From Candidatus Bathyarchaeota archaeon (GTDB taxonomy: Archaea; Thermoproteota; Bathyarchaeia; Bathyarchaeales; Bathycorpusculaceae): a stretch of DNA of 64,000 nucleotides. Positions within the stretch are counted from its first letter, which is position 1, and each line of letters opens with the position of its first letter. Made by a program: the position numbers and the translations under genes. The DNA lies in the NCBI GenBank assembly GCA_963767735.1, contig CAVYES010000002.1, positions 96,001-160,000 of the forward strand. Reading direction: 5' to 3'. This document shows positions 1 to 64,000 of this stretch, piece by piece. The notes under the pieces were generated by a model. The model was not told the origin of the DNA and did not search any database. It saw nothing but the letters and a program-made list of their open reading frames with translations.

Positions 1-2
1 CC

Positions 3-179
3 GTGGGAAAATACGATTTGCTGGTCTTTGCTGTAGCTAAGAACATTACTGAACTGGACAAGGCAGCGTATGAAATAAGACGTTGCGCGGGAGTAAGGAA
101 AGTTATCGTTAACGTGTGGGCTGGTAAGCCACACCAGTTATTTGAAAACGTAGACCTGCGACCTGATGGAGTGGAATAA
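3..179 (+). CDS. 3' end of an Lrp/AsnC-family regulator (truncated by window start)
   Basis: Manual translation of frame 3: VGKYDLLVFAVAKNITELDKAAYEIRRCAGVRKVIVNVW...*. G-x-Y-D-L-L pattern typical of the AsnC C-terminal (RAM) domain; the stop abuts the ATG of the next Lrp gene. Confidence 0.75.
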   Translation: MGKYDLLVFAVAKNITELDKAAYEIRRCAGVRKVIVNVWAGKPHQLFENVDLRPDGVE

Positions 180-180
180 A

Positions 181-663
181 ATGGATAAACTTGACCACCT
201 GATACTAAGCGAACTGCTGAAAGACGCACAATTATCTTTCGTTACAATCGCAAAGAAGTTGGGCACCTCGCCCTACACTATTAGAAAACGATACGAAAGA
301 ATGAAGGAAGAAGAAATAATCGCCAGAAACATCGTGTTAATTGATCTTTCAAAATTAGGATATCAGGGTAAGGTCTTCCTAATGATAACCATATGTCCTC
401 AACGAGACAAATCGAATACTGTATCAGCCCTGGAGAAAATAAAGAACATCTTCGTAATCACCGAAATAATAGGAACTTTTGATATACTCGCGATCGCCCC
501 AGTCACTGACCTCAAAAGCATCGGATCCATAGTGAACGAAATCAACAAGTTACCTGATGTACAAAAAGTGGAAATAACATGCATCAACAATACTGACTTC
601 CCATTTAATGCAAGTTGGGGCAAATTATTCAGCCAGAAAAGTTACGATTTGGCAACTGCCTAA
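181..663 (+). CDS. Lrp/AsnC-family transcriptional regulator
   Basis: MDKLDHLILSELLKDAQLSFVTIAKKLG HTH start, DLSKLGY linker, IGTFDILA C-terminal motif. ATG at 181 preferred over 166. Confidence 0.9.
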   Translation: MDKLDHLILSELLKDAQLSFVTIAKKLGTSPYTIRKRYERMKEEEIIARNIVLIDLSKLGYQGKVFLMITICPQRDKSNTVSALEKIKNIFVITEIIGTFDILAIAPVTDLKSIGSIVNEINKLPDVQKVEITCINNTDFPFNASWGKLFSQKSYDLATA

Positions 664-933
664 GCAGGCTAAGTTCTTTAAATAAAGCATTGTTTTCAAA
701 TCTCCGCGCTTGGAAGAAAGTTCTTTTCTTAAAAAAGAAAAATAATGGGCGAAATTAGTGCTATTAGGGTTTGTTGAGCTCTCGGATTTTTTTTAGGAGA
801 TAAGAATGTAAGCTCGCCTAAAGTCATGGTTTTTTGTGAATTTGACTAGAGCCTTCGCAGGTCTGACGTTTTCTCAAAAGATTTTAAAAACTAAAAAAAG
901 AAAGAGGGATTGTGGTTGTTTTATTTTGTGGTT

Positions 934-3900
934 TTATGGCTTTTTTCTTAGTAAGAGCAAGCCTACTATGGCGATTGCGATTATTATTGCGATTACTGCA
1001 ACTGCGATTCCAATAGTTAAGCCTGTCATTGTTGCTAGGCCTGATGCAGGTGTAGGTGTAGGTGCGGCTGTAGCGGAAGGTCCTTGTACGACCATGTTGG
1101 TTTCAGAACTTGATCCCCAATAACCGTTGGTGCCTGCGAAAGTAGCGGTGACACTGTAGGTGCCTGGGACATCTGGAGGAGTCCAAGTAAAGTGGAACAT
1201 GCCGTGTGCATCGGTTGTTGCGCTGCCGAGGGTGACGAAGTTGCCGTTAGGATCCGTAGCGGTTAACGTTACAGTAACGCCTGTGAAATTAGTTGGTTCC
1301 GGCTGCTGATCGTAAACGTACGCCATCCAAAAAGGCATGCTTGCGTCAGACGCGGCTGGAACGCCACCTGGGAAGTCAGCTTTCACTGTTGATAGCTGTG
1401 AGCCAGCTGAAGTATCCATAACTGTGCCTTGTATAGCTACACTGGTGAGTGCGGTGATAGAAGTCTGTGGTGCTTCTACTGTCGTTGCGCTGGGTCCTCT
1501 GCCTATACTGTAAATCATGTTGTTATAGCCGTTCATGCACGCTATGTATCCGTTTGCGGCGACAAATGCGCTACCAGGAGTAGACCACTCGCTTGGATAA
1601 TCTGAAAGTGTCCATAATTGTTGTCCTGTGGTAGCATTAATAGCGGTTATCACTGCGCCCTTGTAAATCGGGTTGTTGATAGTGTGCTCGGAAGTAGCTA
1701 GGTAAACGACTCCGCCAGCAATGGTTTGGATGCAGGTTGGATAATCACCATAATCCACGTTATAGCCAGCGTAAGTAGTGTTACCTTCTCCGCCGTTGCC
1801 GTAAGTCCACAATAGTTTTCCAGTGACATCATTCATGCAGTAGGTTATTCCTCCGAATTGACTGCTGTATATGTTGCCGTAAGCACATACACTGAGCATA
1901 GTGTTGCCGAGGCCATAGTAGTCCCAGTCGTTTTGAGGTGCAGTTGTCCATAGATAGTCGCCTGTTGTCAGACTGTATCCTGCCCAGTTAAGAGTTTCCT
2001 CATAATTGAAGTAGAAGATACGGGTCTGCCAGTCGACTGCGCCGAATGCCATAGTTAGGTTGCCTGCTGGCGGGTTATATGTCTGCATCCAAAGTATTGA
2101 GCCGATTGGACCCACAGTTGCGTTGAGGTTGACAAGTTCCAATGTGTATGGAAGTTGTGGGTAGCCTGTGCTTGTTCCTTTGAAACCTGTAGGCAGGGTG
2201 CCGTTTTCGCAAAGCATTGCGTCGCCGTAGTCAGTTGCGAGTACCCTTGTTGGACATACTCCAGGCGATAAGTTAACATTTCCGCCCTCTGCAAGGTAGC
2301 CTACAGCGGTTCCTTGTTCATATGCAGGTATTAGATTTGCTGAGACAACAGGGTTATAAGTGGCCTGCAAAGGCATGGTGTTTAGCCAGGGTATTGAAAC
2401 GTTCCAATCATACTTTCCTGACGGATTAGCTGAGGATATAGCTTCACCTTGCGCGATAGTAGTGCTTGCATCAGCTATGATTGTGGAACCATACGGGATA
2501 AAGACGCTTGCTCCACTTGGAGCGGTACCTGTTTCGCCTATGATTGGAATTGGTAGTGTTGGAACCATCCAGCCGTTGCTTGCATTCATGACTGATGGTG
2601 AATAACTCCCTCCGCCTGTGTATGGGTTAATGTCGTATTCAAATATTTTAGACATGTTCCACTCAGCCAAATACCAGTTCGGATTCGCGGCCGTGCCGTC
2701 GTTCATAAAGACGTCTCTTATTACTTCACCGCTTGGACCCATGGTTTGCCCGTATGTGAGAGCTACTGCAATCTGGCCATTTATCGTCTCGGGTATAAGT
2801 GATGGAGGCTGACCCGGAGCTAGTACTGTTAGGACTGATGGTGCTGCAAAGCCTGGAACACCGGTTATGTTGAACAGTACGTCCCCTGTGTATGCATCAA
2901 AGCACTCCCACATCGATGGCAAACCTGTAAGTCCGCCTCCGATAGCTGCAACTAGTATTGGGGGATAGGTTCCGTGCTGGTCAGGATCCCATAGGTTGTA
3001 TATGTAAGCGAATGACAGCGGCGGTACAGTGGTGCTACTCCAAAGCTGTTGCCCTGTTTGAAGGTTAACGCAGACGGTTGGTCCACTGCTTGGACCCGTG
3101 AATGATACTGTTTGAGTGTAGAATAGGTATCCGTTTATTATTATCGGATTGCTGAATCTTGGCTGGTATGAAGAACCCTCGTAGTACTGGACTCCTGCGC
3201 CGTTGCTTGGATCAGAACCGCCAGCTGGAAAGTAGTTTCCTCCGACAGTTCCTCCGAATTGAAGCGGCGTCTCCCACATGATATGGCCAGTGAGAGGTCC
3301 TACGTTATCTCCATGGTATAATGTTGAGCTAGTATAGCCTTCTAGAACTGGTGTACCTGTTCCTAGCCAGTTTGACGAAATCGTGTACCAATTAGAGTTT
3401 TCACCGTATATTGGGTTGCTCCAGTAATTTGTCGGTAGCGGCTCGCCGGTTATTGCGCCAGCGATTGGTGTTGACTGCACAGTAAGCGTTGTTGATGCAC
3501 TGCTTGGCAGATAAGTATCGTTAACCAATACTGAGCCAGAGTAACCGTCGCCATTCGCACCATAAACTTGCCCTGGATAACTAAAGGTGATATTATATGT
3601 GCCGACTTGGTTTGGAGTATAGGTTATGTACAGTGATGAAGTTGGATCTTGGTCAACAGCGAAAGTCTGTGTTGAGACTGCACCATTAGGCGCCGTAATG
3701 GTAATCTTGTAGTTATCGAATCGGTAGTCATTTGCTAGCAATGCTGCGGAGGTTGTGTAAGCGTTCCCTATAACAGCCTCAGATGCTCCACCAGCAGCTC
3801 CGTAAACGGGGGCAAGCCAACAGTAAATGAGATCGGACTGACCGACACCTACAAGATGTGGTGCAGCTTCGATGTATGCATATGTTGGAATTTGCCACGC

Positions 3901-4008
3901 AGGAGTGTGTGCACTAGCGTTTGGCAGTAATGCTATTGAACCTCCAATTGAAATTGTTAAAATTGCTGCAATCAAAATAGCCATAGTTTTACCTTTTAGA
4001 TTTTGCAT
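934..4008 (-). CDS. Large cell-surface PQQ-like beta-propeller repeat protein with signal peptide and C-terminal TM anchor
   Basis: N-terminal signal peptide; repeated A/C-x-N/D-x-x-T-G-x-x-L-W motifs (NLQTGQQLW, NDVTGKLLW, NATTGQQLW); Ig-like C-terminal region, P/T linker, TM helix ending RKKP. Confidence 0.8.
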   Translation of the reverse strand: MQNLKGKTMAILIAAILTISIGGSIALLPNASAHTPAWQIPTYAYIEAAPHLVGVGQSDLIYCWLAPVYGAAGGASEAVIGNAYTTSAALLANDYRFDNYKITITAPNGAVSTQTFAVDQDPTSSLYITYTPNQVGTYNITFSYPGQVYGANGDGYSGSVLVNDTYLPSSASTTLTVQSTPIAGAITGEPLPTNYWSNPIYGENSNWYTISSNWLGTGTPVLEGYTSSTLYHGDNVGPLTGHIMWETPLQFGGTVGGNYFPAGGSDPSNGAGVQYYEGSSYQPRFSNPIIINGYLFYTQTVSFTGPSSGPTVCVNLQTGQQLWSSTTVPPLSFAYIYNLWDPDQHGTYPPILVAAIGGGLTGLPSMWECFDAYTGDVLFNITGVPGFAAPSVLTVLAPGQPPSLIPETINGQIAVALTYGQTMGPSGEVIRDVFMNDGTAANPNWYLAEWNMSKIFEYDINPYTGGGSYSPSVMNASNGWMVPTLPIPIIGETGTAPSGASVFIPYGSTIIADASTTIAQGEAISSANPSGKYDWNVSIPWLNTMPLQATYNPVVSANLIPAYEQGTAVGYLAEGGNVNLSPGVCPTRVLATDYGDAMLCENGTLPTGFKGTSTGYPQLPYTLELVNLNATVGPIGSILWMQTYNPPAGNLTMAFGAVDWQTRIFYFNYEETLNWAGYSLTTGDYLWTTAPQNDWDYYGLGNTMLSVCAYGNIYSSQFGGITYCMNDVTGKLLWTYGNGGEGNTTYAGYNVDYGDYPTCIQTIAGGVVYLATSEHTINNPIYKGAVITAINATTGQQLWTLSDYPSEWSTPGSAFVAANGYIACMNGYNNMIYSIGRGPSATTVEAPQTSITALTSVAIQGTVMDTSAGSQLSTVKADFPGGVPAASDASMPFWMAYVYDQQPEPTNFTGVTVTLTATDPNGNFVTLGSATTDAHGMFHFTWTPPDVPGTYSVTATFAGTNGYWGSSSETNMVVQGPSATAAPTPTPASGLATMTGLTIGIAVAVIAIIIAIAIVGLLLLRKKP

Positions 4009-4465
4009 TTTTCTTTTCCTTCCATTTTATTTTCATTGAGCGAAAAGCAACATACATACTCTCGTATGCAAATTCTCCCGCCCATAGAATCTCGTTAGTC
4101 ATAGCGCCTTATAAAACTTTGCAAAAACCATCTTTCTTTTTAGCGATGAATATAAAGATTGCTGAAGATAAATGGTGGAAAAAACGAGAAAAAAGGGAAA
4201 AACACTTAACCTTCGAGATAAATTTAAAAAAAGAGTGTTGTTTGAAGTTTCGGCTCTAACTTTACCAGTCTACTAAACTAAAGTCAAGCAACTGGAATGA
4301 CAGGCTGTGTCTTGACAAACAAAATGACGTTAAACGGAGCTTAGATGCATTTCGATTAGAAGCAAAAAGATTCCTAAATTTATTGTACCTGTAAACACGA
4401 ACCTATGGTATAAGCTTTTATACGAATGTTGAGGTGAGACTTAACAGTTAAATGGTTAGAGCTCT

Positions 4466-5317
4466 ATGAACAAACTTGGCGGCTTCATTCGGTTAATGCG
4501 ACCTGTCAACTGTGTCATGATGGGTTTCGCTGTGCTTGTAGGGGCAGTTCTCGCCAGCTCCCAATTTGGTGGACTTAACTGGCTTAGCATCACGTTCGGT
4601 TTCTTAACGGGCTTCACTTTTTGTGCTGCAGCCATGGTTATTAACGATTATTATGACCGCGGTATTGACGCAATCAATGAGCCATCACGCCCAATTCCAA
4701 GCGGTTTGGTGAAAACGCGTGAAGCTTTGGCTTTTGTTGCTGTGCTTTCTGCAGTGGGTTTCTTTTTCGCTTTTAAAGTAAGCGTCGTATGTTTTGCTGT
4801 GGCGGCGGCATCTCTTGTTATAACTGCAACGTATCTTACTGTAGGCAAGCGAAGCGGTTTACCTGGAAATTTTTTGGTCAGCATCTGCGTTGCTATCCCC
4901 TTCCTTTACGGCAGCATAGTTGCTTTCGGTTTTGTCAAGTTTGATGTGGTGTTGTTTGCATCTATGGCTTTTCTATCAAACACAGGCAGAGAAATCACAA
5001 AAGGAATCGTTGACGTTAAAGGCGACAACGCAAAAGGGGTGAAAACTTTAGCAGTCCGCTATGGCGAAAAAAAGGCTGCGATTGCAGCCACAGCTTTTTA
5101 CATTACGGCAGTGGCTTTGACGCCCGTTACTTGGCTTTTAGGTTTGGTATCAATCTGGTTTGTGCCGTTCGTTCTGGTTACGGACTGTGGGCTTGTAGCC
5201 TCTTCAGTGCTTTTACTAAGAGACTATTCACGTGACAATTCTAGGCGAATAAAAAATACGGTTCTTTTATGGTTCATTTTTGGATTGTTAGCATACATTT
5301 TTGGCACTTTCAAGTGA
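4466..5317 (+). CDS. UbiA-family prenyltransferase, probable digeranylgeranylglyceryl phosphate (DGGGP) synthase
   Basis: LMRPVN start, NDYYDRGIDAINEPSRPIPSG and REITKGIVDVKGD motifs, multiple TM helices. Confidence 0.88.
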   Translation: MNKLGGFIRLMRPVNCVMMGFAVLVGAVLASSQFGGLNWLSITFGFLTGFTFCAAAMVINDYYDRGIDAINEPSRPIPSGLVKTREALAFVAVLSAVGFFFAFKVSVVCFAVAAASLVITATYLTVGKRSGLPGNFLVSICVAIPFLYGSIVAFGFVKFDVVLFASMAFLSNTGREITKGIVDVKGDNAKGVKTLAVRYGEKKAAIAATAFYITAVALTPVTWLLGLVSIWFVPFVLVTDCGLVASSVLLLRDYSRDNSRRIKNTVLLWFIFGLLAYIFGTFK

Positions 5318-5731
5318 AAACCGATTTTTTGGTGACAATCACCCGCGCACAATTCCACTTTTTTCTTTTTTTGTTTTTGGAGCGAGCCTTCCAATATTTT
5401 TGGGTTAACGCCGATAAGGTTAAGTGAAAACTGTCTTCCTTGCTTGTGGATGATTGCAGCAACCGGCACAAGAAATGCTGGAATAAATTTATGAGAACGC
5501 GGAGCGACCAAGCAAGTTTAAAAAGCATAAACCTGAAAAATTCAATACTTTAACAAATAGGTAACATCTAATTAACAGAAAATAGAAAAAGCAGTAAATT
5601 AATAATTTTTAGGTATTCGCAACTAAAAACTTTCAAACATAAAATTTTCAGTATTTCTTAAGACGCACATTTACTAAAATATTTAATTTAAAATTTATTA
5701 TCAGTTAACATACCTAAAGAGTTAACCTAAA

Positions 5732-5953
5732 ATGGCAATCCAGAAAACTACAAGTGAAATTCGGCAACTTCTAATCAATGCAAAGTTAGATTTTGAGTCA
5801 ATACAGAATAAGGCATTGAACGATTATCTTCCAAAAATACTTCATATCTGCCCATTTATAGATGAACCATGCGCAACAAAACAATGCGTAGAATGTGAAG
5901 TCTTCACCAACAGCACAAACAAACGAAACTTAAAGGGGAAGCAAAAAACCTGA
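5732..5953 (+). CDS. Small Cys-rich hypothetical protein
   Basis: 73-aa ORF with CPF-x4-C-x4-C-x2-C, preceded by an AT-rich promoter-like region. Confidence 0.6.
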   Translation: MAIQKTTSEIRQLLINAKLDFESIQNKALNDYLPKILHICPFIDEPCATKQCVECEVFTNSTNKRNLKGKQKT

Positions 5954-6040
5954 GCTTGCGCTCAAAGGACAAAAAGATAAGTTGTTGCTTGCCGAGCTCA
6001 CCCTTATGCATGCTTGAACATTAATGCCCCTATTGCTTTT

Positions 6041-6202
6041 CTAAGGAATTTCAGGAATCATATCTCTTCTGCTTTTTGGTTCAACTATTGAACGATATCT
6101 TCCACAATACAGATAGGGACCAGAAATGCAGGTTTTGGCGTCAGCCTTATAGAGTGTACAAACCTTACGTTTGGGACAGCCGCCAAAGTTATGAAATAAC
6201 AT
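6041..6202 (-). CDS. Small Cys-rich hypothetical protein
   Basis: MLFHNFGGCPKRKVCTLY...TCISGPYLYCGRYR; four Cys; convergent with the 5732 ORF. Confidence 0.5.
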   Translation of the reverse strand: MLFHNFGGCPKRKVCTLYKADAKTCISGPYLYCGRYRSIVEPKSRRDMIPEIP

Positions 6203-6421
6203 TTGCTTATATGATTTCAAAATCGTGCATCCCAAGCATTCTTAACCTTAATTGAAACATTACGTTCTGGGTTCTTAAGGCATATTTCGATAATTGAAAT
6301 ATGCCGACCGAAATCGGCAAAAACTCGCAAAAACTTGCTGCTATTTTGAACATATATACGTGCATGTTAGCAACAATTAAATCCCTCGTATGTTGAATCA
6401 ACCATTAAAGAGGATGTTAAC

Positions 6422-7075
6422 ATGTCTGAAAATTTCGCTAAAAAATGGGAACCTAAAAGAGAAGAAGAATCGTTCAGCACCTCAATTCGCAACACAGTTA
6501 CGCGGCCGCCACCACTAAAGACAGCTTTAGATGCAGCTGTTAGAAAACTCGACTTGCAAATCAACAAGTTAGACCAAGCTAACGAACGTTTCACAGAGAA
6601 AGACAAGTCTCTGTTCGCTAAATTAGTAAATGCTTACACGCAACATGATACGGCGCACGCTAACATTTATGCTACTGAACTAGCTGAAATACGAAAAATG
6701 TCAAAGCTTATCATGAACGCAAGACTTGCACTAGACCAAGTATCGCTACGCATAAAGACAGTAACCGAACTGGGCGATGTTGTTACTGCACTGGGACCAT
6801 GCATCGGAGTAATACGCAGTGTCAGCGGGGGACTATGCGGTGTTTTACCAGAAGCCGAAAATGAGCTGAGCGGCATCGGTGATATGCTGAGCGGTTTAAT
6901 GTTTGAAGCAGGAACAAGCAGCGGAATGTCATTAAACTTCAACTCTGTAAACGAGGACGCAGCAAAAATCCTTGATGAAGCAGCAATTGTTGCAGAACAG
7001 AGAGTTAGCTCGAACTTCCCCGATTTACCTCCTGGAATGCCATCTGGTGCAGCAAACAACAAAACGAGAACTTAA
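6422..7075 (+). CDS. Snf7/ESCRT-III family protein (CdvB paralog)
   Basis: Helical protein with ANIYATELAEIRK...LDQVSLRIKTVTELGDVV and EDAAKILDEAAIVAE, and a proline-rich FPDLP tail; typical of TACK CdvB paralogs. Confidence 0.85.
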   Translation: MSENFAKKWEPKREEESFSTSIRNTVTRPPPLKTALDAAVRKLDLQINKLDQANERFTEKDKSLFAKLVNAYTQHDTAHANIYATELAEIRKMSKLIMNARLALDQVSLRIKTVTELGDVVTALGPCIGVIRSVSGGLCGVLPEAENELSGIGDMLSGLMFEAGTSSGMSLNFNSVNEDAAKILDEAAIVAEQRVSSNFPDLPPGMPSGAANNKTRT

Positions 7076-7089
7076 ATCAAGCTAAGTAT

Positions 7090-7125
7090 CTTCTTCCTTA
7101 GCCTCTTCTTTTTTCTTATTTTTAA
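7090..7125 (+). terminator. Oligo-T/pyrimidine tract, putative archaeal intrinsic terminator
   Basis: cttcttccttagcctcttcttttttcttattttt directly after the cdvB-like stop codon. Confidence 0.45.
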
Positions 7126-7212
7126 CTACAATTTAAACAATCTGATCTTTGTTCTTGTAATTTTTAAGTAAGTATTCATGGATAATAAATCTTAAATCTG
7201 CATAGCAAAATA

Positions 7213-7452
7213 ATGCCAAACAATGGTGAAACACTGGACATGAATAATAAAACCTTCGCCTTGTTCATGTTGCTTGTGGGTTTAGCCCTCTCAGTTGCAG
7301 GGGTTGGAATTGCGATATCTTCAATGAACCAAGCGATAGACAGCCCTTTCAATACAAATGTTAACAGCACTTGGAATACTGAAACAGTCGCTATTGTGAT
7401 GGCAATAGTTGGAATTATTATGGTTCTTTATGGAATATTGATTCTTTTTTAG
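7213..7452 (+). CDS. Small two-TM membrane protein
   Basis: Two hydrophobic segments separated by a polar loop. Confidence 0.65.
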   Translation: MPNNGETLDMNNKTFALFMLLVGLALSVAGVGIAISSMNQAIDSPFNTNVNSTWNTETVAIVMAIVGIIMVLYGILILF

Positions 7453-7473
7453 AAGCCAAGAAGCGCGGCGCGC

Positions 7474-7750
7474 TTATGCTGGTTCTATGGTGACTTCCAT
7501 AATGCACCTTTCAAGGCTTGGCTTATCGCGCTTCAACAAGGTCAGTGTCAAATCTGGAATACGTATTCGCCCATTTTTTTGCATTTTAGCTAGAAAACTC
7601 TCCCTAACGCCCAGAAAACCAACGATGGTAACTGTAACTTTTAAGGTCTCAGACGATCCAACTTGAATCATGGCGTACCAACCTGGGCATTTGCAGACGA
7701 CCTGCTTTCTGCAGCTTCGTTTTGAAACTTACTGTTTGGCTCAAAGGCAA
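7474..7750 (-). pseudogene. Frameshifted tandem AbrB/MraZ-like (swapped-hairpin) DNA-binding protein
   Basis: TTG at 7750 gives MPLSQTVSFKTKLQKAGRLQMPRLVR; a different frame continues ...SETLKVTV...ESFLAKMQKNGRIRIPDL. Two AbrB-like K-x-Q-K-x-G-R-x-x-x-P repeats lie in different frames. Confidence 0.6.
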
Positions 7751-7986
7751 CTTAAACAGTCCTCCTCTGCAGGATACTTCACGGACGCGAAAATATTTTC
7801 TTATCCTTCTGTTTCCCTACTTGTCCTTCCATGTCCTTTCCCGTACGCAACCTGCAAACGATTTAAGCTTTGCTTCAAAAAAGCAACCCAAAACGCAAAG
7901 AACAAAATTCTGCGGAAATATTTCGCTCTTATTTTTATCCACTAATGTAAAAGCGTTTAATTATTCTTGTTTATGGAAAAGTCATC

Positions 7987-8565
7987 TTATCTTTTTTCTG
8001 GCGGCTTCTCCCATAGTTCAAGCTTCTGTTTCTTTAGCTCGGTTCTCTTTTTCTGCAAATAGTTGTACATTGTGTGGTGCTGGCAACCTTCAATAATCAT
8101 TTGCACCGCGTTATGTGCTGTGTCAACCTGTTCGAAACTGCCGATAAGCCCGACAGTGTGACCATACACAACTACGTCAGCCTCAGTTAACTCTTCAATT
8201 AGCTTTCTTGTTTTACCGTCGGCACCGATTATTCTTCCTTTTATCCGTTTAATGTCAGATTCTGATCGGCCAAAAATGACGCGCAAATCTATCATGTCAA
8301 AGATTTCGTCTTCGTTGCGAATCAGGCGGAATGCTACTTCAGGAGTAAAGCCTCTGCCGATGGCTGTGGCAACATCTTTTGCTTTTAGCAGCAAGGATGG
8401 GTCAGTTGCTTTTTCTGAGAGCGTAAGGGTGACGTTTCCGTCGCTGTCAACGTCCAGTTTCACCTGAAGCTTCTCTTCAATATACTGCTTAACTTTGCCT
8501 TCGGGACCAATAAGTATCCCAACGCGCTCTTTTGGAATCCTAACAAACGTGTCTAATCCAACCAT
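7987..8565 (-). CDS. KH-domain rRNA-processing protein (Dim2/Pno1 family)
   Basis: Two KH GxxG loops (LIGPEG, IIGADG) and AIGRGF; conserved downstream of RIO1. Confidence 0.92.
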   Translation of the reverse strand: MVGLDTFVRIPKERVGILIGPEGKVKQYIEEKLQVKLDVDSDGNVTLTLSEKATDPSLLLKAKDVATAIGRGFTPEVAFRLIRNEDEIFDMIDLRVIFGRSESDIKRIKGRIIGADGKTRKLIEELTEADVVVYGHTVGLIGSFEQVDTAHNAVQMIIEGCQHHTMYNYLQKKRTELKKQKLELWEKPPEKR

Positions 8566-8567
8566 TT

Positions 8568-9350
8568 TTAACCCACAACCATCTTATGCAACTTTTCAAG
8601 GGGATAAACTTTTACGTTTAACCGACTAAAGAACCTATTCAAATTCGTTAAATCCCTTGTCAGCATGAAATCAGCCATCGGATGTTCGATGGAAACGGAC
8701 TGGGACATGTCAAAAACCACTATTTTGCCTTTCCAAATCATAATGTTATATTCGCTTAAGTCACCGTGAACAAGTTTGGCTTTCTTGTAGAGGCGCTTTA
8801 CATAAGTAACTAGTAAGCGGTAGGTTCGCACGGGGTTAGTTGGAGGCCGCTCTTTGAGTGATGGCGCGCTAACGCCGTCTTTCCCGATGAACTCCATGAC
8901 TACCACGTTGCTTTTGACAGCAAGGGGTTTGGGAACAGGAACCTTTGCTTCCGTGGCTTCCTTTAAATTGCGAAACTCCTTCGCTGCCCAAACAGCAATC
9001 AGCGATCGCGTGTCACGTTTAATGTTTTTGAAGCGAGGGTCCCCTTCAATGTATTTTAGCATACCCTTCTTGAACTCAGCAGATGAGGTTAAGTAAATTT
9101 TCACCGCTAAATCTTTGCCTCCCTTGTCCGTACCCCAGTACACGCGTGCTTCCTTGCCTGAACTAACAACCCCATTGAGCTCATAGAAAACCCCACTGTT
9201 TAGCATGTCAAAAACAACCATGCGCGTGGTTTGGTCAAAAACCTCCTCCACGGTGGCACGCTCCTTTGTCATATCATGTGTAAGCATTTTGTCTCTCCGT
9301 TCCACTCGCCTTTCGGTATGGGCAAGGCGTTCTTGAGCTTTCCTAGACAT
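8568..9350 (-). CDS. rio1: RIO1-family serine/threonine kinase
   Basis: SSGKEARVY, AVKIY, LVHGDLSEYNI, FDMSQSV motifs; start re-set to MSRKAQ at 9350. Confidence 0.93.
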   Translation of the reverse strand: MSRKAQERLAHTERRVERRDKMLTHDMTKERATVEEVFDQTTRMVVFDMLNSGVFYELNGVVSSGKEARVYWGTDKGGKDLAVKIYLTSSAEFKKGMLKYIEGDPRFKNIKRDTRSLIAVWAAKEFRNLKEATEAKVPVPKPLAVKSNVVVMEFIGKDGVSAPSLKERPPTNPVRTYRLLVTYVKRLYKKAKLVHGDLSEYNIMIWKGKIVVFDMSQSVSIEHPMADFMLTRDLTNLNRFFSRLNVKVYPLEKLHKMVVG

Positions 9351-9496
9351 AATATCAATCATGTTAACTGCTTCAGGATATTTAAAAGCATCAACCAAGA
9401 AAAAAGAATATTATAGTTGAATTAAAAAAATTAGAAAACGACGAGGCACGTCGCTGTTGAAGGGCTAAAATGAATATTAAGATTAAATTTTGAAGA

Positions 9497-9802
9497 TTAA
9501 AGAGTTAGTATGCCCTTTCGCCGTAGTGTATCGGCTTGTGAGTGTGTGTAGCGCCAGACAACGTCGCCGCGTGTGTCAGTTTGGAACTCCCAGGGTGAAA
9601 CTATAACTATGTCGCCTTCGCGGATCCATACGCGTCTTTTCATTTTGCCTCTGATTCGGCATAAACGTTCGGCGCCGTCTTGGCATTTAACCATGATTCG
9701 GTCGAAACCAAGCAGTTTAACAACTACGCCTAACACTTCATTTTCCCTAGGATAAACTAGCTCGCCGATTGCGCCTTCGCTTAACACTTTTTTCTTTCCC
9801 AA
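9497..9802 (-). CDS. eif1a: Translation initiation factor aIF-1A
   Basis: CRIRGKMKRRVWIREGDIVIVSPW signature. Confidence 0.96.
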   Translation of the reverse strand: MGKKKVLSEGAIGELVYPRENEVLGVVVKLLGFDRIMVKCQDGAERLCRIRGKMKRRVWIREGDIVIVSPWEFQTDTRGDVVWRYTHSQADTLRRKGILTL

Positions 9803-10334
9803 ACGTAAACCCCTATTTTAGATGCTTGAAAATAATTGCTTTTCGTGCTTAAAAGCGTGTTCATTGAATTCTGCAGATTTAACACGAAAAATCAGAAACT
9901 ACATAATAATAGTGCACTGAAAGCTTTTTTTCCATAAGTCCACAACCAACTCGTGATTGGATTGGTACCACTGATAGACACAGAGACAGACCGGGGGGAG
10001 GGTCATCTGCTTTAATTTCTAGTCAACGGAGACGCCCCTGTCAATCTTTCTATACATGCAATAAACGGTTAAAGCTCTTAACGATTCATGAGCAGCCATC
10101 TACTAAAAAACTTTGTCGAACGCTATCCCTACAAAACCTTAACTTCTATGAATAATTACTTGCAGGTCAAACAGGGATTTTAGCCCAATCAAGCTCCAAA
10201 CCGCACAGAAAGCCCTTGAAATCTTCAGACAAACATCTCTTACAGCTAAGCCTGCACCTAAGGCTTCTGATCTCCACGTAACATTGTTTTTTTTACCTAT
10301 TTTCCAATAGCCAAAATAGTCTATCTGCCACCCA

Positions 10335-10373
10335 TTCAATTTTGCTATTGAAATTTGGTTGCTAAATTGATAC
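10335..10373 (+). repeat. 39-bp quasi-palindromic dispersed element, copy 1
   Basis: TTCAATTTTGCTA-N11-TTGCTAAATTGATAC; arms identical to copies at 15401 and 35715. Confidence 0.9.
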
Positions 10374-10463
10374 TCTCTCCCCTTAGTGCGTTTTTCAAAA
10401 ACCATTTATTCTCACCCAACTAGAATACCAGTTGACCCGTTTGAGTTAGTTTGGTGTTGGTTG

Positions 10464-11078
10464 ATGATTGTTGGGGCTGTTGTGTTGGCGGCTGGCAAAT
10501 CTGAAAGGATGGGGCAGAACAAGCTTTTTTTGCGTTTGAAAGGAAAAGCGCTAATAGATAACGTTTTGGATGCAGTTGAGGCTGCAGGATTAGCTGAGCA
10601 GGTTATTGTGTTAGGACATGAAGTTGAACTGTTAATTGAAGCATTAAAACCAAGGGTGAACACGCTAAAGATAGCAGTTAATGAAGATTACGAGCAAGGG
10701 ATGACTTCTTCTTTTCAAAAGGGGCTTCGAACGCTGCCTTACGTGGATGCCGCGTTTTTGGTTCTCGGCGATGAACCCATTTTTGAATCTAACTTTTTGA
10801 AGTTAATGGTGCAGCAGATGGAAAATAGCCAAGGCAAAGCGTTGATTGTTAGTCCGATTCATAAAGGGAAGAAGGGGCACCCCCTGCTTTTTCATAGGCA
10901 ACTTTTCCCAGAAATATTAAGCCTTAAAAACTCTCAAACTATACGCGAAATTGTTCATAGATACACTGATCGGCTGCTTACAATTGAGGCGCCCCAGTGG
11001 ACAATCATGGACATTGACACTCCAGAGGACTACGCACGGGTCAGGGGCTTAATAAAAACTGGCACCTGGGTTCTTTAG
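10464..11078 (+). CDS. mocA: Molybdenum cofactor cytidylyltransferase (MocA/MobA-like NTP transferase)
   Basis: VVLAAGKSERMGQNKL, GMTSS, LGDEP, GHPLLF, DIDTPEDY; adjacent to a Mo-hydroxylase cluster. Confidence 0.88.
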   Translation: MIVGAVVLAAGKSERMGQNKLFLRLKGKALIDNVLDAVEAAGLAEQVIVLGHEVELLIEALKPRVNTLKIAVNEDYEQGMTSSFQKGLRTLPYVDAAFLVLGDEPIFESNFLKLMVQQMENSQGKALIVSPIHKGKKGHPLLFHRQLFPEILSLKNSQTIREIVHRYTDRLLTIEAPQWTIMDIDTPEDYARVRGLIKTGTWVL

Positions 11079-11085
11079 AATCGCT

Positions 11086-11883
11086 TTACTCATGCCGTTT
11101 TCTTTGGGATTGGATAATTTCGGCAAGTATGCTTATCCCGATTTCTTCAGGCGTCTCTGCACCTATATCTAAACCCGATGGAGTATGCAGTGCTTTTATG
11201 TGAGTTTCCCTAACGCCTTCAGTTCGAAGTTTCTCAGTGAGAATTTCTTTTTTCTTTGGGCTACCAAGTAAGCCGACATATGCGGTGTTTTTTTCAATTA
11301 CGGCTTTTAACGCAGCATAATCATGTTCAGGTTCACCGTGAGCGATGACTACAGAGTCGGTTTGGCTAAACTCGAATTCGCTGAGGATTTTTGCGTAGTT
11401 GCCTGCGATGATGGTTTCAGCCATAGGGAACTTTTCTTTGCTTGCAAGTTTGCGTTCGTCGTCAACGATGACTACTTTGAAGCCTGCAGTACTGGCTAGC
11501 TTTGCTAAGGGCAGGGCCACGTGACCCGTGCCTACTATGACCAGTCGGGGGGCGGGTTCGATTGCGTCGACTAGTATTGTTAATTCGCCGCCGCAAATCA
11601 TGCCTGTTCCAACGGTGCCGTCTTTCTGGTTTTTACTCAGATTAAAAGTGACGACTCTTGACCTATGCTCTTTTATGGATTTTAAGCACTCGCTGATTAA
11701 GGCGCGCTCAACGTTGCCTCCGCCTATGGTGCCATAAGTTGATCCGTCCTCTCTGACAATCATCTTGGCTCCAACATCGCGGGGACCAGAACCTTTTTTC
11801 TCAACAACTGTACATAAAGCAACACTTTTTCCTTTTTCGAGTAACCGAGTCGCTTCAGTTAAAACTTCTAAATCAGTAGGCAT
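11086..11883 (-). CDS. xdhC: XdhC/CoxI-family Mo-cofactor chaperone
   Basis: GSGPRDVGAKM, GTIGGG, GMICGG, GLDIGAETPEEIGISILAEI. Confidence 0.92.
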   Translation of the reverse strand: MPTDLEVLTEATRLLEKGKSVALCTVVEKKGSGPRDVGAKMIVREDGSTYGTIGGGNVERALISECLKSIKEHRSRVVTFNLSKNQKDGTVGTGMICGGELTILVDAIEPAPRLVIVGTGHVALPLAKLASTAGFKVVIVDDERKLASKEKFPMAETIIAGNYAKILSEFEFSQTDSVVIAHGEPEHDYAALKAVIEKNTAYVGLLGSPKKKEILTEKLRTEGVRETHIKALHTPSGLDIGAETPEEIGISILAEIIQSQRKRHE

Positions 11884-11920
11884 TAAAAAACCACATTAAT
11901 AAATAATTAGAAATTGGCAT

Positions 11921-13945
11921 TTAGGCTTTCGCTTCGAGGAGTTCTTGGGGTTTAACAGGCGTGTGTCTTATGTGTTTGCCCGATACTTTTTCTATGGCTC
12001 TTACTACGGCTAAGGGTACACCAATCGTTGGGGCTTCACCTAAGCCTCTGGCATGATGCGGCATCTTCGAGGGGTGCTCAACGATTTGAATGGTGAATTT
12101 AGGCATGTTTTCGGCGATGGATAAGCCTGCGTCGAATAGGTTTTTTGTTAGCAGGTTGCCTTCTGCGTCATGTACGACTTCTTCGTAGAGTACTTGTCCG
12201 ATACCTTGTATAGTTCCGCCGATGATTTGGCTTTCAATCATCTTTGGATTAAGTGCTCTGCCAACATCGTAGCAGCCAGCGCATTCCTTCACCTTAACTA
12301 TGCCGAACTTGTCGATGCTGACCGTTGCGAGGACTGCGCCAAAAGAGTTTAATTGCACATTTTGGTTTTCATAAACCTCTGATGAATAATTGCCCCTCAA
12401 CAAGTTTTCTACTGTGTAGTTTCCTTCCTTGTTTTCAACTTGTTTCTTCAGTTTTCGGGCTGCTGCAACGACTGCGGCTCCGCCGACAACGGCGGTTCTG
12501 CTTCCCCAACTCCCCACGCCATCCTTAAGCATGCTCGTGTCGCCTCTGTTCAAAGTTACTATGTCTTGGGGGATTCTGAGTTCTTCGTTAAGCAGTTTCT
12601 TGACAAAGACATAGTGTTCTTGACCGTGCTGGTTTCCGCCCAGCCAAACGTTTACTTTGCCGTCTTGCACATTTATTCGGGCAGACTCTCCTCCCCAGAT
12701 GGCTGAGAGTAAAACGAAAAATCCAAGCCCTGCCTTATCGCTTCGTGATTTTTCCTTGTATTTTAAGTCTAAGGCGGCTTGCTTAAAGAATGGGCGTGAA
12801 GCTTCAATCTCTAACCCCAAGGGGGATTTGAAGTTCTCTGTTGTTGTGTTAATGAGGCGAACTTCGTCAGCTTCCATTCCAAGCTCATCAGCCAGCAGAT
12901 CCATCATGCGTTCCCTAAAGAATGCCGCTTCAGGTCTGCCTGCGCCTCGATATGGACCCTGCGGGGGCTTGTTAGTCATAACTGAAGTTGCGAGCACATG
13001 TGCTTTTTCGATGCCGTAAGGACCAGTTAACTGCATACCGATGAAAAAAGGCGACGCTGACCCAGCGCTTCCGCCAAAAGCACCCGCATCTACCAGCACT
13101 TCGCCACGCCACCCCGTTACTTTGCCGTCTTTGTCGGCGTATATCTTCATTTTGCCTCGTACTCCTCTTCCAGGTTGGCTAGCGGCTAGGTGTTCACTGC
13201 GGCTTTCGATCCATTTTACAGGTCGTTTGTACTTCATAGCGGCGTAGGCTGCTATGATATATTCTGGGTAAAGGGCGCTTTTCGAGCCGAACGCGCCTCC
13301 AGTATCTGCCTGAATAACCCGCACCGTGGACTCATCTATTTTAAGTGTCGATGCCAACCCTTCTTTGATGCTGAAGACCGCTTGGGTGGAAATGTAGATG
13401 GTTAATTGGGAGCCGTCATAGTCTGCAATTAAGCCTCTTGGTTCTAAAGGGTTATTTACGATTCGCGCAATTGAAAACTCGTCTTCCAAGATAACGGGTG
13501 ATTTGGGGTCTTCAAAATCGGTGCCCAGCCATCTTTGCATGATAATGTTTGATTTTGTTCCTCTATGCAGAGGTTCGCCTAAAAGGGCTTCATCTATGGT
13601 CAGGATGGGCTTTAGCTTTTCATATTCGACTTCTACTTCATCTAGTTTATCTTCAGCAGCGTAACGGTCGTCTGCAAAAACTGCCGCAACAGGTTGCCCC
13701 ACATAGTTTACGGTATCCTGCGCAAAAACGGGGTGTGCCGAAGCAGGGTTTACGGGTCCGCCCCAACCTTCCCCTCCGCCGCCTACAACTGCTTTTAAGT
13801 CACTTTGGTTCAAGCCGCCTTTTACCGAAAGCACCCGCGCCCGCGCATGAGGACTCCTTGCCACCGTCATATGCAACATATTGGTCAGCTTGATGTCATC
13901 AACGTATTTTCCTGCGCCTCTAACCAGCAGTTTGGATTCGCTCAC
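11921..13945 (-). CDS. Xanthine dehydrogenase-family Mo-binding large subunit (CoxL-like, form II type)
   Basis: GGAFGSK, PYRGAGRPEA, GSWGSR, QIIGGTIQGIGQ, RGLGEAP motifs. Confidence 0.9.
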   Translation of the reverse strand: MSESKLLVRGAGKYVDDIKLTNMLHMTVARSPHARARVLSVKGGLNQSDLKAVVGGGGEGWGGPVNPASAHPVFAQDTVNYVGQPVAAVFADDRYAAEDKLDEVEVEYEKLKPILTIDEALLGEPLHRGTKSNIIMQRWLGTDFEDPKSPVILEDEFSIARIVNNPLEPRGLIADYDGSQLTIYISTQAVFSIKEGLASTLKIDESTVRVIQADTGGAFGSKSALYPEYIIAAYAAMKYKRPVKWIESRSEHLAASQPGRGVRGKMKIYADKDGKVTGWRGEVLVDAGAFGGSAGSASPFFIGMQLTGPYGIEKAHVLATSVMTNKPPQGPYRGAGRPEAAFFRERMMDLLADELGMEADEVRLINTTTENFKSPLGLEIEASRPFFKQAALDLKYKEKSRSDKAGLGFFVLLSAIWGGESARINVQDGKVNVWLGGNQHGQEHYVFVKKLLNEELRIPQDIVTLNRGDTSMLKDGVGSWGSRTAVVGGAAVVAAARKLKKQVENKEGNYTVENLLRGNYSSEVYENQNVQLNSFGAVLATVSIDKFGIVKVKECAGCYDVGRALNPKMIESQIIGGTIQGIGQVLYEEVVHDAEGNLLTKNLFDAGLSIAENMPKFTIQIVEHPSKMPHHARGLGEAPTIGVPLAVVRAIEKVSGKHIRHTPVKPQELLEAKA

Positions 13946-14433
13946 TCTTCGTCACCGCCTTGCTTTCTCATCAATTCATTTGCATACTTGACGGCTTCCA
14001 CAATTCCATAGTAACCCGTGCAGCGGCATAAATTGCCTGAGAGCATCTTCTTTATCTCTTCATCACTAAAATCCCTGTTTTGCCTCAAAATCCAATAAGA
14101 AGTCATTATCATCCCCGGCGTGCAAAAGCCGCATTGCAACCCTTGCTTTTCGATAAACGCCTTCTGCAGCGGATGCAAGTCACCTTCTTTTGCCAATCCT
14201 TCAATGGTGAGTATTTCTTTGCCGTTTGCCTGCACGCCAAGCATCGTGCAGGATTTGACTACTTTACCATCCACCAAAACTGTGCATGCACCACAATTCG
14301 TCGTATCACAGGCATTGTGCGTGCCTGTTAGCCCAAGGTCTTCTCTAAGCACACTCACAAGTAACCTTCTTGGCTCTAATTCAAACTCAACAGGTTTCCC
14401 ATTCACCTTAAAACTTGTCTTAACTTTTCTCAT
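13942..14433 (-). CDS. [2Fe-2S] small subunit (CoxS/CutS family)
   Basis: CDTTNCGACTV...SC and QCGFCTPG...GNLCRCTGY. Confidence 0.95.
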   Translation of the reverse strand: MRKVKTSFKVNGKPVEFELEPRRLLVSVLREDLGLTGTHNACDTTNCGACTVLVDGKVVKSCTMLGVQANGKEILTIEGLAKEGDLHPLQKAFIEKQGLQCGFCTPGMIMTSYWILRQNRDFSDEEIKKMLSGNLCRCTGYYGIVEAVKYANELMRKQGGDEE

Positions 14434-15307
14434 AGTCACCCATCACCGCTCGCTTAAACGCAGCTTCCAGAGCGTCTTTCACTAAGATATCGAGCACTTT
14501 GCGCCGATAATCTTCTGACGCAGTAATATCCGTAACCGGTTTTGACGCTTCTACCGCCAACTTTGCAACATTATCCAGTGCAGTTGCTTCAAGAGTCTTT
14601 CCTATGAAAGCCTGTTCAGCTTCTGGAGCCCTCAACGCCTTAGGACCGACAGCAGTCATTGCTAGCCTGCATTCAGAAACCATATTATCATCCGAAACCG
14701 AAACATGCGCTGCAGCACCAGCTATAGCGAAACCGCCAGAGCCTTTCTTGACTTTGCGGTAAGCACTCCCAACCCTGCCTTCCTGCAGGGGTATCTGGAT
14801 TTCAGTAAGAACCTCGTTTGGTTTAAGTACGGTTTTAAATTTGCCTAAAAAGAATGCGTCTGAATGGATAATTCTCGTTCCCTCTTTACTAGCTATCGCA
14901 AATGATGCGTTTAAGGCAAGCATCGTCGCTGGCAGGTCGTTTGCTGGGGCCGCATGGCATAAGTTGCCGCCGACGGTGCCCAGGTTCCTGACTAATGGGT
15001 CAGCGATTTCCGCTGCGGTCTCCGTTAAAATCGGCAGTAAAGCAGCAATCGCATTGTCATTTTCTAAAGTGCCCGTAGTTGTTAAAGCGCCGATTCTAAG
15101 CGTATTTTCTTCTTTGCAGATGTAATTGAGCTCTTTGATGCCCGTTATATCCACTACGTTTTTAGGAGAAAGAGTCCTCAGCTTCAAAGCAGGTATTAAG
15201 CTCTGCCCGCCCGCCAAAATTTTCGTTTCAACGCCCAACGTTTGAAGAAGCTCTAAAGCGTCGGCAAGGTTCTTCGGCGAAAAATAATCAAAAGGTCGAG
15301 GAAACAT
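14420..15307 (-). CDS. FAD-binding medium subunit (CoxM/CutM family)
   Basis: MFPRPFDY start, LAGGQSLIP, RNLGTVGGNL, ASEDYRR. Confidence 0.93.
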   Translation of the reverse strand: MFPRPFDYFSPKNLADALELLQTLGVETKILAGGQSLIPALKLRTLSPKNVVDITGIKELNYICKEENTLRIGALTTTGTLENDNAIAALLPILTETAAEIADPLVRNLGTVGGNLCHAAPANDLPATMLALNASFAIASKEGTRIIHSDAFFLGKFKTVLKPNEVLTEIQIPLQEGRVGSAYRKVKKGSGGFAIAGAAAHVSVSDDNMVSECRLAMTAVGPKALRAPEAEQAFIGKTLEATALDNVAKLAVEASKPVTDITASEDYRRKVLDILVKDALEAAFKRAVMGDYEKS

Positions 15308-15400
15308 AACAAAGACCCTGTTAAACAGAAAGATTTTGCGAAATATAAACACTATTGGATGCGCACAAATCGTTTTCTTTAAGTGCTAGCCGCTTCTGCA

Positions 15401-15439
15401 TTCAATTTTGCTAAAGCAATTCAATTGCTAAATTGATAC
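15401..15439 (+). repeat. 39-bp quasi-palindromic dispersed element, copy 2
   Basis: TTCAATTTTGCTA-AAGCAATTCAA-TTGCTAAATTGATAC. Confidence 0.9.
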
Positions 15440-15524
15440 CTACTCTCGAAAGAATTAAAAATAATTAATTAATACGGTCAAGCTAACAAGTAACTATCAT
15501 TAACATTAATGGATATAGTGATGT

Positions 15525-15749
15525 TTGTTGACGGATAAATCAACGGAGCAAAATAAGAAAAGAAAATTTTCAGTTAAATTCTGTCCAAAATGCGGTTCAC
15601 CTGATGTGTTCTGGGCTCAAGGCATGCCTCAACTATGGTCGATATGGCAGTGCAAAAACTGCGGTTACCGGGGAGCATTGATTCTTGAAGATGGTAACCT
15701 TGCCGAAAAGCTTCAAAAAGAATGGAAAGGCACACACTTGAAGAAATAA
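15525..15749 (+). CDS. Small zinc-ribbon protein
   Basis: FCPKCGS...WQCKNCGY. Confidence 0.8.
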   Translation: MLTDKSTEQNKKRKFSVKFCPKCGSPDVFWAQGMPQLWSIWQCKNCGYRGALILEDGNLAEKLQKEWKGTHLKK

Positions 15750-15859
15750 AATCTTAATGGCAAGCAAAATCGTGTTTTCATGCGGCTACCCGTTGAAAGG
15801 TTTAATGTAAGTTTTTAAATCACTTAGCAGACTTAACATGTACATGGAGCAAGCGTCAA

Positions 15860-16681
15860 GTGTCTTACCACTTTAACATCCCATACCGAAGTAACACCAA
15901 ACTCAAGGCAGTTATGGAGAGAATAAAAGAAGACAAGAAACTGCAAACTTACTGGAAATGCGCCAACGTTATGGCGATTGAGCGAATGGGCTATACTGAT
16001 CATGGTCCGACGCACGTTAAAATTGTGGCGAACCTTGGGTTGAAGCTGCTGAGAATTCTTGTTGAGAAAAAACTCATAACGCCGAGCATAGTGGAAAATT
16101 ATGGAATGACAAATGATGATGCTGAAGTTGTTGTTGTTTTAGGCTCAATCTTCCACGATTTAGGCATGATTGTCCAAAGGTACAGACATGAAGAGTACGG
16201 TGCGCTTTTAGCTTTAGAGTTTTTGGAGAAATGTTTGCCGCCAACCTACAGTGAAGAAGAAATCGCAATAGTGACTTCGGAAGTCCTCCATGCAATCGTA
16301 ACCCATGATGGAGATGCCGGCAGCAACAAACCGCCTCACAATAAGATATTAACCAAAGAAGCAGGCATAGTCAGCATAGCTGACGCATTGGACATGGAAG
16401 CAGGAAGAGCCCGAATCCCCTTTCAAGCTGGAAAAGTAGACATCCACGCCGTCTCAGCCCTCTCCATTGAAAAAGTGGAAGTGGAATGTGCCGAAAACGT
16501 TGAAAACGGGCAAAAACCAATCAACATAAAAATTAAAATGTCCAACTCAGCAGGCGTATTTCAAATAGATGAGCTCCTAAAACCAAGAATCGTAAATTCA
16601 GGACTTGAACAATTCTTCCACGTAATCGCAGAAATCACAGGAGAAAAAGAAAATAGAATAATAGAGAAATTCGAGATCTAA
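15860..16681 (+). CDS. HD-domain phosphohydrolase
   Basis: DHGPTH...FHDLG...HAIVTHD...ADALDM. Confidence 0.88.
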   Translation: MSYHFNIPYRSNTKLKAVMERIKEDKKLQTYWKCANVMAIERMGYTDHGPTHVKIVANLGLKLLRILVEKKLITPSIVENYGMTNDDAEVVVVLGSIFHDLGMIVQRYRHEEYGALLALEFLEKCLPPTYSEEEIAIVTSEVLHAIVTHDGDAGSNKPPHNKILTKEAGIVSIADALDMEAGRARIPFQAGKVDIHAVSALSIEKVEVECAENVENGQKPINIKIKMSNSAGVFQIDELLKPRIVNSGLEQFFHVIAEITGEKENRIIEKFEI

Positions 16682-16779
16682 AATTCTTTTTGCCACTTAC
16701 TCGAGCTTGCTTGAGATAACTTTTTTTATTTTTCTTTATATACTCAAATTTGTAGAAAACTCTACTTAAAACGTTAATT

Positions 16780-16875
16780 CAAACCCTAAATCCGAAAACA
16801 ACTTCAAAAACAAGCCAAAACCCCGCCTACCTATAGACCACCCTACTATTTGTGCCCAAAACCAGCCACAAAAAC
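16780..16875 (+). repeat. Degenerate ~100-bp intergenic repeat (core CTACCTATAGACC), copy 1
   Basis: Core at 16827-16839 matches the reverse complement of 23014-23026; flanks (AAAACAAGCC, TTTGTG-CAAAA, CACAAAA) are also similar. Confidence 0.65.
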
Positions 16876-16882
16876 GGGGGGT

Positions 16883-18232
16883 TTATCCGTCTGTGCCGTA
16901 GCCGCTGATTGTGACAACTGCGTTTGTTGAGCTGGCGCTTGATTGTGCGTCTATCACAACGCCTGAAATTATGTCTTGCGAGGGATACAATTGCATCATT
17001 TGGTCGTTACTTAGCCATACTGCTCCGCTGCTGGTGAAGGTTTGAGTTACGCCGTTTGAGATTACGTTGTCAGCAAATAGCAAGCGAATTCTGACGGTGA
17101 CGGTCTCGTTGTTGGCGAAGTTGCCTTCAACTTGAATTTGGGGTTCGAAAGTGAAAATATCTAGCGGAAGCACTTGGATAGTCGTGTTAGCGCCATACTG
17201 GCTGTTTACGCCTACTGGAATATTGACGTTTTCTCTTTCAAATGCGCTGCTGACTCCAGAAATCCATATGCCATAGGGGTTATGAATGCTCGCTGTCCAA
17301 TTGCCTAAGAAGTTGACGCCGCCGTCGATAGTTGGGGCAGGATTACATGTTTGTTCAAGACCTATCGCGAACATGTCATTTGGAACATCAGTGAAGGATT
17401 CAAACACAACACCAATTAGCAGGGTCTGGTCCATTGAGCCGCCAACTAAAAGTCCGGTTTGATTAGTTACTCCATCTTGACCCATCCACATTCGGACATC
17501 CTGCAGTTGACTATCCGAAAACTGAGCAGACGGCTCAACGTTGATGCCGACGGAATTGTCTCTAATGTTGAAGAAGCAGCTGTCGATTTCTGAGCTGGCA
17601 TAGGAGCCAGTAGCGTTGCCAACGGGCGTCAGGAAAGCTATGCCTTGTGTGGCATTTATGAAACTGCAATCTTCAATTTTTGTGTCTTCACTCCAAGATC
17701 TCGTATTAGCTAATTCGATGCCAACTGAAGTATTCTCGAAAATCATGTTAGAAATCGTTGTTCCAAATGAGTTCTCAACTGCAACGGTTCCATCGATTAT
17801 AGTTAAACCTGAAATGGTCGCGTACTGGGAATCCGTGTAGTTGTCGCCGTAAATGATTATTTCATGTCCATTGCCAATTATGGTTGCTCCGTTGCCAACG
17901 ATTTGAGCATTTATTTTGTTGGAAACCAAAACGTTCCCGCTTAAAGTGTAAGTTCCAGGGTTAAGATAAACAGAGTTCCCCTGAGCAAACGCTGAATTAA
18001 TAGCTAACGAAGCACTTCCCGAAACGCTTGATGTGGAACCAGTTAACATGTTTTTTAATTGATAATTATTACCGTTTTGGGAAACAATAAAATCATATGG
18101 TATTGCGGAATCTCCAGAACTGCTGGGTCGGCTAAAAATCATGTAGGTGTTAAATGCGGACAGCGCAAGCAAAGCTACAAGAAGAACGGCGATAAGACGT
18201 TTAGATATAGTTATCTTTGAGTTTGCTTGCAT
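16883..18232 (-). CDS. Membrane-anchored right-handed beta-helix (pectin-lyase-like) protein
   Basis: N-terminal TM; AINSA...VYLNPGTY...IVGNGATI beta-helix entry motif; N/S/T/I-rich repeats. Confidence 0.7.
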   Translation of the reverse strand: MQANSKITISKRLIAVLLVALLALSAFNTYMIFSRPSSSGDSAIPYDFIVSQNGNNYQLKNMLTGSTSSVSGSASLAINSAFAQGNSVYLNPGTYTLSGNVLVSNKINAQIVGNGATIIGNGHEIIIYGDNYTDSQYATISGLTIIDGTVAVENSFGTTISNMIFENTSVGIELANTRSWSEDTKIEDCSFINATQGIAFLTPVGNATGSYASSEIDSCFFNIRDNSVGINVEPSAQFSDSQLQDVRMWMGQDGVTNQTGLLVGGSMDQTLLIGVVFESFTDVPNDMFAIGLEQTCNPAPTIDGGVNFLGNWTASIHNPYGIWISGVSSAFERENVNIPVGVNSQYGANTTIQVLPLDIFTFEPQIQVEGNFANNETVTVRIRLLFADNVISNGVTQTFTSSGAVWLSNDQMMQLYPSQDIISGVVIDAQSSASSTNAVVTISGYGTDG

Positions 18233-18889
18233 TTTGAGGGCTCAAGCGGTTTTGAATTACATGTATAAACCATCGTTAATTAAATTTTATGCCATAAACG
18301 CATATTCAAACGCTTTTCAGGCACAACGCAAAATCCTTAAGATTGAATGTTGCAAAACAAAACAGCGAGGGAAGTTCTGAATGGCTCATCTCAAACGCCT
18401 CCAAAACATCAAAGCTTCTCTTGGCGTACTTTCTGTGCTTGTGCTCGTGCGTGGTCGCAGAAAACCTTATGCAGGGCAACCGATGCTTCTCCGTCTATTT
18501 TTTCAGTACTACTAGCCGTCTCCTTTCCCCTGTGTACTCACAGTTTCGACCCGATTTAAAGCAGATTTCGCGTACACTAATATGTAAAAAATTAAAATAT
18601 TATAGCAATCGCCCTCGCATGCATTTCTGCTTCACATGCACGTTGAACAAAAATAGCTACGGAAAAAACTGGCTTTGAAACGTTTTCTGTGCGGTAGAAG
18701 TTGAATGAGCTTGTTTACTATCTAATCAATGATTCGTGTTTTTCAAGCGATAAAGGCAATACGCAGATAACGCTAGCTCTGCAACTAATGGAAGCTGGAT
18801 TGGACGTTGTAATCACTGATCCAGACTGCACACAATACATTAGAAAACTAATGATGACAGAAAAGTTTATTATTTGTCCAAAAGCAAGG

Positions 18890-19186
18890 TCAAAGTTTCA
18901 CTATCTGGGCGTGGGGTATACCCTCTATATTCAGAACCGCATCAGGATGAACGTAACCTTCTTCTATAGCTTTTTTTACACAGCATTTGCCTACAAGGTT
19001 CACTATGGTTGAATTATCAATCATGCCCATGGCTTCTTCAACAGTTGCTTTTCTGCCATTATAAAATTCATCTTTAATATGGAAGACAATTTTGCCTTCC
19101 CGAAGAGTTCTGCCGAGCAGTTCACAGTCGCAGACCGCTAACAGTACATTTCTGCCCGCTTGCTTGAGGTTCACGTAGACTTCCAA
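18890..19186 (-). CDS. DUF424-family protein
   Basis: LAVCDCELLG, FYNG, NLVG...GIPHAQ; conserved next to aIF-2beta; TTG start. Confidence 0.85.
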   Translation of the reverse strand: MEVYVNLKQAGRNVLLAVCDCELLGRTLREGKIVFHIKDEFYNGRKATVEEAMGMIDNSTIVNLVGKCCVKKAIEEGYVHPDAVLNIEGIPHAQIVKL

Positions 19187-19196
19187 TTTAGGTCGC

Positions 19197-19607
19197 CTAT
19201 AACTGTTTAATAGATGATTTTGCTCCGCAAGCATTGCATACTAGAAAAGATAATCGTTTTTCCTTAACGATTCTGGTGTCAGGTCGTTTGCATATTGGGC
19301 AAACTACGTAACTATCTAAATACCGCTGTAGTAAGCGTTCAAAACTGTCGCGACGAAATTTTCCTTGAAAAATCGCTCTGGAATCTTGAAAAGTCGCCGC
19401 AGTAGCCATTTCACGAGTTAAGAACTTCAAAATATGCTGAGGATCGCGGTCCAAAGCATCAGCCACTTCTTTGAAATTAGCAATAATCGTTCGCATACCA
19501 ACCGTGTTAACATATAGGTTTGGCATTTCCAAGCGCTCATGCTTAGTGGAAACTTCGGGCATTTGAGCGCACGCCTTCTTCAGCAGATCCTCATAATTAA
19601 ACGACAT
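19197..19607 (-). CDS. eif2b: Translation initiation factor aIF-2 beta subunit
   Basis: YEDLL...RTIIANF...YVVCPICKRPDT...CNACGA. Confidence 0.95.
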   Translation of the reverse strand: MSFNYEDLLKKACAQMPEVSTKHERLEMPNLYVNTVGMRTIIANFKEVADALDRDPQHILKFLTREMATAATFQDSRAIFQGKFRRDSFERLLQRYLDSYVVCPICKRPDTRIVKEKRLSFLVCNACGAKSSIKQL

Positions 19608-19775
19608 AACATTTACCATCCCATCAATCATTGTGACAGCCTGTATTTAAAAATTATAATCTGGAAGCAAGGGTTTACCATGTTAATCTACATATTTTGT
19701 ACAGAAAATCATTATAAATGCTTATGTAACAATGCTCATTAGTTTCAACAATACTAGGTAGAGGGGCTAACATAA

Positions 19776-20747
19776 ATGTCAGAGCAGCAAAAACCTGTAA
19801 AAATAGAAGACATTAATCAGCAAATTGAAAAATTAAGAGAACAAGCTAATACAGCAGACGTTCAAATAAAAAAGTATATTGAACAAAGAAACCAGCTAAA
19901 CGATCAAGTAAAACTTGCCCGTGAAGAAATTGACGATTTAAAAACCGAGCGCGACAGCATAAACGAAAAAGTTAAGCTGCTAAAACAGCAAAGAGATGAA
20001 ATCAGAGCTAAAACTTCGCCAATCACCGAAAAAATAAACGCCATAAAAGAAAAAATCGATGAGCTTAAAAAGAAAGTACCGCGTGAGAGGCAGCAGGACT
20101 TGCAAGAAGAGCTGGAAGCTATCGAATGGAAGATTCAGACAACTTCTCTTGATTTGCAAGAGGAAAAAGGGCTAATTGAGAACGTCAAGCAGCTTGAAAC
20201 ACTGCTTAGCAGTTACAAAAAAATAGACCTTAAATACAAAAAAATGAAGGAGTTAATAATCCAGCGGCAAGCCATCGAAGCCCAAGCTGACGTATTTCAT
20301 AATGAATTAACTGATTTAGCCAAGAAAAGCCAAGACATACATTCCAAAATGATAGAAAAAGTAAACACCGCCAAAATAACCAGAGCCCAAGCTGACAGTC
20401 TACATCAAGCTTACGTCAAAACGAAAGAGGACATCCTTCAGATTCACGTGAAAATCGCAGAATTAACTGGGCAAATTCAAGGTTTGCGCGCAGCTATGAG
20501 AGAGGAAGATAAAGCAAGGCGACTTGTAGCTCAGCAGGCTTTTATGGAAAGACAGTTGGCTGATAAAGAAAGACAACAAGCGGATAAAGAAAAACAGCAG
20601 GTTGTCAAGGAAAAAGAGAAGGCTATTAAAGAAAAGCTTGGGGCTGAAGCGAGGGATAAGCTGCAGAAGGGCGAAAAATTAAGTTGGAATGAGTTTCAGC
20701 TTGTCATGGGAGAGGATGAAGGGGACGAGTCTAAAACACAAGATTAA
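19776..20747 (+). CDS. Archaeal coiled-coil protein
   Basis: Long heptad-rich helix, IEWKIQTTSL motif, KLQKGEKLSW ending; conserved upstream of DUF373. Confidence 0.8.
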   Translation: MSEQQKPVKIEDINQQIEKLREQANTADVQIKKYIEQRNQLNDQVKLAREEIDDLKTERDSINEKVKLLKQQRDEIRAKTSPITEKINAIKEKIDELKKKVPRERQQDLQEELEAIEWKIQTTSLDLQEEKGLIENVKQLETLLSSYKKIDLKYKKMKELIIQRQAIEAQADVFHNELTDLAKKSQDIHSKMIEKVNTAKITRAQADSLHQAYVKTKEDILQIHVKIAELTGQIQGLRAAMREEDKARRLVAQQAFMERQLADKERQQADKEKQQVVKEKEKAIKEKLGAEARDKLQKGEKLSWNEFQLVMGEDEGDESKTQD

Positions 20748-20781
20748 AGTTAAGTGGCAGTATTAGGGAATAGAGATGTAG

Positions 20782-22017
20782 ATGGCTAAAAAGGAAACGC
20801 AGGACCAAACGCAAAAGCGTATCCTGATTCTATGTGTGGATCGAGATGGCGATATCGAGGTCAAGACAGGAATAAAAACGCCTCTACTTGGGCGAACCGC
20901 AAACTTGGACGGCGCAGTTGCCTTAGCTCTAAAAGACCCGGAAGAGCCAGATGCAAATGCGATGTTTGAAGCTGTCCGGCTTCATGACAGGTTACAAAAC
21001 GAAAAGCAGCCTCAGGAAATTTTTGAAGTTGCTACGATTTCGGGTTCTGAGTTGGGCGGGGTTAGCGCTGACAGAAAATTGGTTGCTGAATTAAATAATT
21101 TACTAGATACTTTTAGTGCAAACGAAGTGATTTTGGTCAGTGATGGCTATTCTGACGAGGCAATTTTGCCGCTTGTTGAATCCCGAGTACCGGTTTCGTC
21201 GGTAAGGCGGGTAGTAATAAAGCATAGTGAGTCAATCGAAGAGACTGCTGCAGTATTTACAAAATACATTCGATTATTAATGAATAATCCAAGGTATGCG
21301 CGCGTGGCGTTAGGTTTGCCTGGGTTACTGGTTTTTATTTTCGGTGTTCTCTGGGCCATCAATAACTATGTTTACCCAGGCGCCATCGACTACTACGGAA
21401 TTGCCTTCGTTATTGTGCTAGGCGGTTTCTTGCTTATCAAGGGCTTTGGCGTTGACAGGTCAGCTAAAGACGCCTATACATGGATTAAAGAATATTCGCC
21501 GCCTCCTCTGCCAATGCAAATGTCAAATTACATGGTTTTCGCCGGACTTTTATGCGTCGCCGTCAGCGTTTATCTGGGAATAGCAAACGTCAATATTAAT
21601 GCCGGACCGTTTCCCAGTGCTTTCGCTGGATGGATAGCAATCACTCCAAGGATAATTACGTTCTTCATTAAGGGTATTGAGGATCTTCTAGTGATAGGTT
21701 TAATTATAATTTTTTCTGGACGAAGCATACGTTTATACTTTGAGCGAGACTCAAGATTGCTTCGGAATGTTGCTTTGATAGTTACTGTTGCCTGGTTCCG
21801 TTTTATCCTAGAAGCAACCGCGAACGTAATCTACAGCATATACAACTCAGCGGGGCAGTCAATAGTAACTCTTAGTAACCAGAATTTTTCAATGTTCATT
21901 TTTTCAATAATTGTAGGTATGCTAATCGGCATTGCGTCTGTGCTATTAATTTTAATAATTAGCAGGTCAACTAAAGGCTTCTTCCAAAAAACCGATAAGA
22001 ACCGAGAACCAGAATAA
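20782..22017 (+). CDS. DUF373-family membrane protein
   Basis: LCVDRDGD, DPEEPDAN, VSDGYSDE, followed by TM helices. Confidence 0.88.
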   Translation: MAKKETQDQTQKRILILCVDRDGDIEVKTGIKTPLLGRTANLDGAVALALKDPEEPDANAMFEAVRLHDRLQNEKQPQEIFEVATISGSELGGVSADRKLVAELNNLLDTFSANEVILVSDGYSDEAILPLVESRVPVSSVRRVVIKHSESIEETAAVFTKYIRLLMNNPRYARVALGLPGLLVFIFGVLWAINNYVYPGAIDYYGIAFVIVLGGFLLIKGFGVDRSAKDAYTWIKEYSPPPLPMQMSNYMVFAGLLCVAVSVYLGIANVNINAGPFPSAFAGWIAITPRIITFFIKGIEDLLVIGLIIIFSGRSIRLYFERDSRLLRNVALIVTVAWFRFILEATANVIYSIYNSAGQSIVTLSNQNFSMFIFSIIVGMLIGIASVLLILIISRSTKGFFQKTDKNREPE

Positions 22018-22144
22018 AGTTTTTCTTAGCCGATTAATCGGGAATTAGGGCAAGATTTAATTGAAACACTCAAGGTTAAAGTATGAAGCGAAGTTTAAGA
22101 GAAAAATCCCTTGAAGAATCGTTTAACATCCGAGGTCAAGTTTA

Positions 22145-22942
22145 GTGCTTAAAAAAATGCTTTCTGTCATCGGCGCATACAAACTGTACGAGAATTGGCT
22201 TTGGCAGCAGGTTAAAGGTGGAGTAAAACCTGAACATATCGCAATAATTTTGGACGGCAACCGGCGATGGGCAAACGAAAAGGAAAGTCACCCTTTCTTG
22301 CTGCAAGACAAATGGGGCCATCAGAACGGCGCTGACACGGTTGAGCAGCTTTTAGATTGGACTCATCTGATAGATGTCAAGTACGTCACCCTATACACGT
22401 TTTCAACGGAGAATTTTTCCCGGCATTCAGACGAAGTGGAGAAAATCATGCAGGTTGCTGAAGAAAGATTCCGAAAACTGCTACATGATGAACGTTTACA
22501 TCGTGATAAAATTCACGTGAAAGTCATGGGCAGAACTAACCTGCTGCCTAAAAGTTTGCAGGAAACTATCGCTGAGCTGGAAGCGGCAACGGCGAATTAT
22601 GACGCTTACTTCTGGAACTTCGCATTTGCTTATGGTGGCAGGGCAGAAATTGTGGATGCAACTAAAAAGATTGCTAGGGAAGTTAAAAGCGGCGCACTGG
22701 ACGTGGATGAAGTGACTGAGAGCACTTTTGAAAAGTACCTCTACACGTCACATATGGATAAACAGGACCCTGACATGATTATACGCACTTCAGGCGAAGA
22801 ACGATTAAGCGGGTTTCTGCTCTGGCAAGCCGCCTACAGTGAACTGCTATTTTTGGATGTTTACTGGCCTGACTTCCGATTAATCGACCTGCTGAGAGCC
22901 ATCAGAACCTTCCAGTACCGCAAACGACGGTTCGGTAAATAA
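22145..22942 (+). CDS. uppS: cis-prenyltransferase (undecaprenyl diphosphate synthase family)
   Basis: HIAIILDGNRRWA, FSTENF, YGGRAEI, IIRTSGEERLSGFLLWQ. Confidence 0.95.
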   Translation: MLKKMLSVIGAYKLYENWLWQQVKGGVKPEHIAIILDGNRRWANEKESHPFLLQDKWGHQNGADTVEQLLDWTHLIDVKYVTLYTFSTENFSRHSDEVEKIMQVAEERFRKLLHDERLHRDKIHVKVMGRTNLLPKSLQETIAELEAATANYDAYFWNFAFAYGGRAEIVDATKKIAREVKSGALDVDEVTESTFEKYLYTSHMDKQDPDMIIRTSGEERLSGFLLWQAAYSELLFLDVYWPDFRLIDLLRAIRTFQYRKRRFGK

Positions 22943-22979
22943 ATAACGTTTAACCTTTAACTATGTTCCATCGCTCTTT

Positions 22980-23080
22980 TTTTTGTGCTTGTTTTTGCCA
23001 CAAAAATTTGGTAGGTCTATAGGTAGTGCTGGTTTCTGTTCAGGGCTTGTTTTGCGTTGATTTTTCGATTCAGGGCTTAT
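22980..23080 (-). repeat. Degenerate ~100-bp intergenic repeat (core CTACCTATAGACC), copy 2
   Basis: GGTCTATAGGTAG at 23014-23026; inverted relative to the 16780 copy. Confidence 0.65.
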
Positions 23081-23125
23081 AGAGCACATAAAAAGAATTG
23101 CCCAAAAGAAGTAAGAGATAAAATG

Positions 23126-24349
23126 TTAAGCTCGTTTTTTGGCGCTTACGATGCTTATTACGTCTCTGTCTTTGAGGATGGCGTCTTCGCCGATTCTTCT
23201 TTTGTCTCGGGCGTCGATGGCGTAGATGAAGCTTTCTCCGAGTTCTGTGTGGATTATGTAGGCGAACTGATGCGCGGTTGTTCCTTTTGGAATGAGGTAT
23301 GCGTCTGGCAAAACTCTGCCGTTATGGTCAGAGAGGTGCTCTAAATCTTCTACGGGATAAACGGTTATCATGTTAAGAAGTTTAAAGTAAGCCATGTTCA
23401 TGGCTTCTTGGATGCCTGTTGTCCCGTTTTTCTGCAGCACTTTTTCACGTATAGCCTCTAAAGCCTTAATCTGGCCTGCTGAGAGCTTTTCTGGCTGCGT
23501 TATCTTGAAGTCGCGGTCGCCTGGTTTATAATCGATTAACTGTTTTTCGGCGGCGCGCCTAAGTGCAAGTTCGGCTTCGGCGGAGCATGGAATAACCATG
23601 TAATCCAGCTTCTTCATGCGTTCCACGTTAACTTCAGCCGTCGGCAAATCAATCTTGTTCGCTACTATCAGCATGGGTTTTGATAAACGTCTTAAATAAT
23701 CAACGAAACGGTAGAAGTCTTCATCACTCCATGTGGCGGGTTTGTCAACATTCAAGTTTGCCAGCCTGATAGCTTCAGCGACATATTGTCGCCTTATGCC
23801 TAAACCTGTTAAACGTTCTTCAAGATGCGATGCTATGCCTTTTTTATCCGCTTCCGCTGTCCGAGAGATTTTAGACCAATCCTTCTTAAGGATGGCTACC
23901 ATCCACATTGTTATTTCCCGTTCAAGAAACTTTACATCTTCTAAGGGATCATGTTCACCTGGTTTGCAAGTTTTTCCTTCGCAGTCTGTTCCGCCTGAAG
24001 CGTCAACTACATGTATGAGCGCGTCTGCTCTGCGTATTTCGTCTAGAAACTGGTTTCCTAAGCCGCGTCCTTCCCAAGCGCCTGGAACAATGCCTGCGAT
24101 GTCGATTAATTCTACAGGAACAAGCCTGACGCCGTCAAGGCACAGAGAGTTTTTAGGGTTATCTTTCACTTTGAATTCTTCATGAACGCAAGGCGTCCGT
24201 ACATAGCCGACTCCCCTGTTAGGCTTAATTGTGGTGAAAGGATAATTGGCTATTTCTGCCGCTGCCAAAGTAGCCGCGCTGAAAAACGTGGATTTTCCCG
24301 TGTTCGGTTTTCCAACGACCCCAAGCAATCGCGAATAAGACCTTTGCAT
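23126..24349 (-). CDS. ychF: OBG-family GTPase/ATPase (YchF-like) with C-terminal TGS domain
   Basis: GKPNTGKST, YPFTTI, DIAG, ANKID, TGS-type C-terminus. Confidence 0.9.
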   Translation of the reverse strand: MQRSYSRLLGVVGKPNTGKSTFFSAATLAAAEIANYPFTTIKPNRGVGYVRTPCVHEEFKVKDNPKNSLCLDGVRLVPVELIDIAGIVPGAWEGRGLGNQFLDEIRRADALIHVVDASGGTDCEGKTCKPGEHDPLEDVKFLEREITMWMVAILKKDWSKISRTAEADKKGIASHLEERLTGLGIRRQYVAEAIRLANLNVDKPATWSDEDFYRFVDYLRRLSKPMLIVANKIDLPTAEVNVERMKKLDYMVIPCSAEAELALRRAAEKQLIDYKPGDRDFKITQPEKLSAGQIKALEAIREKVLQKNGTTGIQEAMNMAYFKLLNMITVYPVEDLEHLSDHNGRVLPDAYLIPKGTTAHQFAYIIHTELGESFIYAIDARDKRRIGEDAILKDRDVISIVSAKKRA

Positions 24350-24692
24350 ATGTTACTTCACGCAGTACTGTTGCATGTGTAGTGCTATATTATTTGTGCT
24401 TATAAACAATGAAAGACCTTGTGATTTCAATCTTGATAAGTAATCAAATCAAGTGCGGTTGTTTTCTCTTGAACGATGCGACTTTGGACAAGCGCTCATG
24501 CTAACCAAAAGGCGAGCCCAAGCATCTCGAGTTGAACAACATAGGATAAAAAAAATTCCAAAATTATTTCTTGTATTTTATATGTTCTGATGATAAGCTT
24601 TTGGATGGCAAGCCTAACTCTCTATATACTCCCCAGATTTTGCAAGGCCATGGTCACTTAGAATCATCCGGACAACACTTATCACAGGTCTT

Positions 24693-26957
24693 TCATCTCG
24701 GCTTCCTTAACTTTTGGCTATTCCTGAGCAGATAGATTGATAATCCGATTATTGCCGTTATCAAGGCGGTGCCCATTATTAGTGAAACTGTTGAGTATAT
24801 GATTTGGCTTTGCCAGTTCCAAGTGATGCTTGAAGGTTGATTTATCGTGAAGTGTAAATTGGTGTTTGTTCCTGTTGCTGGGGCGCTTCCTGTCCCTGTC
24901 CACCCCGTGCATACTTGCTCTGCAATAATGGATTGGGGAACAGAAGAAGTAACATCCTCGTTTATGTTTGAACTCGCATTAAACCAGCCGCTTTCCAGGC
25001 TTTGAGTACCATAAGCGGATGAAACGTTCAAGTAGTATTGGGTGACCCAAGTTGCAGTTGCGGTTTTAGGGGTATTCATTGTTATGCCGTAACTTGTTGC
25101 TCCTGAACCTGAAGAATCGCCACTCCAGCCAGTAAGAACATATTGGATGCCTGAGCCTCCGGATACAATGTTAGATGCAACATTGGCATAAGCTGTTGAA
25201 CCGCTTTCATACCAGCCTGAGCCTGAGGGCGAACCATAGGTTGAAATTACAGCTAAATAGTACTGGTGGATGTAGCTTGGGTTTACTGTAATTGCCCCAG
25301 CTATGTTTCCAGCAGTGCCTACCGAAGAACTCCACTTTTCAGTTCCTGATGTGGCTTCTACAATGGCAGGGATCGACCAAGGCGTATTTGCATCTAGCCA
25401 TGTTATCTGATTGCTGGTGGTGAGAACCAGTTGATAATTGGATCCGAATTGTGTTCCTGATAACATGAGGCTAGATGACGTTGCGGAATCGTCTGAGATT
25501 GAATAGCTGGCTGTGACTTGATACTGGCGGTAATAAATTAGTAGATTTGGAATTTGATTCGCCTGTGATATGCTCCAGGATGATGTTGGAGTAGCCCATC
25601 GGTCTTGTGAAAGACCTGAGATATTATTGCTCACGGTGGCTGATGTTCCTCTCAGAACCATTTCAGTTTGCGGAGAAATTTGAGGTAGCGAAATAGTATT
25701 AGTCGTTTGGCTGAATTGGGCAGATGCAGCTGAAGGAGCTGTGAAGTAGGTCAATGTTGGATTAGCAGGGTTTCCACCACCTGATATTTCATAAGCGACT
25801 TGTTGACTGAGGATATCATAGTAATAGAAAGTTGAAGTGGATCCCGCAGGTACAGTTACGTTAGCACCTTGCGAATTCAACACCCATTCTTCAGTTGAGG
25901 AAGAACCCGTGGACACCCCAGATATCACCACGTTACTGCCGTTATCCACAGTTAATGTCAACGTACCATCTTGGGCATAACTAGCCTGTGGTAGACTATC
26001 GAAAGTAAACGAAACCGCAAACTCGTTCGTGCCAGAAAGAGGGGTCGACCCGCCAGCAGGAAGCAACGTTATATAGGTCGTTTGCTGGACAATTGAGCCC
26101 GTGATAAACTGGTAGGCACTGCTGTATTCAGTTACTCCATGAGAGGCGAAAGATTGAAGTTGAGTTGGGCTCGAGTAAGTTACTTGGGTTTTGGTGCTCC
26201 ATTGTCCCGACCAGTTAGGGTTACTTGGTTCCCATTCATCCATCCACATCCAGGCGGATGAAAGACCAAAACCACTGGAATAAGTAACCTGAGTTTCGTC
26301 TCCACTATATGGGGTTGCGTGGTACCATTCAGTCATAAGCCCAGTGAAGAATCCGTTGTTACTTGGTGATGAAAGACCAATAAAAGAGGCGGTTTGGTTA
26401 TCTGCATAGGCTGCTTGTGCGATTGCTCCTGTGTTCCAGTCTTTGGCGGACAAGGAAACGACGCCGTTGCTAATGTAAATATCAAGAAGAACTAAATCTC
26501 CTGAATTAACTGTGCCTTCGGAGAATGATTTTTGTCCTCCGCTGTTAATTGGATAAACGGATTTTCCCGCTGGATTAAAAACCTCGTAGTTAAAGTTAAA
26601 ACCTTGAGCATATCCTCCGTTCGCATTTGGCCAGTTATATGATATGCCCACTTGATACCAGTAATTATCGTTTGATAATCCGTTTAGAAGGTAAGCTGGC
26701 CCGTAGCCTTCTGAATCGGCTTGAGACGTTGTAGTGACGTTGTAAGCGAGGCTTGCAAAGTTTTGAGTAAACGTTATTCCAAGCTGTTCATCATAGTTTG
26801 CAGAGGGAAGCGGAGATAACGGCACCGTTAATCCTGAGACGATGGGCAACAAGGCACTTTGCATGTGGCTAAAATCAGCTGTATCAGCTGTTTGTGCATG
26901 CACACCAGAACAGAAGCAGCAAGCAAGAACTAGAAGACAAGAAACAATGACAATCAA
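24693..26957 (-). CDS. Secreted, C-terminally anchored surface protein; N-terminal putative thermopsin/G1-peptidase-like domain and beta-sandwich repeats
   Basis: Signal peptide; GPAYLLNG...YWYQVG...MTEWY; QYYLxVxSxYG...GW repeats; C-terminal TM with basic tail. Confidence 0.65.
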   Translation of the reverse strand: MIVIVSCLLVLACCFCSGVHAQTADTADFSHMQSALLPIVSGLTVPLSPLPSANYDEQLGITFTQNFASLAYNVTTTSQADSEGYGPAYLLNGLSNDNYWYQVGISYNWPNANGGYAQGFNFNYEVFNPAGKSVYPINSGGQKSFSEGTVNSGDLVLLDIYISNGVVSLSAKDWNTGAIAQAAYADNQTASFIGLSSPSNNGFFTGLMTEWYHATPYSGDETQVTYSSGFGLSSAWMWMDEWEPSNPNWSGQWSTKTQVTYSSPTQLQSFASHGVTEYSSAYQFITGSIVQQTTYITLLPAGGSTPLSGTNEFAVSFTFDSLPQASYAQDGTLTLTVDNGSNVVISGVSTGSSSTEEWVLNSQGANVTVPAGSTSTFYYYDILSQQVAYEISGGGNPANPTLTYFTAPSAASAQFSQTTNTISLPQISPQTEMVLRGTSATVSNNISGLSQDRWATPTSSWSISQANQIPNLLIYYRQYQVTASYSISDDSATSSSLMLSGTQFGSNYQLVLTTSNQITWLDANTPWSIPAIVEATSGTEKWSSSVGTAGNIAGAITVNPSYIHQYYLAVISTYGSPSGSGWYESGSTAYANVASNIVSGGSGIQYVLTGWSGDSSGSGATSYGITMNTPKTATATWVTQYYLNVSSAYGTQSLESGWFNASSNINEDVTSSVPQSIIAEQVCTGWTGTGSAPATGTNTNLHFTINQPSSITWNWQSQIIYSTVSLIMGTALITAIIGLSIYLLRNSQKLRKPR

Positions 26958-27318
26958 TTCGATAAATCGATAATTATTTTTCGTTTATTTCCCCCAAATC
27001 TGTAGTTTTCAATTTTGCTCTCTTGACGACTAATCTTATTCATATTGGAACTTATGGTTCCTCAAGACGCTCACTGCTTTAGGACTTGTGTGATAATGAA
27101 TAACTCAATTTAAATAACCTTGTGCGTGCGCTGAGCTACCCAACAGTCTGCGTTTAAATGCTAAAGTTAAACGTAAAAGCGCACTACATATTGCTTCTCA
27201 AATAGAGAATTTCGCCGTTGCGTTGAAGTAGATTAGTTGCAGCTTTGTCGTCAATCAGCCAATGCAAAGAATATTTTTATTTAAGCATGCTTGCTTGTTT
27301 ACAGAAGGTTAGTTAGTT

Positions 27319-28698
27319 TTGTTGGATTCAGCCACGATGTCCCTCTTTGACCGTTTTCTTTTTGCTTTTACGATTGCATCTCACATTATACTTGTTTCTG
27401 TGAGCATAGCAATAATTGTTATAATTTCGATAGCAGAATTTATCTCACTACGCAGAAATGACCGATACTACAGCGCTCTCTCAAAGCGGCTCTCCAGGGC
27501 GTTTGTGGTGATTTTTGGCATCGGAACAGCCAGCGGCGTAGTAATGGCAGTCGAGCTTGTAACCCTGTTCCCCGCCTTCATGACACTCGTATCTGAAACT
27601 GGGGCAATCTCAATCTTCTACACCGAAATCTTCGCATTCTTCCTCGAAACCATCGCGCTGGTCATGTACGTCTACTATGCTGACTATTTGGGCAGATACA
27701 CCCACTGGATGCTGTCAATCGTCATCGCAGCTGGCGCACTGCTTTCAGCCATACTCATCACCATGCTCAACGCCTGGATGAACACACCAAACGGATTTAA
27801 CCAATCTGCCTTCATTCAAAACGGAAAAGTCACTGGGCTTGCAATTTGGGCGCCCTTCGTCACGTCATCAACCTTAGCTGAGGTGGCTCATGTGCTTCCG
27901 ACGGTATTGTTCGCGGGAGTGATGCTTGTTGGGGGCTACTTCGCATGGCGAACCATCAGGTCAAAAGACATCGAAGAAAAAAAGATGCTGATGAAAGGGT
28001 TGAAAATTGCAGCTGCACTAGGAATAATAACGATAGTCATAGCGATGCTAACTGGAATAAACGAGATAACGACGCTGCTTAAACTTCAGCCGCTGAAGTA
28101 CGCAGCGATTGAACTCAATCCGTCGCCTGGTACTAACTTGCCAGAAAAATTGTTTGGCACTTTAGTTAACGGCCAGTTTACTGGTGGCATCCCAATTCCT
28201 CACCTGCAATCATTCCTTGTGCAGATTGAAACTGGAATCAAAGCTGTTCCGGGGCTTTCGCAGTTTCCATCCTCGAATTGGCCCCCGCTCTATGTGCATA
28301 CAACCTTTGATACAATGGTAATTGGAGGCTTCTTGCTTGGTTTGTTCTTTTTAGCCTATTTTGTCGATTGGGCAGTTTTGAGAAGAAAGCCGCATGAGTC
28401 CAAAGTTTTTCTGTACAGTTGGGTTCCTCTTGCGTTTTTCGCTCTGATAATTATGGAGTTGGGTTGGGTGACAGACGAGGTCGGAAGACAACCCTGGATA
28501 ATCTACAACGTGTTAACCAGCCAGCAGGCAGCCAACTTCAGCTCATCCTTTTTAATTCCAGGCATTCTGATAATCGCTTTCTACCTCATCTTGCTGCCGC
28601 TTACCTTCTACTTCTTCACGCGGGTCTTCAATTCCAGCTCAATGTCTAATGGTGACAAGGAACAAAAAGAAGCAACCAAAAAGGGTGTGAACTATTGA
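27319..28698 (+). CDS. cydA: Cytochrome bd quinol oxidase subunit I
   Basis: His in TM1 (IASHII), GTASG, EIFAFFLE, NAWMNTP, QPLKYAAIE (Q-loop), ELGWVTDEVGRQPW. Confidence 0.93.
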   Translation: MLDSATMSLFDRFLFAFTIASHIILVSVSIAIIVIISIAEFISLRRNDRYYSALSKRLSRAFVVIFGIGTASGVVMAVELVTLFPAFMTLVSETGAISIFYTEIFAFFLETIALVMYVYYADYLGRYTHWMLSIVIAAGALLSAILITMLNAWMNTPNGFNQSAFIQNGKVTGLAIWAPFVTSSTLAEVAHVLPTVLFAGVMLVGGYFAWRTIRSKDIEEKKMLMKGLKIAAALGIITIVIAMLTGINEITTLLKLQPLKYAAIELNPSPGTNLPEKLFGTLVNGQFTGGIPIPHLQSFLVQIETGIKAVPGLSQFPSSNWPPLYVHTTFDTMVIGGFLLGLFFLAYFVDWAVLRRKPHESKVFLYSWVPLAFFALIIMELGWVTDEVGRQPWIIYNVLTSQQAANFSSSFLIPGILIIAFYLILLPLTFYFFTRVFNSSSMSNGDKEQKEATKKGVNY

Positions 28699-29651
28699 AC
28701 GTAATATTTGAATTCTATTTTGCCGTCTTTGCGATATTTGCTTCACTTTTGATAACTGAGATTATGGGCTCAGTTGTTTTGCTTCTTTTCTGGAAACAGG
28801 CAAACTCGAAGGTTCTCGAATACATTGCGCCCATCTGGGAAGTTACAGGCACGTTCGCGGCGTTTCTGGTTGTGATGGGAGACTTTGCCTTCCCCTCTCT
28901 TTTGGTTCCCATCTCTTCCGTCTTCGCGGCTTTGCTCACAGTGTTTTTGATTCTCTTTGTTGGAAGGAACGCGTCATTGGCTTTTGCAGAATTCATAATC
29001 AAAAGAAAGTGGCTCGATAAAGAAAAGCTCTACAAGATCTACGCTGTGTCAACGCTGATTCTCGGTTTTACCGTTCTTATTCTTCTCTCAGCTCTGGTCA
29101 GCGGCGCAGGCGTTAATTTTCCTGCAGGGGCCTTTCTACTTGGCGCTGGAACCTTTTCACTTGGCGCTTGGGTTTCCTCTTCCGGCTCCCTGCTTTTTGT
29201 TGTAGGCACGCTTGTCGTAGCTATCGGTGCTGCACCAGTATTCTTTTCTCTCAATTCTATGAAGAAAATCGTTTTGCCTTTGACCGCGGCTGGCGTTGGC
29301 ATATCGGTTCTTGCTTACTACTTGTATTCGCCCACGTACGTCTCCGCCCTAATGCTTATACCCGCCACCCTCACCCTGCTGGTCGCCGTTCTCTTCCTGA
29401 CATCGAAAAAGACCGCGGCAATAGTTTCAAACAAGGCAATTTTCATAACATTTCTCACCATCATAATATTCTCTCTCCAGTTTCTAGTCTATCCCACTGC
29501 AATTGGCGGCGCACTCCATGTTGACGCAGAAACAGCATCAGGTCCAATGACCACCGCGTACTTCACCATTACAGCAGCCGGAGGAGTAATGCTTGCAATA
29601 ATGCTCGGGTTCTACATGAATATCGCGGCGCGCTGGAAAAACTCCAAGTAA
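28695..29651 (+). CDS. cydB: Cytochrome bd oxidase subunit II (divergent)
   Basis: Overlaps the cydA stop; PIWEVTGT equivalent of the PxW(D/E)xN motif, FAFP; about 9 TM helices. Confidence 0.75.
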   Translation: MNVIFEFYFAVFAIFASLLITEIMGSVVLLLFWKQANSKVLEYIAPIWEVTGTFAAFLVVMGDFAFPSLLVPISSVFAALLTVFLILFVGRNASLAFAEFIIKRKWLDKEKLYKIYAVSTLILGFTVLILLSALVSGAGVNFPAGAFLLGAGTFSLGAWVSSSGSLLFVVGTLVVAIGAAPVFFSLNSMKKIVLPLTAAGVGISVLAYYLYSPTYVSALMLIPATLTLLVAVLFLTSKKTAAIVSNKAIFITFLTIIIFSLQFLVYPTAIGGALHVDAETASGPMTTAYFTITAAGGVMLAIMLGFYMNIAARWKNSK

Positions 29652-29840
29652 AAAGGGCAATCGACTTTACATACGGACATCTAAACCACTCATAAGTTAG
29701 TTGGGCAAACGGGACTGAAGAAAGAAGAAAAGTTAAATGTTGGCAAGACTATTTTTTTAGTGCAAAAGAATCTTACCTGGAAAGAATTATGGATTTTTGG
29801 GAATGGCTCCAAGTAACTTTGAGTTCCAAAGGGTGTCTTT

Positions 29841-30829
29841 ATGACTTATGACCTTGCCCCTCTTGAATGGAATGAACTGGCATATCAAACTTATCTTGAG
29901 CGAACAAGAAGGGAGATGGACACTGAGATTTCGAGTCTTATCCGAAAGGTCGCGAATCTTAGACTTAACGAAAAAATCGTTTACGTTCTGCAGACTCGGG
30001 GAAAACTGTTAAGACCAACATTGGTTCTGCTAAGCGGTCAGAGCGTAGGCGCGAACAAAGAGCCTTTGAAAAAGCTGGCTTTAGCCATCGAGTTGTTACA
30101 TGAAGCCACGCTGGTTCATGATGACATTTTGGATAATGACGGCTTAAGGCGAGATGCTATTGCTGTTCACGCGAAATGGAGCGTTAAAGACGCAATCTTG
30201 GTCGGCGACGCATTAGCTTCTCTTTCCCTTAACTTGGCTGCTGATTACGGCAAGGAAATCTCCAAAGTAGTTTCGCATGCATGCCTCTTGCTTTGCGACG
30301 GCGAATGCATTGATGCATTAACGACAAGTACCGAGTTGTCTGAAGGTGATTATTTTGAGAAAATCATGAAGAAATCTGCCTCCCTCTTTAGTGCAGCAAC
30401 TCTGTGCGGAGCCATCGCTGGAGGCGGTTCCTTGCTTGAAAACGATTGTTTGGAGGAATTTGGTGAAAACTTCGGGGTAGCCTACCAAATTCGGGATGAC
30501 CTCTCTGATATAGTCTCTTTAAGAGGAGGTGCAACTCCCAACCCAATGACTTACAAACGCTGCCATTAATTCACATGAACAGCTCGGCAAACAGTTTAGA
30601 AAAAAATCTCCTCAAAAGTTTTCTTTCAGAAAAAGTAGAAAACGGTTCAGAACCAAAGATTACTCCAGAAAAACTCTATGAGTGCCTGGAGAATTCTGGA
30701 TCCTTGGCTTACTGCGCAGAAAAAATAAACGGTTACCTAACCAGAGCAGTTGAAAGCTTAGAACCACTTAAAAAAAGCGTTTATAAGTCTTACTTAATTA
30801 AGATGGCAGACTCTCTGAGAACGCCATAA
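29841..30829 (+). pseudogene. trans-Polyprenyl diphosphate synthase split by a frameshift
   Basis: RGKLLRP, ATLVHDDILD...RR, YQIRDDLSD in 29841-30569; the TLPLIH motif and C-terminal helices continue in another frame to 30829. Confidence 0.85.
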
Positions 30830-30907
30830 ACTCTTTCAGAAAGAAATCGAACCTAATAGTGAGCTTGATTCTTACTAAACAAATATTCGGGTTTTCCAAG
30901 CCATAAA

Positions 30908-31702
30908 TTACCCAGAGTTCTTGGACTGCAATAATGTCTGCAGGGTTTTATGGCATTTGCTGCATTCGAACATTGAGTTCCCGCATGAAGGACAAAATAA
31001 TTCTTGCTTAAGCATTTGCTCCAAAAGCGTCAATAATTCCGCTTTATTGTTGACCGCAAGGGGGCTCTCTTGCTTTAGAGCAGGTTGCTCAGCAGTTTCG
31101 TTTTTTGTTTGCGTGTTTTCGCTTGATGCAATTTCTTGGTAAACTTTGGCAATGCTTGCCTTTCCTTCACGTAGCCTCTGCTTATCGTCTTCACTTGCTT
31201 TTTCCAGTATTTTTTTTCCTCTTTCAAAGGTTCGGGTTGAAACGCCTGCTTTCTTGGCTACTATTTCTGTTGCTTTAGCTTTAAACTCGTGCTCCGCGTC
31301 ATCTGGCGCTAACCCTAACTGCTGGTTTCGCCCGTTTTTGCCTCCCTTAGATTGCCTTTTCTTTGCGAGCGCTTTTTCAATCTCAAGCAACGGCACTGCT
31401 AACTCTACGAGTTGAAAATTGTTCAGGTGACGACGCCTAAGATTTGCTTCTATCACGAATTTTTTTTCTAAGAGTTTATCTTCAAACTTGCGCACTTCAA
31501 AATCTGGTTCAATGCCAAGTTCGGTGCATGCGCGGTACCTGTGGTGTCCATCTAAAACTTCCAGGTCCTCGTTTACTATTATCGGGTAATGCTGTCCTTC
31601 AGCTTGTATTGATGCTTTGAGCTCCGAGAATTCTTCCTCTGACATTTTGGGCAGCAGTTTTTCGTATTCAGGGTTTAATCGTAAGCTCATGTGCATCGCC
31701 AT
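30908..31702 (-). CDS. ParB/Srx N-terminal-domain protein with HTH-like region and C-terminal Zn finger
   Basis: ELKASIQAEGQHYPIIV...LDGHHRYRAC...EANLRRRHL; CPSC-x6-CSKC. Confidence 0.85.
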   Translation of the reverse strand: MAMHMSLRLNPEYEKLLPKMSEEEFSELKASIQAEGQHYPIIVNEDLEVLDGHHRYRACTELGIEPDFEVRKFEDKLLEKKFVIEANLRRRHLNNFQLVELAVPLLEIEKALAKKRQSKGGKNGRNQQLGLAPDDAEHEFKAKATEIVAKKAGVSTRTFERGKKILEKASEDDKQRLREGKASIAKVYQEIASSENTQTKNETAEQPALKQESPLAVNNKAELLTLLEQMLKQELFCPSCGNSMFECSKCHKTLQTLLQSKNSG

Positions 31703-31973
31703 TGTTTGAGCTATCTTTTGGTTGAATTATTATATAAGGTGAAGGGTTAAGCCTGCGGCAGGCGGGGGAGGCTACTTTTGGCTGATGAAAATAGGTCTAA
31801 AAAGAGGACGGATAGGTACGGGGCATGTAGCCGAAATACGATAATTTTATTAAATAGCATCGCCTAAATTGTATCAAACTAATAATATATTAAAAATCTC
31901 ATCATTGCGAGAAACACTCGCTTTAATGTGATTTACATAATCAAATAAATTTACAAATAGGAAGTGCATATTT

Positions 31974-33140
31974 ACGGGAACATCCCAAACATTTACGATA
32001 AAGTACGTTATACATGCGAAATTTGAAATTGAAGGTGTAGTTGAAAAACCTGATGTGATAGGCGCTGTTTTTGGTCAAACAGAAGGGCTTTTTGGACCTG
32101 AACTTGACTTAAGAGAACTGCAGAAAACAGGCCGCATCGGCAGAATAGAAATAGAGTTGCATTCAAAAAATGATAAAACCACTGGTTTTATAACGATTCC
32201 AACCAGCCTAGATCGGGTTTCAACAGCGCTGATTGCCGCAAGCATAGAGAGCATTAACCGTGTCGGTCCATGTTCAGCCAAAGTTTGCTTAGAAAAAATT
32301 GAAGACATTCGGGAAGCACGCAGGAAAATAATCATCGATCGAGCAAAAGAAATCCTGCATAAATGGACTATTGAGTCGATGCCAAGCGTGGATGAAGTTT
32401 ATAAAGAAATCTCTGAGACAATGAAAATCGGCAAAGTCGAAAAGTACGGTCCAGAAGACTTGCCCGCTGGTCCTGGATTAGACAGCGCAAAAGAAATCAT
32501 CGTTGTTGAAGGACGCGCTGACATAATCAATCTGATGCGTTGCGGAATTTTCAACACCGTCGCTCTTGAAGGCGCCAAAGTTCCTGAGTCAATAAAGAAG
32601 CTAACTAAAGAAAAAACAGCCACAGCCTTGCTGGATGGCGACCGAGGCGGCGATCTAATACTAAAAGAGTTACAACAGGTAACAAATGTCAAGTTTGTCG
32701 GCCGCGCTCCAAGAGGCAAAGAAATCGAGGAATGCAACTGCAAAGAAATCGCCGAAGCCATAGAAAATAAGCTTCCAATAGCTGAAGCCTCTGGCAAACC
32801 GCCTTCTAAAAAGCCTGAGCCGCCGCAGCGCATCAAAGTCGAAGTTCCAGAACCCGTCAGCAATGCAGCAAAAGCTTTGCTTGGCACCCTTGAAGCAGTC
32901 TTGCTAAATGACAAGTTCGAGTTGATTGAGCGTTTGCCCGTAAGCCAATTAGCAGAAAAGCTCCAGCAAGTAACCGGCGTTGACACAGTGGTTTTCGATG
33001 GAATCATAACGCAGAGAATAGTTGATATCGCAGGCGATAAAAACATTAGACGCATAGTTGCTTCGAGAGTTTCAGAAGCGGTAAAGCCAGCCCTAAACGT
33101 TGAATTAGTAACATTCCAAGACGCAATCCCTCAAGCTTAA
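31974..33140 (+). CDS. dnaG: Archaeal DnaG (TOPRIM; exosome-associated primase-like protein)
   Basis: KYVIHAKFEIEGVVEKPDVIGAVFGQTEGL, IVVEGRAD, DGDRGG; the frame stays open upstream of the ORF-track start to an ACG at 31974. Confidence 0.92.
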   Translation, partial: TGTSQTFTIKYVIHAKFEIEGVVEKPDVIGAVFGQTEGLFGPELDLRELQKTGRIGRIEIELHSKNDKTTGFITIPTSLDRVSTALIAASIESINRVGPCSAKVCLEKIEDIREARRKIIIDRAKEILHKWTIESMPSVDEVYKEISETMKIGKVEKYGPEDLPAGPGLDSAKEIIVVEGRADIINLMRCGIFNTVALEGAKVPESIKKLTKEKTATALLDGDRGGDLILKELQQVTNVKFVGRAPRGKEIEECNCKEIAEAIENKLPIAEASGKPPSKKPEPPQRIKVEVPEPVSNAAKALLGTLEAVLLNDKFELIERLPVSQLAEKLQQVTGVDTVVFDGIITQRIVDIAGDKNIRRIVASRVSEAVKPALNVELVTFQDAIPQA

Positions 33141-35521
33141 AGATAATCGGTAAGGCTTCTGCTTTCTTCACTTTCTTTCTTTTCACTTGTCAGTTCTTTT
33201 TCTGTTACACCGAAAAAGCCCAGTATTCTCGCCGCTGCAGGAACCACCTGATTACTCACATAGTAGTCAACGTCTACTTCATCGTACTTGGCAAAAATGT
33301 AGGGTTTCACACGGCTGTAAAATCGCCCTTTACCTGAAAGTATGACGAAGCCTACTTTGTCGCCGCCTGTTAGCCGCCAGCCCTTTTCTTTGAGCATTTT
33401 TGCCGCTTCCACATGCGGAGTCCTAATCGCGTACTGCTCCGGTGGTTTTGTCAGTGTTTTCCAAATTATTAGGTCGTGTAACGGAACTTTCCTCTGCCTT
33501 AATTCTGCTATTACAGTGCGCACGTAGTCAACTGCCTTCACAGGGGACTGCTGTTTCAAAATTATTTCTAGCACGTGTTCCTGCACTTTTTTAGCGACTT
33601 CCGCCCAATCTCCACGCATCACTTCTAACCCAACTATGTCTAATGTGCCGTCAAGCCTAAGTCCAGCATACCGTTTTTTGGCTTCAGTAAAGAAGATGCG
33701 TTTATAGACTTCGCTGATTTCCACTTCTAAGCCCAACTTCTCTTTAATTTCAGCTTTAAGCCCAAGAAGCTTCTTTTCGTCGTTGGTTAAGAAGAGACTG
33801 TCAGTGTCACCGTAAATGACCGCTAAGCTTTTGTCTTCGACTAATCGGGTAGCACTTAAAATGGTATGTCTGCCCCAAGCGGAAGCTGCTTCAGCTACTG
33901 GTTTAAGGTACCATCTTGCGCCGACCCAGCCAGCGTAGCCATAGGCAGCATTTGTTATGATTTTAACCGCTTTTTGCCTCGCATCCAAGATGCTGTATTC
34001 AACCGAGCTGTGGCTTAAAGTCTTCATCTCTAAGCGTATTTTCCCTCTTACTCCTATCAGGTAGGTTAATGCTTCCTTGTAGAATCCGGGCGGTGCTTTG
34101 CGGAATCGATGCTTAACTTCAGGGGCTTCGTAAACTCCAGCTGGCGGTACAGACTCATCAGGTGCAACGTAGGTGTCAGGCGAGAGGTTGTATCGTATCA
34201 TGATGTTAGGGTACATTGATTTGAAATCTAAAACAGCTATGTCACTGTGCAATCCAGGTTTTGGTTTAAGCACCAATCCCCCGGCGTAAGGCCGATAGGG
34301 CTGCTCTACCCGTCTGGGTATGAGTTCACTGAGTTTGCGTGTTTGCTTAATTAGAAACCACTCTACCCTAAAGCCTACTGCGGCGGTCATAACATGGTCC
34401 AGTGGCAAGCTAACTAGGCTTGAAAGTTGCATGGCGAAATCCAACAGCAACGCTGCTGAGCTTTGGATTTTGCGTGCGTTGTTTAGGCTGAATTCTTCAA
34501 GCGCTTTCCTCTTCTGTGGGTGTTCCCAATAATCGGCGAATTCAACATCCTCAATTTCGTTGCCCGATGCGATTTTCATTATCCCCAAATATTGGGCTAA
34601 GTTGGAAAGGGTCTTAACCTTAACTTCTGGAAAAACATCCATAAAATCGGCAAGGTCCACATTAGCCACGCCAGTAAACGAAACGTGACCATAAATGCTG
34701 GTATGCGGCTCCTTTCTCGCACGGTCAACATCAAACGTTCTTCCAAGCCTGCGGCTTCGCTTTATCAAGTAATCCCAGTCTCGGGTGTTAGCCCCGAAAC
34801 TAACGATTATATCAGGGTCACACTGGCAAATGTACTCAACGAACTGTTGAAGGATGGGCTTATCATTTTTGTCGTCGGCTGCCACAAACTGCTTTTCTTG
34901 GCCGTTGCTGGCAACAGCGGATATTATTACCACGGGATTTCTGTCTGGTTTAGGTGAGCCTTCCCGGCTGTAACTTATCATTGAGAAACTAAGCGTTTTT
35001 AGCTTCGGCTTGTCAAAGCGGTCGAGCTGTCTTGGAATAGAATTTGCCAAATAAACCTTGTCAACTCTTACACCTGACTTGTTTTCTTCCTCTGCCGCCT
35101 CCACTTCATGCCATGCACATGGGGCTAAATCATTGTCGATTAGGTACCGCATGGCGACGCGAATATCGTCTTCGAGGCAGTCTTTTACCCCTTCGAGCCC
35201 TCGAAGCTCTTTGGCAAGCCTCCCCATTTCGGTTGCGCCTTTACAGTAGACCTTTATTGCTTGCACGGGCTTGCCGAAGAACCTGCACTCAACGGCTTCC
35301 GCCTTCAATATTGATGAGGGATAAGCGTTCATGATTTCCGCTGCAATTTTCGGCGTGCTAAATCCTTCTTTGACCACAGCGTAAAAGTATGCAGTAACGT
35401 TTCTATTAATAATTAGCACTCGGTTTTCTTTTGCATCAATCCCCCAAAGCCACAACTCACACGAGTCACATGTTTTATCTATTTTGGGGTTAATGTCTAG
35501 GAGCCAAAAAGTAACTTTCAC
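33137..35521 (-). CDS. polB: Family B DNA polymerase (PolB3-like) with degenerate exonuclease motifs
   Basis: DFKSMYP, KIITNAAYG, YGDTDS and KKRY intact. Confidence 0.95.
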   Translation of the reverse strand: MKVTFWLLDINPKIDKTCDSCELWLWGIDAKENRVLIINRNVTAYFYAVVKEGFSTPKIAAEIMNAYPSSILKAEAVECRFFGKPVQAIKVYCKGATEMGRLAKELRGLEGVKDCLEDDIRVAMRYLIDNDLAPCAWHEVEAAEEENKSGVRVDKVYLANSIPRQLDRFDKPKLKTLSFSMISYSREGSPKPDRNPVVIISAVASNGQEKQFVAADDKNDKPILQQFVEYICQCDPDIIVSFGANTRDWDYLIKRSRRLGRTFDVDRARKEPHTSIYGHVSFTGVANVDLADFMDVFPEVKVKTLSNLAQYLGIMKIASGNEIEDVEFADYWEHPQKRKALEEFSLNNARKIQSSAALLLDFAMQLSSLVSLPLDHVMTAAVGFRVEWFLIKQTRKLSELIPRRVEQPYRPYAGGLVLKPKPGLHSDIAVLDFKSMYPNIMIRYNLSPDTYVAPDESVPPAGVYEAPEVKHRFRKAPPGFYKEALTYLIGVRGKIRLEMKTLSHSSVEYSILDARQKAVKIITNAAYGYAGWVGARWYLKPVAEAASAWGRHTILSATRLVEDKSLAVIYGDTDSLFLTNDEKKLLGLKAEIKEKLGLEVEISEVYKRIFFTEAKKRYAGLRLDGTLDIVGLEVMRGDWAEVAKKVQEHVLEIILKQQSPVKAVDYVRTVIAELRQRKVPLHDLIIWKTLTKPPEQYAIRTPHVEAAKMLKEKGWRLTGGDKVGFVILSGKGRFYSRVKPYIFAKYDEVDVDYYVSNQVVPAAARILGFFGVTEKELTSEKKESEESRSLTDYL

Positions 35522-35714
35522 TGGAAATCGCCAATTAAAGCATAAGACAAATTTGCCTTTAAACCTTTAATTGGCAAACAGTTTTGATTCATCAGCGTAA
35601 AATCCCTTTTTTCTTTTGAGCTGTCTAACATGATTGATGCCGACCGGGTTAAGCGTCTGCATCTTTTTTCAGCTAAGATCACTGGACAAAAAGGGTGTGC
35701 CCATCAACGCTACT

Positions 35715-35753
35715 TTCAATTTTGCTAGAGAAATTCATTTGCTAAATTGATAC
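35715..35753 (+). repeat. 39-bp quasi-palindromic dispersed element, copy 3
   Basis: TTCAATTTTGCTA-GAGAAATTCAT-TTGCTAAATTGATAC. Confidence 0.9.
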
Positions 35754-35822
35754 CCCGTCCCGCCTTTCTTTCTGGAAGAGTTAGTTTTAAGTTTCTCGCT
35801 GTGACAGTATTTTTGATGTTTT

Positions 35823-36750
35823 ATGGGTTCTCAAGAAGTTCTAATCGAGGCGCAACAGTTAACAAAGAAATTTGACGATTTCACAGCGGTAGATCACATA
35901 GATTTTAAAGTGTACAGAGGCGAATGTGTAGGTTTCTTGGGACCCAACGGTGCAGGCAAAACCACCACTGTCCGCATGGTGTACTGTTTTCTGCCTCCAA
36001 CGTCTGGTGAATTAAAAGTTGCGGGATTCAGCGTCAACACACAATGTCAGGCAAATAAAAAACCTGGTTGGAGTGGCACCTCAAGAGGACAATTTAGACC
36101 CGGACTTCACCGTCATAAAAAACCTCACGGTCTACTGTCGCTATTTTGACATCCCAAAAGATGAAGCGATAAAAAGAGCAGATGAACAGCTAAAGTTTTT
36201 TCAACTTGAGGAAAAAAAGAATGCGCCTATAGATGCCCTGTCAGGAGGCATGAAGCGCCGCCTAATTTTTGCGAGGGCACTGATAAATCAGCCTCAAATT
36301 CTTCTTTTAGATGAACCTACCACGGGGTTGGATCCTCAAGCGCGGCATTTAGCTTGGGATGAAGTGCGTAATTTGAAGAAGAAGCAGGTTACCATCATTT
36401 TGACGACACATTATATGGATGAAGCCGCTGTTCTATGTGACAGAATACTAATTATTGATAGAGGAAAAATTATCGAGGAAGGCAGCCCAGCTGAACTGGT
36501 AAAGAAGCATGCGGGCGAAGAAGTTTTGGAACTTGATTATGATGAGAAGCTTCTGCCAACTTTAAAGGAGGCTTTTCCTGATGCTGAATTTGAAAGGTTA
36601 GGTGATCGGCTGCAAATTTTCACTGATAAGCCCCATGGGGTTTTTGAAGGCTTCCTAAAAGACCACCCGATGCAGAACGTAACTATCCGTACCGCTAACC
36701 TTGAAGATGTTTTCCTTAAACTAACTGGAAGAGGACTAAGAGAGGAATGA
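35823..36750 (+). pseudogene. ABC-2 ATPase (NodI-like) with one frameshift near 36045
   Basis: Walker A GPNGAGKTT in ORF 35823; Q-loop, LSGGMKRR and LLLDEPTTGLD in ORF 36019. Confidence 0.85.
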
Positions 36751-37574
36751 GCAGCCCTAACCTTCGCAAGTCACCGGCACGTTTCACCATGCCAAAATTA
36801 ACCTACAGAGTTTGGAAGGTTTGGCGACGAAACTTTGACGTATTCACAAAAACTATAAAGGTTAATTTTTTGCCGTCCCTTCTTGAGCCTATCTTGTACT
36901 TGTTGGCTTTTGGGTTTGGCCTAGGAGGTTTAATCCCAAGTGTTCAAGGCCAACCATACATCGACTTTTTAGCTCCTGCATTGGTAGCGATTGCAATTAT
37001 GAACGGCGCATTTTTTGAGTGCACGTTTGCCTCTTTCGTGCGGATGTACTTCCAAAAAACCTTTGACGCAATCGTAGCCACGCCTGTTAGTGTTGAAGAA
37101 GTAGTTGCGGGAGAACTTCTTTGGGGCGCAACTCGCTCCACAATAAACGCGACAATCGTGTTGGCTGTGATTGCAACTTTCGGCTTAATTAAGAGCCCCC
37201 TGTTTCTGCTGGTTGTGCCGCTCGCGTTCTTCGGCGGATTAATGTTTGGCTCTATCGCAATGTGTTTTACAGCTATAGCACCCAACATTGACTTTTTCAA
37301 TTTTCCCTCGTTTCTGTTTCTGACGCCAATGTTTTTTCTAAGCGGCACATTTTTCCCGTTGACATCTGTGCCACTTCAAATCGCAGCTATGGCTGTTTTG
37401 CCCTTAACCCACATAGTTAACTTAACTCGAGCAGTTGTCACAACTCATGTTACACCAATTCTAGGATTAAGCACAGGAATTCTACTGATCATTAGCATGG
37501 CATGGATAATAGCTGTTGGAATATTCTTCTTTATAGTCAGCATTAACCTTATGAAAAAGCGGTTAACAGCATAA
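36747..37574 (+). CDS. ABC-2 permease (NodJ-like)
   Basis: LLEPILYLLAFGFGLG, FVRMYFQKTFDAIVATP, PMFFLSGTFFP. Confidence 0.9.
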   Translation: MSSPNLRKSPARFTMPKLTYRVWKVWRRNFDVFTKTIKVNFLPSLLEPILYLLAFGFGLGGLIPSVQGQPYIDFLAPALVAIAIMNGAFFECTFASFVRMYFQKTFDAIVATPVSVEEVVAGELLWGATRSTINATIVLAVIATFGLIKSPLFLLVVPLAFFGGLMFGSIAMCFTAIAPNIDFFNFPSFLFLTPMFFLSGTFFPLTSVPLQIAAMAVLPLTHIVNLTRAVVTTHVTPILGLSTGILLIISMAWIIAVGIFFFIVSINLMKKRLTA

Positions 37575-37599
37575 CTCACGTTAAATGAGTTAGGAGCGT

Positions 37600-37725
37600 T
37601 TTAGTTTTTCTTTTTGTCGCTTTTTTTGGAGCAAATAGCAGGTATGCCTATGGTGAGCGAGTTTCTTAGTTAGGGCTTATTTTGGGCTGTTTTTTTGGTA
37701 TTGAGCTTAATTTGAGGTTTAGCTC
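37600..37725 (-). repeat. More degenerate third copy of the convergent-gene intergenic repeat
   Basis: Reverse complement AAAATAAGCCCTAACTAAGAAACTCGCTCACCATAGGCATACC...CAAAAAAAGCGACAAAA aligns by eye with the 22980-23080 copy. Confidence 0.45.
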
Positions 37726-37785
37726 GGGGCAGTGGAACATAGGCGCGTGCAATTAATGAAATTGCCCACTTTTTGTTTTGAAGAA

Positions 37786-38556
37786 TCATTTTTCAAAATC
37801 CATTTGGGGCAGATTGAATTGTCTTTCAATATCATGGGTAAACCCGGCGACGATGGTTACAAGAAGGACAAATGAGGCAAAGCCGAGAATGATCCAGTCA
37901 ATCATTTGAAGCTGGTTCAGGTTGCTTACGCCGGGCAAAAACCCATAAATTGCGATTTCAAGGGCAAGTAAAAACATAAACGAAGCTGCAATTAGAAACA
38001 ACAACCAAGTTTTGGCAATTGCCCTGCGAATGTCCACTGAGATATGTGCCTTCCACCATCTGAGAGGTTTGTTGATGCGGGTTGCAACAGCCCAAGTTAA
38101 AATGATAAAGGGTACTTGAGCGACGCCTCCGCCAACCAAAAAAAGGATTGTTCCGACAAGAAGAAAAATTGAGCTGCCTCTTTTAGCATCGATAAAACGG
38201 GCAGACCAAACAGCCAGTAGTAATCCGGCGATAATCACGAGGATGCCCGTTATTAAGAAGTTGGGAATTAACGTAAATGCTCCTTCACCACCGTTGGTCC
38301 ATCTGGTATAGCTGCTCCCTTTGCCAACGGCGTTTATTACGAAGCCGTTTGTTTTATGATTTCCCTGCAGGGCTTCAAAAGTTCCGTGGCTGAAACCTGA
38401 AATTCCTGTTAACACGCCCATTGTTGACGCTATTGCTTTTGTAGCGTTAACGTTGCTTCGCCCTTTTTTGCGGTTTACTTTTGAGGTCAAGATCATGGAA
38501 ATCATCGTTTCTCCACTATTTAACATTTGAATCTTCCACAGTTCCCGCACAGGCAT
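37786..38556 (-). CDS. Hypothetical multi-pass membrane protein
   Basis: HGTFEALQG, EGAFTLIPNFLITG, LVGGG; about 6 TM helices; true start is probably downstream of 38556. Confidence 0.75.
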   Translation of the reverse strand: MPVRELWKIQMLNSGETMISMILTSKVNRKKGRSNVNATKAIASTMGVLTGISGFSHGTFEALQGNHKTNGFVINAVGKGSSYTRWTNGGEGAFTLIPNFLITGILVIIAGLLLAVWSARFIDAKRGSSIFLLVGTILFLVGGGVAQVPFIILTWAVATRINKPLRWWKAHISVDIRRAIAKTWLLFLIAASFMFLLALEIAIYGFLPGVSNLNQLQMIDWIILGFASFVLLVTIVAGFTHDIERQFNLPQMDFEK

Positions 38557-38575
38557 TCACAAAAACCAAAAAAAG

Positions 38576-39514
38576 CTAAAAATTACGTTTAATGTTAAGC
38601 TTAATGTCTTTAACTTCAGCAATGATAAGATAGGAAGCAGCTAACCCCCTCCATCTGCCCCACGACTCAGCGAGTCCCCGAGCCTCATCAGCGTTAATTG
38701 GTTTTCCACCGCAATAATACCTTGAAATAACCCGCCTGACGCCCAAATCATCAGCCGGCAGCGCATCCAGCTTTTGCATCCCCCTCAGCATAGTTAACTC
38801 AGCCGTCCAAACGCCAATCCCTCTAATTGCGTCAAGCTCAGAAATGATTTCCTCGGGGTTGCAGTTTTTTAGATGTTCAAGATCTAACTTGCCCTCTACT
38901 ATTAACTTGGCTGCTCCTTGGATGTACTGGGCTTTGCGCTGGCTTAATCCGCAGCTTTGAATTTCACTGATGCTTGTGTTCGCAATATTTTGATGGGTTG
39001 GATACGCGTAGAAGCTGTCGCCGTTTAGAAAGAGCGGTTCCCCAAACTTCTTGATTATCCTTTCCTCGAGGGCGTGTGCTACTTTGATGGAGATTTGTTG
39101 CTCAACAATTGAATCAATTAGGGCTTCGAAAACCGTTGGCGTAGTCGGGTTTTTAAGTCCATACAACAGTTGAGCTATTTGCTGCATTACATGGTCGTTT
39201 TTGAGGTCTCGGTAAAAAGAGCACAAATCGAAGTCCAAGTTGAAAATGAATTTGACTGTTTCTTCAGCTTTTTTCTTGTCCTGCACTGTGAGTGGATTGT
39301 TAGATTTCAACTCAACACTTATCTTCGGGTCCTCAACAGTTCCGAGGGAAGCCACTTTTAATTGGGCAAGTTTGTCATTGATGTAGACGACTTGGCTGAA
39401 TTGGCTGTTTGTGTAGTTTCGGATTTGTTTGTCGCCGCTGCAGGATATTTGAGCGGTTAAATCAAAGTTGAAAGGTGCTAAGGCTTGAACTGTAAAGGTT
39501 TCGGTGAACGTCAA
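38576..39514 (-). CDS. alkA: DNA-3-methyladenine glycosylase II (AlkA family, HhH-GPD)
   Basis: IVEQQIS, GLSQRKAQYI, IRGIGVWTA, LPADDLGVRR. Confidence 0.92.
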   Translation of the reverse strand: MTFTETFTVQALAPFNFDLTAQISCSGDKQIRNYTNSQFSQVVYINDKLAQLKVASLGTVEDPKISVELKSNNPLTVQDKKKAEETVKFIFNLDFDLCSFYRDLKNDHVMQQIAQLLYGLKNPTTPTVFEALIDSIVEQQISIKVAHALEERIIKKFGEPLFLNGDSFYAYPTHQNIANTSISEIQSCGLSQRKAQYIQGAAKLIVEGKLDLEHLKNCNPEEIISELDAIRGIGVWTAELTMLRGMQKLDALPADDLGVRRVISRYYCGGKPINADEARGLAESWGRWRGLAASYLIIAEVKDIKLNIKRNF

Positions 39515-39608
39515 CTTGTTTCATCACTGAAGCGTTCTATTATTTCCGCTTGAATATTAAAGATTTTTAACTTTAAAGTGTGTTGTAAGCGAGTGTGGAT
39601 GGTTAATT

Positions 39609-40283
39609 ATGCGTTTAGTTGTGCGGATAGGCGGCTCTGTAGTCGCGTCACCTGTTAATACTGAATTAATGAGCAAATACGCTGACCTGATCAAAACTGT
39701 GCGGTCTCAAGGTCACGAGGTTGCCGTCGTGGTTGGGGGCGGAGCATTGGCAAGAGAATTTATTCTTATCGCGAAAGATTTGGGGTTGGATATGCAGGCG
39801 CAAGATGAAGTTGCCATTTCCGTTTCACGCCTGTATGCTCAACTTTTCCTCAAACGCCTCGGCGAAGCTGGCTGCAGTAAAGTGGCTATAACTCTTGATG
39901 ACGCTGCTCAATGCCTAAGTGAAGGGAAGATTGTTGTGATGGGCGGTTTGAAGCCTGGAATTACGACGGATGCGGTTGCCGCTTTGGTTGCTGAACGGGT
40001 GAACGCGGATTTGCTTGTTAAAGGCACCGATCAAGAGGGTGTTTATGATAAAGATCCAAGGAAGCATGCGGATGCGGTTAAGTTGGATCGTTTAGGTTTT
40101 GATGATTTGCCTAAGATTTTTGAGCATAGCGAGCATAAGGCTGGGATTCATCAGATTATTGATCCTGAAGCTGTCAAGGTTTTGAAGCGGAGTCGGTTGA
40201 AGTTGATTGTTGTTAACGGTTTTAAGCCAGAGAATATTTTGGCTGCGGTGAAAGGCGAAAACGTAGGCACACTGATAAGTTAA
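39609..40283 (+). CDS. pyrH: Uridylate kinase
   Basis: IGGSV, VVVGGG, PGITTDAVA, GVYDKDP. Confidence 0.93.
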   Translation: MRLVVRIGGSVVASPVNTELMSKYADLIKTVRSQGHEVAVVVGGGALAREFILIAKDLGLDMQAQDEVAISVSRLYAQLFLKRLGEAGCSKVAITLDDAAQCLSEGKIVVMGGLKPGITTDAVAALVAERVNADLLVKGTDQEGVYDKDPRKHADAVKLDRLGFDDLPKIFEHSEHKAGIHQIIDPEAVKVLKRSRLKLIVVNGFKPENILAAVKGENVGTLIS

Positions 40284-40445
40284 ATTCATTTTTTAGTTTT
40301 TACCTTAAACACGACGACGGGATGCTGGAGAGTTAAAAAGGCTCGATACTCAGTCAGCGATACTTATCGTATAGACAAAACTTGAAGGATTACCCATAAT
40401 AATATAGGGTAATGCCTACAATTTGGTAGTAAGTGCGTACTTTCT

Positions 40446-43400
40446 TTGGCGGATAGAAAAGGAATTATTGTGAGTAAAACTAAAAAAAAGCAAGAAAGCA
40501 GAAAAAACGAAGCTCGTAGCAGCCAAGTTAAACCGATTTTTCCGATTGCAGGTTTAGGTGCTTCTGCTGGCGGCTTGGAGGCTATCAAGAAACTTCTTGA
40601 AAGTTTACCTCAGGACACTGGCTTAGCTTTCGTTATTGTTCAGCATCTTGCCACAAACCAAGAAAGCATGCTGCCTGAAATTCTTGCGCGTTCCACCCAA
40701 ATGCCCGTTAATAAAATTGAGGATGGAATGGTAATTGAACCTAACCAAGTTTACGTGATTCCCGCTGGAAAAAACGTTACAGTAGAAAATGGTCATCTAA
40801 ACCTTGAACCAAAGGGAATTTCTCTAAAGCCCATTGATGAGTTTTTGTGTTCCTTGGCGTTAGAGCGGAAAACACATGCAATCGGCATTGTACTCTCAGG
40901 AACAGGTTCTGACGGAACTGAAGGGTTAAGAGCCGTTAAAGCTGAAGGCGGAATCACCTTCGTTCAAGATTTAAAATCCGCCCAATACCCTGACATGCCT
41001 AAAAGCGCCATAGCCGCGGAAGTCGTGGATTTCGTGCGCTCTCCAGAGCAGATTGCAGAAGAATTGTGCAGCATCGCTAAGCATCCAGAGATTACTCGCC
41101 AAAAAATTAATTTGGAAGAGCCTAAACCTCAAGAAGCTGAAAATAATCTGCAGACAATATTTACTTTGCTTCAAAGTTCATTCGGCGTCAATTTTGCCAA
41201 CTACAAAAAAACAACAATCGACCGACGAATTAGCCGTCGAATGATCTTAAACAAAATTGAAAACGTAAACAAATATGTTGCATATTTGCGGGGGCACCGC
41301 GAAGAGCAACAAGCATTGTTTAACGACATGCTGATAAGTGTAACCGACTTCTTCAGAGAACCAAACACGTTCTTGGCTCTGAAAGAAAAAGTCTTCCCAG
41401 ACCTCGTTGAGAAAAAACAGTCCAATCAAACTATAAGGGTGTGGATTCCAGGCTGTTCAACCGGCGAAGAAGTCTACTCAATAGCCATGGCACTTACAGA
41501 GTTCCTGGAAGAAAAAGGCTTGGCGTTTCCAATCTTAATTTTCGGAACCGACGTTAATGCAAAAAATATTGAGAAGGCCCGTCGAGGCATCTATCTTAAG
41601 TCCATTGAGAACGTTATCTCCCAAGATCGGTTGAAACGCTTCTTCACCGACTCAAACGGAAACTATCAGGTTGCCAAGCGGATTCGTGACAAATGCGTTT
41701 TCGCGAAACATGATATCATGCAAGACCCCCCTTTCTCTAACATGGACCTAATTGTCTGCCGCAATTTACTCATTTACCTTGAGCCTTCACCGCAAGAAAG
41801 AGTAATGGCTACCCTTAATTACGCGTTAAAACCTGAAGGGTATCTTGTTTTGGGCGAATCTGAAAGCGTCGGCAAATTTACGAGCTTGTTTGAACCGTTA
41901 ACAAAGAGAGGCGTAATTTTTAAGAAGAAAGGCGGTCAACCTAAAGCCGAATTGCCTATGCAAGCGCCCAATCCCTTTTCTAAGGAAATGGGCGCCTTGA
42001 ACTTGCCTAAAAAGGCTGATGCCCAAGCGTTGTTGAAAGATGAAGTTGACAAGCTACTATTAACACAGTTTGCCCCTGCAACATTATTAGTTAACGACAA
42101 TTCGGATATCCTTGCTGTACGCGGGCAAGTTAATCCTTACGTTTCAATAGAGCCCGGAACCCCAAGTTTCAACGTGGGCAAAATGGTGCGAAAAGATCTG
42201 CGGCCTACTGTTCAAACCGCATTATACAGAGCAAAAAAAGTTGGGAAAGATGTTAAGGAAATAGTGCACCTTGAACATGACGGAGGCCAGAAAACAGTTA
42301 GCCTTCATGTTAAACCCATAAAATTATCAAATTACGAAGAGCCCTTCTTCCTCATACTGTTTGAGGAAAAAGAAAAGGCCGCAGTTGAAGTGCAAACAAC
42401 GAAACCAACGTCTCCAAGGGACGTATTAGTGAAAGCTAAAGATCAACAAATAAGAGAGCTCAGCGAAGATTTAGAATCCACTAAGCAAACACTGCAAACC
42501 GTTATTGAGCAGCAAGAAGCAATAAATGAAGAGTTACGGTCAGCCAATGAAGAAATCCAGTCAAGCAATGAAGAGTTAATGAGCACAAACGAAGAGTTAG
42601 AGACCTCTAAGGAAGAGTTGCAGTCAGCCAATGAAGAATTAACAACGCTAAATGATGAACTTAAACAGCGAAATGGAATGCTCAAAGAATTGAACGAAGA
42701 CTTGGCTAACCTGATGAGCAATGTTGACACCGCTGTGGTCATTGTAGGCAGTGATTTTAAGATTAAACGTTTTACCGCTTCAGCTCAAGAACTTTTAAGG
42801 CTTATCCCAGAGGATGTAGGACATTCAATTTTAGGTATTCGCTTGGGCATTCCAACGGAAGAGTTGGAAAAGCCACTTTCATCGGTAATTGCCAAGAATG
42901 AGGTTGTTAGAGCAGAAATCAACGCTGGAAAAGACCGCTGGTATCAAATGCGTATCAGACCATTCATTACTGAAGAGAAGAAAATTGGCGGAGCAGTATT
43001 GTCCTTTGTAGATGTCAGCGAAATAAAGACTTTATCGCATCAAGTTAAGGAGCAAGCAGATAAGTTAGTTCAATCTGAAATTTTGGCGACAGTTGGTAAA
43101 ACCGCGGGCATGGTTGGGCATGACATCCGCAACCCGCTGCAAGCTATAACCAGCGATGTCTATTTGGCGAAGAACGAATTAGCTTCGATGCCTGAGAGCG
43201 ATGAGAAAAAGAATGCATTAGAGAGCCTGACAGAGATTGAAGAGAACACTGAGTACATCAACAAGATTGTTGCTGACCTCCAAGACTACGCAAGAATCCT
43301 AATGCCTCAGTTTACGAAAGTTAACGTTGAAAAAGTATTTCAAGAAGTATTGTCGTCTGTCACTATTCCTAAAGATGTTGCTGTATCTTATTCTATAGCA

Positions 43401-43745
43401 AATGACTTCCCAATTCTCACTCTAGATGCTTCCTATTTGAAGAGGATAATGACGAATTTAATTTCAAATGCTCTTCAAGCTATACCGAAGGAAGGAAAAC
43501 TTACAGTTGATGCCTTCTGCCAAAATGGTAGTGCAGTGATTAGCGTTGCAGACACTGGTGTAGGCATTTCTGATGAAGTCAAGGATAAGATTTTCACGCC
43601 TTTGTTCACTACTAAGTCTAAAGGGCAAGGTTTCGGTTTACCGGTAATCAAAAGATTAACGGAATCTATGGGTGGAACCGTAACTTTTGATAGCGAAAAA
43701 GGAAAAGGCGCAAAGTTCACCATCAAATTCCCCATTTCCCAATAA
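40446..43745 (+). CDS. CheB methylesterase-CheR methyltransferase-coiled coil-PAS-histidine kinase fusion
   Basis: GASAGG, VQHL, GTGSDG (CheB); PGCSTGEE, CRNLLIY (CheR); EELQSANEEL heptads; HDIRNPL, N box, DTGVGI, GQGFGL (HK). Confidence 0.92.
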   Translation: MADRKGIIVSKTKKKQESRKNEARSSQVKPIFPIAGLGASAGGLEAIKKLLESLPQDTGLAFVIVQHLATNQESMLPEILARSTQMPVNKIEDGMVIEPNQVYVIPAGKNVTVENGHLNLEPKGISLKPIDEFLCSLALERKTHAIGIVLSGTGSDGTEGLRAVKAEGGITFVQDLKSAQYPDMPKSAIAAEVVDFVRSPEQIAEELCSIAKHPEITRQKINLEEPKPQEAENNLQTIFTLLQSSFGVNFANYKKTTIDRRISRRMILNKIENVNKYVAYLRGHREEQQALFNDMLISVTDFFREPNTFLALKEKVFPDLVEKKQSNQTIRVWIPGCSTGEEVYSIAMALTEFLEEKGLAFPILIFGTDVNAKNIEKARRGIYLKSIENVISQDRLKRFFTDSNGNYQVAKRIRDKCVFAKHDIMQDPPFSNMDLIVCRNLLIYLEPSPQERVMATLNYALKPEGYLVLGESESVGKFTSLFEPLTKRGVIFKKKGGQPKAELPMQAPNPFSKEMGALNLPKKADAQALLKDEVDKLLLTQFAPATLLVNDNSDILAVRGQVNPYVSIEPGTPSFNVGKMVRKDLRPTVQTALYRAKKVGKDVKEIVHLEHDGGQKTVSLHVKPIKLSNYEEPFFLILFEEKEKAAVEVQTTKPTSPRDVLVKAKDQQIRELSEDLESTKQTLQTVIEQQEAINEELRSANEEIQSSNEELMSTNEELETSKEELQSANEELTTLNDELKQRNGMLKELNEDLANLMSNVDTAVVIVGSDFKIKRFTASAQELLRLIPEDVGHSILGIRLGIPTEELEKPLSSVIAKNEVVRAEINAGKDRWYQMRIRPFITEEKKIGGAVLSFVDVSEIKTLSHQVKEQADKLVQSEILATVGKTAGMVGHDIRNPLQAITSDVYLAKNELASMPESDEKKNALESLTEIEENTEYINKIVADLQDYARILMPQFTKVNVEKVFQEVLSSVTIPKDVAVSYSIANDFPILTLDASYLKRIMTNLISNALQAIPKEGKLTVDAFCQNGSAVISVADTGVGISDEVKDKIFTPLFTTKSKGQGFGLPVIKRLTESMGGTVTFDSEKGKGAKFTIKFPISQ

Positions 43746-43933
43746 ACCGCTTCAGCGTACCTAAATTTTTTGACAACAAAACGTAATTCAGGACATCACA
43801 TCAACATAAACAACTCATGTCCCCGCGCAAGACCGAACCAAGCAAGAGACTGCTCAGAATTCCAAGCGTTCTTGATTGGAGATGTAGTTAACAAATAAAT
43901 ACATGCAAAACTTAACGAACGAAGGCACATGGA

Positions 43934-44632
43934 GTGAAAAGCTTGCCAACATTGGTTGAAGCGGTAAACCTTGCGAAAACTTACATGCTTGGAAAAGTCC
44001 CCGTGGAAGCACTCCGAGGAGTTAACCTCAAAGTTGAAGCTGGAGACTTCGTTTCCATTCTTGGGCCATCCGGAAGCGGCAAATCAACGATGCTGAACCT
44101 AATCGGCGCGTTAGACAAGCCAACCTCAGGCAAGCTTTTAATTGACGGCGTTGACATCTCAAAACTCAACGATAACCAACTGGCTGATTTGCGCAGGCGG
44201 ATCGGTTTTGTTTTCCAATTTTTCAATTTAATTCCACGATTAACCGCGAAAGACAACGTTGAATTGTCAATGGCTATTGCCGATATGAATAAGGCAGAGC
44301 GAAGAAAAAGAGCGGTGGAGCTTCTTGAAACTGTAGGCTTGAAAGAACGCGTAAACCATAAGCCTGCTGAACTGAGCGGTGGACAGCAGCAACGCGTCGC
44401 GATTGCACGCGCTTTGGCAAACAAACCTAGATTTCTTTTGCTGGATGAACCGACTGGAAACATTGACTCCAAAACGGCAAGCGAGGTTCTGGTTTTAATC
44501 AAGAAGTTGAATGTTGAAAGTAACGTCAGCATCATTATGGTTACTCATGATCAGCATTTAGCTCGTGAAGCGAAAAGAACTGTACAGATGTTTGATGGTC
44601 AAATAACATCCGAAGTGGCGAACCAACCATGA
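43934..44632 (+). CDS. ABC ATPase, LolD/MacB type
   Basis: GPSGSGKST, GFVFQFFNL, LSGGQQQRVAIARAL, DEPTGN. Confidence 0.93.
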   Translation: MKSLPTLVEAVNLAKTYMLGKVPVEALRGVNLKVEAGDFVSILGPSGSGKSTMLNLIGALDKPTSGKLLIDGVDISKLNDNQLADLRRRIGFVFQFFNLIPRLTAKDNVELSMAIADMNKAERRKRAVELLETVGLKERVNHKPAELSGGQQQRVAIARALANKPRFLLLDEPTGNIDSKTASEVLVLIKKLNVESNVSIIMVTHDQHLAREAKRTVQMFDGQITSEVANQP

Positions 44633-45960
44633 GAACAGTGGATATTTTCGGTTACTCTTTCAGCTCAATTAAACTCCGCAAGCTCAGAGCAGCATTGACC
44701 ATTTTGGGCGTAGTCATAGGCATCGCCGCCATAGTAGCGTTGCTCTCCATCACCCAGGGTTTGCAGTCAACTATAACTACCCAACTTCAGAAAGGACTGT
44801 CAACCAACACGTTAATTGTCACTCCAGGACAAAATGCTTTATCGCAAGCCACCAGCACCGGAAGCGGTAAAGGCCTTGGCAGCCGTGGGGCAGGCGGAGG
44901 CGGCTTAGGTTTAGGCGGTTCAGGCGCAAGCAGTTCTGGCTTCAACCTGTACGTCAATTATACTCAAGTTATCGACGGTTTGTCGCCTGAGATAGCGGGC
45001 TCGTTTGCCGTGATAGAACGGGCGGGTTACGTTGACGCTGGCGGGGTCAATTCTTCAGTTACTATTTACGGTGTTGATTTTGCCCAGTACGCTCAGCAGT
45101 ACAGTAAAACTTTTGTGGCTGCGTCAGGAACCATCCCGTTGAACCCCTCCGACAACGAGACAGTTGTTGGAACACTCGTAAATAATCCTGGACAAAACGG
45201 CACACTCCTCTTCAGCGCAGGCAACGACATTGGCATCGTATGGACTAACGGTACAACGCTTCCAGTCGTAAACGAAACTTACACGGCGCAGGTTTCAGCA
45301 GTGCTTCAAAGAATCGGCGGCTTCGGCCTTGGCGGACCTTCAGATTCAGGCGTTTATATTCCGCTAAGTCAGGCTGAGAGCTTTTTTGGAACTGACCAAT
45401 GTAACATGATAATTGTTCAGCTGAAAAGCAGCGATAACGCGACGATTACAGATGTTTCTAAGGCTATTACCAATTATTTTGGCGGTCAAGTATCCGTTAT
45501 TTCGTCAACGGCGGTTTTAAGTTTGCTCTCAACCGTATTCGGAACCATACAATTGTTCCTAGGCGGCATAGCTGCTATCTCCCTGTTAGTGGCAGGCATC
45601 GCGATAATGAACATAATGATAGTGTCGTTGATTGAGCGCACACGTGAAATTGGCATACTGAAAGCGTTAGGGATGAAAAGCCGAACCGTACTAACCATCT
45701 TCCTAGGCGAATCAGTTATAATCGGGGTAATCGGCGCATTAGTCGGCATAGCATTAGGCTGGATATTAGCGAACATTGTTGCGAAGCTTTTAGCTTCAGG
45801 AACCTTCGGCGGAAACGGATTCGTGGTGACACCGCTTTTGACTCCGGAAGTGTTTGTGGGCGCTTTAGGTTTCGGTATAGGAGTCAGCGTAATCTTCGCG
45901 CTGTACCCGGCGTGGCGTGCCTCTAAGCTCAAACCCGTAGAAGCTTTAAGATACGAATAG
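44629..45960 (+). CDS. FtsX/MacB-like ABC permease
   Basis: LTILGVVIG, ERTREIGILKALG, YPAWRASKLKPVEALRYE. Confidence 0.92.
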   Translation: MRTVDIFGYSFSSIKLRKLRAALTILGVVIGIAAIVALLSITQGLQSTITTQLQKGLSTNTLIVTPGQNALSQATSTGSGKGLGSRGAGGGGLGLGGSGASSSGFNLYVNYTQVIDGLSPEIAGSFAVIERAGYVDAGGVNSSVTIYGVDFAQYAQQYSKTFVAASGTIPLNPSDNETVVGTLVNNPGQNGTLLFSAGNDIGIVWTNGTTLPVVNETYTAQVSAVLQRIGGFGLGGPSDSGVYIPLSQAESFFGTDQCNMIIVQLKSSDNATITDVSKAITNYFGGQVSVISSTAVLSLLSTVFGTIQLFLGGIAAISLLVAGIAIMNIMIVSLIERTREIGILKALGMKSRTVLTIFLGESVIIGVIGALVGIALGWILANIVAKLLASGTFGGNGFVVTPLLTPEVFVGALGFGIGVSVIFALYPAWRASKLKPVEALRYE

Positions 45961-45985
45961 CACATACAACTAACGAGGAGTTCCC

Positions 45986-46435
45986 ATGAAGCGGTTATAC
46001 CCTGATCAGCCAGTTGTAGGCGTTGGCGCAGTAATAGTCGATAACGGCAAGATTGGGCTTATAAAACGAGGCAACGAACCCAGCAGAGGAAAATGGACAA
46101 TTCCAGGCGGCTTAGTTGAGCTTGCTGAAAGCCCCGAGCAGGCGGTTGTCCGAGAAGCCAAAGAGGAAACTGGTCTCGACGTTGAAAACCCAGTTTTAGT
46201 TGACGTGGTCAGCAATGTTGATTTGGATGAAAACGGCAAAGTCAAATACCATTATGTCATCATCGAATATTTTGTGCATGTAAAAGCAGGAACAGCTCAA
46301 GCTTTAAGCGACGCCGCGGAGCTACGTTGGGTTCCCTTCAGAGAAGTCGAAGATTACGATTTAACAAGGTCATTTAGACTTTTCTTCACCAACAATAGGG
46401 AAAAACTAGAAAAAGCAAACTCGTATAAACCTTAA
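45986..46435 (+). CDS. NUDIX hydrolase (ADP-ribose pyrophosphatase-like)
   Basis: PGGLVELAESPEQAVVREAKEETGL Nudix box. Confidence 0.93.
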   Translation: MKRLYPDQPVVGVGAVIVDNGKIGLIKRGNEPSRGKWTIPGGLVELAESPEQAVVREAKEETGLDVENPVLVDVVSNVDLDENGKVKYHYVIIEYFVHVKAGTAQALSDAAELRWVPFREVEDYDLTRSFRLFFTNNREKLEKANSYKP

Positions 46436-46556
46436 ATGGCATGAAGAGCCGCAAGTTTACTGCACAATCAACTTAAGACTTAAATTAGAAATCATTGATT
46501 AGTAGCCTAATTTTCAGGATACGTTCTTAAATAACTAGTAGAGAATAAAATATTGG

Positions 46557-47156
46557 TTGAATGAGGGAAAAATATTGACCGCAGACTATCTTTTCATAGT
46601 TAGGCATGGAGAAACCGAAGCTAACGAAAAAGGAATAGAGGCAGGCCCATTGGATTACCCCTTGACTAAGAGGGGCGTGAGAGGAGCGTTGTTCATCGCC
46701 AAGACCCTCTCGAAAGTAAAGATAAATGCCGTTTACAGCAGTCCAGTGTTTCGCGCCCACGAAACTGCAAAAATTCTGGCGCGCCCTCATAAGGTGAAGG
46801 TGAAAACTCTTGAGGAACTGACTGAAGCAAAAATCAAACCCGAATTCGTAGGCAAAAAGGGCCGACATCACATACTAACCACCCCTGAAGCCTTCACAGA
46901 GACAAACAATGATCTTCTAGAACGAACAAGTAAAGCCATCGAAATCATCAAAAAAGAAGCTGAAGGAAACGTGATTATGGTTTCCCACGGCGACGTGATA
47001 ACCGCTTTGCTTGAAGGTGTGGTCGAAAGAAAAGTCAGCACCGAGAAATACTACGTTCTCGACCCTTATCCCGCCGCACTAAGCATAGTTGAAATCAAAA
47101 ATAGACCGCAACTTATCCTATACAATTATCATCGTAAGATGTTCGCCGACTTCTAA
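46557..47156 (+). CDS. Histidine phosphatase (phosphoglycerate mutase family)
   Basis: RHGET, YSSPVFRAHETA, VSHGD. Confidence 0.9.
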   Translation: MNEGKILTADYLFIVRHGETEANEKGIEAGPLDYPLTKRGVRGALFIAKTLSKVKINAVYSSPVFRAHETAKILARPHKVKVKTLEELTEAKIKPEFVGKKGRHHILTTPEAFTETNNDLLERTSKAIEIIKKEAEGNVIMVSHGDVITALLEGVVERKVSTEKYYVLDPYPAALSIVEIKNRPQLILYNYHRKMFADF

Positions 47157-47195
47157 TTCTCGACTCTGATAGGTTTGCTGTAAAAAACAGTTAAA

Positions 47196-48581
47196 ATGGA
47201 GCAAACAACTTTAGTGAACATGGCTCAAGAAGTTCCTGACGATTTAAAGGATTTAATCGTGCGTTTTGTACGAATTTATAGCGGCGTCACTGATTTAGCG
47301 CTTGATCATTACCTGAATCCTAAACCGTGGTTTATGCCGCTGAACAGTATCTTGGCGAAAAGAGAAGCTGCCCACTATTTTTTGCTTGCCGCATCGCTTA
47401 GCGACAATAGGCTTACAGGAAACCCAAGAAACATCCGAATCCTGCTCTACCATCTTTACAGCAGACTCGGAGGCAAACTATACACCACAAAAATCCCAGT
47501 GGAATTCACAGGTGAAATTCGGAAATTTGAGCAGGACATAAAAAAGCTAGATCAACTGGGAGAAGCAAAGGATGAGATTCCAGAAATATTATCCTCAGTC
47601 AACCGATTCATAGAACAGAGAGCTCATGGCGACTTAATTGAATATACAACTATGCTGAGTCAAAAAGGAAACAAGCCCAAAGACTTTGTTGAGGAACTAA
47701 TGTATAAGGTAAAAAGAATGAATAAACACCATAAAGCAAAGTCTTGGCTGTATCTTCGTTGGATGACTCGAGGTCCACCTGACTTAGGGCTTTTCCCGTA
47801 TAACCCTAAAGATTTGATGGTGCCACTTAGCACGCCTAAATTCAGAGTTTACGCTTCTTTGGGTCTTAGTGATAACGAGAATTTACCTTTCCAATTAAAC
47901 GCCAAAAATAAACCGGAAAGCTGGTGGAACGGCACTGCAGAATTTGATGATGACGCAAACAGGTTAACTAGTTTTGCCCGCTCTCTTTTTCCCGATGATC
48001 CAGCCAAAGTAGATTTTCCCTTCTTTATCTTAGGTACCTGGCTCGAAAATTCTGACTTAACACCTGTTTCTTTAGAGAGGTCTCTGCGTTTTTTCATTCA
48101 GAAATATCAGGAATTGCTTCAGCCACTTATGCGATACTTAACTGTCGTTTCTCACTACAATAAAGCGGGCGAAGAATTTGAGCTTGGAGTGTTTACCGGG
48201 TTAGAAAAAAATGTTTATGATTTTTTAAAGAACAAACAAGTGACGTTTAACTACGAGTTTATGGAATTTCGCTTATCAAAAGAAAACCCAACAACAGACC
48301 GATCTCTAACCTACAAACCAGACTTTCTATTGCCGCAACTTACAGATAAAGGCAGAAAGATTTTGCTTGAACCCCACGGAGTCAAAAACAACCTCAAAGG
48401 ATTCCTATACAAGCTCTCAACATTCCGAAAACTCTACGGCGACTACTTCTGCCTCATCCTAGTTGTTCCAGACGATTTCATTGAGGCAATCGATAAGCTT
48501 GATCCGAAGCATTTGGCGTATGACTATATTTGGAAACAAAGCGAATACAAACGCAAATATGAAAAACTTCAAAATTCATAA
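47196..48581 (+). CDS. DUF2400/TIGR02757-like (HhH-GPD-related) domain fused to a C-terminal PD-(D/E)XK nuclease
   Basis: WLYLRWMTR..PDLGL...LMVPL and FPDDPAKVDFP resemble DUF2400; LE..VY.FL....V.FNYE...YKPDF....ILLEPHG is PD-(D/E)XK-like. Confidence 0.65.
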   Translation: MEQTTLVNMAQEVPDDLKDLIVRFVRIYSGVTDLALDHYLNPKPWFMPLNSILAKREAAHYFLLAASLSDNRLTGNPRNIRILLYHLYSRLGGKLYTTKIPVEFTGEIRKFEQDIKKLDQLGEAKDEIPEILSSVNRFIEQRAHGDLIEYTTMLSQKGNKPKDFVEELMYKVKRMNKHHKAKSWLYLRWMTRGPPDLGLFPYNPKDLMVPLSTPKFRVYASLGLSDNENLPFQLNAKNKPESWWNGTAEFDDDANRLTSFARSLFPDDPAKVDFPFFILGTWLENSDLTPVSLERSLRFFIQKYQELLQPLMRYLTVVSHYNKAGEEFELGVFTGLEKNVYDFLKNKQVTFNYEFMEFRLSKENPTTDRSLTYKPDFLLPQLTDKGRKILLEPHGVKNNLKGFLYKLSTFRKLYGDYFCLILVVPDDFIEAIDKLDPKHLAYDYIWKQSEYKRKYEKLQNS

Positions 48582-48694
48582 AGATTTGCATTCTGCCGCG
48601 TGCTGAAAATTTTGTCTCCCACCTGCTGCACAATAACTGTGAAAAAGACCACAGTGTGCAAAGCCAAAGTGCCCAATGCATCTGTCCGCCTAAT

Positions 48695-50155
48695 TTAATT
48701 TATATCTTTAAAGAACAGCCGTGTCTCCCCCATTGTTTTGATGTCTAGGGCTCGGACGCGTGCTACAATAGGAAAGTCACTTACGACTTTGCCAAGTGTG
48801 AGGCAATGGTGGGGTGGCAGATCACGGGCGATCGAACGTACAGTTTCCGCATCCACGCGGGCAGCTCGGCTTACAACGTCTAAGTCGTGTTCGTTAGTGA
48901 AGTTGAAGAGAAAAATGTTGTCGGCTTGGCGATAAATCGTTTCTTGAATCGTGTCAGGCTGGTTCGTAATGAAGGTGGTGAATATGCCGAAGTGACGCAT
49001 ACGCGTTACGATGTCATCCCAGTAAGTCTCTCTTAGATAGAGATGAGCTTCTTCTGCGAAAAGAAATACTGCTTTCAGCTTCCAATTCGAGAGGGAATCA
49101 ACAAGTTTTCCAAGAGCGTATTCAACTACGATTTGTCGGTCGATGTTCGAGGTGTTTTTCAGGTTTATGACGATTGCGCCGCCTTGATCCTTGGCTTTCA
49201 AGATGCTTTCATCCAGCAATGTTGCTTCACCTGGAGCGTCGGTGAAGAAGCCTGAGTTAGCAAGGGAATGGAACCGTGAGGCTAACGCGTCGCGGACATG
49301 CTGGTTGCAGTTTAAATCGCGAATCGCCTCGCCTAGTTCCTGCATGTTCAATTTTCCTTTTTCCTTAAGCATCTTCCATATGCGACGGAACTCACGCGCT
49401 GAAGTCCCAGGCAAATGCAGTGCATTGACCAGTATGCCCATTACCGTGTTTAGGTGGAGCTGTTCGAGGGCTACTTTGAAGTTCTGCCCCGGAGTCAGGG
49501 TGTGAATTTTGTCGTAGTACATGTTTCTTTTGCCGTCATTACTCATGCCTAAGCTAGTGTATTCGCCGTTTAAGTCAAAAATGACGACAGTTGCCCTGTA
49601 ACCAACCAGGTTAACCATCAACAGCTTTGATAGATGGGATTTGCCGCAGCCTTTCTTGCCCGTTATGATATTTAACGTTCCATCTATTGCTGAAGCATCA
49701 ATCGTTAAAAGCGATGAGTCTTTGGTGCCGCCCAAAATTATGGGAAGTTTACCATCAACCTTTGCCAGTTTCATAAGCATGGGAATGGACAGTTTTTTGA
49801 TGGTTGATTGCGAACGGCTTGGAAGCCAACTGCTGCTTGGACTAAGCACTCCATTTTCCAACGTTGCCCTAATCTTGCAAATCAGCAAGCTAGCGTCTTG
49901 GATGTAAGTTATGTGGGGAGCGATTTCCATGGGGTCAATGTCTTCGCCCTGCAAGGGTTCGCCACCGTCCGGAAGAGTCCGCAAAAGCTCCTCAAGCACT
50001 CCGGGAACCGCTGCAAACTGAACATCGATGACCTGCGCAATCAAGGCTTTGGCGGCGTCTTGGTCTTCGACGAGTAGGTAGTCGCCTTTTTCAGCGCTCT
50101 CCGTTGGGAAACTGATGATTTGCAGCATGTTGCCTTCTTTTCTGTAGAGTTTCAT
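48695..50155 (-). CDS. HerA/FtsK-family ATPase
   Basis: GKKGCGKS Walker A, IFDLNGEY, LFAEEAH Walker B, TRMRHFG, TNQP. Confidence 0.88.
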   Translation of the reverse strand: MKLYRKEGNMLQIISFPTESAEKGDYLLVEDQDAAKALIAQVIDVQFAAVPGVLEELLRTLPDGGEPLQGEDIDPMEIAPHITYIQDASLLICKIRATLENGVLSPSSSWLPSRSQSTIKKLSIPMLMKLAKVDGKLPIILGGTKDSSLLTIDASAIDGTLNIITGKKGCGKSHLSKLLMVNLVGYRATVVIFDLNGEYTSLGMSNDGKRNMYYDKIHTLTPGQNFKVALEQLHLNTVMGILVNALHLPGTSAREFRRIWKMLKEKGKLNMQELGEAIRDLNCNQHVRDALASRFHSLANSGFFTDAPGEATLLDESILKAKDQGGAIVINLKNTSNIDRQIVVEYALGKLVDSLSNWKLKAVFLFAEEAHLYLRETYWDDIVTRMRHFGIFTTFITNQPDTIQETIYRQADNIFLFNFTNEHDLDVVSRAARVDAETVRSIARDLPPHHCLTLGKVVSDFPIVARVRALDIKTMGETRLFFKDIN

Positions 50156-51231
50156 GCGTAGATTTCCCCCGAGCCGAACGGACCAAAAAGCAGCCGATGC
50201 ATGTCTGGGCGGTTTATCATTTGTATGCCGTGTTTGCGTGTGATGAAGTGTTTGATGGCTAAGACTTCGTTAGCGGTGAAGGTACAGAGGATATGTGATA
50301 ACCTCAAAGTTTCAGGGTAGCTTTGCTTGTAGAGATCGTTACCGATTAACTTCTGCAAAGCAGCCATTCTCTGCTCTGACGGGGTTTCTTTATCAATATC
50401 TAAACGAAACGCAAAATTTGCCTTGTTTAAACGCGCAACATAAACATCGCCCAGCAGCGTTATCGGCGGTTTAAAATGTACACCTGTGGTTTCAAGCAGG
50501 TAGGGCGGGTCATGGTTTGGCAGCTGCTCAGTTATCAGGATGCCGTTAGCTCTAAGAGTTGTTGCTTTTGAGAATGCAAGAACGGTGCTGTCGTTTCTTC
50601 TTGCATAACCCAGAATTTCCCTGAGGCGCTGAACAGGTGTATCGATTGTGCCAGAGATTAAGGAGCCGTCAAAGAGGATTACGCCATGGCTCACGGTTTT
50701 GGCAAGCATAGTTTGCAGCCACCTCTCCAATAAGCCGGCAAGTCGCATGGGCATCTGCATGATGTTTGGGGCGGCTTGGTGGCTGGCTCCATAGCTGGTG
50801 CTGAAATAAGCGTGTTCCAGCGTATTGTAGAGAGCGTTTTTGTTTTCCTCTGTTATGTGGAATATGAATGGCCCGAGGCGCGTGTACTTGTAGCTTTGGT
50901 TTTGGCGCCACGTGGTTGCTCCCCTGATGGCCACGATTATGCCGGTGCTTGTTTCGCCTATTTTTATGGTTGAGGTGTCTATGGCGGCGATTAGGGTTTC
51001 TTGGTGGTCTGGTTTTATGGGGATTGATTGTGGTTTTAGTTGTATGCTGGAGGGGTATTGTTCGGTTACGCTGAATTGTTGCAGGTTTTGGGGGTTTAGT
51101 TGGAAGGGTTGGTGCTGGACTTGTTTTAGGGAGTGGAGGCTTTGTTCTAGGAAGCGTTGTGGGAGTGTTGTGTCGATGGTTGGTTGTGGAAAGTTATATT
51201 TGTCAGTAATTGTATATTGTTCAATCACCAT
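50152..51231 (-). CDS. NurA-family nuclease
   Basis: AAIDTS, ILFDGSL, AFSK, YPETLRLSH; translationally coupled to herA. Confidence 0.8.
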   Translation of the reverse strand: MVIEQYTITDKYNFPQPTIDTTLPQRFLEQSLHSLKQVQHQPFQLNPQNLQQFSVTEQYPSSIQLKPQSIPIKPDHQETLIAAIDTSTIKIGETSTGIIVAIRGATTWRQNQSYKYTRLGPFIFHITEENKNALYNTLEHAYFSTSYGASHQAAPNIMQMPMRLAGLLERWLQTMLAKTVSHGVILFDGSLISGTIDTPVQRLREILGYARRNDSTVLAFSKATTLRANGILITEQLPNHDPPYLLETTGVHFKPPITLLGDVYVARLNKANFAFRLDIDKETPSEQRMAALQKLIGNDLYKQSYPETLRLSHILCTFTANEVLAIKHFITRKHGIQMINRPDMHRLLFGPFGSGEIYA

Positions 51232-51233
51232 GA

Positions 51234-51299
51234 TTCACCAATATTCAATATCTTATTGGTGAAATATTTAAATATTGTGCATGCGCATCTTGCACAATA
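51234..51299. promoter_or_regulatory. Divergent promoter with three palindromes
   Basis: TTCACCAATA-N10-TATTGGTGAA (51234-51263), AATATTTAAATATT (51263-51276, bidirectional TATA-like), TATTGTGCA-N9-TGCACAATA (51273-51299). Confidence 0.7.
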
Positions 51300-51320
51300 C
51301 AATATGCAACAAGTGAGAAC

Positions 51321-51728
51321 TTGACAGAAAAACAGCAAAACCCACCAATACGCGTAAAAATGAAAATCGGCGACATAGAATTCGAAATCGAAGCTCAACC
51401 AGACCAAATCCAAACCGCCGTAGACAGAATACTCGCCACAGTCACCGAACGACTAAAAAACACAAACCTCGCCCAAGTAGCCGAACGCCCAGCCCCACCA
51501 CCCAGAGCAGAAACATGCAAAGGCATAATCCAAAAACTCTGGGAAGAAAACTGGTTCAGCGAACCAAAAGGCCTAGACGACGTTCACACTGAACTCGCTA
51601 GACGCGGATTCCACTACGACCGCACCGCCGTAGCACACGCACTAGTAGACCTAGTCAAAGACAACATACTCACACGCTTAGGCAAACCACGACGATACCA
51701 ATACGCACAAAAAAGACCCCCAATTTAA
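51321..51728 (+). CDS. Small winged-helix DNA-binding protein
   Basis: N-terminal beta-hairpin (IRVKMKIGDIEFEIE); C-terminal WFSEPKGL..V..EL...G.....AV..AL..LV....L.R......Y.Y wHTH. Confidence 0.75.
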   Translation: MTEKQQNPPIRVKMKIGDIEFEIEAQPDQIQTAVDRILATVTERLKNTNLAQVAERPAPPPRAETCKGIIQKLWEENWFSEPKGLDDVHTELARRGFHYDRTAVAHALVDLVKDNILTRLGKPRRYQYAQKRPPI

Positions 51729-51790
51729 CATTTGCAAAAATCCCGAAGCAGTTGCCAAATTTTAAATAACAATTTTATATAATACAGTTT

Positions 51791-52282
51791 ATGCAAGTCA
51801 CTGATTTAGTGCGTTATAATCACGTTGTTCGTGGATTCTATCTGGATGCTATGGCAAAGTTGCCTTGGGCGGCGGTTGTTGAGCCTAAAGGGTTAAGTTT
51901 TGATTCGATACGTAATGTGTTTTTGCATTTGACGTTTGTTGAAGACAGGTGGATAAACTGCATCATCCCTGGCCATTCCGATGAGTGGGTTGACCTAAGC
52001 TTCGATGATTTCAAAGACATGGACTCATTAAAAAAATACGTGCAGCAAACCGAGATTAAAACTGAAAAGTACTTAGAGAAACTCTCAAACGAAGAATTGA
52101 ACAAACAAATCGTAATTCCCTGGGGAAACAAGCCAGACATGCGCATCAGCATCGAAACGGCTCTTTGCCAAATTGTCACGGAAGACCTGATTCATTATGG
52201 TGAATTATCGGCGCTTTTTTGGCAAATGGGCATCGAGGCACCATACCTTGGCTTTTGGCGCTACAAACATATGCATCCGTAG
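51791..52282 (+). CDS. DinB/YfiT-family protein
   Basis: YN start, SIRNVFLHL, EDLIHYGEL (DinB His pattern). Confidence 0.8.
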   Translation: MQVTDLVRYNHVVRGFYLDAMAKLPWAAVVEPKGLSFDSIRNVFLHLTFVEDRWINCIIPGHSDEWVDLSFDDFKDMDSLKKYVQQTEIKTEKYLEKLSNEELNKQIVIPWGNKPDMRISIETALCQIVTEDLIHYGELSALFWQMGIEAPYLGFWRYKHMHP

Positions 52283-52358
52283 ATTAGCAAAGGTTTATAC
52301 TTTAATTTCTTTATTGTATTCTTGTTTTTTAGGTTTAATTTTGAGTGGAGGTGAAATT

Positions 52359-52799
52359 TTGGCTGATATTGTAGATACTGCGATGGGTTCAGACATGTTT
52401 AAGACGCTTGTAATGGCTGTAAAAACTGCTGGGCTGGTTGATGCGTTAAAGATGCCGGGTCCATTTACGGTTTTTGCGCCCACTGATGAAGCATTCGCTA
52501 AAGTACCTAAAGCTGACCTTGACATTCTTATGAAAGACACCATGAAGTTGAAGGATGTTTTGCTGTTCCATGTGGCTGAAGGAAAAATGATGGCTGCAGA
52601 TTTGGCTAAACACGAGTATCTTAAGGCGCTTCAGGGAGGAGAATTAAGGATAGACGCGAAAACTTGGCATTTGCACAGAAACATGAAAATTAACGGCGCA
52701 AACATCATCAAACCAGACATGGTCGTTGATAATGGAGTCATCCATGCCATAGACAAAGTGTTAATGCCCAAGATGGCAATGATGAATCCAAAAATGTAG
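52359..52799 (+). CDS. Fasciclin (FAS1) domain protein
   Basis: DIVDTA, GPFTVFAPTDEAF, NGVIHAIDKVLMP; TTG start after GGAGGTGA. Confidence 0.92.
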   Translation: MADIVDTAMGSDMFKTLVMAVKTAGLVDALKMPGPFTVFAPTDEAFAKVPKADLDILMKDTMKLKDVLLFHVAEGKMMAADLAKHEYLKALQGGELRIDAKTWHLHRNMKINGANIIKPDMVVDNGVIHAIDKVLMPKMAMMNPKM

Positions 52800-52841
52800 A
52801 TAAAGCCTGTAATTTAATAGGAATCTCTATTTTTTTTAAAA

Positions 52842-53027
52842 TTGACGCAAAAAAAGAAAGTGAAATTTGGGGCTTATTTGCTGGTTTTCGGGCTTGGTTT
52901 TGCGCTTGCTTTAGGCTTTGCCGTTGCTTTAACCGGTTTCATTGGTTCGCCACAACACATTATCTCTGTTGTTTCGCAACCGCATGGTTCTTCAACTAAG
53001 ATTACTAGCCCACAATCTTCACAGTGA
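52842..53027 (+). CDS. Small single-TM hypothetical protein
   Basis: Basic N-terminus followed by a hydrophobic helix. Confidence 0.45.
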   Translation: MTQKKKVKFGAYLLVFGLGFALALGFAVALTGFIGSPQHIISVVSQPHGSSTKITSPQSSQ

Positions 53028-53162
53028 TATTTGTCGCCTTTTTTATTTGCCAAAAATTAACACTTCCTTAAAATTTCGCTATATTATAATGTAATGAACA
53101 TTCTAATAAAAATATCCAAATTAATTCGAAGCGTCAACGCATTTGATGCCGAGGAAAAGAAC

Positions 53163-53603
53163 CTAGGAGGTTAAGCAGTTTTTTTTAATTTGTTGTTCCA
53201 TCTTCCTTGCTACATGGTCAAGTTTCGCTCTTTCAACCTCTTTTAGGCTGTTGAAATTTGGCAGTTTCTGTCCTTCAAATCTGGGAACTACATGCACATG
53301 GATGTGAAAAATGTCTTGTCCAGCTGCCCTGCCGTTTTGCTGAATAATGGTGATGCCGTCGCTGTTTGTAACTTTTTTAACTGCTGTAGAAACTTGTTTA
53401 GTCACCTTGTAAATTTGGCTAAGCACCTCTTCGGGAATATCAAAAATATCGACGTAGTGCTCTTTTGGAATAATAAGGGTGTGCCCCTCGTTTAAAGGCC
53501 GTATATCCATGAAAGCCATCACCGTTTCATCCTCGTAAACGATGCTTGCCGTGGCTTGTTTTCTTACTATTTTGCAGAATATGCAGGATTCGTCAAAGCT
53601 CAA
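53163..53603 (-). CDS. HIT-family nucleotide hydrolase
   Basis: CIFCKI, GHTLIIPKEH, AGQDIFHIHVHVVPR. Confidence 0.95.
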   Translation of the reverse strand: MSFDESCIFCKIVRKQATASIVYEDETVMAFMDIRPLNEGHTLIIPKEHYVDIFDIPEEVLSQIYKVTKQVSTAVKKVTNSDGITIIQQNGRAAGQDIFHIHVHVVPRFEGQKLPNFNSLKEVERAKLDHVARKMEQQIKKNCLTS

Positions 53604-53697
53604 ATCAAAGTCACCTTTGAAGGAATTAACATGTTTGCAATCAGTTTATATGTTAAGGCAACTTCATATTTATTTCACTGACCAGAGGGTTAAAAAA

Positions 53698-53985
53698 ATG
53701 ACTGAGTTAGAAGATAAAGTACGCGTAGAAGTAGGCAAAGTGCAAGACCCAGAAACAGGACAAACATTTGAAGAAATGCAGATGATCCAAAGCGTAAAAG
53801 AAACTGAGCCCGGCACAGTCACAGTAGAATTCGTCCCCACCAGCCCATTCTGCCCCATAGCCTTCAAACTCGCCGCAGACATCAAAACCGCAGCAAAATC
53901 AGTTCCAGGCATAAAAAAAGCGGTAGTTTACTGCCGCGGCCACGCGATGGAACAGCAAATCAACGAAATGACCAACAAACAATAA
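53698..53985 (+). CDS. DUF59/MIP18 (SufT-like) Fe-S assembly protein
   Basis: VQDPETG, PTSPFCPIA. Confidence 0.88.
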   Translation: MTELEDKVRVEVGKVQDPETGQTFEEMQMIQSVKETEPGTVTVEFVPTSPFCPIAFKLAADIKTAAKSVPGIKKAVVYCRGHAMEQQINEMTNKQ

Positions 53986-54044
53986 AGCTAATTTTCCACT
54001 GTTCTTTTTTCAATTCAAATTGAACAAGTAAAAAAAAATTGGGG

Positions 54045-54338
54045 TTATCTGATGAATCCGCAGTTTCTACTGTGCGATTCTTCGCCGTCTGTGGAATCGT
54101 TGTAGTCTCTAAAGCCTGTGTGTAGCTTTGCTCGAATTTCAACGCGTATTCTTGAAACATTTTTTGCATAACGTTTTATCATCATGAAAATGTTGTTGAA
54201 GTTCATTTGCCTGGCAATCGCCAAGAAAGCAACTATGCCCATTGACGCCAACAAAACGGTTAGTGGACTAACTGTAGCTGCCAACAAACCTACTGCGGCA
54301 ACTAAGGCAACATAAATTATGCTTCTTAACCTTCGCAT
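54045..54338 (-). CDS. Hypothetical two-TM protein
   Basis: MRRLRSII followed by two hydrophobic segments. Confidence 0.5.
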   Translation of the reverse strand: MRRLRSIIYVALVAAVGLLAATVSPLTVLLASMGIVAFLAIARQMNFNNIFMMIKRYAKNVSRIRVEIRAKLHTGFRDYNDSTDGEESHSRNCGFIR

Positions 54339-54490
54339 ACTTGTCACCAATAATTGTATAGGATACAAGTTGCTTAAAGGCTTTTTTACGGATCAAAAAT
54401 CCCGCTTTCCCTCACGTTTAAAAAAAATAACCGAAAAACGGCTTACCCTAAGCTTTGCCATGAATTATGCGGTGTTTACGGGGCGACTTA

Positions 54491-55267
54491 CTACTTCATT
54501 TTGGTAAAAGCCCAGGTGCCTACCACGATCATTATGCCATCGAACAACGCGATAACTCCAATGTCAACCCACAAAGACTGAACCTGAAGAGGTGCCCATG
54601 AATTTCCCAGCATGACATGACGTAGTGCGTCGACACCGTAAGTTAACGGGTTCCACGCAGCCACATCGGTTAACCAAGCTGGAAGGCCTCCCCCTTTAAG
54701 CGGGAACAATGCGCCGCTTAGAAAGAACAGGGGCAGGTTAACGAACGTTTGGATTGCACCGAAGCCTTCAAGGTTACTCATGAAACTTGCAATCGTTAAT
54801 CCAATGCTTACTAAGCCAAAGGAGACAAGCATCAAAATGGGCAGCGCGTACAGAAGAGTAATTGGATTCAGTGGGATGCCTATAGTTAAGCCGATAACAA
54901 ACACTATTATGCCCTGCAAGAAAGCGTCTGTGCTGTCACCAACCATTTTTCCGAGAAAAATTGTAAATCTAGAAACTGGTGAAACAAGGATTTCTTTCAT
55001 GAAACCGAATTCTTTGTCCCAAATGACGTTTATACCCATGAACATGGCGGTGAAAAGAATAGTTTGACCAATTATTCCAGGAAGAAGAAACTGCCTAAAA
55101 TCCAGGTCCGCTGGCAACGATCCTATAAACCGCGTAGCAAAGGCAGCGGCGAAAATGATAAGCCACAGTATAGGCTGAACGAAACTGGTAACCAGCCGCG
55201 TCCTATCCCTGATGAACCGCTTGATTTCTCTAAGCCAGAGACTATAGAAGCCTCGGCGCTCGCTCAT
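54491..55267 (-). CDS. ABC-2 permease (DrrB-like)
   Basis: WDKEFGFMKEILVSP, PLFFLSGALFP, NPLTYGVDALR. Confidence 0.92.
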   Translation of the reverse strand: MSERRGFYSLWLREIKRFIRDRTRLVTSFVQPILWLIIFAAAFATRFIGSLPADLDFRQFLLPGIIGQTILFTAMFMGINVIWDKEFGFMKEILVSPVSRFTIFLGKMVGDSTDAFLQGIIVFVIGLTIGIPLNPITLLYALPILMLVSFGLVSIGLTIASFMSNLEGFGAIQTFVNLPLFFLSGALFPLKGGGLPAWLTDVAAWNPLTYGVDALRHVMLGNSWAPLQVQSLWVDIGVIALFDGIMIVVGTWAFTKMK

Positions 55268-56253
55268 CTTATTTGCCTCCTGCGGGCTGCGGCTATACCG
55301 TGCAGTTCTTTGGTTGTGTCTTCCCGAATATTTCTGCCAGTATAATGTAGAAAAACGTCTTCGAGGTTTGGTTCACGCAAAAGCACGGATTCTACATAGA
55401 TATTGTTTTGGGTTGCTAACTCCATGATTCTGGGCATCACGACTTTTCCATTGCGGACAGTTACTTCAAGCGCGCCGTCAACAATCTGTTTTTGGTTGAA
55501 GCCCAACGATTTAGTTACAAGCTCGGATAAAGCGTCAATGTTGTTTGCTCTGATAACCACAACGTCTCCTTCAAGCGTCTCCTTAAGCTTGGACGGCGAA
55601 TCTAAGATTACAATTTTGCCATAGTCCATGATGGCTATGCGATCTGAAAGCCTGTCCGCCTCGTCCATGTAATGAGTGGTTAAAACCACTGTTATGTCAT
55701 GTGACTTTTTTAAGTCGTGGATGTACTTCCAAATGTGGTCTCTTGTTTGCGGGTCCAATCCAACTGTGGGCTCATCTAAGAAAAGCACTTTGGGATAATG
55801 AATTAAACCGCGACCCAACTCGAGCCTACGCCGCATACCACCCGAGTACGTGCGCAGTAAACTATCTGCTCTATCTTCTAATTCAACAAGCTTAAGAATG
55901 CGGTCTACACGTTCTTTCTGTTCTGATGCTGGAACTCCATATAAGTTAGCGTGCATGTAGAGGTTTTCTCGACCAGTTAGCCTGTCGTCGATGCTTGGAT
56001 CTTGAAAAACGATGCCGATTGATTTGCGCACTTTGTTCGCTTCTTTAACAATGTCATAGCCGTTGACTGTTGCAGTCCCAGATGATGGCTTAAGAATCGT
56101 GCAAAGCATCGATATAACAGTGGTTTTTCCAGCACCGTTGGGTCCAAGTAACCCAAAAATTTCGCCTGGTTCAACTGTTATGTCTAATTTATCAACCGCC
56201 TTCAGTGAACCATAGGATTTTGTTAATTGATGAGTTTCAATGACATGAGTCAT
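55264..56253 (-). CDS. ABC-2 ATPase (DrrA-like)
   Basis: GPNGAGKTT, YSGGMRRRLE, DEPTVGLDPQ; start at MTHVIE. Confidence 0.93.
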   Translation of the reverse strand: MTHVIETHQLTKSYGSLKAVDKLDITVEPGEIFGLLGPNGAGKTTVISMLCTILKPSSGTATVNGYDIVKEANKVRKSIGIVFQDPSIDDRLTGRENLYMHANLYGVPASEQKERVDRILKLVELEDRADSLLRTYSGGMRRRLELGRGLIHYPKVLFLDEPTVGLDPQTRDHIWKYIHDLKKSHDITVVLTTHYMDEADRLSDRIAIMDYGKIVILDSPSKLKETLEGDVVVIRANNIDALSELVTKSLGFNQKQIVDGALEVTVRNGKVVMPRIMELATQNNIYVESVLLREPNLEDVFLHYTGRNIREDTTKELHGIAAARRRQIR

Positions 56254-56436
56254 TTTTCGATTTCTCTTCCAGCAATTCAGATGCAAGGCAGATTTAAGGT
56301 TATTTGTGATTCTTCCCGTTTTTTTCTTTATTTTTTGACCGCCATCATCTGGGAGACGCTTACAATTGTGCAAGAGATTACGCATTAGCCTTAAATAGAG
56401 AGGCTTTTCTATTTGCAGTTGGCGGCGCTGTTAAGC

Positions 56437-57210
56437 ATGTACTCTCAATATGCGGTTGAGCTCAAAAATGTGACAAAACGCTACAACGAAATAGTGGCGG
56501 TAAAGAATTTTAATCTAACAATAAGTACAGGTGAAATTTTCGGGCTTTTGGGGCCCAACGGTTCTGGAAAATCAACTACACTTAAAATGCTGCTTGGTTT
56601 AGTTACACCTGATGAGGGAAGCGTTAACGTGCTGGGATTAGATGCGTTAAAGCAGCCTGTGGAGGTTAAGCGCCTCGTGGGGTACGTTCCTGAATCAGCT
56701 AACCTTTACGAGTTTCTAACTGGAATAGAATACTTGGATTTCATAGCAGACATCTACGGTGTCCCGACAGAAGAGAAGAAACAGCGGATAACCGAGTACC
56801 TTAAAGCGCTGCAGCTTGAAGGCAGAGAAGGCGACATGATAAACAGTTACTCGGACGGCATGAAAAAGAAAATTAGCCTTATCTCAGCGTTTATTCACAA
56901 GCCCAAGCTTCTGATTCTTGATGAGCCGCTAAACGCATTGGATCCTCGTTCCGCAAGAATAGTTAAGGAATTTCTATATGAACTAAAAAACCAGGGCGTA
57001 ACCACCATAATGTCAACCCATGTGCTTGAAATAGCCGAGGCGATTTGTGATCGAATTGGCATAATGTATCAAGGGCAACTTTTAGCATTGGGCAACATGG
57101 ATGAACTGAGAAAAACAGCCCGCATGCCAGGCTCAGATTTAGAGGATGTTTTCCTTAAGTTGACTGGTACTGAAGATTTGAGAGCTGTCGTTGAGGAACT
57201 AATGAAATGA
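56437..57210 (+). CDS. ABC ATPase
   Basis: GPNGSGKST, YSDGMKKK, LILDEP. Confidence 0.92.
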   Translation: MYSQYAVELKNVTKRYNEIVAVKNFNLTISTGEIFGLLGPNGSGKSTTLKMLLGLVTPDEGSVNVLGLDALKQPVEVKRLVGYVPESANLYEFLTGIEYLDFIADIYGVPTEEKKQRITEYLKALQLEGREGDMINSYSDGMKKKISLISAFIHKPKLLILDEPLNALDPRSARIVKEFLYELKNQGVTTIMSTHVLEIAEAICDRIGIMYQGQLLALGNMDELRKTARMPGSDLEDVFLKLTGTEDLRAVVEELMK

Positions 57211-58883
57211 ACTGGAAAAACGTCCTCTACCTGCTTCAGGTTGAACGCAAATCTGGCAGGTTAATTAGGGGAATTAAAGCCACCCATTACAGGGAAAACA
57301 GTTTCATTGCCTATTGGCCCTATTGGGTAGCGGCAATTCTAGGCGTTATTGGCGGTCTGGGGGCGTCATTAATTGTGTCAGCAACTTATTCAAGCGGAGC
57401 AGTTAAAGGCTTACCGCCTTTGAATGTCACGGCACTTAGCTTTTTCTCTGTGTTACCGACTCTTGTTTTAGGTATCAGCATAGTGTTTACGTTTTTCCAG
57501 CAAATACAGTTAGCAGGAAAAGCTTCTAGCCAAGTGATGTATTGGCTGCCAGTAACTTGGGAAGAGCACACTTTGGCTTCAATATTGGCTAGCTTGTCAG
57601 GGTGGCCCGCTGCCGTTGTTGTGGGCTTAAGCTCTGGGCTGATTGCCTTTTCGGCTTTGAACGGACTAATTCTTCAAGCGCTACTGACAATTCTCATTCT
57701 GATTGCAGCCGCTTTCTTAGCTAGCTCGATAACAGAAATTGTAAGAGTTATACAAGTGCGTTTCACAGGCGCCGTCTACAAATCAAGCGGAAGAGCAGCC
57801 ATATGGTTGCGACTCGTAGGCTCGCTACTGATTATCGCAATATTCTACATCATCTATTTCTACGTGATCTCTGGAGCTAACACTATAATCACAGGCTTAT
57901 CTGCCGCGCAGAACAGAGCGTGGTATGTGCCTTTTGTTTGGCTGCCCCTGATACTGTCATACGTTACCAAAGGTTTGTTCTTGCAGAGTCTCCTGTTCGC
58001 TGCTTTATCCGCCGCCCTCATCGCTGGGCTGTATTACCTTGCCGTCGACCTCAACAAGCGCTTCGGACTTTACGAACCACCAGCAATAACGGTTCAAAAA
58101 AGCGGCTTTTATTCCCCAAAAACTGGAATTCTAGGTAAGCTCGGCTTCTCCACTGCTGAAGCAGCTTTAATTCGAAAGGATCTAAGGGCGTTTACTAGGC
58201 GCCGGGAGCTGTTAGGCACATACTTTATGCCTATTATCATAGTTATAATTTCAATTTTCTACTCATTGGGCATAAACAGTGGCTCATCCGGATCCTCAAC
58301 CATTTCAATTTGGTCTGGCGTCATTTTTCTGGTGCCTGCCAGCGGCATGGCTTCGCTGTTAGGGCAAGTTTTGATTGGCGAGGAAGGGCAAGTAATGTGG
58401 CGAATTTACGCCTCTCCAATTTCAGCCAAGAACTTGGTAAAAAGCAAGTTTTTCTTAACTATAATCTTTTCAGTCATTATTTTACTGATAACGGGGTTCA
58501 TAGGCATAGTAGTTTTCCATCCAAGCCTACGAAAGACGGTTATAGCCATGGTCGAAGCTCTCTTAATTGCAGTGGCGGTGGCGTCGGTTTCGCTGCAAAT
58601 CGGTTTTAGAGGCCCAGACTTTTCAGGAACAAGAAGAGCAAGAATGATTCGTCAGGAATGGTCACTGATAGGCACAGTTGCTTCCGCTCTTACAGGAGCA
58701 GCAGTTTTTGCACCAGTGTTTGCACAATACGGATTAGCCCTACTTTCCGGCACATCCGTCAGCACATTAAACTACACAATCGGCGTACTCATAAGCGCTG
58801 CAATTTCCATAGCAATCACCGCAATCTTCTATCAGGCAAACCTCGCCAGTGCACGAGAACTATTGAGAAAAGCCGAAGTTTAA
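57207..58883 (+). CDS. ABC-2-type multi-pass permease
   Basis: About 12-14 TM helices, WLPV and ASPIS motifs; coupled to the ATPase. Confidence 0.8.
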   Translation: MNWKNVLYLLQVERKSGRLIRGIKATHYRENSFIAYWPYWVAAILGVIGGLGASLIVSATYSSGAVKGLPPLNVTALSFFSVLPTLVLGISIVFTFFQQIQLAGKASSQVMYWLPVTWEEHTLASILASLSGWPAAVVVGLSSGLIAFSALNGLILQALLTILILIAAAFLASSITEIVRVIQVRFTGAVYKSSGRAAIWLRLVGSLLIIAIFYIIYFYVISGANTIITGLSAAQNRAWYVPFVWLPLILSYVTKGLFLQSLLFAALSAALIAGLYYLAVDLNKRFGLYEPPAITVQKSGFYSPKTGILGKLGFSTAEAALIRKDLRAFTRRRELLGTYFMPIIIVIISIFYSLGINSGSSGSSTISIWSGVIFLVPASGMASLLGQVLIGEEGQVMWRIYASPISAKNLVKSKFFLTIIFSVIILLITGFIGIVVFHPSLRKTVIAMVEALLIAVAVASVSLQIGFRGPDFSGTRRARMIRQEWSLIGTVASALTGAAVFAPVFAQYGLALLSGTSVSTLNYTIGVLISAAISIAITAIFYQANLASARELLRKAEV

Positions 58884-58915
58884 GCGCCCTGCATTCCCTC
58901 AAGTTCAAAAGAAAG

Positions 58916-59448
58916 ATGAGAACCTTCCAAAGCGTTCGGACAAAAGGAAAAGGTAAGCCTTGGCAGTTTGAAAATGCCTACGGGACTTCGTCTTTGCGAT
59001 CTATTCTGCACATTCAGGCTTTGATTGATGATTTTCAAGTTGACATGGCTAAAATCATGAAGATTTACACCAAGCCCATGCTTGTGCTCCAATGCGGCGT
59101 TTATGAAACACAACTGTTCTCATTGATTTTGCGTGGTGATTTTCCTGACAGCTCGATTATTCTAGATAAGATTCCTAAGATTAAATGGAGGCCGATTTGG
59201 GAGCCGCCTACAGACGTTAAAATGATCGTGTTATCGACCTCTAAAATAACATGATGACGGGCGACCTGGAAGCGCGTGCCGAACTTGGCATGCCGGAAAC
59301 CATTAAAGGCAACTTAAAGGCGCAGCCCACGCAACCGCAAGAACCTGTGCAGACTCAGCAGTCTTCCGCTGACCGTCTTAACATACTGCAAGAACCACAA
59401 ACCCAAAAGGCATGCGCTCAGAAAGTGGGAGGCAAGAATGAGCGATGA
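58916..59448 (+). pseudogene. Degraded viral portal protein (internally deleted and frameshifted)
   Basis: NAYGTSSLRSIL, IPKIKWRPIWEP and, in the next frame, LEARAELGMPE resemble the YGxS, PxxxWxP and EARxxLG segments of Caudoviricetes portals. Confidence 0.55.
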
Positions 59449-59510
59449 CGCTGGTTATCGTGTATCGTTAATAGAAAAGAAGAAAACGCGCAGCGCGCGT
59501 CTAATTGAAA

Positions 59511-60734
59511 TCAGGGGGAGTTAGCGTCGATTTTTTCGACTTTTTTCCTACCAATTGAAACGGCATATAAGGTCACAACTACCATTGCTGCAGCCATTAA
59601 AACGAGCGCTATACTGCTGAATTCAGGTACTGTTGGGGATGGGGAAGCAGTCACAGTTGAGGTTGCTGAGGGGGACGAAGTTGGAGTTGCAGTAGCAGAC
59701 GAACTAGATATTACTGAGACTGTGCTGTCGCCAGCATTAGTCACGAATATCTCGCCCTTGCCAGAATCATAAGCCACGCCAAAGGCACCTCCTCCCACAG
59801 TCACGGTTGAAACCACAGCATTGGTGCTGTCAGATATAACTGAGACCGTTCCGTCGACTGTGTTGGCTACGAAGATCTGGCCCGTGCTAGAGTCATAAGC
59901 TAAGTCTTCTGGAGTGTTTCCCACAGGCACGGTTGCAACCACCGCGTTGGTGGTGTCCGATATAACCGTGACATTGTTTACGCCAGCATGGGTTACGAAT
60001 ATTTCGCCTTTTCCAGAATCATAAGCTACACCAAAAGCAACGCCTGCTTGTGGGGGGAATTCCGTGGTTATATTTGCAACTACGGCATTGGTGCTGTCAG
60101 ATATAACATCGACCGCGTCATAACCTTGAATGGCCACGTATATATCGCCTGTGCCGGAATCATAAGCCACGCCCTGTGGCCAGTCATCAATTGTTCCTTC
60201 CGTCTGTACGGGTATGGTGGCAACCACAGTATTGGTGTTGTCCGATATGACCGACATGTCAGGGGGGGTGTCGCCCGTATTGGACACGAATATCTCACCT
60301 TTGCTGGGATCATAAGCTATGCCTCCGGGATCGGTTCCCACGGTTATGTTTGCAACCACCGTATTGGTGCTGTCTGATATAACCGAGACTGTGCCGAGTG
60401 TCGTTTGGGCGTTACCATTGGCTACGAATATCTCGCCTTTGACAGAATCATAAGCTAAAGCATAGGGGGCGTATCTCATGGGCACGGTTGCAATCACAGC
60501 GTTAGTCTTGTCAGATATAACCGAGACCGTGTCGGAGCCCGCATTAGTTACGAATACTTCGCCTTTGCCAGAATCATAAACTGCGCCATAATCATAAGGA
60601 TTATCAGTGCCTGCGGTACCCACTGGTATCGTGGCGATTACAGAGAGACCATAGACCGAATGGGCAATTGACAAAGCAAAAACTGCAATGAGTATTAAAC
60701 TTAAAAGTTTCCAAACTTTAGCTTTCATAAACAT
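59511..60734 (-). CDS. YncE/YVTN beta-propeller surface protein with PEF-CTERM-like sorting signal
   Basis: Seven AYDSGKGEIFVTN...VSVISD.TN.VVAT repeats; S/T/P linker; VPEF + TM + RKK. Confidence 0.9.
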   Translation of the reverse strand: MFMKAKVWKLLSLILIAVFALSIAHSVYGLSVIATIPVGTAGTDNPYDYGAVYDSGKGEVFVTNAGSDTVSVISDKTNAVIATVPMRYAPYALAYDSVKGEIFVANGNAQTTLGTVSVISDSTNTVVANITVGTDPGGIAYDPSKGEIFVSNTGDTPPDMSVISDNTNTVVATIPVQTEGTIDDWPQGVAYDSGTGDIYVAIQGYDAVDVISDSTNAVVANITTEFPPQAGVAFGVAYDSGKGEIFVTHAGVNNVTVISDTTNAVVATVPVGNTPEDLAYDSSTGQIFVANTVDGTVSVISDSTNAVVSTVTVGGGAFGVAYDSGKGEIFVTNAGDSTVSVISSSSATATPTSSPSATSTVTASPSPTVPEFSSIALVLMAAAMVVVTLYAVSIGRKKVEKIDANSP

Positions 60735-60895
60735 TCCTCAACTTTGAGTTCTAAATCAAGCATGTTTAACATAAATTGTCTATTCATGCATAATTCCCTT
60801 CATAAAAGGTCAAGTATTCTCTGATGAAGTTAAAAGCTTTTGCATGGTCTCTCTTGCATCATGTTTAACTAATTTGTGGCCCTGCTGAAGATTAG

Positions 60896-61081
60896 TTAAA
60901 AATAATTCGTCCTGAAAAAAACGATGATTTTGGCGGCAACACTTACGAGCTTGAGGATACCGATGATTTACTGGATATTTTCTCATACGGGGTATTTGTC
61001 GCAGAGGACACTTTCGCTTGTAACGTTCACCCGAATTGCGCATGTTACAGTGTTAAGCAATCAGATTATCAAAAAAGTTAG
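60896..61081 (+). pseudogene. Fragment of a viral head morphogenesis (Mu gpF/SPP1 gp7-like) protein
   Basis: Startless open frame ...DDFGGNTYELEDTDDLLDIFSYGVFVAEDTFACNVHPNCACYSV*; contains the HPNCxC motif. Confidence 0.6.
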
Positions 61082-61100
61082 AGAAAAGCGGTAGCGTGTT

Positions 61101-61592
61101 CTATACTGTTTCTTTTGTAACGTTTGCTGTAGACGACTTTTCTTTTTGCCTCTCTTGGGAATTTTGGTTTAATGCGTATCCAACAGCGAGACCGGCAAGC
61201 CCAACGCAAAACGACATCCAAAAGATGGATAGTGTCCCTTGGATCACGAACGAGTAGAGAATATTCATGTTAGATCCAGCGGGAGTTATGAACAGATTCG
61301 CAAACGGCCCAAAACCAATAAAGTATCCTACTACACTCCCAAGCAGCAAGGAAATTAGTACAGCTTTGAGATTTGTAGCTATATCAGTTCTTTTCCCGAG
61401 CCAGTAGAAAGTGATGAAAAGAACCAATGGAACAACGGTTATAACTCCGTCAAGGAACTTGAGCCAATTTGTAAGAGCTTGGAAACCACTTGCGTTAGTG
61501 TGAACTTGCAAATACTGACTATAGCCGAATAGAAAACCAATGATCAGGGAGAAAACAAGAACTCCGCCAAATATCCTCCAGTTGAAATTCAT
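61101..61592 (-). CDS. Hypothetical four-TM membrane protein
   Basis: Four hydrophobic helices; GGTGA RBS-like site upstream. Confidence 0.75.
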   Translation of the reverse strand: MNFNWRIFGGVLVFSLIIGFLFGYSQYLQVHTNASGFQALTNWLKFLDGVITVVPLVLFITFYWLGKRTDIATNLKAVLISLLLGSVVGYFIGFGPFANLFITPAGSNMNILYSFVIQGTLSIFWMSFCVGLAGLAVGYALNQNSQERQKEKSSTANVTKETV

Positions 61593-61697
61593 GTCCTAAT
61601 CACCAACATTGCTTTCTGTTGAATTTCTTAATAAAATTTTGCTACTGTCACAAAGGCTGCGCTTATGGCTTAACCAAAACTATGAACTAACCCGAAT

Positions 61698-62362
61698 TTG
61701 GAGAAAACAAAAACTATGGAACTAGACTACGACGTAGACGTCAAGGCTAGTCTTGATGACCTAAGGAAAACAGGCATCATTGAAGGTCAAGCGATTGACT
61801 CTTCAGTTAATAAGAATCGTTGGCAGGTTCCGGACGAGGACTTGGATTATTTTGCTTATCACTTAAGGATGCACAGGTTCGGATTAATCACGGCGAAAAA
61901 GTTGGAACCATTAAGGGTTTAGTCACTAAGACTAAACGTTTGGGCGATTCTGTCTTTTTTGAAGCTGAAGTATCCGGCGACCCGTTGCTTTTGACGCAGA
62001 TTGAAAAGAACCATTTGCGCATGGTTAGCCCGAAAGTGGGTTCGGATAACATCGTTTGTAGTCTGTGCCAGGGTAAGATCAGGGATGCTAACATGGCAAT
62101 GGTTCACCTATGCGCGGGTGCCTGGGAGATTGTGCATAAACCTCGTTGTGTCGAGCTAAGCATCGTTGCGGAGGGAGCGTATGAAAATAATCTTTTTCAT
62201 TTGAAAGGGTTCGCGGCGGCTATGGACGAATCACAGCACAAAGCACTGATTGCTTCCATCTGCGAATGCACGGATAAGGCGAAGTGCCCTTGCGGAATTA
62301 AGTCGCTAAAGTCACAGGTACGGTCCGACCATCACGGACTTAACCAACAGAAAAAGATCTAA
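61698..62362 (+). pseudogene. Frameshifted HK97-type prohead protease
   Basis: IIEGQAIDSSVNKNRWQV, then frameshift near 61858 to VRINHG...VFFEAEV...RMVSP...CSLC...HLC...ELSIVAEGAYEN. Confidence 0.7.
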
Positions 62363-62422
62363 AATTTCAACCGTGACAACTTTTATCTAGCAGAGGCAAC
62401 ATTTGTTTTTTGGTGACGTTTT

Positions 62423-62863
62423 ATGAAAGATTTATCAATAAAGAGCCCGGCGTTTGAACACAATAAGCTTATTCCTAAAAAATACACTTGCGACGGACTA
62501 AGTATCAATCCCGCCCTAACTATCGAGGGCATTCCTGAGGAAGCGAAAACGCTTGTTCTAATAGTTGATGACCCTGATGCGCCAAGTGGCACGTTTGATC
62601 ACTGGGTTGTCTGGAACATTCCCGCCTCAACGGGTAAGATAGGTGAAAACTCAGTGCCGGGAATGGAAGGTATGAACGGGGCAAGACAAATGGGGTATTT
62701 TGGTCCCTGCCCAACGTCGGGCACGCATAGATATTTCTTTAAGGTTTACGCTTTGGACACAGAACTCGGTTTAGGAGTCGGCTCAAAAAAGAAAGATGTT
62801 GAAAAAGCCATACAAGGCCATATTCTTGCCAAGGGCGAATTAATCGGACTCTATAGTCGGTAA
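62423..62863 (+). CDS. YbhB/YbcL (PEBP) family protein
   Basis: YTCDG, DDPDAP, HWVVWNI, GPCP..G.HRYFFKVYALD. Confidence 0.93.
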   Translation: MKDLSIKSPAFEHNKLIPKKYTCDGLSINPALTIEGIPEEAKTLVLIVDDPDAPSGTFDHWVVWNIPASTGKIGENSVPGMEGMNGARQMGYFGPCPTSGTHRYFFKVYALDTELGLGVGSKKKDVEKAIQGHILAKGELIGLYSR

Positions 62864-62982
62864 ATTGCTTGGAAAAGTTTGAAGCAGTTGAAATGTAGGT
62901 TCAGGCTGTTGGTTTTTCTTTTTGTTCTATTAGCGATACCTATTCAAATGTTAGGTTGTTTAATGATTATTGTAGCAGTTGG

Positions 62983-64000
62983 TTGAGTCCTTTGAACCGC
63001 AAATTCGCTATATTGGCTGCAGTGTTGCTTATCGTGTTGATTTCTGCAGCGCTTTTTTTAACGGCTAACGTGGCTAGCAAGCAAACTTCAACTAGGCCAT
63101 TTTATGTAGGCGTCGAATTTGCATATGGCAATCAATTCAGTCAACTGAAAGCCTTAGTAGATCAGGTTAAGGATTACACGAATCTCTTTGTTATAGGCTC
63201 AGTTGGTTTAACATTCAACAGAACAGCTTTAGATGAATCCTGCGATTACATTTTTAACTCGGGATTAAATTTCATCGTTTTATTCACTTCTTTTACCATG
63301 TATAACGCTACGAACGGTTGGGTTGGTTATACCATTTTTGATTGGATTGTGGATGCAAGGCAAAAGTATGGTGACCAGTTCTTGGGTATTTACAGGTTTG
63401 ATGAGCCGGGGGGAAATCAACTGGACAAGGGCACGTCCATGCTTATCAATAACACCAGCACTTTTAGTTACCCTGATGACCCCACCGGTTACACTGAAGT
63501 AAGCGAAGGCTATGTTGGCAACTTAACAGCCATGTTGGACAATTATTTTATCCATACGAACTATACGACTAAAATATTCACTGCGGACTATGGGCTCTAC
63601 TGGTTTGATTACGATTCAGGGTATAACACTGTTTTGGCTGAGTTTGTGGGAAACCAAAGCAGGCAAAGCATTATCGCACTTGACAGAGGCGCCGCACAAT
63701 CTTTCAACAAGTCTTGGGGAGTTATAATTAATTGGAAGTATGACAAGGCACCTTACCTTGAGGACAGCGCGGAATTATATGCTGACCTATCGTTGGCTTA
63801 CACCGCTGGAGCCACTTATGCTATAGTTTTCAGCTATCCTAACCTCAACACGACTTCCACTTACGGCACGTTAACACTGAAAGATTTAGAAGCTTTACAA
63901 AACTTCTGGACCGCCATCCATACCCATCCAGGCAGTTTTCCTTCCAGCTCCGCCGAGGTGGCGTATGTTGTGCCTGCGGATTTCGGGTTTGGCTTTCGCA
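62983..64000 (+). CDS. Membrane-anchored hypothetical protein, possible glycoside-hydrolase-like TIM barrel (truncated by window end)
   Basis: Manual translation: N-terminal TM, FYVGVEFAYG...LVDQVKDYTNLFVIGS...GIYRFDEPGGNQLD...DYGLYWFDY; frame open to the window end. Confidence 0.75.
   Translation, partial: MSPLNRKFAILAAVLLIVLISAALFLTANVASKQTSTRPFYVGVEFAYGNQFSQLKALVDQVKDYTNLFVIGSVGLTFNRTALDESCDYIFNSGLNFIVLFTSFTMYNATNGWVGYTIFDWIVDARQKYGDQFLGIYRFDEPGGNQLDKGTSMLINNTSTFSYPDDPTGYTEVSEGYVGNLTAMLDNYFIHTNYTTKIFTADYGLYWFDYDSGYNTVLAEFVGNQSRQSIIALDRGAAQSFNKSWGVIINWKYDKAPYLEDSAELYADLSLAYTAGATYAIVFSYPNLNTTSTYGTLTLKDLEALQNFWTAIHTHPGSFPSSSAEVAYVVPADFGFGFR

Follow-up and report, generated by a model that had tools for sequence, protein, structure and literature searches.

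The window, a stretch of 64,000 nucleotides of DNA, carries on its forward strand a maximal ORF (47196..48581, +) of 461 amino acids plus a stop codon that fuses a DUF2400 domain to a nuclease domain, a form that we refer to as type A. The ORF and all of the motifs that an earlier note on this DNA had named in its translation were present: LRWMTR, PDLGL, PLSTP, DPAKVDF, YKPDF (residues 373-377) and LEPHG (391-395). Because the N-termini of 19 full-length homologues align with Met9 of the ORF, the true start is probably the ATG at 47220, which would yield a protein of 453 amino acids. We found 172 homologues of the fusion protein, nearly all of them ~450 amino acids long and with both halves present; the protein is conserved, and those relatives that bear names belong to the Bathyarchaeia. 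The two halves are joined by a linker (residues ~306-332; 48111..48191, +), within which residues 313-332 have a pLDDT below 50 in a full-length AF2 model whose overall pLDDT is 82.3.

Upstream of the fusion gene, the window contains a NUDIX gene and a gene for an OGG/AlkA-like glycosylase, and genes resembling HerA and NurA adjoin the fusion gene. A promoter and terminator scan gave results at chance level, and a search of the window for RNA genes returned no tRNA and no Rfam match. Contigs from two metatranscriptome studies align with portions of the gene, with a likeness of 95-99%, and the portions left uncovered carry no information; expression is therefore possible, these RNA contigs being short of proof of transcription.

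The N-terminal domain (residues ~10-305; 47223..48110, +) matched Pfam DUF2400 (PF09674) at E 2.3e-8, its 34.8 bits exceeding the cut-off of 25, in agreement with the family assignment of the earlier note, and failed the TIGR02757 equivalog test (37.2 bits, cut-off 139.2). It has in common with the canonical DUF2400/TIGR02757 proteins, which are bacterial and ~270 amino acids long, the motifs LRWMxR, PDLG and DPxxxD[FY]. The first of these hallmarks comprises LRWMTR (187-192) and PDLGL (195-199) at 47754..47792 (+), and the second is DPAKVDF (268-274) at 47997..48017 (+). Within them, R188, W189, R192, P195, D196, D268, P269 and D273 are kept in fused and stand-alone relatives alike.

All of the 21 best rows of a wide VIA-align search with this domain were HhH-GPD-superfamily enzymes, as were all 50 rows of a second fold comparison, with Z scores from 9 to 16. 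The top match was QNG1 (7u07; Z 15.9-16.1, rmsd 3.8, about 251-252 residues aligned), while the best DNA-glycosylase structures were those of MjOgg (3knt, Z 14.2) and SsOgg (3fhg, Z 13.6); VIA-align also gave Z 13.1 for the Ogg structure 3n0u and Z 12.6 for EndoIII (2abk). Profile comparison by hhalign with 26 EndoIII sequences from Bathyarchaeia yielded a probability of 67.9% and an E value of 4.9e-5 over 161 columns. The helix-hairpin-helix stretch was gapped in this alignment, and by eye we noted a Lys-rich segment, HKAKSW, before LRWM. Pfam PF00730 was absent among the matches to the fusion protein at E≤1, and a Foldseek search with the whole model gave no match at E≤0.001. Judged by its predicted model, the N-terminal half is an HhH-GPD fold.

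At the column of the DUF2400/EndoIII catalytic Asp, the fusion protein has Ser212 (codon 47829-47831), which lies in the motif PLSTP (210-214; 47823..47837, +); hhalign pairs VPLSTPKFRV with IAVDTHVRRL and so places Ser212 on the EndoIII Asp. Canonical DUF2400 proteins lack a nuclease domain and keep P[LV]DTH, which was present in 13/13 bacterial genes fetched, whereas the fusion protein has PLSTP together with a nuclease, a substitution that the earlier note had read correctly. Among family representatives, column 212 is Thr or Ser in 15/15 nuclease-fused members and Asp in 38 non-fused ones. A second alignment gave Asp in 20/20 stand-alone forms and Thr (14) or Ser (3) in all 17 fused forms, and 100 fused close homologues had Thr (90), Ser (7) or Asn (3). 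Twenty-six columns are conserved at 80% or more in both fused and stand-alone forms, and 25 of them hold the same residue in the two groups; the exception is column 212, where D is replaced by T or S. Position 214, which is Asn or His in 20/20 stand-alone relatives, has likewise lost that residue in fused forms. In a quick tree of fused and non-fused forms, a branch supported by SH-aLRT 98 set apart the 21 sampled fused forms, along with one non-fused row of 330 amino acids (P0141).

Since all 15 fused representatives carry Thr or Ser, loss of the Asp appears to be tied to fusion with the nuclease. That loss (Ser212 here, Thr in most relatives) leads us to predict, on the basis of sequence comparison, that the domain is non-catalytic, does not cleave glycosidic bonds and acts as a reader. 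In this branch of DUF2400, a single precise substitution would have turned a probable enzyme into a reader, which would afterwards have been wired to a nuclease.

The C-terminal domain (residues ~333-461; 48192..48578, +) was identified by profile and fold matches as a PD-(D/E)XK nuclease domain, the class already proposed in the earlier note, and specifically as one of the T7 endonuclease I type. A family profile searched against the PDB matched four T7 endonuclease I sequences (5 entries) at E values from 4e-8 to 5e-7, with 1m0d at 4.3e-8; the corresponding single-sequence search was weak (E 0.28), so that significance was reached only with the profile. Pfam PF05367 (Phage_endo_I) scored 15.9 bits, under its cut-off of 29.1, and the same weak match was given independently by a paralogue, type B, from the same genome. 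Pairing with 1m0d aligns E337 with E20, D376 with D55, E392 with E65 and H394 with K67, and defines a putative active site at E337 (48204), D376 (48321), E392 (48369) and H394 (48375) on the + strand. Across 22 sequences E392 never varies, while conservation of E337, D376 and H394 is at least 90% each. The canonical E...PD...E-x-K signature is incomplete, with His394 in place of Lys, and nuclease activity is for this reason not assured. Stand-alone relatives of the nuclease domain, ~130 amino acids long, also exist, and one of them (P0227) has E-A-K-G.

The model of the C-terminal domain (pLDDT 88.4) matched Can2 (Z 9.0), Bax1 (8.9), VC1899 (8.6) and PspGI (8.2), and further Cdn1, I-Bth0305I and Vsr (7.4). 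Z scores of 7.4-9.0 are middling yet consistent, and on this model the domain is a PD-(D/E)XK fold; structure prediction therefore recovered the HhH-GPD fold and the PD-(D/E)XK core on which the earlier note had staked its reading. T7 endonuclease I was absent from the 50 rows of each wide VIA-align search, with the N-terminal and with the C-terminal domain. In the ESM Atlas, the nearest named clusters of the C-terminal domain were Phage_endo_I, at 0.88, and an AHJR-like cluster, which we treat as a lead only; the whole fusion protein matched only the family's own clusters.

T7 endonuclease I (gp3; 1m0d, 2pfj) and the fusion protein have the motif TY(T/K)PDFLLP in common in addition to the three acidic residues. 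They differ in that Lys67 of the phage enzyme corresponds to His394, and in that the nuclease is here fused behind a 300-amino-acid reader. T7 endonuclease I is moreover a phage gene, whereas the fusion gene is cellular and archaeal, and it is an intertwined homodimer with composite active sites, whereas the fusion protein is known here as a monomer model. Foldseek on the C-terminal domain ranked T7 endonuclease I 17th and aligned 1m0d over 119 columns with an rmsd of 19.7. A swapped chain in the crystal set against a compact model would be expected to give an rmsd of this size, which we do not count as evidence on dimerization.

Type A, the form in the window, is patchily distributed and was present in 36 of the 120 genomes that represent the genus. 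The genome that holds the window also encodes type B, a 36%-identical paralogue of 416 amino acids with the same architecture that matches PF09674 with 39.4 bits and has the Thr of most relatives, and E-P-H. Nearly universal across the genus, type B has two neighbours that are constant in 14 of 20 loci; some member of the family was present in 73/73 high-quality genomes. A search of viral contigs with two peptide patterns turned up no relative of the fusion protein. Three ordinary HhH-GPD glycosylases are encoded in the same genome, as is a canonical Hjc (51.8 bits, over the cut-off), which rules out that the fusion protein replaces this archaeal resolvase.

The surroundings of type A are variable. 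Its neighbours in the window are shared by 0/41 other type A loci, and in close relatives the slot is empty or otherwise filled. The commonest neighbour is an OGG/AlkA-like glycosylase (10/41 loci), and a helicase-nuclease is nearby in 7/41; such repair-gene neighbours may reflect synteny inherited among related genomes. Most neighbours are housekeeping genes, including those for a hydrogenase, TFIIB and transporters. Few of 120 neighbour ORFs from 21 loci were defence-specific, most matches being to generic helicases and methyltransferases, and PADLOC 2023 returned 0 families for the fusion protein at E≤1. A PbeA-like defence gene adjoins type A in one locus. Two related genomes (G283 and G339) have toxin-antitoxin genes on the same side of HerA; the stretches fetched from them did not contain the backbone of the NUDIX side. 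The neighbourhoods of the 13 bacterial DUF2400 genes contained nothing conserved beyond close relatives.

In our view the fusion protein probably recognizes a damaged or otherwise unusual base and, leaving it in place, cuts the DNA. The DUF2400/HhH-GPD reader would bind DNA and flip out and hold a non-canonical base, whether damaged or modified, or else hold an abasic site, and the T7-endonuclease-I-type module, using E337, D376, E392 and His394, would cut the phosphodiester backbone close by. The enzyme would probably work as a dimer, in analogy to T7 endonuclease I. We regard this reader-plus-nuclease mechanism, which is common to the repair and restriction readings of the protein, as likely.

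Enzymes that combine recognition with incision in this way are known. Vsr, EndoMS/NucS and endonuclease V recognize an aberrant base or base pair and cut the backbone without removing the base. Lesion recognition in these enzymes falls to the nuclease domain itself or to other domains, and none of them is known to use an HhH-GPD reader. Vsr and EndoMS are among the fold matches of the C-terminal domain. A non-catalytic reader of the same superfamily also has a parallel: according to PMC4433238, Mag2 of Schizosaccharomyces pombe is a non-catalytic paralogue of an HhH-GPD glycosylase, able to bind DNA and abasic sites but not to excise bases. Mag2 is not known to carry a nuclease domain, and its HhH-GPD family is different from that of the present reader.

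For the biological role we slightly favour genome maintenance, that is, repair by cutting next to the lesion as Vsr, EndoV and EndoMS do, a tentative choice to which we assign somewhat less than an even chance. The housekeeping function would then fall to type B, with type A as an accessory paralogue of another specificity. This role is suggested by the near-universal occurrence of type B with stable neighbours, by the glycosylase and helicase-nuclease among the neighbours of type A together with the NUDIX and glycosylase genes of the window, and by the absence of a PADLOC match for the fusion protein. On the other side, the three glycosylases and Hjc leave no repair gap that calls for the fusion enzyme. 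We also count against repair that QNG1, the best structural match, acts on a free nucleotide and not on DNA. A literature search under the names DUF2400 and TIGR02757 found nothing relevant and no biochemical data for any DUF2400 protein, and this lack of published biochemistry weighs against repair as well.

A more specific form of the repair proposal, which we put forward as possible though rather unlikely, is a new route of 'alternative excision repair' in TACK archaea, in which a dead glycosylase flips the base and a resolvase-type E-x-H nuclease cuts beside the lesion, with type B as the housekeeping enzyme and type A dedicated to another lesion. If true, it would provide the first function for any DUF2400-type domain. 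With repair in general as its role, the protein would be a new endonuclease directed at lesions and would enlarge the known genome maintenance of archaea in two groups that are abundant but uncultured, the Bathyarchaeia and the Nitrososphaerales.

The same chemistry could instead be antiviral, the protein being a modification-dependent (Type IV-like, 'END-like') restriction enzyme that senses hypermodified viral bases and destroys the DNA carrying them; we consider this doubtful, if a serious contender. Its direct precedent is the END nucleases, which, as described in PMC12191111 (bioRxiv 2025), couple an inactive EndoIII/Ogg-like sensor to a PLD nuclease, a NucS-like PD-DExK nuclease or McrB, and thereby already established the principle of a dead-glycosylase sensor joined to a nuclease. 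According to the same paper, END-Mag, with the NucS-like nuclease, restricts phages with modified G, and END-PaCF1 and END-Mag are single genes without a conserved partner. The fusion protein likewise is a single gene for an inactive HhH-superfamily glycosylase sensor plus nuclease, and its best DNA-glycosylase matches are SsOgg 3fhg and 3knt, a structure of MjOgg; the END-Mag sensor is aligned in that paper to archaeal Ogg 3FHG and to the Ogg of Methanocaldococcus jannaschii. Compared with the END nucleases as described there, the present protein differs in having an N-terminal reader from the DUF2400 branch, a name that does not occur in the text of the paper, and an E-x-H nuclease related to T7 endonuclease I in place of a PLD or NucS-like one. 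It differs further in its TACK archaeal hosts, in its near-universal paralogue and in lacking a phage phenotype and a defence-island context. The member lists of 20 clusters did not include the END-Mag accession MDV2503288.1.

The patchy occurrence of type A, its variable slot and its lack of shared neighbours suit an accessory or a defence gene as well as a repair gene, and the toxin-antitoxin genes beside HerA in two genomes and the PbeA-like gene in one locus also point towards restriction. The earlier note had read the protein as a base-flipping sensor coupled to an endonuclease and had inclined to a modification- or lesion-dependent restriction enzyme; the structural premises of that reading stand, whereas its preference for defence over repair is not borne out by the context, with no PADLOC match, few defence-specific genes among housekeeping neighbours such as those for hydrogenase, TFIIB and transporters, and no relative on viral contigs with the patterns used. 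A near-universal paralogue with stable neighbours is, in addition, unusual for defence genes. Were defence nevertheless the role, the END principle would extend to archaea, to another reader branch and to another nuclease type, and the protein could become a tool for detecting modified bases.

An improbable alternative to base reading is a structure-specific nuclease, a resolvase of junctions, forks or flaps, in which the HhH-GPD domain serves as a DNA anchor like the HhH of XPF, Mus81 and Hef. The C-terminal domain is indeed a sequence homologue of a Holliday-junction resolvase, the Atlas places Phage_endo_I and AHJR-like clusters closest to it among the named ones, which is again no more than a lead, and it has stand-alone relatives. 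However, the genome already has a canonical Hjc, and a DUF2400 framework kept intact with the catalytic Asp alone replaced points to retained ligand binding and not to a generic anchor.

Still less probable is a ligand-gated nuclease, whose dead domain would bind a nucleotide or nucleoside in free, perhaps modified, form, in the way QNG1 binds queuosine monophosphate, and switch the nuclease on or off as CARF controls that of Can2. QNG1/DUF2419, a queuosine-5'-monophosphate glycosylase, exceeds the best DNA glycosylase in Z score (15.9-16.1 vs 14.2), and the nuclease domain of Can2 is the top C-terminal match; QueT lies near type A in 4/41 loci, with QueC in one of them. The difference in Z is small, however, and QNG1 is larger, so that more residues are aligned; the four QueT loci come from related genomes, profile comparison ties the domain to EndoIII, a DNA enzyme, and no signal-producing enzyme is among the conserved neighbours. 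QNG1 is only 12% identical to the N-terminal domain in sequence and has no nuclease domain, and PDB entry titles naming a substrate-trapping D231N mutant suggest that it keeps the catalytic Asp.

Lastly, a still-active glycosylase, in which another residue replaces the Asp, the base is removed and the abasic site is cut, is very improbable: the conserved acidic residues D196, D268 and D273 and K182 could be called on, yet they are equally conserved in Asp-bearing stand-alone relatives and hence belong to the framework, and the N/H at 214 is lost as well.

We rejected a functional link between the fusion gene and the adjoining HerA-like and NurA-like genes, since these are present in 0/41 of the remaining type A loci. 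As a unit of its own, the HerA-NurA-orf135 block is conserved in 71 of 120 genomes.

Type A, the fusion of a DUF2400 domain to a nuclease, is encoded by an open frame of 461 amino acids (47196..48581, + strand); its true start is probably at 47220, because an alignment of 22 sequences shows the full-length homologues beginning opposite Met9. Every motif named in the earlier note could be located in the protein by residue number: LRWMTR (residues 187-192), PDLGL (195-199), PLSTP (210-214), DPAKVDF (268-274), YKPDF (373-377) and LEPHG (391-395). Pfam assigned the N-terminal half to DUF2400 (34.8 bits versus a cut-off of 25), and the match to the NCBIfam model TIGR02757 (37.2 bits) fell far under the equivalog cut-off of 139.2. 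We recovered 172 homologues, nearly all of about 450 residues and spanning both halves; the few that bear names are from Bathyarchaeia. Contigs from RNA libraries of two studies cover parts of the gene, which is not proof of transcription.

To examine the fold of the N-terminal half, we compared an AlphaFold2 model (pLDDT 82.3) with approximately 48,000 PDB representatives. The 21 best structural rows were HhH-GPD-superfamily enzymes throughout, led by the queuosine-salvage enzyme QNG1/DUF2419 (7u07; Z 15.9, rmsd 3.8, 252 residues aligned), then Ogg (3n0u; Z 13.1) and EndoIII (2abk; Z 12.6), with MutY, AGOG, OGG1, AlkA and MagIII at lower Z than the last. Foldseek alone returned no match to the model at E≤0.001; structural comparison of its own list gave the same superfamily in 50 of 50 rows, the best DNA glycosylases being MjOgg (3knt, Z 14.2) and SsOgg (3fhg, Z 13.6). 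A profile of 26 Bathyarchaeia EndoIII proteins was then compared with 47 aligned sequences of the family (hhalign probability 67.9%, E 4.9e-5, 161 columns). This alignment places VPLSTPKFRV of type A on IAVDTHVRRL of EndoIII, which puts Ser212 where EndoIII has its catalytic Asp. The proposed HhH-GPD fold and the replacement of the usual Asp were both borne out, and the P[LV]DTH motif that the note gives for relatives occurs in 13/13 bacterial DUF2400 genes fetched.

Loss of this Asp tracks the presence of the nuclease. A search of 1.84 billion representatives yielded 119 relatives; where the motif was readable, the catalytic column held Thr or Ser in 15/15 nuclease-fused forms and Asp in 38 non-fused forms, with Thr or Ser in a further 8 non-fused forms (seven short-tailed fragments and one 330-residue protein). 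Among 100 fused close homologues the residue was Thr in 90, Ser in 7 and Asn in 3. We also compared 17 fused with 20 stand-alone forms in the 47-sequence alignment, counting a column as conserved when at least 80% agreed in both groups. Of 26 such columns, 25 had the identical residue, including K182, W184, R188, W189, R192, P195, D196, P210, D268, P269, D273 and G280. Position 212 was the sole exception: Asp in 20/20 stand-alone forms and Thr (14) or Ser (3) in 17/17 fused forms. Two residues on, an N/H that 20/20 stand-alone forms share is likewise lost in fused ones. As read from these alignments, loss specific to the Asp with the framework kept is the signature expected of an enzyme converted into a binding module. 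In a quick maximum-likelihood tree, a branch with SH-aLRT 98 separated 21 fused forms, together with one further row, from the rest, so fusion and Asp loss are consistent with a single origin; the association between them would then represent one event, long maintained.

The C-terminal half gave weak hints of T7 endonuclease I in single-sequence searches (Pfam E 0.01, PDB E 0.28), and a family profile matched T7 endonuclease I in the PDB (four sequences, five entries, E 4.3e-8 to 4.7e-7). The profile alignment pairs E337 with E20, D376 with D55, E392 with E65 and His394 with Lys67. Among 22 sequences of the C-domain, E392 never varies and conservation of E337, D376 and H394 is 90% or more. One stand-alone relative, named Marsarchaeota, has E-A-K-G at this site, which places His394 at the canonical Lys position. 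Modelled alone (pLDDT 88.4), the domain matched Can2 (Z 9.0), Bax1 (8.9), VC1899 (8.6), PspGI (8.2), Cdn1 (7.9), I-Bth0305I (7.8) and Vsr (7.4), PD-(D/E)XK matches that are middling in Z yet consistent. Together, profile and fold matches uphold the PD-(D/E)XK nuclease proposed for this half. T7 endonuclease I itself ranked 17th in Foldseek with an rmsd of 19.7, a value that a swapped crystal chain set against a compact model could give. In the ESM Atlas, Phage_endo_I clusters lie nearest to the domain (0.88), which is a lead only.

The principle of a dead HhH-superfamily glycosylase joined to a nuclease has been in print since 2025. END nucleases (PMC12191111) join an inactive EndoIII/Ogg sensor to modules of PLD, NucS-like PD-DExK or McrB type, and the phages they restrict carry hypermodified DNA. 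The sensor of END-Mag is aligned there to archaeal Ogg 3FHG and M. jannaschii Ogg; MjOgg and SsOgg are likewise the top DNA-glycosylase matches of the type A N-domain. New relative to the literature surveyed are the DUF2400 reader branch, the T7 endonuclease I-like nuclease with its E-x-H, and the archaeal hosts with a core/accessory paralogue pair. Searches under the name DUF2400 returned nothing related, judged by title and abstract, and those under TIGR02757 returned nothing.

The core member of this pair is type B, encoded elsewhere in the same genome (3.04 Mb, 10 contigs; C4:559010-560146, positions 1495-2745 of locus L056). Its 416 residues are 36% identical to type A and share the fused design, with Thr in the Asp column, L-E-P-H and the same Pfam pattern. 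A protein of about 120 residues with HExxH and without a family match follows type B in 14/20 loci; a convergent Prok-JAB gene lies beside it in 12 of these 14 and one gene further in one more. Some family match occurs in 114/120 genomes of the genus and in 73/73 of its high-quality genomes. Type-A-grade matches (E<1e-100, 60-82% identity) occur in 36/120, own genome included, and nearly all remaining matched genomes hold type-B-grade matches only (36-42% identity). At class level 32/301 genomes matched, mostly in two families (20/48 and 9/71); at phylum level the C-domain profile matched 13/301, and one fused cluster carries Nitrososphaerales names. Type A is split into two ORFs in 8/41 loci (L024, L027, L028, L031, L032, L038, L039 and L041), and some genus matches contain single in-frame stops; either real decay or assembly frameshifts could account for these. 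Two loci (L023, L025) come from MAGs labelled Acidobacteria (Acidoferrum, Sulfotelmatobacter), where type A lies on short contigs and is 60-64% identical to the archaeal gene; mis-binning is likelier than gene transfer.

Type A sits in a variable slot (46436-48694) between NUDIX and HerA-like genes. Close relatives keep the backbone (AA-kinase, ABC, FtsX, NUDIX, slot, HerA-like, NurA-like, orf135) and differ in the slot: it is empty in two genomes, holds a 90-residue ORF, an amidohydrolase or CorA in one each, a histidine phosphatase plus other genes in two, and the phosphatase plus type A in the window's genome. The arrangement is shared by other strains, since one DNA contig in a public run joins the phosphatase to type A with about 98% likeness. 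For genomes G283, G339 and G354, no NUDIX-side backbone was found within the stretch fetched; two of the three carry toxin-antitoxin genes (HEPN-MNT, DUF433) and an MrfA-like helicase on HerA's slot side. The overlapping HerA-like and NurA-like genes (48695-51231, - strand) encode an ATPase of 486 residues (Pfam DUF87; best PADLOC match mad8, 9e-17) and a 359-residue protein with a below-cut-off NurA match (Pfam E 0.0014). The HerA-like protein occurs in 71/120 genus genomes, at 89-98% identity in most, and orf135 follows it in the 11 related loci inspected. No Mre11 or Rad50 is present among the annotated window genes beside it, and the pair may be either housekeeping HerA-NurA or defence-type. 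Window positions 40446-43745 (+) encode a 1099-residue protein (CheB methylesterase, CheR methyltransferase, PAS, HisKA, HATPase) that is missing at that position in relatives inspected.

Judged by its anatomy, type A would combine a reader of bases or lesions that is not itself catalytic with a DNA nuclease that depends on metal. We tentatively lean towards a role in repair, because the type B paralogue is near-universal and syntenic, neighbours are repair-type, PADLOC gave no match for the type A protein, and no relative was found on viral contigs with two peptide patterns. END-like restriction in antiphage defence seems somewhat less likely; in its favour, type A behaves as a patchy, mobile gene, and the published END nucleases (PMC12191111) set a precedent. 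A junction nuclease using the N-domain as a DNA anchor is improbable, given that the genome already holds Hjc. A nucleotide-gated nuclease is more doubtful still, and a glycosylase that remains active is very unlikely.

None of the window's neighbours recurs beside type A in the 41 other type A loci. The commonest neighbours there are an OGG/AlkA-like HhH-GPD glycosylase (10/41, directly adjacent in 4), an unnamed 200-residue protein (10/41), a beta-CASP-like protein (9/41), hydrogenase subunits (8/41), a helicase-nuclease (7/41) and QueT (4/41), counts that are not independent because the loci stem from related genomes. PADLOC, run on 120 of 232 neighbour ORFs (loci L001-L021), found few that are defence-specific: one PbeA, weak PLD/DrmC-like matches, and generic helicases and methyltransferases. 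The window has its own OGG1/AlkA-like HhH-GPD glycosylase at 38576-39514 (-; 312 residues, PF00730 62 bits, weak OGG_N), 26% identical to the one near type A in those 10 loci. The QueT transporter gene lies at most three genes from type A in L001, L003, L004 and L020, which are from related genomes, with QueC next in L020; this nearness, in 4/41 loci only, is curious in view of the N-domain's top structural match to QNG1.

Follow-up and report, generated by a model that had tools for sequence, protein, structure and literature searches.

Tailed-virus genomes that have been cut down by deletions, with accessory genes intact and structural genes lost, are familiar as the defective prophages of bacteria. 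The morons of bacterial prophages have their own promoters and often lie on the strand opposite to the late operon. These 'cryptic' or 'grounded' prophages keep morons or lysogenic-conversion genes; PMC6379469 and PMC13492144 touch on the subject. For the Bathyarchaeia, passages in PMC10848311 and PMC11705971 describe tailed viruses and proviruses (Fuxiviridae, Kunpengviridae; BATPV) that belong to the Caudoviricetes and carry an HK97-type capsid, portal, terminase and tail genes; some of them encode integrases and occur as proviruses. These passages make no mention of decayed remnants, of a protease-scaffold protein or of surface-protein cargo; of the two main texts, that of PMC10848311 nowhere uses the word 'protease', and that of PMC11705971 uses neither 'remnant' nor 'moron'. 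No paper was found that joins YVTN proteins with a provirus, and for PEF-CTERM combined with virus neither term occurred in any title or abstract found.

Here we describe a locus within a 64,000-nucleotide stretch of a Candidatus Bathyarchaeota archaeon (the window), where three broken head genes of a tailed virus alternate with two intact genes on the opposite strand (Table 1). An original prediction, made from the sequence, had read it as a decayed provirus.

The insertion site

Of 51 genomes that contain the permease gene bordering the locus on the left, the six relatives that match best were examined; in all six, the permease orthologue (68–78% identity) immediately precedes the PEBP gene. 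The permease-to-PEBP gap measures 3540 nt in the window versus 148–940 nt in these six closest relatives, and a viral, YVTN or four-segment gene occurs in the gap of none of the six. Because all six have the permease and then the PEBP gene at such short distance, the ~3.4–3.5-kb block between the two is a lineage-specific insertion. No match was seen between the spacer that follows the permease stop codon and either the relatives' spacers or the virus, and the 62–66-aa spacer ORF of the relatives is missing in the window. On the right, the conserved promoter-like region of the PEBP gene picks up again at ~62350–62375.

In agreement with the original prediction, neither a terminase nor a major capsid protein nor an integrase was found. 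A search with the proteins of the elements on contigs C4 and C8 gave no terminase, capsid or tail match on the window's contig, C2, and the genome's 16 PF00589 (integrase) matches are all on other contigs. The junction sequences are without visible repeat, and the locus yielded neither an att repeat nor a tRNA target. That a whole virus once integrated at this site is therefore inferred rather than observed.

Table 1. Features of the permease–PEBP interval, in window coordinates.
Feature	Position	Strand	Remarks
Host ABC-2 type permease gene	57207..58883	+	left flank of insertion, stop codon intact; ORF
Spacer, 74 nt	58884..58957	.	between permease stop and first portal homology
Portal remnant, three pieces of a 488-aa portal	58958..59400	+	tblastn, DNA alignments
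Secreted YVTN/YncE-type beta-propeller, 407 aa	59511..60734	-	ORF open; portal/MuF slot
MuF-like head-morphogenesis remnant, C-terminal 55 codons of a 104-aa protein	60914..61078	+	tblastn
Small membrane protein, 163 aa, ~four hydrophobic segments	61101..61592	-	ORF open; MuF/protease slot
Prohead protease domain of protease-scaffold fusion	61716..62348	+	tblastn, DNA alignments
Host PEBP-family gene	62423..62863	+	right flank; Pfam PF01161 E 4.9e-39

Head-gene fragments and their lesions

The fragments were compared by tblastn with the proteins of an element at 150–168.5 kb of contig C4 in the same genome, and by DNA alignment with intact copies. All three plus-strand fragments of the original prediction (portal-like, HPNCAC and protease) were recovered within a few bases of where it had placed them. 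They are 61–85% identical at the protein level to three adjacent genes of the C4 element, and their canonical head-gene order is the same as in 80 related viral contigs.

The portal remnant comprises aa ~210–254 (58958–59098), aa 358–401 (59093–59224; 84% identity) and aa 403–463 (59227–59400; 66%), the last two with a joint E of 4e-38; the stretch to the left of 58958 is a poor extension of the first piece. Both ends of the portal are absent, the N-terminal ~210 codons and the C-terminal ~25. An in-frame deletion has removed 315 nt at 59095/59096, a stretch that the intact copy carries with GGCG at either edge, and near 59224 a single nucleotide is deleted. Of the MuF-like protein, aa 50–104 remain, HPNCAC included, with 82% identity to the C4 paralog (E 1e-28); the first 49 codons are missing and the family's upstream Cys pair (C48, C51) is lost or changed. 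The protease-scaffold gene is represented by aa 1–48 (61716–61859) and aa 50–214 (61862–62356; 85%, E 1e-99). The predicted frameshift in the protease corresponds to a 1-nt deletion near 61859, after which codons 50 to ~214 continue in the next frame. The gene is broken off after aa ~214, so the whole scaffold half (aa ~215–356) is gone. Each frameshift site is crossed, with 0 differences, by a short contig from the public runs of two further studies: X1 record 1 (59185–59335) and X2 record 17 (61791–62073); the 315-nt deletion and the outer junctions are bridged by none of the listed public-run contigs.

Taken alone, the window fragments gave no significant Pfam or PHROG match because their families are too divergent for those libraries. 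The only PHROGs entry for the protease piece was phrog_20585 (unknown function) at E 0.019, and the MuF-like fragment reached phrog_1657 at E 0.23. The profile similarity that the original prediction had sought in the fragments themselves was thus missing from Pfam and PHROGs, and the fragment identities rest on the intact paralogs. With these as a bridge, the portal, head-morphogenesis and prohead-protease assignments hold.

The intact element on contig C4

The C4 element is an intact-looking tailed-virus module in which Pfam and PHROGs recognize terminase, portal, HK97-type capsid and tail genes. The portal gene (phrog_9232, E 2.9e-14) lies directly downstream of that for the terminase large subunit (phrog_2, E 4.8e-36; Pfam Terminase_6N/6C); the capsid protein matches PF25209 (E 9.1e-8) and phrog_1650 (E 9.5e-9), and the tail genes include an HK97-gp10-like tail completion protein (phrog_5, E 1.6e-15) and a tape measure. 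By sequence, the family of the intact 356-aa protease matches nothing in Pfam, PHROGs, NCBIfam or the PDB, and it was this complete paralog (P0001), rather than the window's broken copy, whose fold was checked. Its AF2 model has block pLDDT values of 69–96, mostly >85, over residues ~30–170. Foldseek returned 15 PDB matches at E ≤ 0.001, all the listed ones being assemblins or T4 gp21 (best herpesvirus assemblin, E 3.5e-5; T4 gp21, 5jbl_A, E 8.4e-4, rmsd 4.0 over 153 columns), and, in BFVD, 247 fold matches at E ≤ 0.001, of which many bear the name prohead protease. The 356-aa protein is therefore predicted by its model to fold as a prohead/assemblin protease. Among 42 homologues, H64 is kept in at least 90% and S110 in all, and both are present in the window copy. 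The protease-scaffold family is a large one, with no fewer than 155 clusters of proteins and 185 IMG/VR contigs; in the 80 contigs kept of the 185 that encode protease relatives, the gene order is terminase-portal-(MuF)-protease-capsid.

The MuF assignment of the HPNCAC protein is a weak one. The 104-aa C4 paralog gave weak matches to the head-morphogenesis families phrog_4728, phrog_595 and phrog_1657, with E values of 2.7e-4, 1.4e-3 and 5.1e-3 across families, no Pfam match at E ≤ 0.1, and 0 matches at E ≤ 0.001 in a fold search (best E 0.039). Of its 50 best BFVD fold matches, 29 are named, and 23 of these are minor capsid or head-morphogenesis proteins; C51, H87, C90 and C92 are invariant in the family alignment (A2).

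The minus-strand genes and their slots

The two minus-strand genes that had been called intact both proved to be open throughout. The 407-aa protein matches TIGR02276 (YVTN repeats) at E 5.8e-36, above the cut-off, as well as Pfam NHL and YNCE, and a 7-bladed YncE model at E 4.6e-18, below that model's cut-off. The protein begins with a signal-like segment, contains a Pro/Thr/Ser linker and ends, as read by eye, in a tail of PTVPEF followed by hydrophobic and basic stretches; no NCBIfam PEF-CTERM model matched at E ≤ 0.01. One exosortase/archaeosortase-family gene is present in the genome (C8:164721-165485; PF09721, 33.8 bits, above cut-off). The nearest relatives of the window YVTN protein are chromosomal paralogues (C4:316k, 50%; C2:251k, 48%; C5:349k, 46%); identity to the gene of viral contig L054 is 35% over 164 residues, and a close copy is found on no viral contig.

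The 163-aa protein has no Pfam, PHROG or NCBIfam match and only 10 clusters in a collection of 5.8 billion proteins. No intact virus was found to carry its gene; of 80 further genomes of the genus, one (G084) has a strong match, likewise beside a MuF fragment. TATA-like boxes were seen by eye upstream of the cargo genes, the one for the 163-aa gene being A/T-rich and ~40 nt upstream. As a sign of expression, one exact 255-nt RNA-library contig covers 60536–60790, though it may be DNA carry-over.

Related viruses were compared slot by slot, as the original prediction had proposed. The portal/MuF slot holds an opposite-strand NosD-like secreted gene in the C4 element, and in a second remnant (C4:493984-496112) this slot and the MuF/protease slot are both filled on the opposite strand. 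Of the 34 IMG/VR contigs in which both the portal and the MuF gene were found, 4 have a gap of 700 nt or more between them, and five contigs bear on this slot: the near-identical L054, L055 and L060 have an opposite-strand YVTN/PEF-type gene in the gap, L057 has another secreted protein there on the opposite strand, and L058 has a secreted gene inside the portal-protease gap. The MuF/protease slot contains an opposite-strand membrane protein in one IMG/VR contig (L056) and mostly same-strand small ORFs in more distant contigs. Where the prediction had left cargo and later insertion side by side, the filled slots in related viruses favor cargo, which is, on the sequences compared, the likelier origin of the two minus-strand genes. 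Their orientation suggests that the cargo is transcribed apart from the late operon. In the genome there are 12 clusters of related viral genes and 16 YVTN-type loci, five of which lie within 700 bp of viral stumps, with ~0.3 expected by chance (a hand estimate from summed cluster lengths).

Age and mode of decay

The window protease differs from the C4 copy by a dS of 0.58 with a dN/dS of 0.10, similar to the dN/dS of 0.04–0.23 among intact-to-intact pairs with finite dS. Of the 36 invariant columns that it covers, 35 are unchanged, the exception being Y105 (now H), and so are all 24 near-invariant ones. The 13 synonymous and 10 non-synonymous changes unique to it are not clearly different from those of intact copies. 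The view of the module as a 'fossil' with eroded structural genes was not borne out: with a single frameshift in so well preserved a protease, the wreck is young and shaped by a few deletions, not eroded. The window element likewise appears to be a separate, recent integration and not a copy of the C4 element.

Discussion

Homology, lesions, the relatives' empty site and the filling of the same slots in related viral genomes are all observed, and with them we consider it very probable that the insert is the deletion-shaped remains of a tailed archaeal provirus, made up of three broken head genes and two intact cargo genes. The call of a decayed provirus is largely supported: hallmark genes stand in order and carry lesions, and the block is absent in six of six close relatives examined. 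A temperate tailed virus, from a lineage that is common among archaea of this genus, would have integrated in the spacer between the ABC permease and PEBP genes, and a few deletions would then have taken away nearly the whole provirus. Lost on the left would be everything up to mid-portal (terminase, regulators), on the right everything beyond the protease domain (scaffold, capsid, neck, tail), and inside, 315 nt of portal together with the portal end and the start of the MuF-like gene. What would have been kept intact are the opposite-strand YVTN beta-propeller with its putative PEF-type C-terminal anchor signal and the four-segment membrane protein, along with the stumps of the head genes directly beside them. 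The stumps can no longer build anything, and the two cargo genes would be the working parts. With promoters of their own and an orientation opposite to the late operon, which is how prophage cargo can be expressed while the virus is lysogenic, these genes may be expressed and alter the cell surface, and selection on them may have decided which deletions survived.

That the window YVTN protein is closest to chromosomal paralogues without viral neighbors (46–50%), that 9 of the 16 YVTN-type loci have no viral match within 10 kb, and that the portal end and MuF codons 1–49 are missing just where the YVTN gene is inserted would also suit a provirus that died first and later received two host genes that never were viral cargo. 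However, bona fide viral contigs and the intact-looking C4 element also have opposite-strand genes in the portal/MuF slot, as L056 and the second remnant do in the MuF/protease slot, and the four-segment gene's one strong match in the 80 other genomes of the genus also adjoins a MuF fragment. Both genes are absent at the site in all six relatives examined, and two independent arrivals in a 3.4-kb wreck, each exactly in a known cargo slot, would be unparsimonious; we regard this course of events as improbable. We give similarly little credence to a history in which no whole virus was ever here and illegitimate or ectopic recombination brought a ~3.4-kb provirus piece, as a copy or by transfer, into the spacer. 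With a dS of 0.58 to the nearest protease copy in the genome, the assembly contains no donor, and the GGCG-edged 315-nt deletion and truncated outer ends are as expected from stepwise deletion of a longer element, even though C2 is without integrase, att repeat or other viral remnant, the 12 viral clusters are possible donors, and the relatives' spacer ORF is gone, as after a replacement event.

Least probable, and in our view very unlikely, is that the 180-aa ORF at 61820–62362 has been kept as a domesticated protease, for example against other resident viruses. It has its own TTG start, retains the candidate catalytic H64 and S110, the Cys/His cluster and nearly all invariant columns, and shows a dN/dS of ~0.10 to intact relatives, but such a low pairwise value is expected of any recently broken gene. 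Moreover, the first ~48 residues of the fold, 9 invariant columns among them, are in another frame, the otherwise invariant Y105 has become H, nothing is left of the scaffold and C-terminal part, and like truncated pieces (G019:C81, G022:C8 and C4:495816-496112) are plainly decaying.

Read as a deletion-shaped provirus, the locus is a worked archaeal case of provirus decay with cargo retention in a hard-to-culture lineage mostly known from metagenomes, which can be compared with the empty site, with a sister element that is intact and with free viral contigs related to it. Because curated libraries miss the protease-scaffold family, remnants of this sort are under-called in these genomes, as whole proviruses probably are too. 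The repeated presence of host-like surface propellers in antisense viral slots suggests that viruses help to shape the surface of archaeal cells. Tentatively, and as a possibility that we do not yet favor, a widespread tailed-virus lineage of the genus might have fixed antisense cargo slots in its head (portal/MuF/protease) and tail modules that shuttle YVTN/PEF-type surface proteins and small membrane proteins. Hosts would delete the virus and keep the cargo, so that a sizeable share of surface-propeller paralogues would have been delivered by viruses; if true, provirus wreckage would be a main route by which these archaea diversify their envelope.

Comparison with known systems

The intact protease paralog resembles HK97 gp4, T4 gp21 and assemblin in fold (Foldseek), in having a conserved His and Ser, candidates for the catalytic pair, in the expected order, and in its place between portal and capsid genes; its C-terminal helical scaffold-like extension is like that of protease-scaffold fusions. 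Unlike HK97 gp4, T4 gp21 and assemblin, it has no profile match and contains an inserted, conserved C-x2-C ... H-x-C cluster (C120, C123, H136, C138); to our knowledge, a Cys/His cluster like that of this 356-aa family is unusual among prohead proteases. The 104-aa C4 protein is like the MuF proteins Mu gpF and SPP1 gp7 in lying directly after the portal gene, in its weak PHROG matches and in its C-x2-C ... HPNC-x-C motif, which we take to be typical of MuF. It differs from Mu gpF and SPP1 gp7 in being a bare domain of only ~100 aa, without a Pfam match or a fold match at E ≤ 0.001.

The window element may be likened to Fuxiviridae, Kunpengviridae and BATPV on their described gene content. A defective provirus that keeps its morons appears to be of a known kind, found here in a little-studied archaeal virus group. 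Like the bacterial cryptic prophages, the probable provirus in the window has been cut down by deletions while its opposite-strand accessory genes stayed intact. Unlike them, its host is an archaeon, its cargo includes a YVTN propeller with a putative archaeal PEF-type sorting tail, and that cargo sits inside the head module (portal/MuF/protease) rather than at the usual module ends.

A disrupted tailed-virus head module lies between the permease and PEBP genes

ORF listing and three-frame translation of the interval between the host ABC-2 type permease and PEBP genes gave three plus-strand pieces and, between them, two long minus-strand ORFs, the YVTN gene and the four-segment gene (table below). 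The plus-strand pieces had originally been predicted to derive from portal, head-morphogenesis and protease genes and to resemble the corresponding profiles. Tested alone against Pfam and PHROGs, the pieces themselves failed to do so: nothing was significant; the HPNCAC piece came closest to phrog_1657 (head morphogenesis, E 0.23), and the protease piece scored best against a PHROG without known function (E 0.019). The assignment was rescued because intact paralogues exist in the same genome. When proteins of an intact-looking element on contig C4 (the C4 element) were searched by tblastn against contig C2, which carries the window, all three fragments were placed at the locus and the remaining C4 element proteins had no match on C2. 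The original observation is thus confirmed through the paralogues.

Features of the remnant, of the C4 element and of YVTN loci elsewhere in the genome
Feature	Position	Strand	Evidence
198-aa and 65-aa ORFs	58658-59448	+	ORF listing, three-frame translation
Stop-to-stop piece with HPNCAC	60896-61081	+	three-frame translation
Two overlapping ORFs in different frames	61698-62362	+	ORF listing, three-frame translation
YVTN gene, long ORF, 407 aa	59511-60734	-	ORF listing; between plus-strand pieces
Four-segment gene, long ORF, 163 aa	61101-61592	-	ORF listing; between plus-strand pieces
Portal aa ~210-254, 358-401, 403-463	58958-59400	+	tblastn of C4 element proteins against C2
MuF-like protein aa 50-104 of 104	60914-61078	+	tblastn of C4 element proteins against C2
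356-aa protein aa 1-48 and 50-214	61716-62356	+	tblastn of C4 element proteins against C2
C4 element terminase large subunit			phrog_2 E 4.8e-36; Pfam Terminase_6N 2.9e-11, 6C 7e-6
C4 element portal			phrog_9232 E 2.9e-14
C4 element 104-aa protein			weak head-morphogenesis matches: phrog_4728 2.7e-4, phrog_595 1.4e-3, phrog_1657 5.1e-3
C4 element 356-aa protein			no Pfam/PHROGs match
C4 element 156-aa protein			
C4 element capsid protein			PF25209 E 9.1e-8; phrog_1650 E 9.5e-9
C4 element HK97-gp10-like tail-completion protein			phrog_5 E 1.6e-15
C4 element tape-measure-like protein			phrog_991 E 3.6e-11
YVTN/PEF-type gene beside p140 and/or p151 stumps	C6:122973-124408		
YVTN/PEF-type gene beside p140 and/or p151 stumps	C6:551334-553190		
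YVTN/PEF-type gene beside p140 and/or p151 stumps	C7:307672-309543		
YVTN/PEF-type gene beside p140 and/or p151 stumps	C8:265878-267496		

The 180-aa protease piece has matches in seven of the 41 genomes searched (the window's genome and 40 relatives). Those in the window's own genome, at C4:160443-160958 (85%) and C8:259409-259921 (71%), are contained in ORFs of 361 and 373 aa, and the C4 copy belongs to an 18-kb run of same-strand ORFs, 24 of which were scanned with Pfam and PHROGs. This run (C4:150017-168540, minus strand) is an intact-looking tailed-virus structural module extending from terminase to tape measure; it carries two opposite-strand inserts, a NosD-like secreted protein between the portal and MuF-like genes and a 284-aa HTH protein between two tail genes, and no integrase was found within 38 kb. 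A sister element in a relative's genome (G003, C1:582001-602000) has terminase and portal genes each broken into two frames and lacks the MuF gene, with its protease-scaffold and capsid genes intact, and represents an intermediate stage of decay. At window positions 7480-7950, an AbrB-like 92-aa ORF together with its neighbour forms a repeat; another copy is next to the C4 element (C4:170399-171058), and tblastn located four more on C2. The repeat is possibly a small cassette, mobile or regulatory.

The protease and MuF-like families

The intact 356-aa protein fails to match curated sequence profiles. Of 8000 candidates scored, at least 155 are homologues at E <= 0.001; a precomputed Pfam domain is absent from all 120 homologues listed, one of which its source labels as from a Bathyarchaeota archaeon. 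Relatives of the protease are encoded on 185 IMG/VR contigs. In an alignment of 42 homologues the N-terminal domain of ~180 aa is conserved, with a nearly invariant H64 and an invariant S110, and the C-terminal half is helical and variable. The protease domain also contains a conserved C120-x2-C123 ... H136-x-C138 cluster, possibly a metal site. In the AF2 model pLDDT averages 65.5 and the N-terminal domain is confident (78-96 in blocks covering residues 21-170, apart from one block at 69). Foldseek returned 15 PDB matches at E <= 0.001, those listed being all herpesvirus assemblins or T4 gp21 (KSHV protease, 3.5e-5; 5jbl_A, 8.4e-4, rmsd 4.0 over 153 columns), and 247 BFVD matches at the same threshold (best 9.6e-14), many of them named prohead protease; rmsd is high in most rows because the C-terminal half is disordered. 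Sequence searches of the PDB with the intact protease and its profile gave chance-level matches only, and a glutamate racemase (E 0.015), an adhesin and proteasome subunits (E > 1) were dismissed as such. On the predicted fold, gene position and conserved His and Ser, we accept the 356-aa protein as a putative protease-scaffold fusion; its family, which spans no fewer than 155 protein clusters and 185 IMG/VR contigs, is a large, unannotated one of such fusions.

For the MuF-like protein, 33 distinct homologues were gathered from the loci and 24 were aligned; C51, H87, C90 and C92 are invariant within the motif C-x2-C ... HPNC-x-C. Its AF2 model (mean pLDDT 78) had no BFVD match at E <= 0.001 (best 0.039), and of the top 50 matches 29 are named proteins, 23 of them minor capsid, head-morphogenesis or MuF-like. 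These results are consistent with the MuF assignment and do not prove it.

The remnant is a recent insertion

Permease orthologues are present in 51 of the 61 genomes of the genus searched, and the six best (68-78% identity) were fetched for comparison of the site. In all six the PEBP gene follows after 148-940 nt, against 3540 nt in the window, and no viral, YVTN or four-segment match was found at the site in these relatives. The next gene (window 62956-64164) is also present in five of the six, G050 being the one without it; the G044 sequence was fetched only as far as this gene. The remnant at the permease-PEBP site is therefore an insertion. Four of the six relatives (L039, L040, L042 and L043) have a conserved spacer ORF at the site, of 62-66 aa in three and 50 aa in the fourth, whose sequence contains GTIFRRKDNRYLLYLPVRVVDDSMFPLKCN; it is absent at the site in the window's genome and has no good match elsewhere in that genome. 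Considered as an integration target, the spacer ORF proved unrelated to the AbrB-like ORF beside the C4 element.

Lesions were read from DNA alignments of the window with the C4 copy. Portal homology begins at ~58958 and fades at ~59400. Positions 58993-59095 are nearly identical to the C4 copy; at 59095/6, 315 nt of C4 sequence are missing in frame, with GGCG at both edges in C4, and one base is absent near 59224. From 61711 to 62348 the protease aligns colinearly (86% nucleotide identity), lacking just one base near 61859, and host-like sequence returns from ~62350. The distance from MuF-like gene to protease is 25 nt in the C4 copy and 623 nt in the window, where the four-segment gene occupies it.

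The original prediction had called this module a fossil with eroded structural genes, which overstates its age. The protease piece retains 35 of 36 covered invariant columns, the sole change being Y105 to H, and all 24 near-invariant ones. Against four intact relatives its pairwise dN/dS is 0.09-0.11 (dS 0.58-1.01), inside the range of intact pairs with finite dS (0.04-0.23). Changes found only on its branch (13 synonymous, 10 non-synonymous) are not clearly unlike those of intact copies (7/5, 8/0, 18/7 and 9/4), and relaxed selection on this branch was not upheld. The retained columns and the dN/dS within the intact range thus argue that the window copy was recently disabled; it comes from a strain other than that of the C4 element and was cut down by a handful of deletions.

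None of the public runs contained half of the sampled words. Public-run data over the locus are low-depth contigs from other studies, in which uncovered stretches, such as 58600-59010, are uninformative. Exact matches cover both frameshift sites (59185-59335 in contig set X1, 61791-62073 in X2) and the four-segment/protease junction (61571-61805 in X5). The 315-nt deletion is not bridged by any of the listed contigs, and neither are the outer junctions; one X2 contig continues at 59099 into sequence resembling undeleted portal and is taken to be a relative's copy.

The minus-strand genes occupy cargo slots of the virus lineage

The two minus-strand genes had been read as either viral cargo or later insertions. 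Comparison with related elements bears on this choice. In the C4 element a 488-aa opposite-strand NosD-like secreted gene lies between the portal and MuF genes, overlapping the portal 3' end. A second remnant on the same contig (C4-B, C4:493984-496112) has the order portal end, 251-aa protein, intact MuF gene, 155-aa protein and truncated protease; both inserted proteins are on the opposite strand. The first has a linker rich in Pro and Thr and shares C-terminal homology with the NosD-like protein, and the second is membrane-anchored.

Among the 185 IMG/VR contigs, the 80 kept have the order terminase-portal-(MuF)-protease-capsid. Portal and MuF genes were both detected in 34 of them, 4 of which have 700 nt or more between the two. 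This gap contains an opposite-strand 176-aa YVTN protein (TIGR02276, E 2.9e-23) ending in PTVPEF, a hydrophobic stretch and basic residues in three mutually near-identical contigs (L054, L055 and L060), and a 323-aa secreted repeat protein in L057; L058, whose MuF gene is not detectable, has a 212-aa secreted protein. Between MuF and protease, 15 of 35 contigs have 600 nt or more, a space filled in the more distant ones chiefly by small same-strand ORFs. An opposite-strand membrane gene is found there only in the near clade, namely the window, C4-B and L056, the last with a homologue of the C4-B 155-aa protein.

Clusters of the four-segment protein number only 10 in a large protein collection. 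When 80 other genomes of the genus were searched, a single strong match came, from G084 (63% protein, 82% DNA identity); this copy contains a stop and likewise adjoins a MuF fragment, arranged differently. A sister genome (G019, C81:2300-9396) has a further decayed remnant, which runs from a 1030-aa minus-strand YVTN protein through unrelated genes, a 76-aa MuF piece and two small minus-strand ORFs to another MuF fragment and the protease's first ~92 codons.

A genome-wide search found 12 clusters of structural-protein matches and 16 YVTN loci in the window's genome. Five of the latter (the window, C6:123k, C6:551k, C7:308k and C8:266k) have viral stumps no more than 700 bp away, against ~0.3 expected by chance from a hand estimate based on summed cluster lengths. 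The C6:123k and C7:308k genes are between stumps of the tail genes p140 and p151 of this virus family, the C8:266k gene follows p140 at the contig end, and the C6:551k gene is 637 bp from a p151 stump. In relatives, the p140/p151 slot holds a YVTN gene in an intact-looking module of G084, and p140 fragments are adjoined by a YVTN gene in G091 and by a short YVTN piece in G018; other copies of the slot have an HTH gene or are empty. Three other clusters have an integrase match next to them (C7:306222, C5:109004, which is broken, and C5:588923); C2 has none. The C7 YVTN locus has a 410-aa integrase-like ORF (C7:306222-306680) ~1 kb away. The genome has one exosortase/archaeosortase-family gene. 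A virus-borne YVTN clade was not supported: the window's gene is nearest chromosomal paralogues, virus-linked and chromosomal copies are mixed, and a tree would be unreliable because of the repeats.

A metatranscriptome (RNA) library yielded a 255-nt contig that matches 60536-60790 exactly, a stretch comprising the beginning of the YVTN gene together with the 56 nt preceding it. The contig may reflect transcription from an upstream TATA-like box near 60825-60840, or else carried-over DNA, and hints only weakly at expression.

Among intact viruses, none was found to carry close copies of the window's YVTN and four-segment genes. Both slots are filled in related elements and, taken together, these observations identify them as real cargo positions of the virus lineage. 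We conclude that the window's two minus-strand genes are most likely viral cargo, the first of the two readings.

Comparison with known viruses

The interpretation of the locus is supported once corrected to a young wreck with probable cargo. Earlier work has described tailed viruses and proviruses of Bathyarchaeia, and the main-text passages of these papers make no mention of remnants, a capsid protease or surface-protein cargo (PMC10848311, PMC11705971). In the literature, no paper was found with 'YVTN' together with 'provirus'; 'PEF-CTERM' and 'virus' co-occur in two papers, with neither term in title or abstract. The antisense cargo slots and the repeated retention of surface propellers are the part worth following. 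Decay with retention of morons is textbook behaviour of bacterial prophages, and the present locus is the same known kind of thing.
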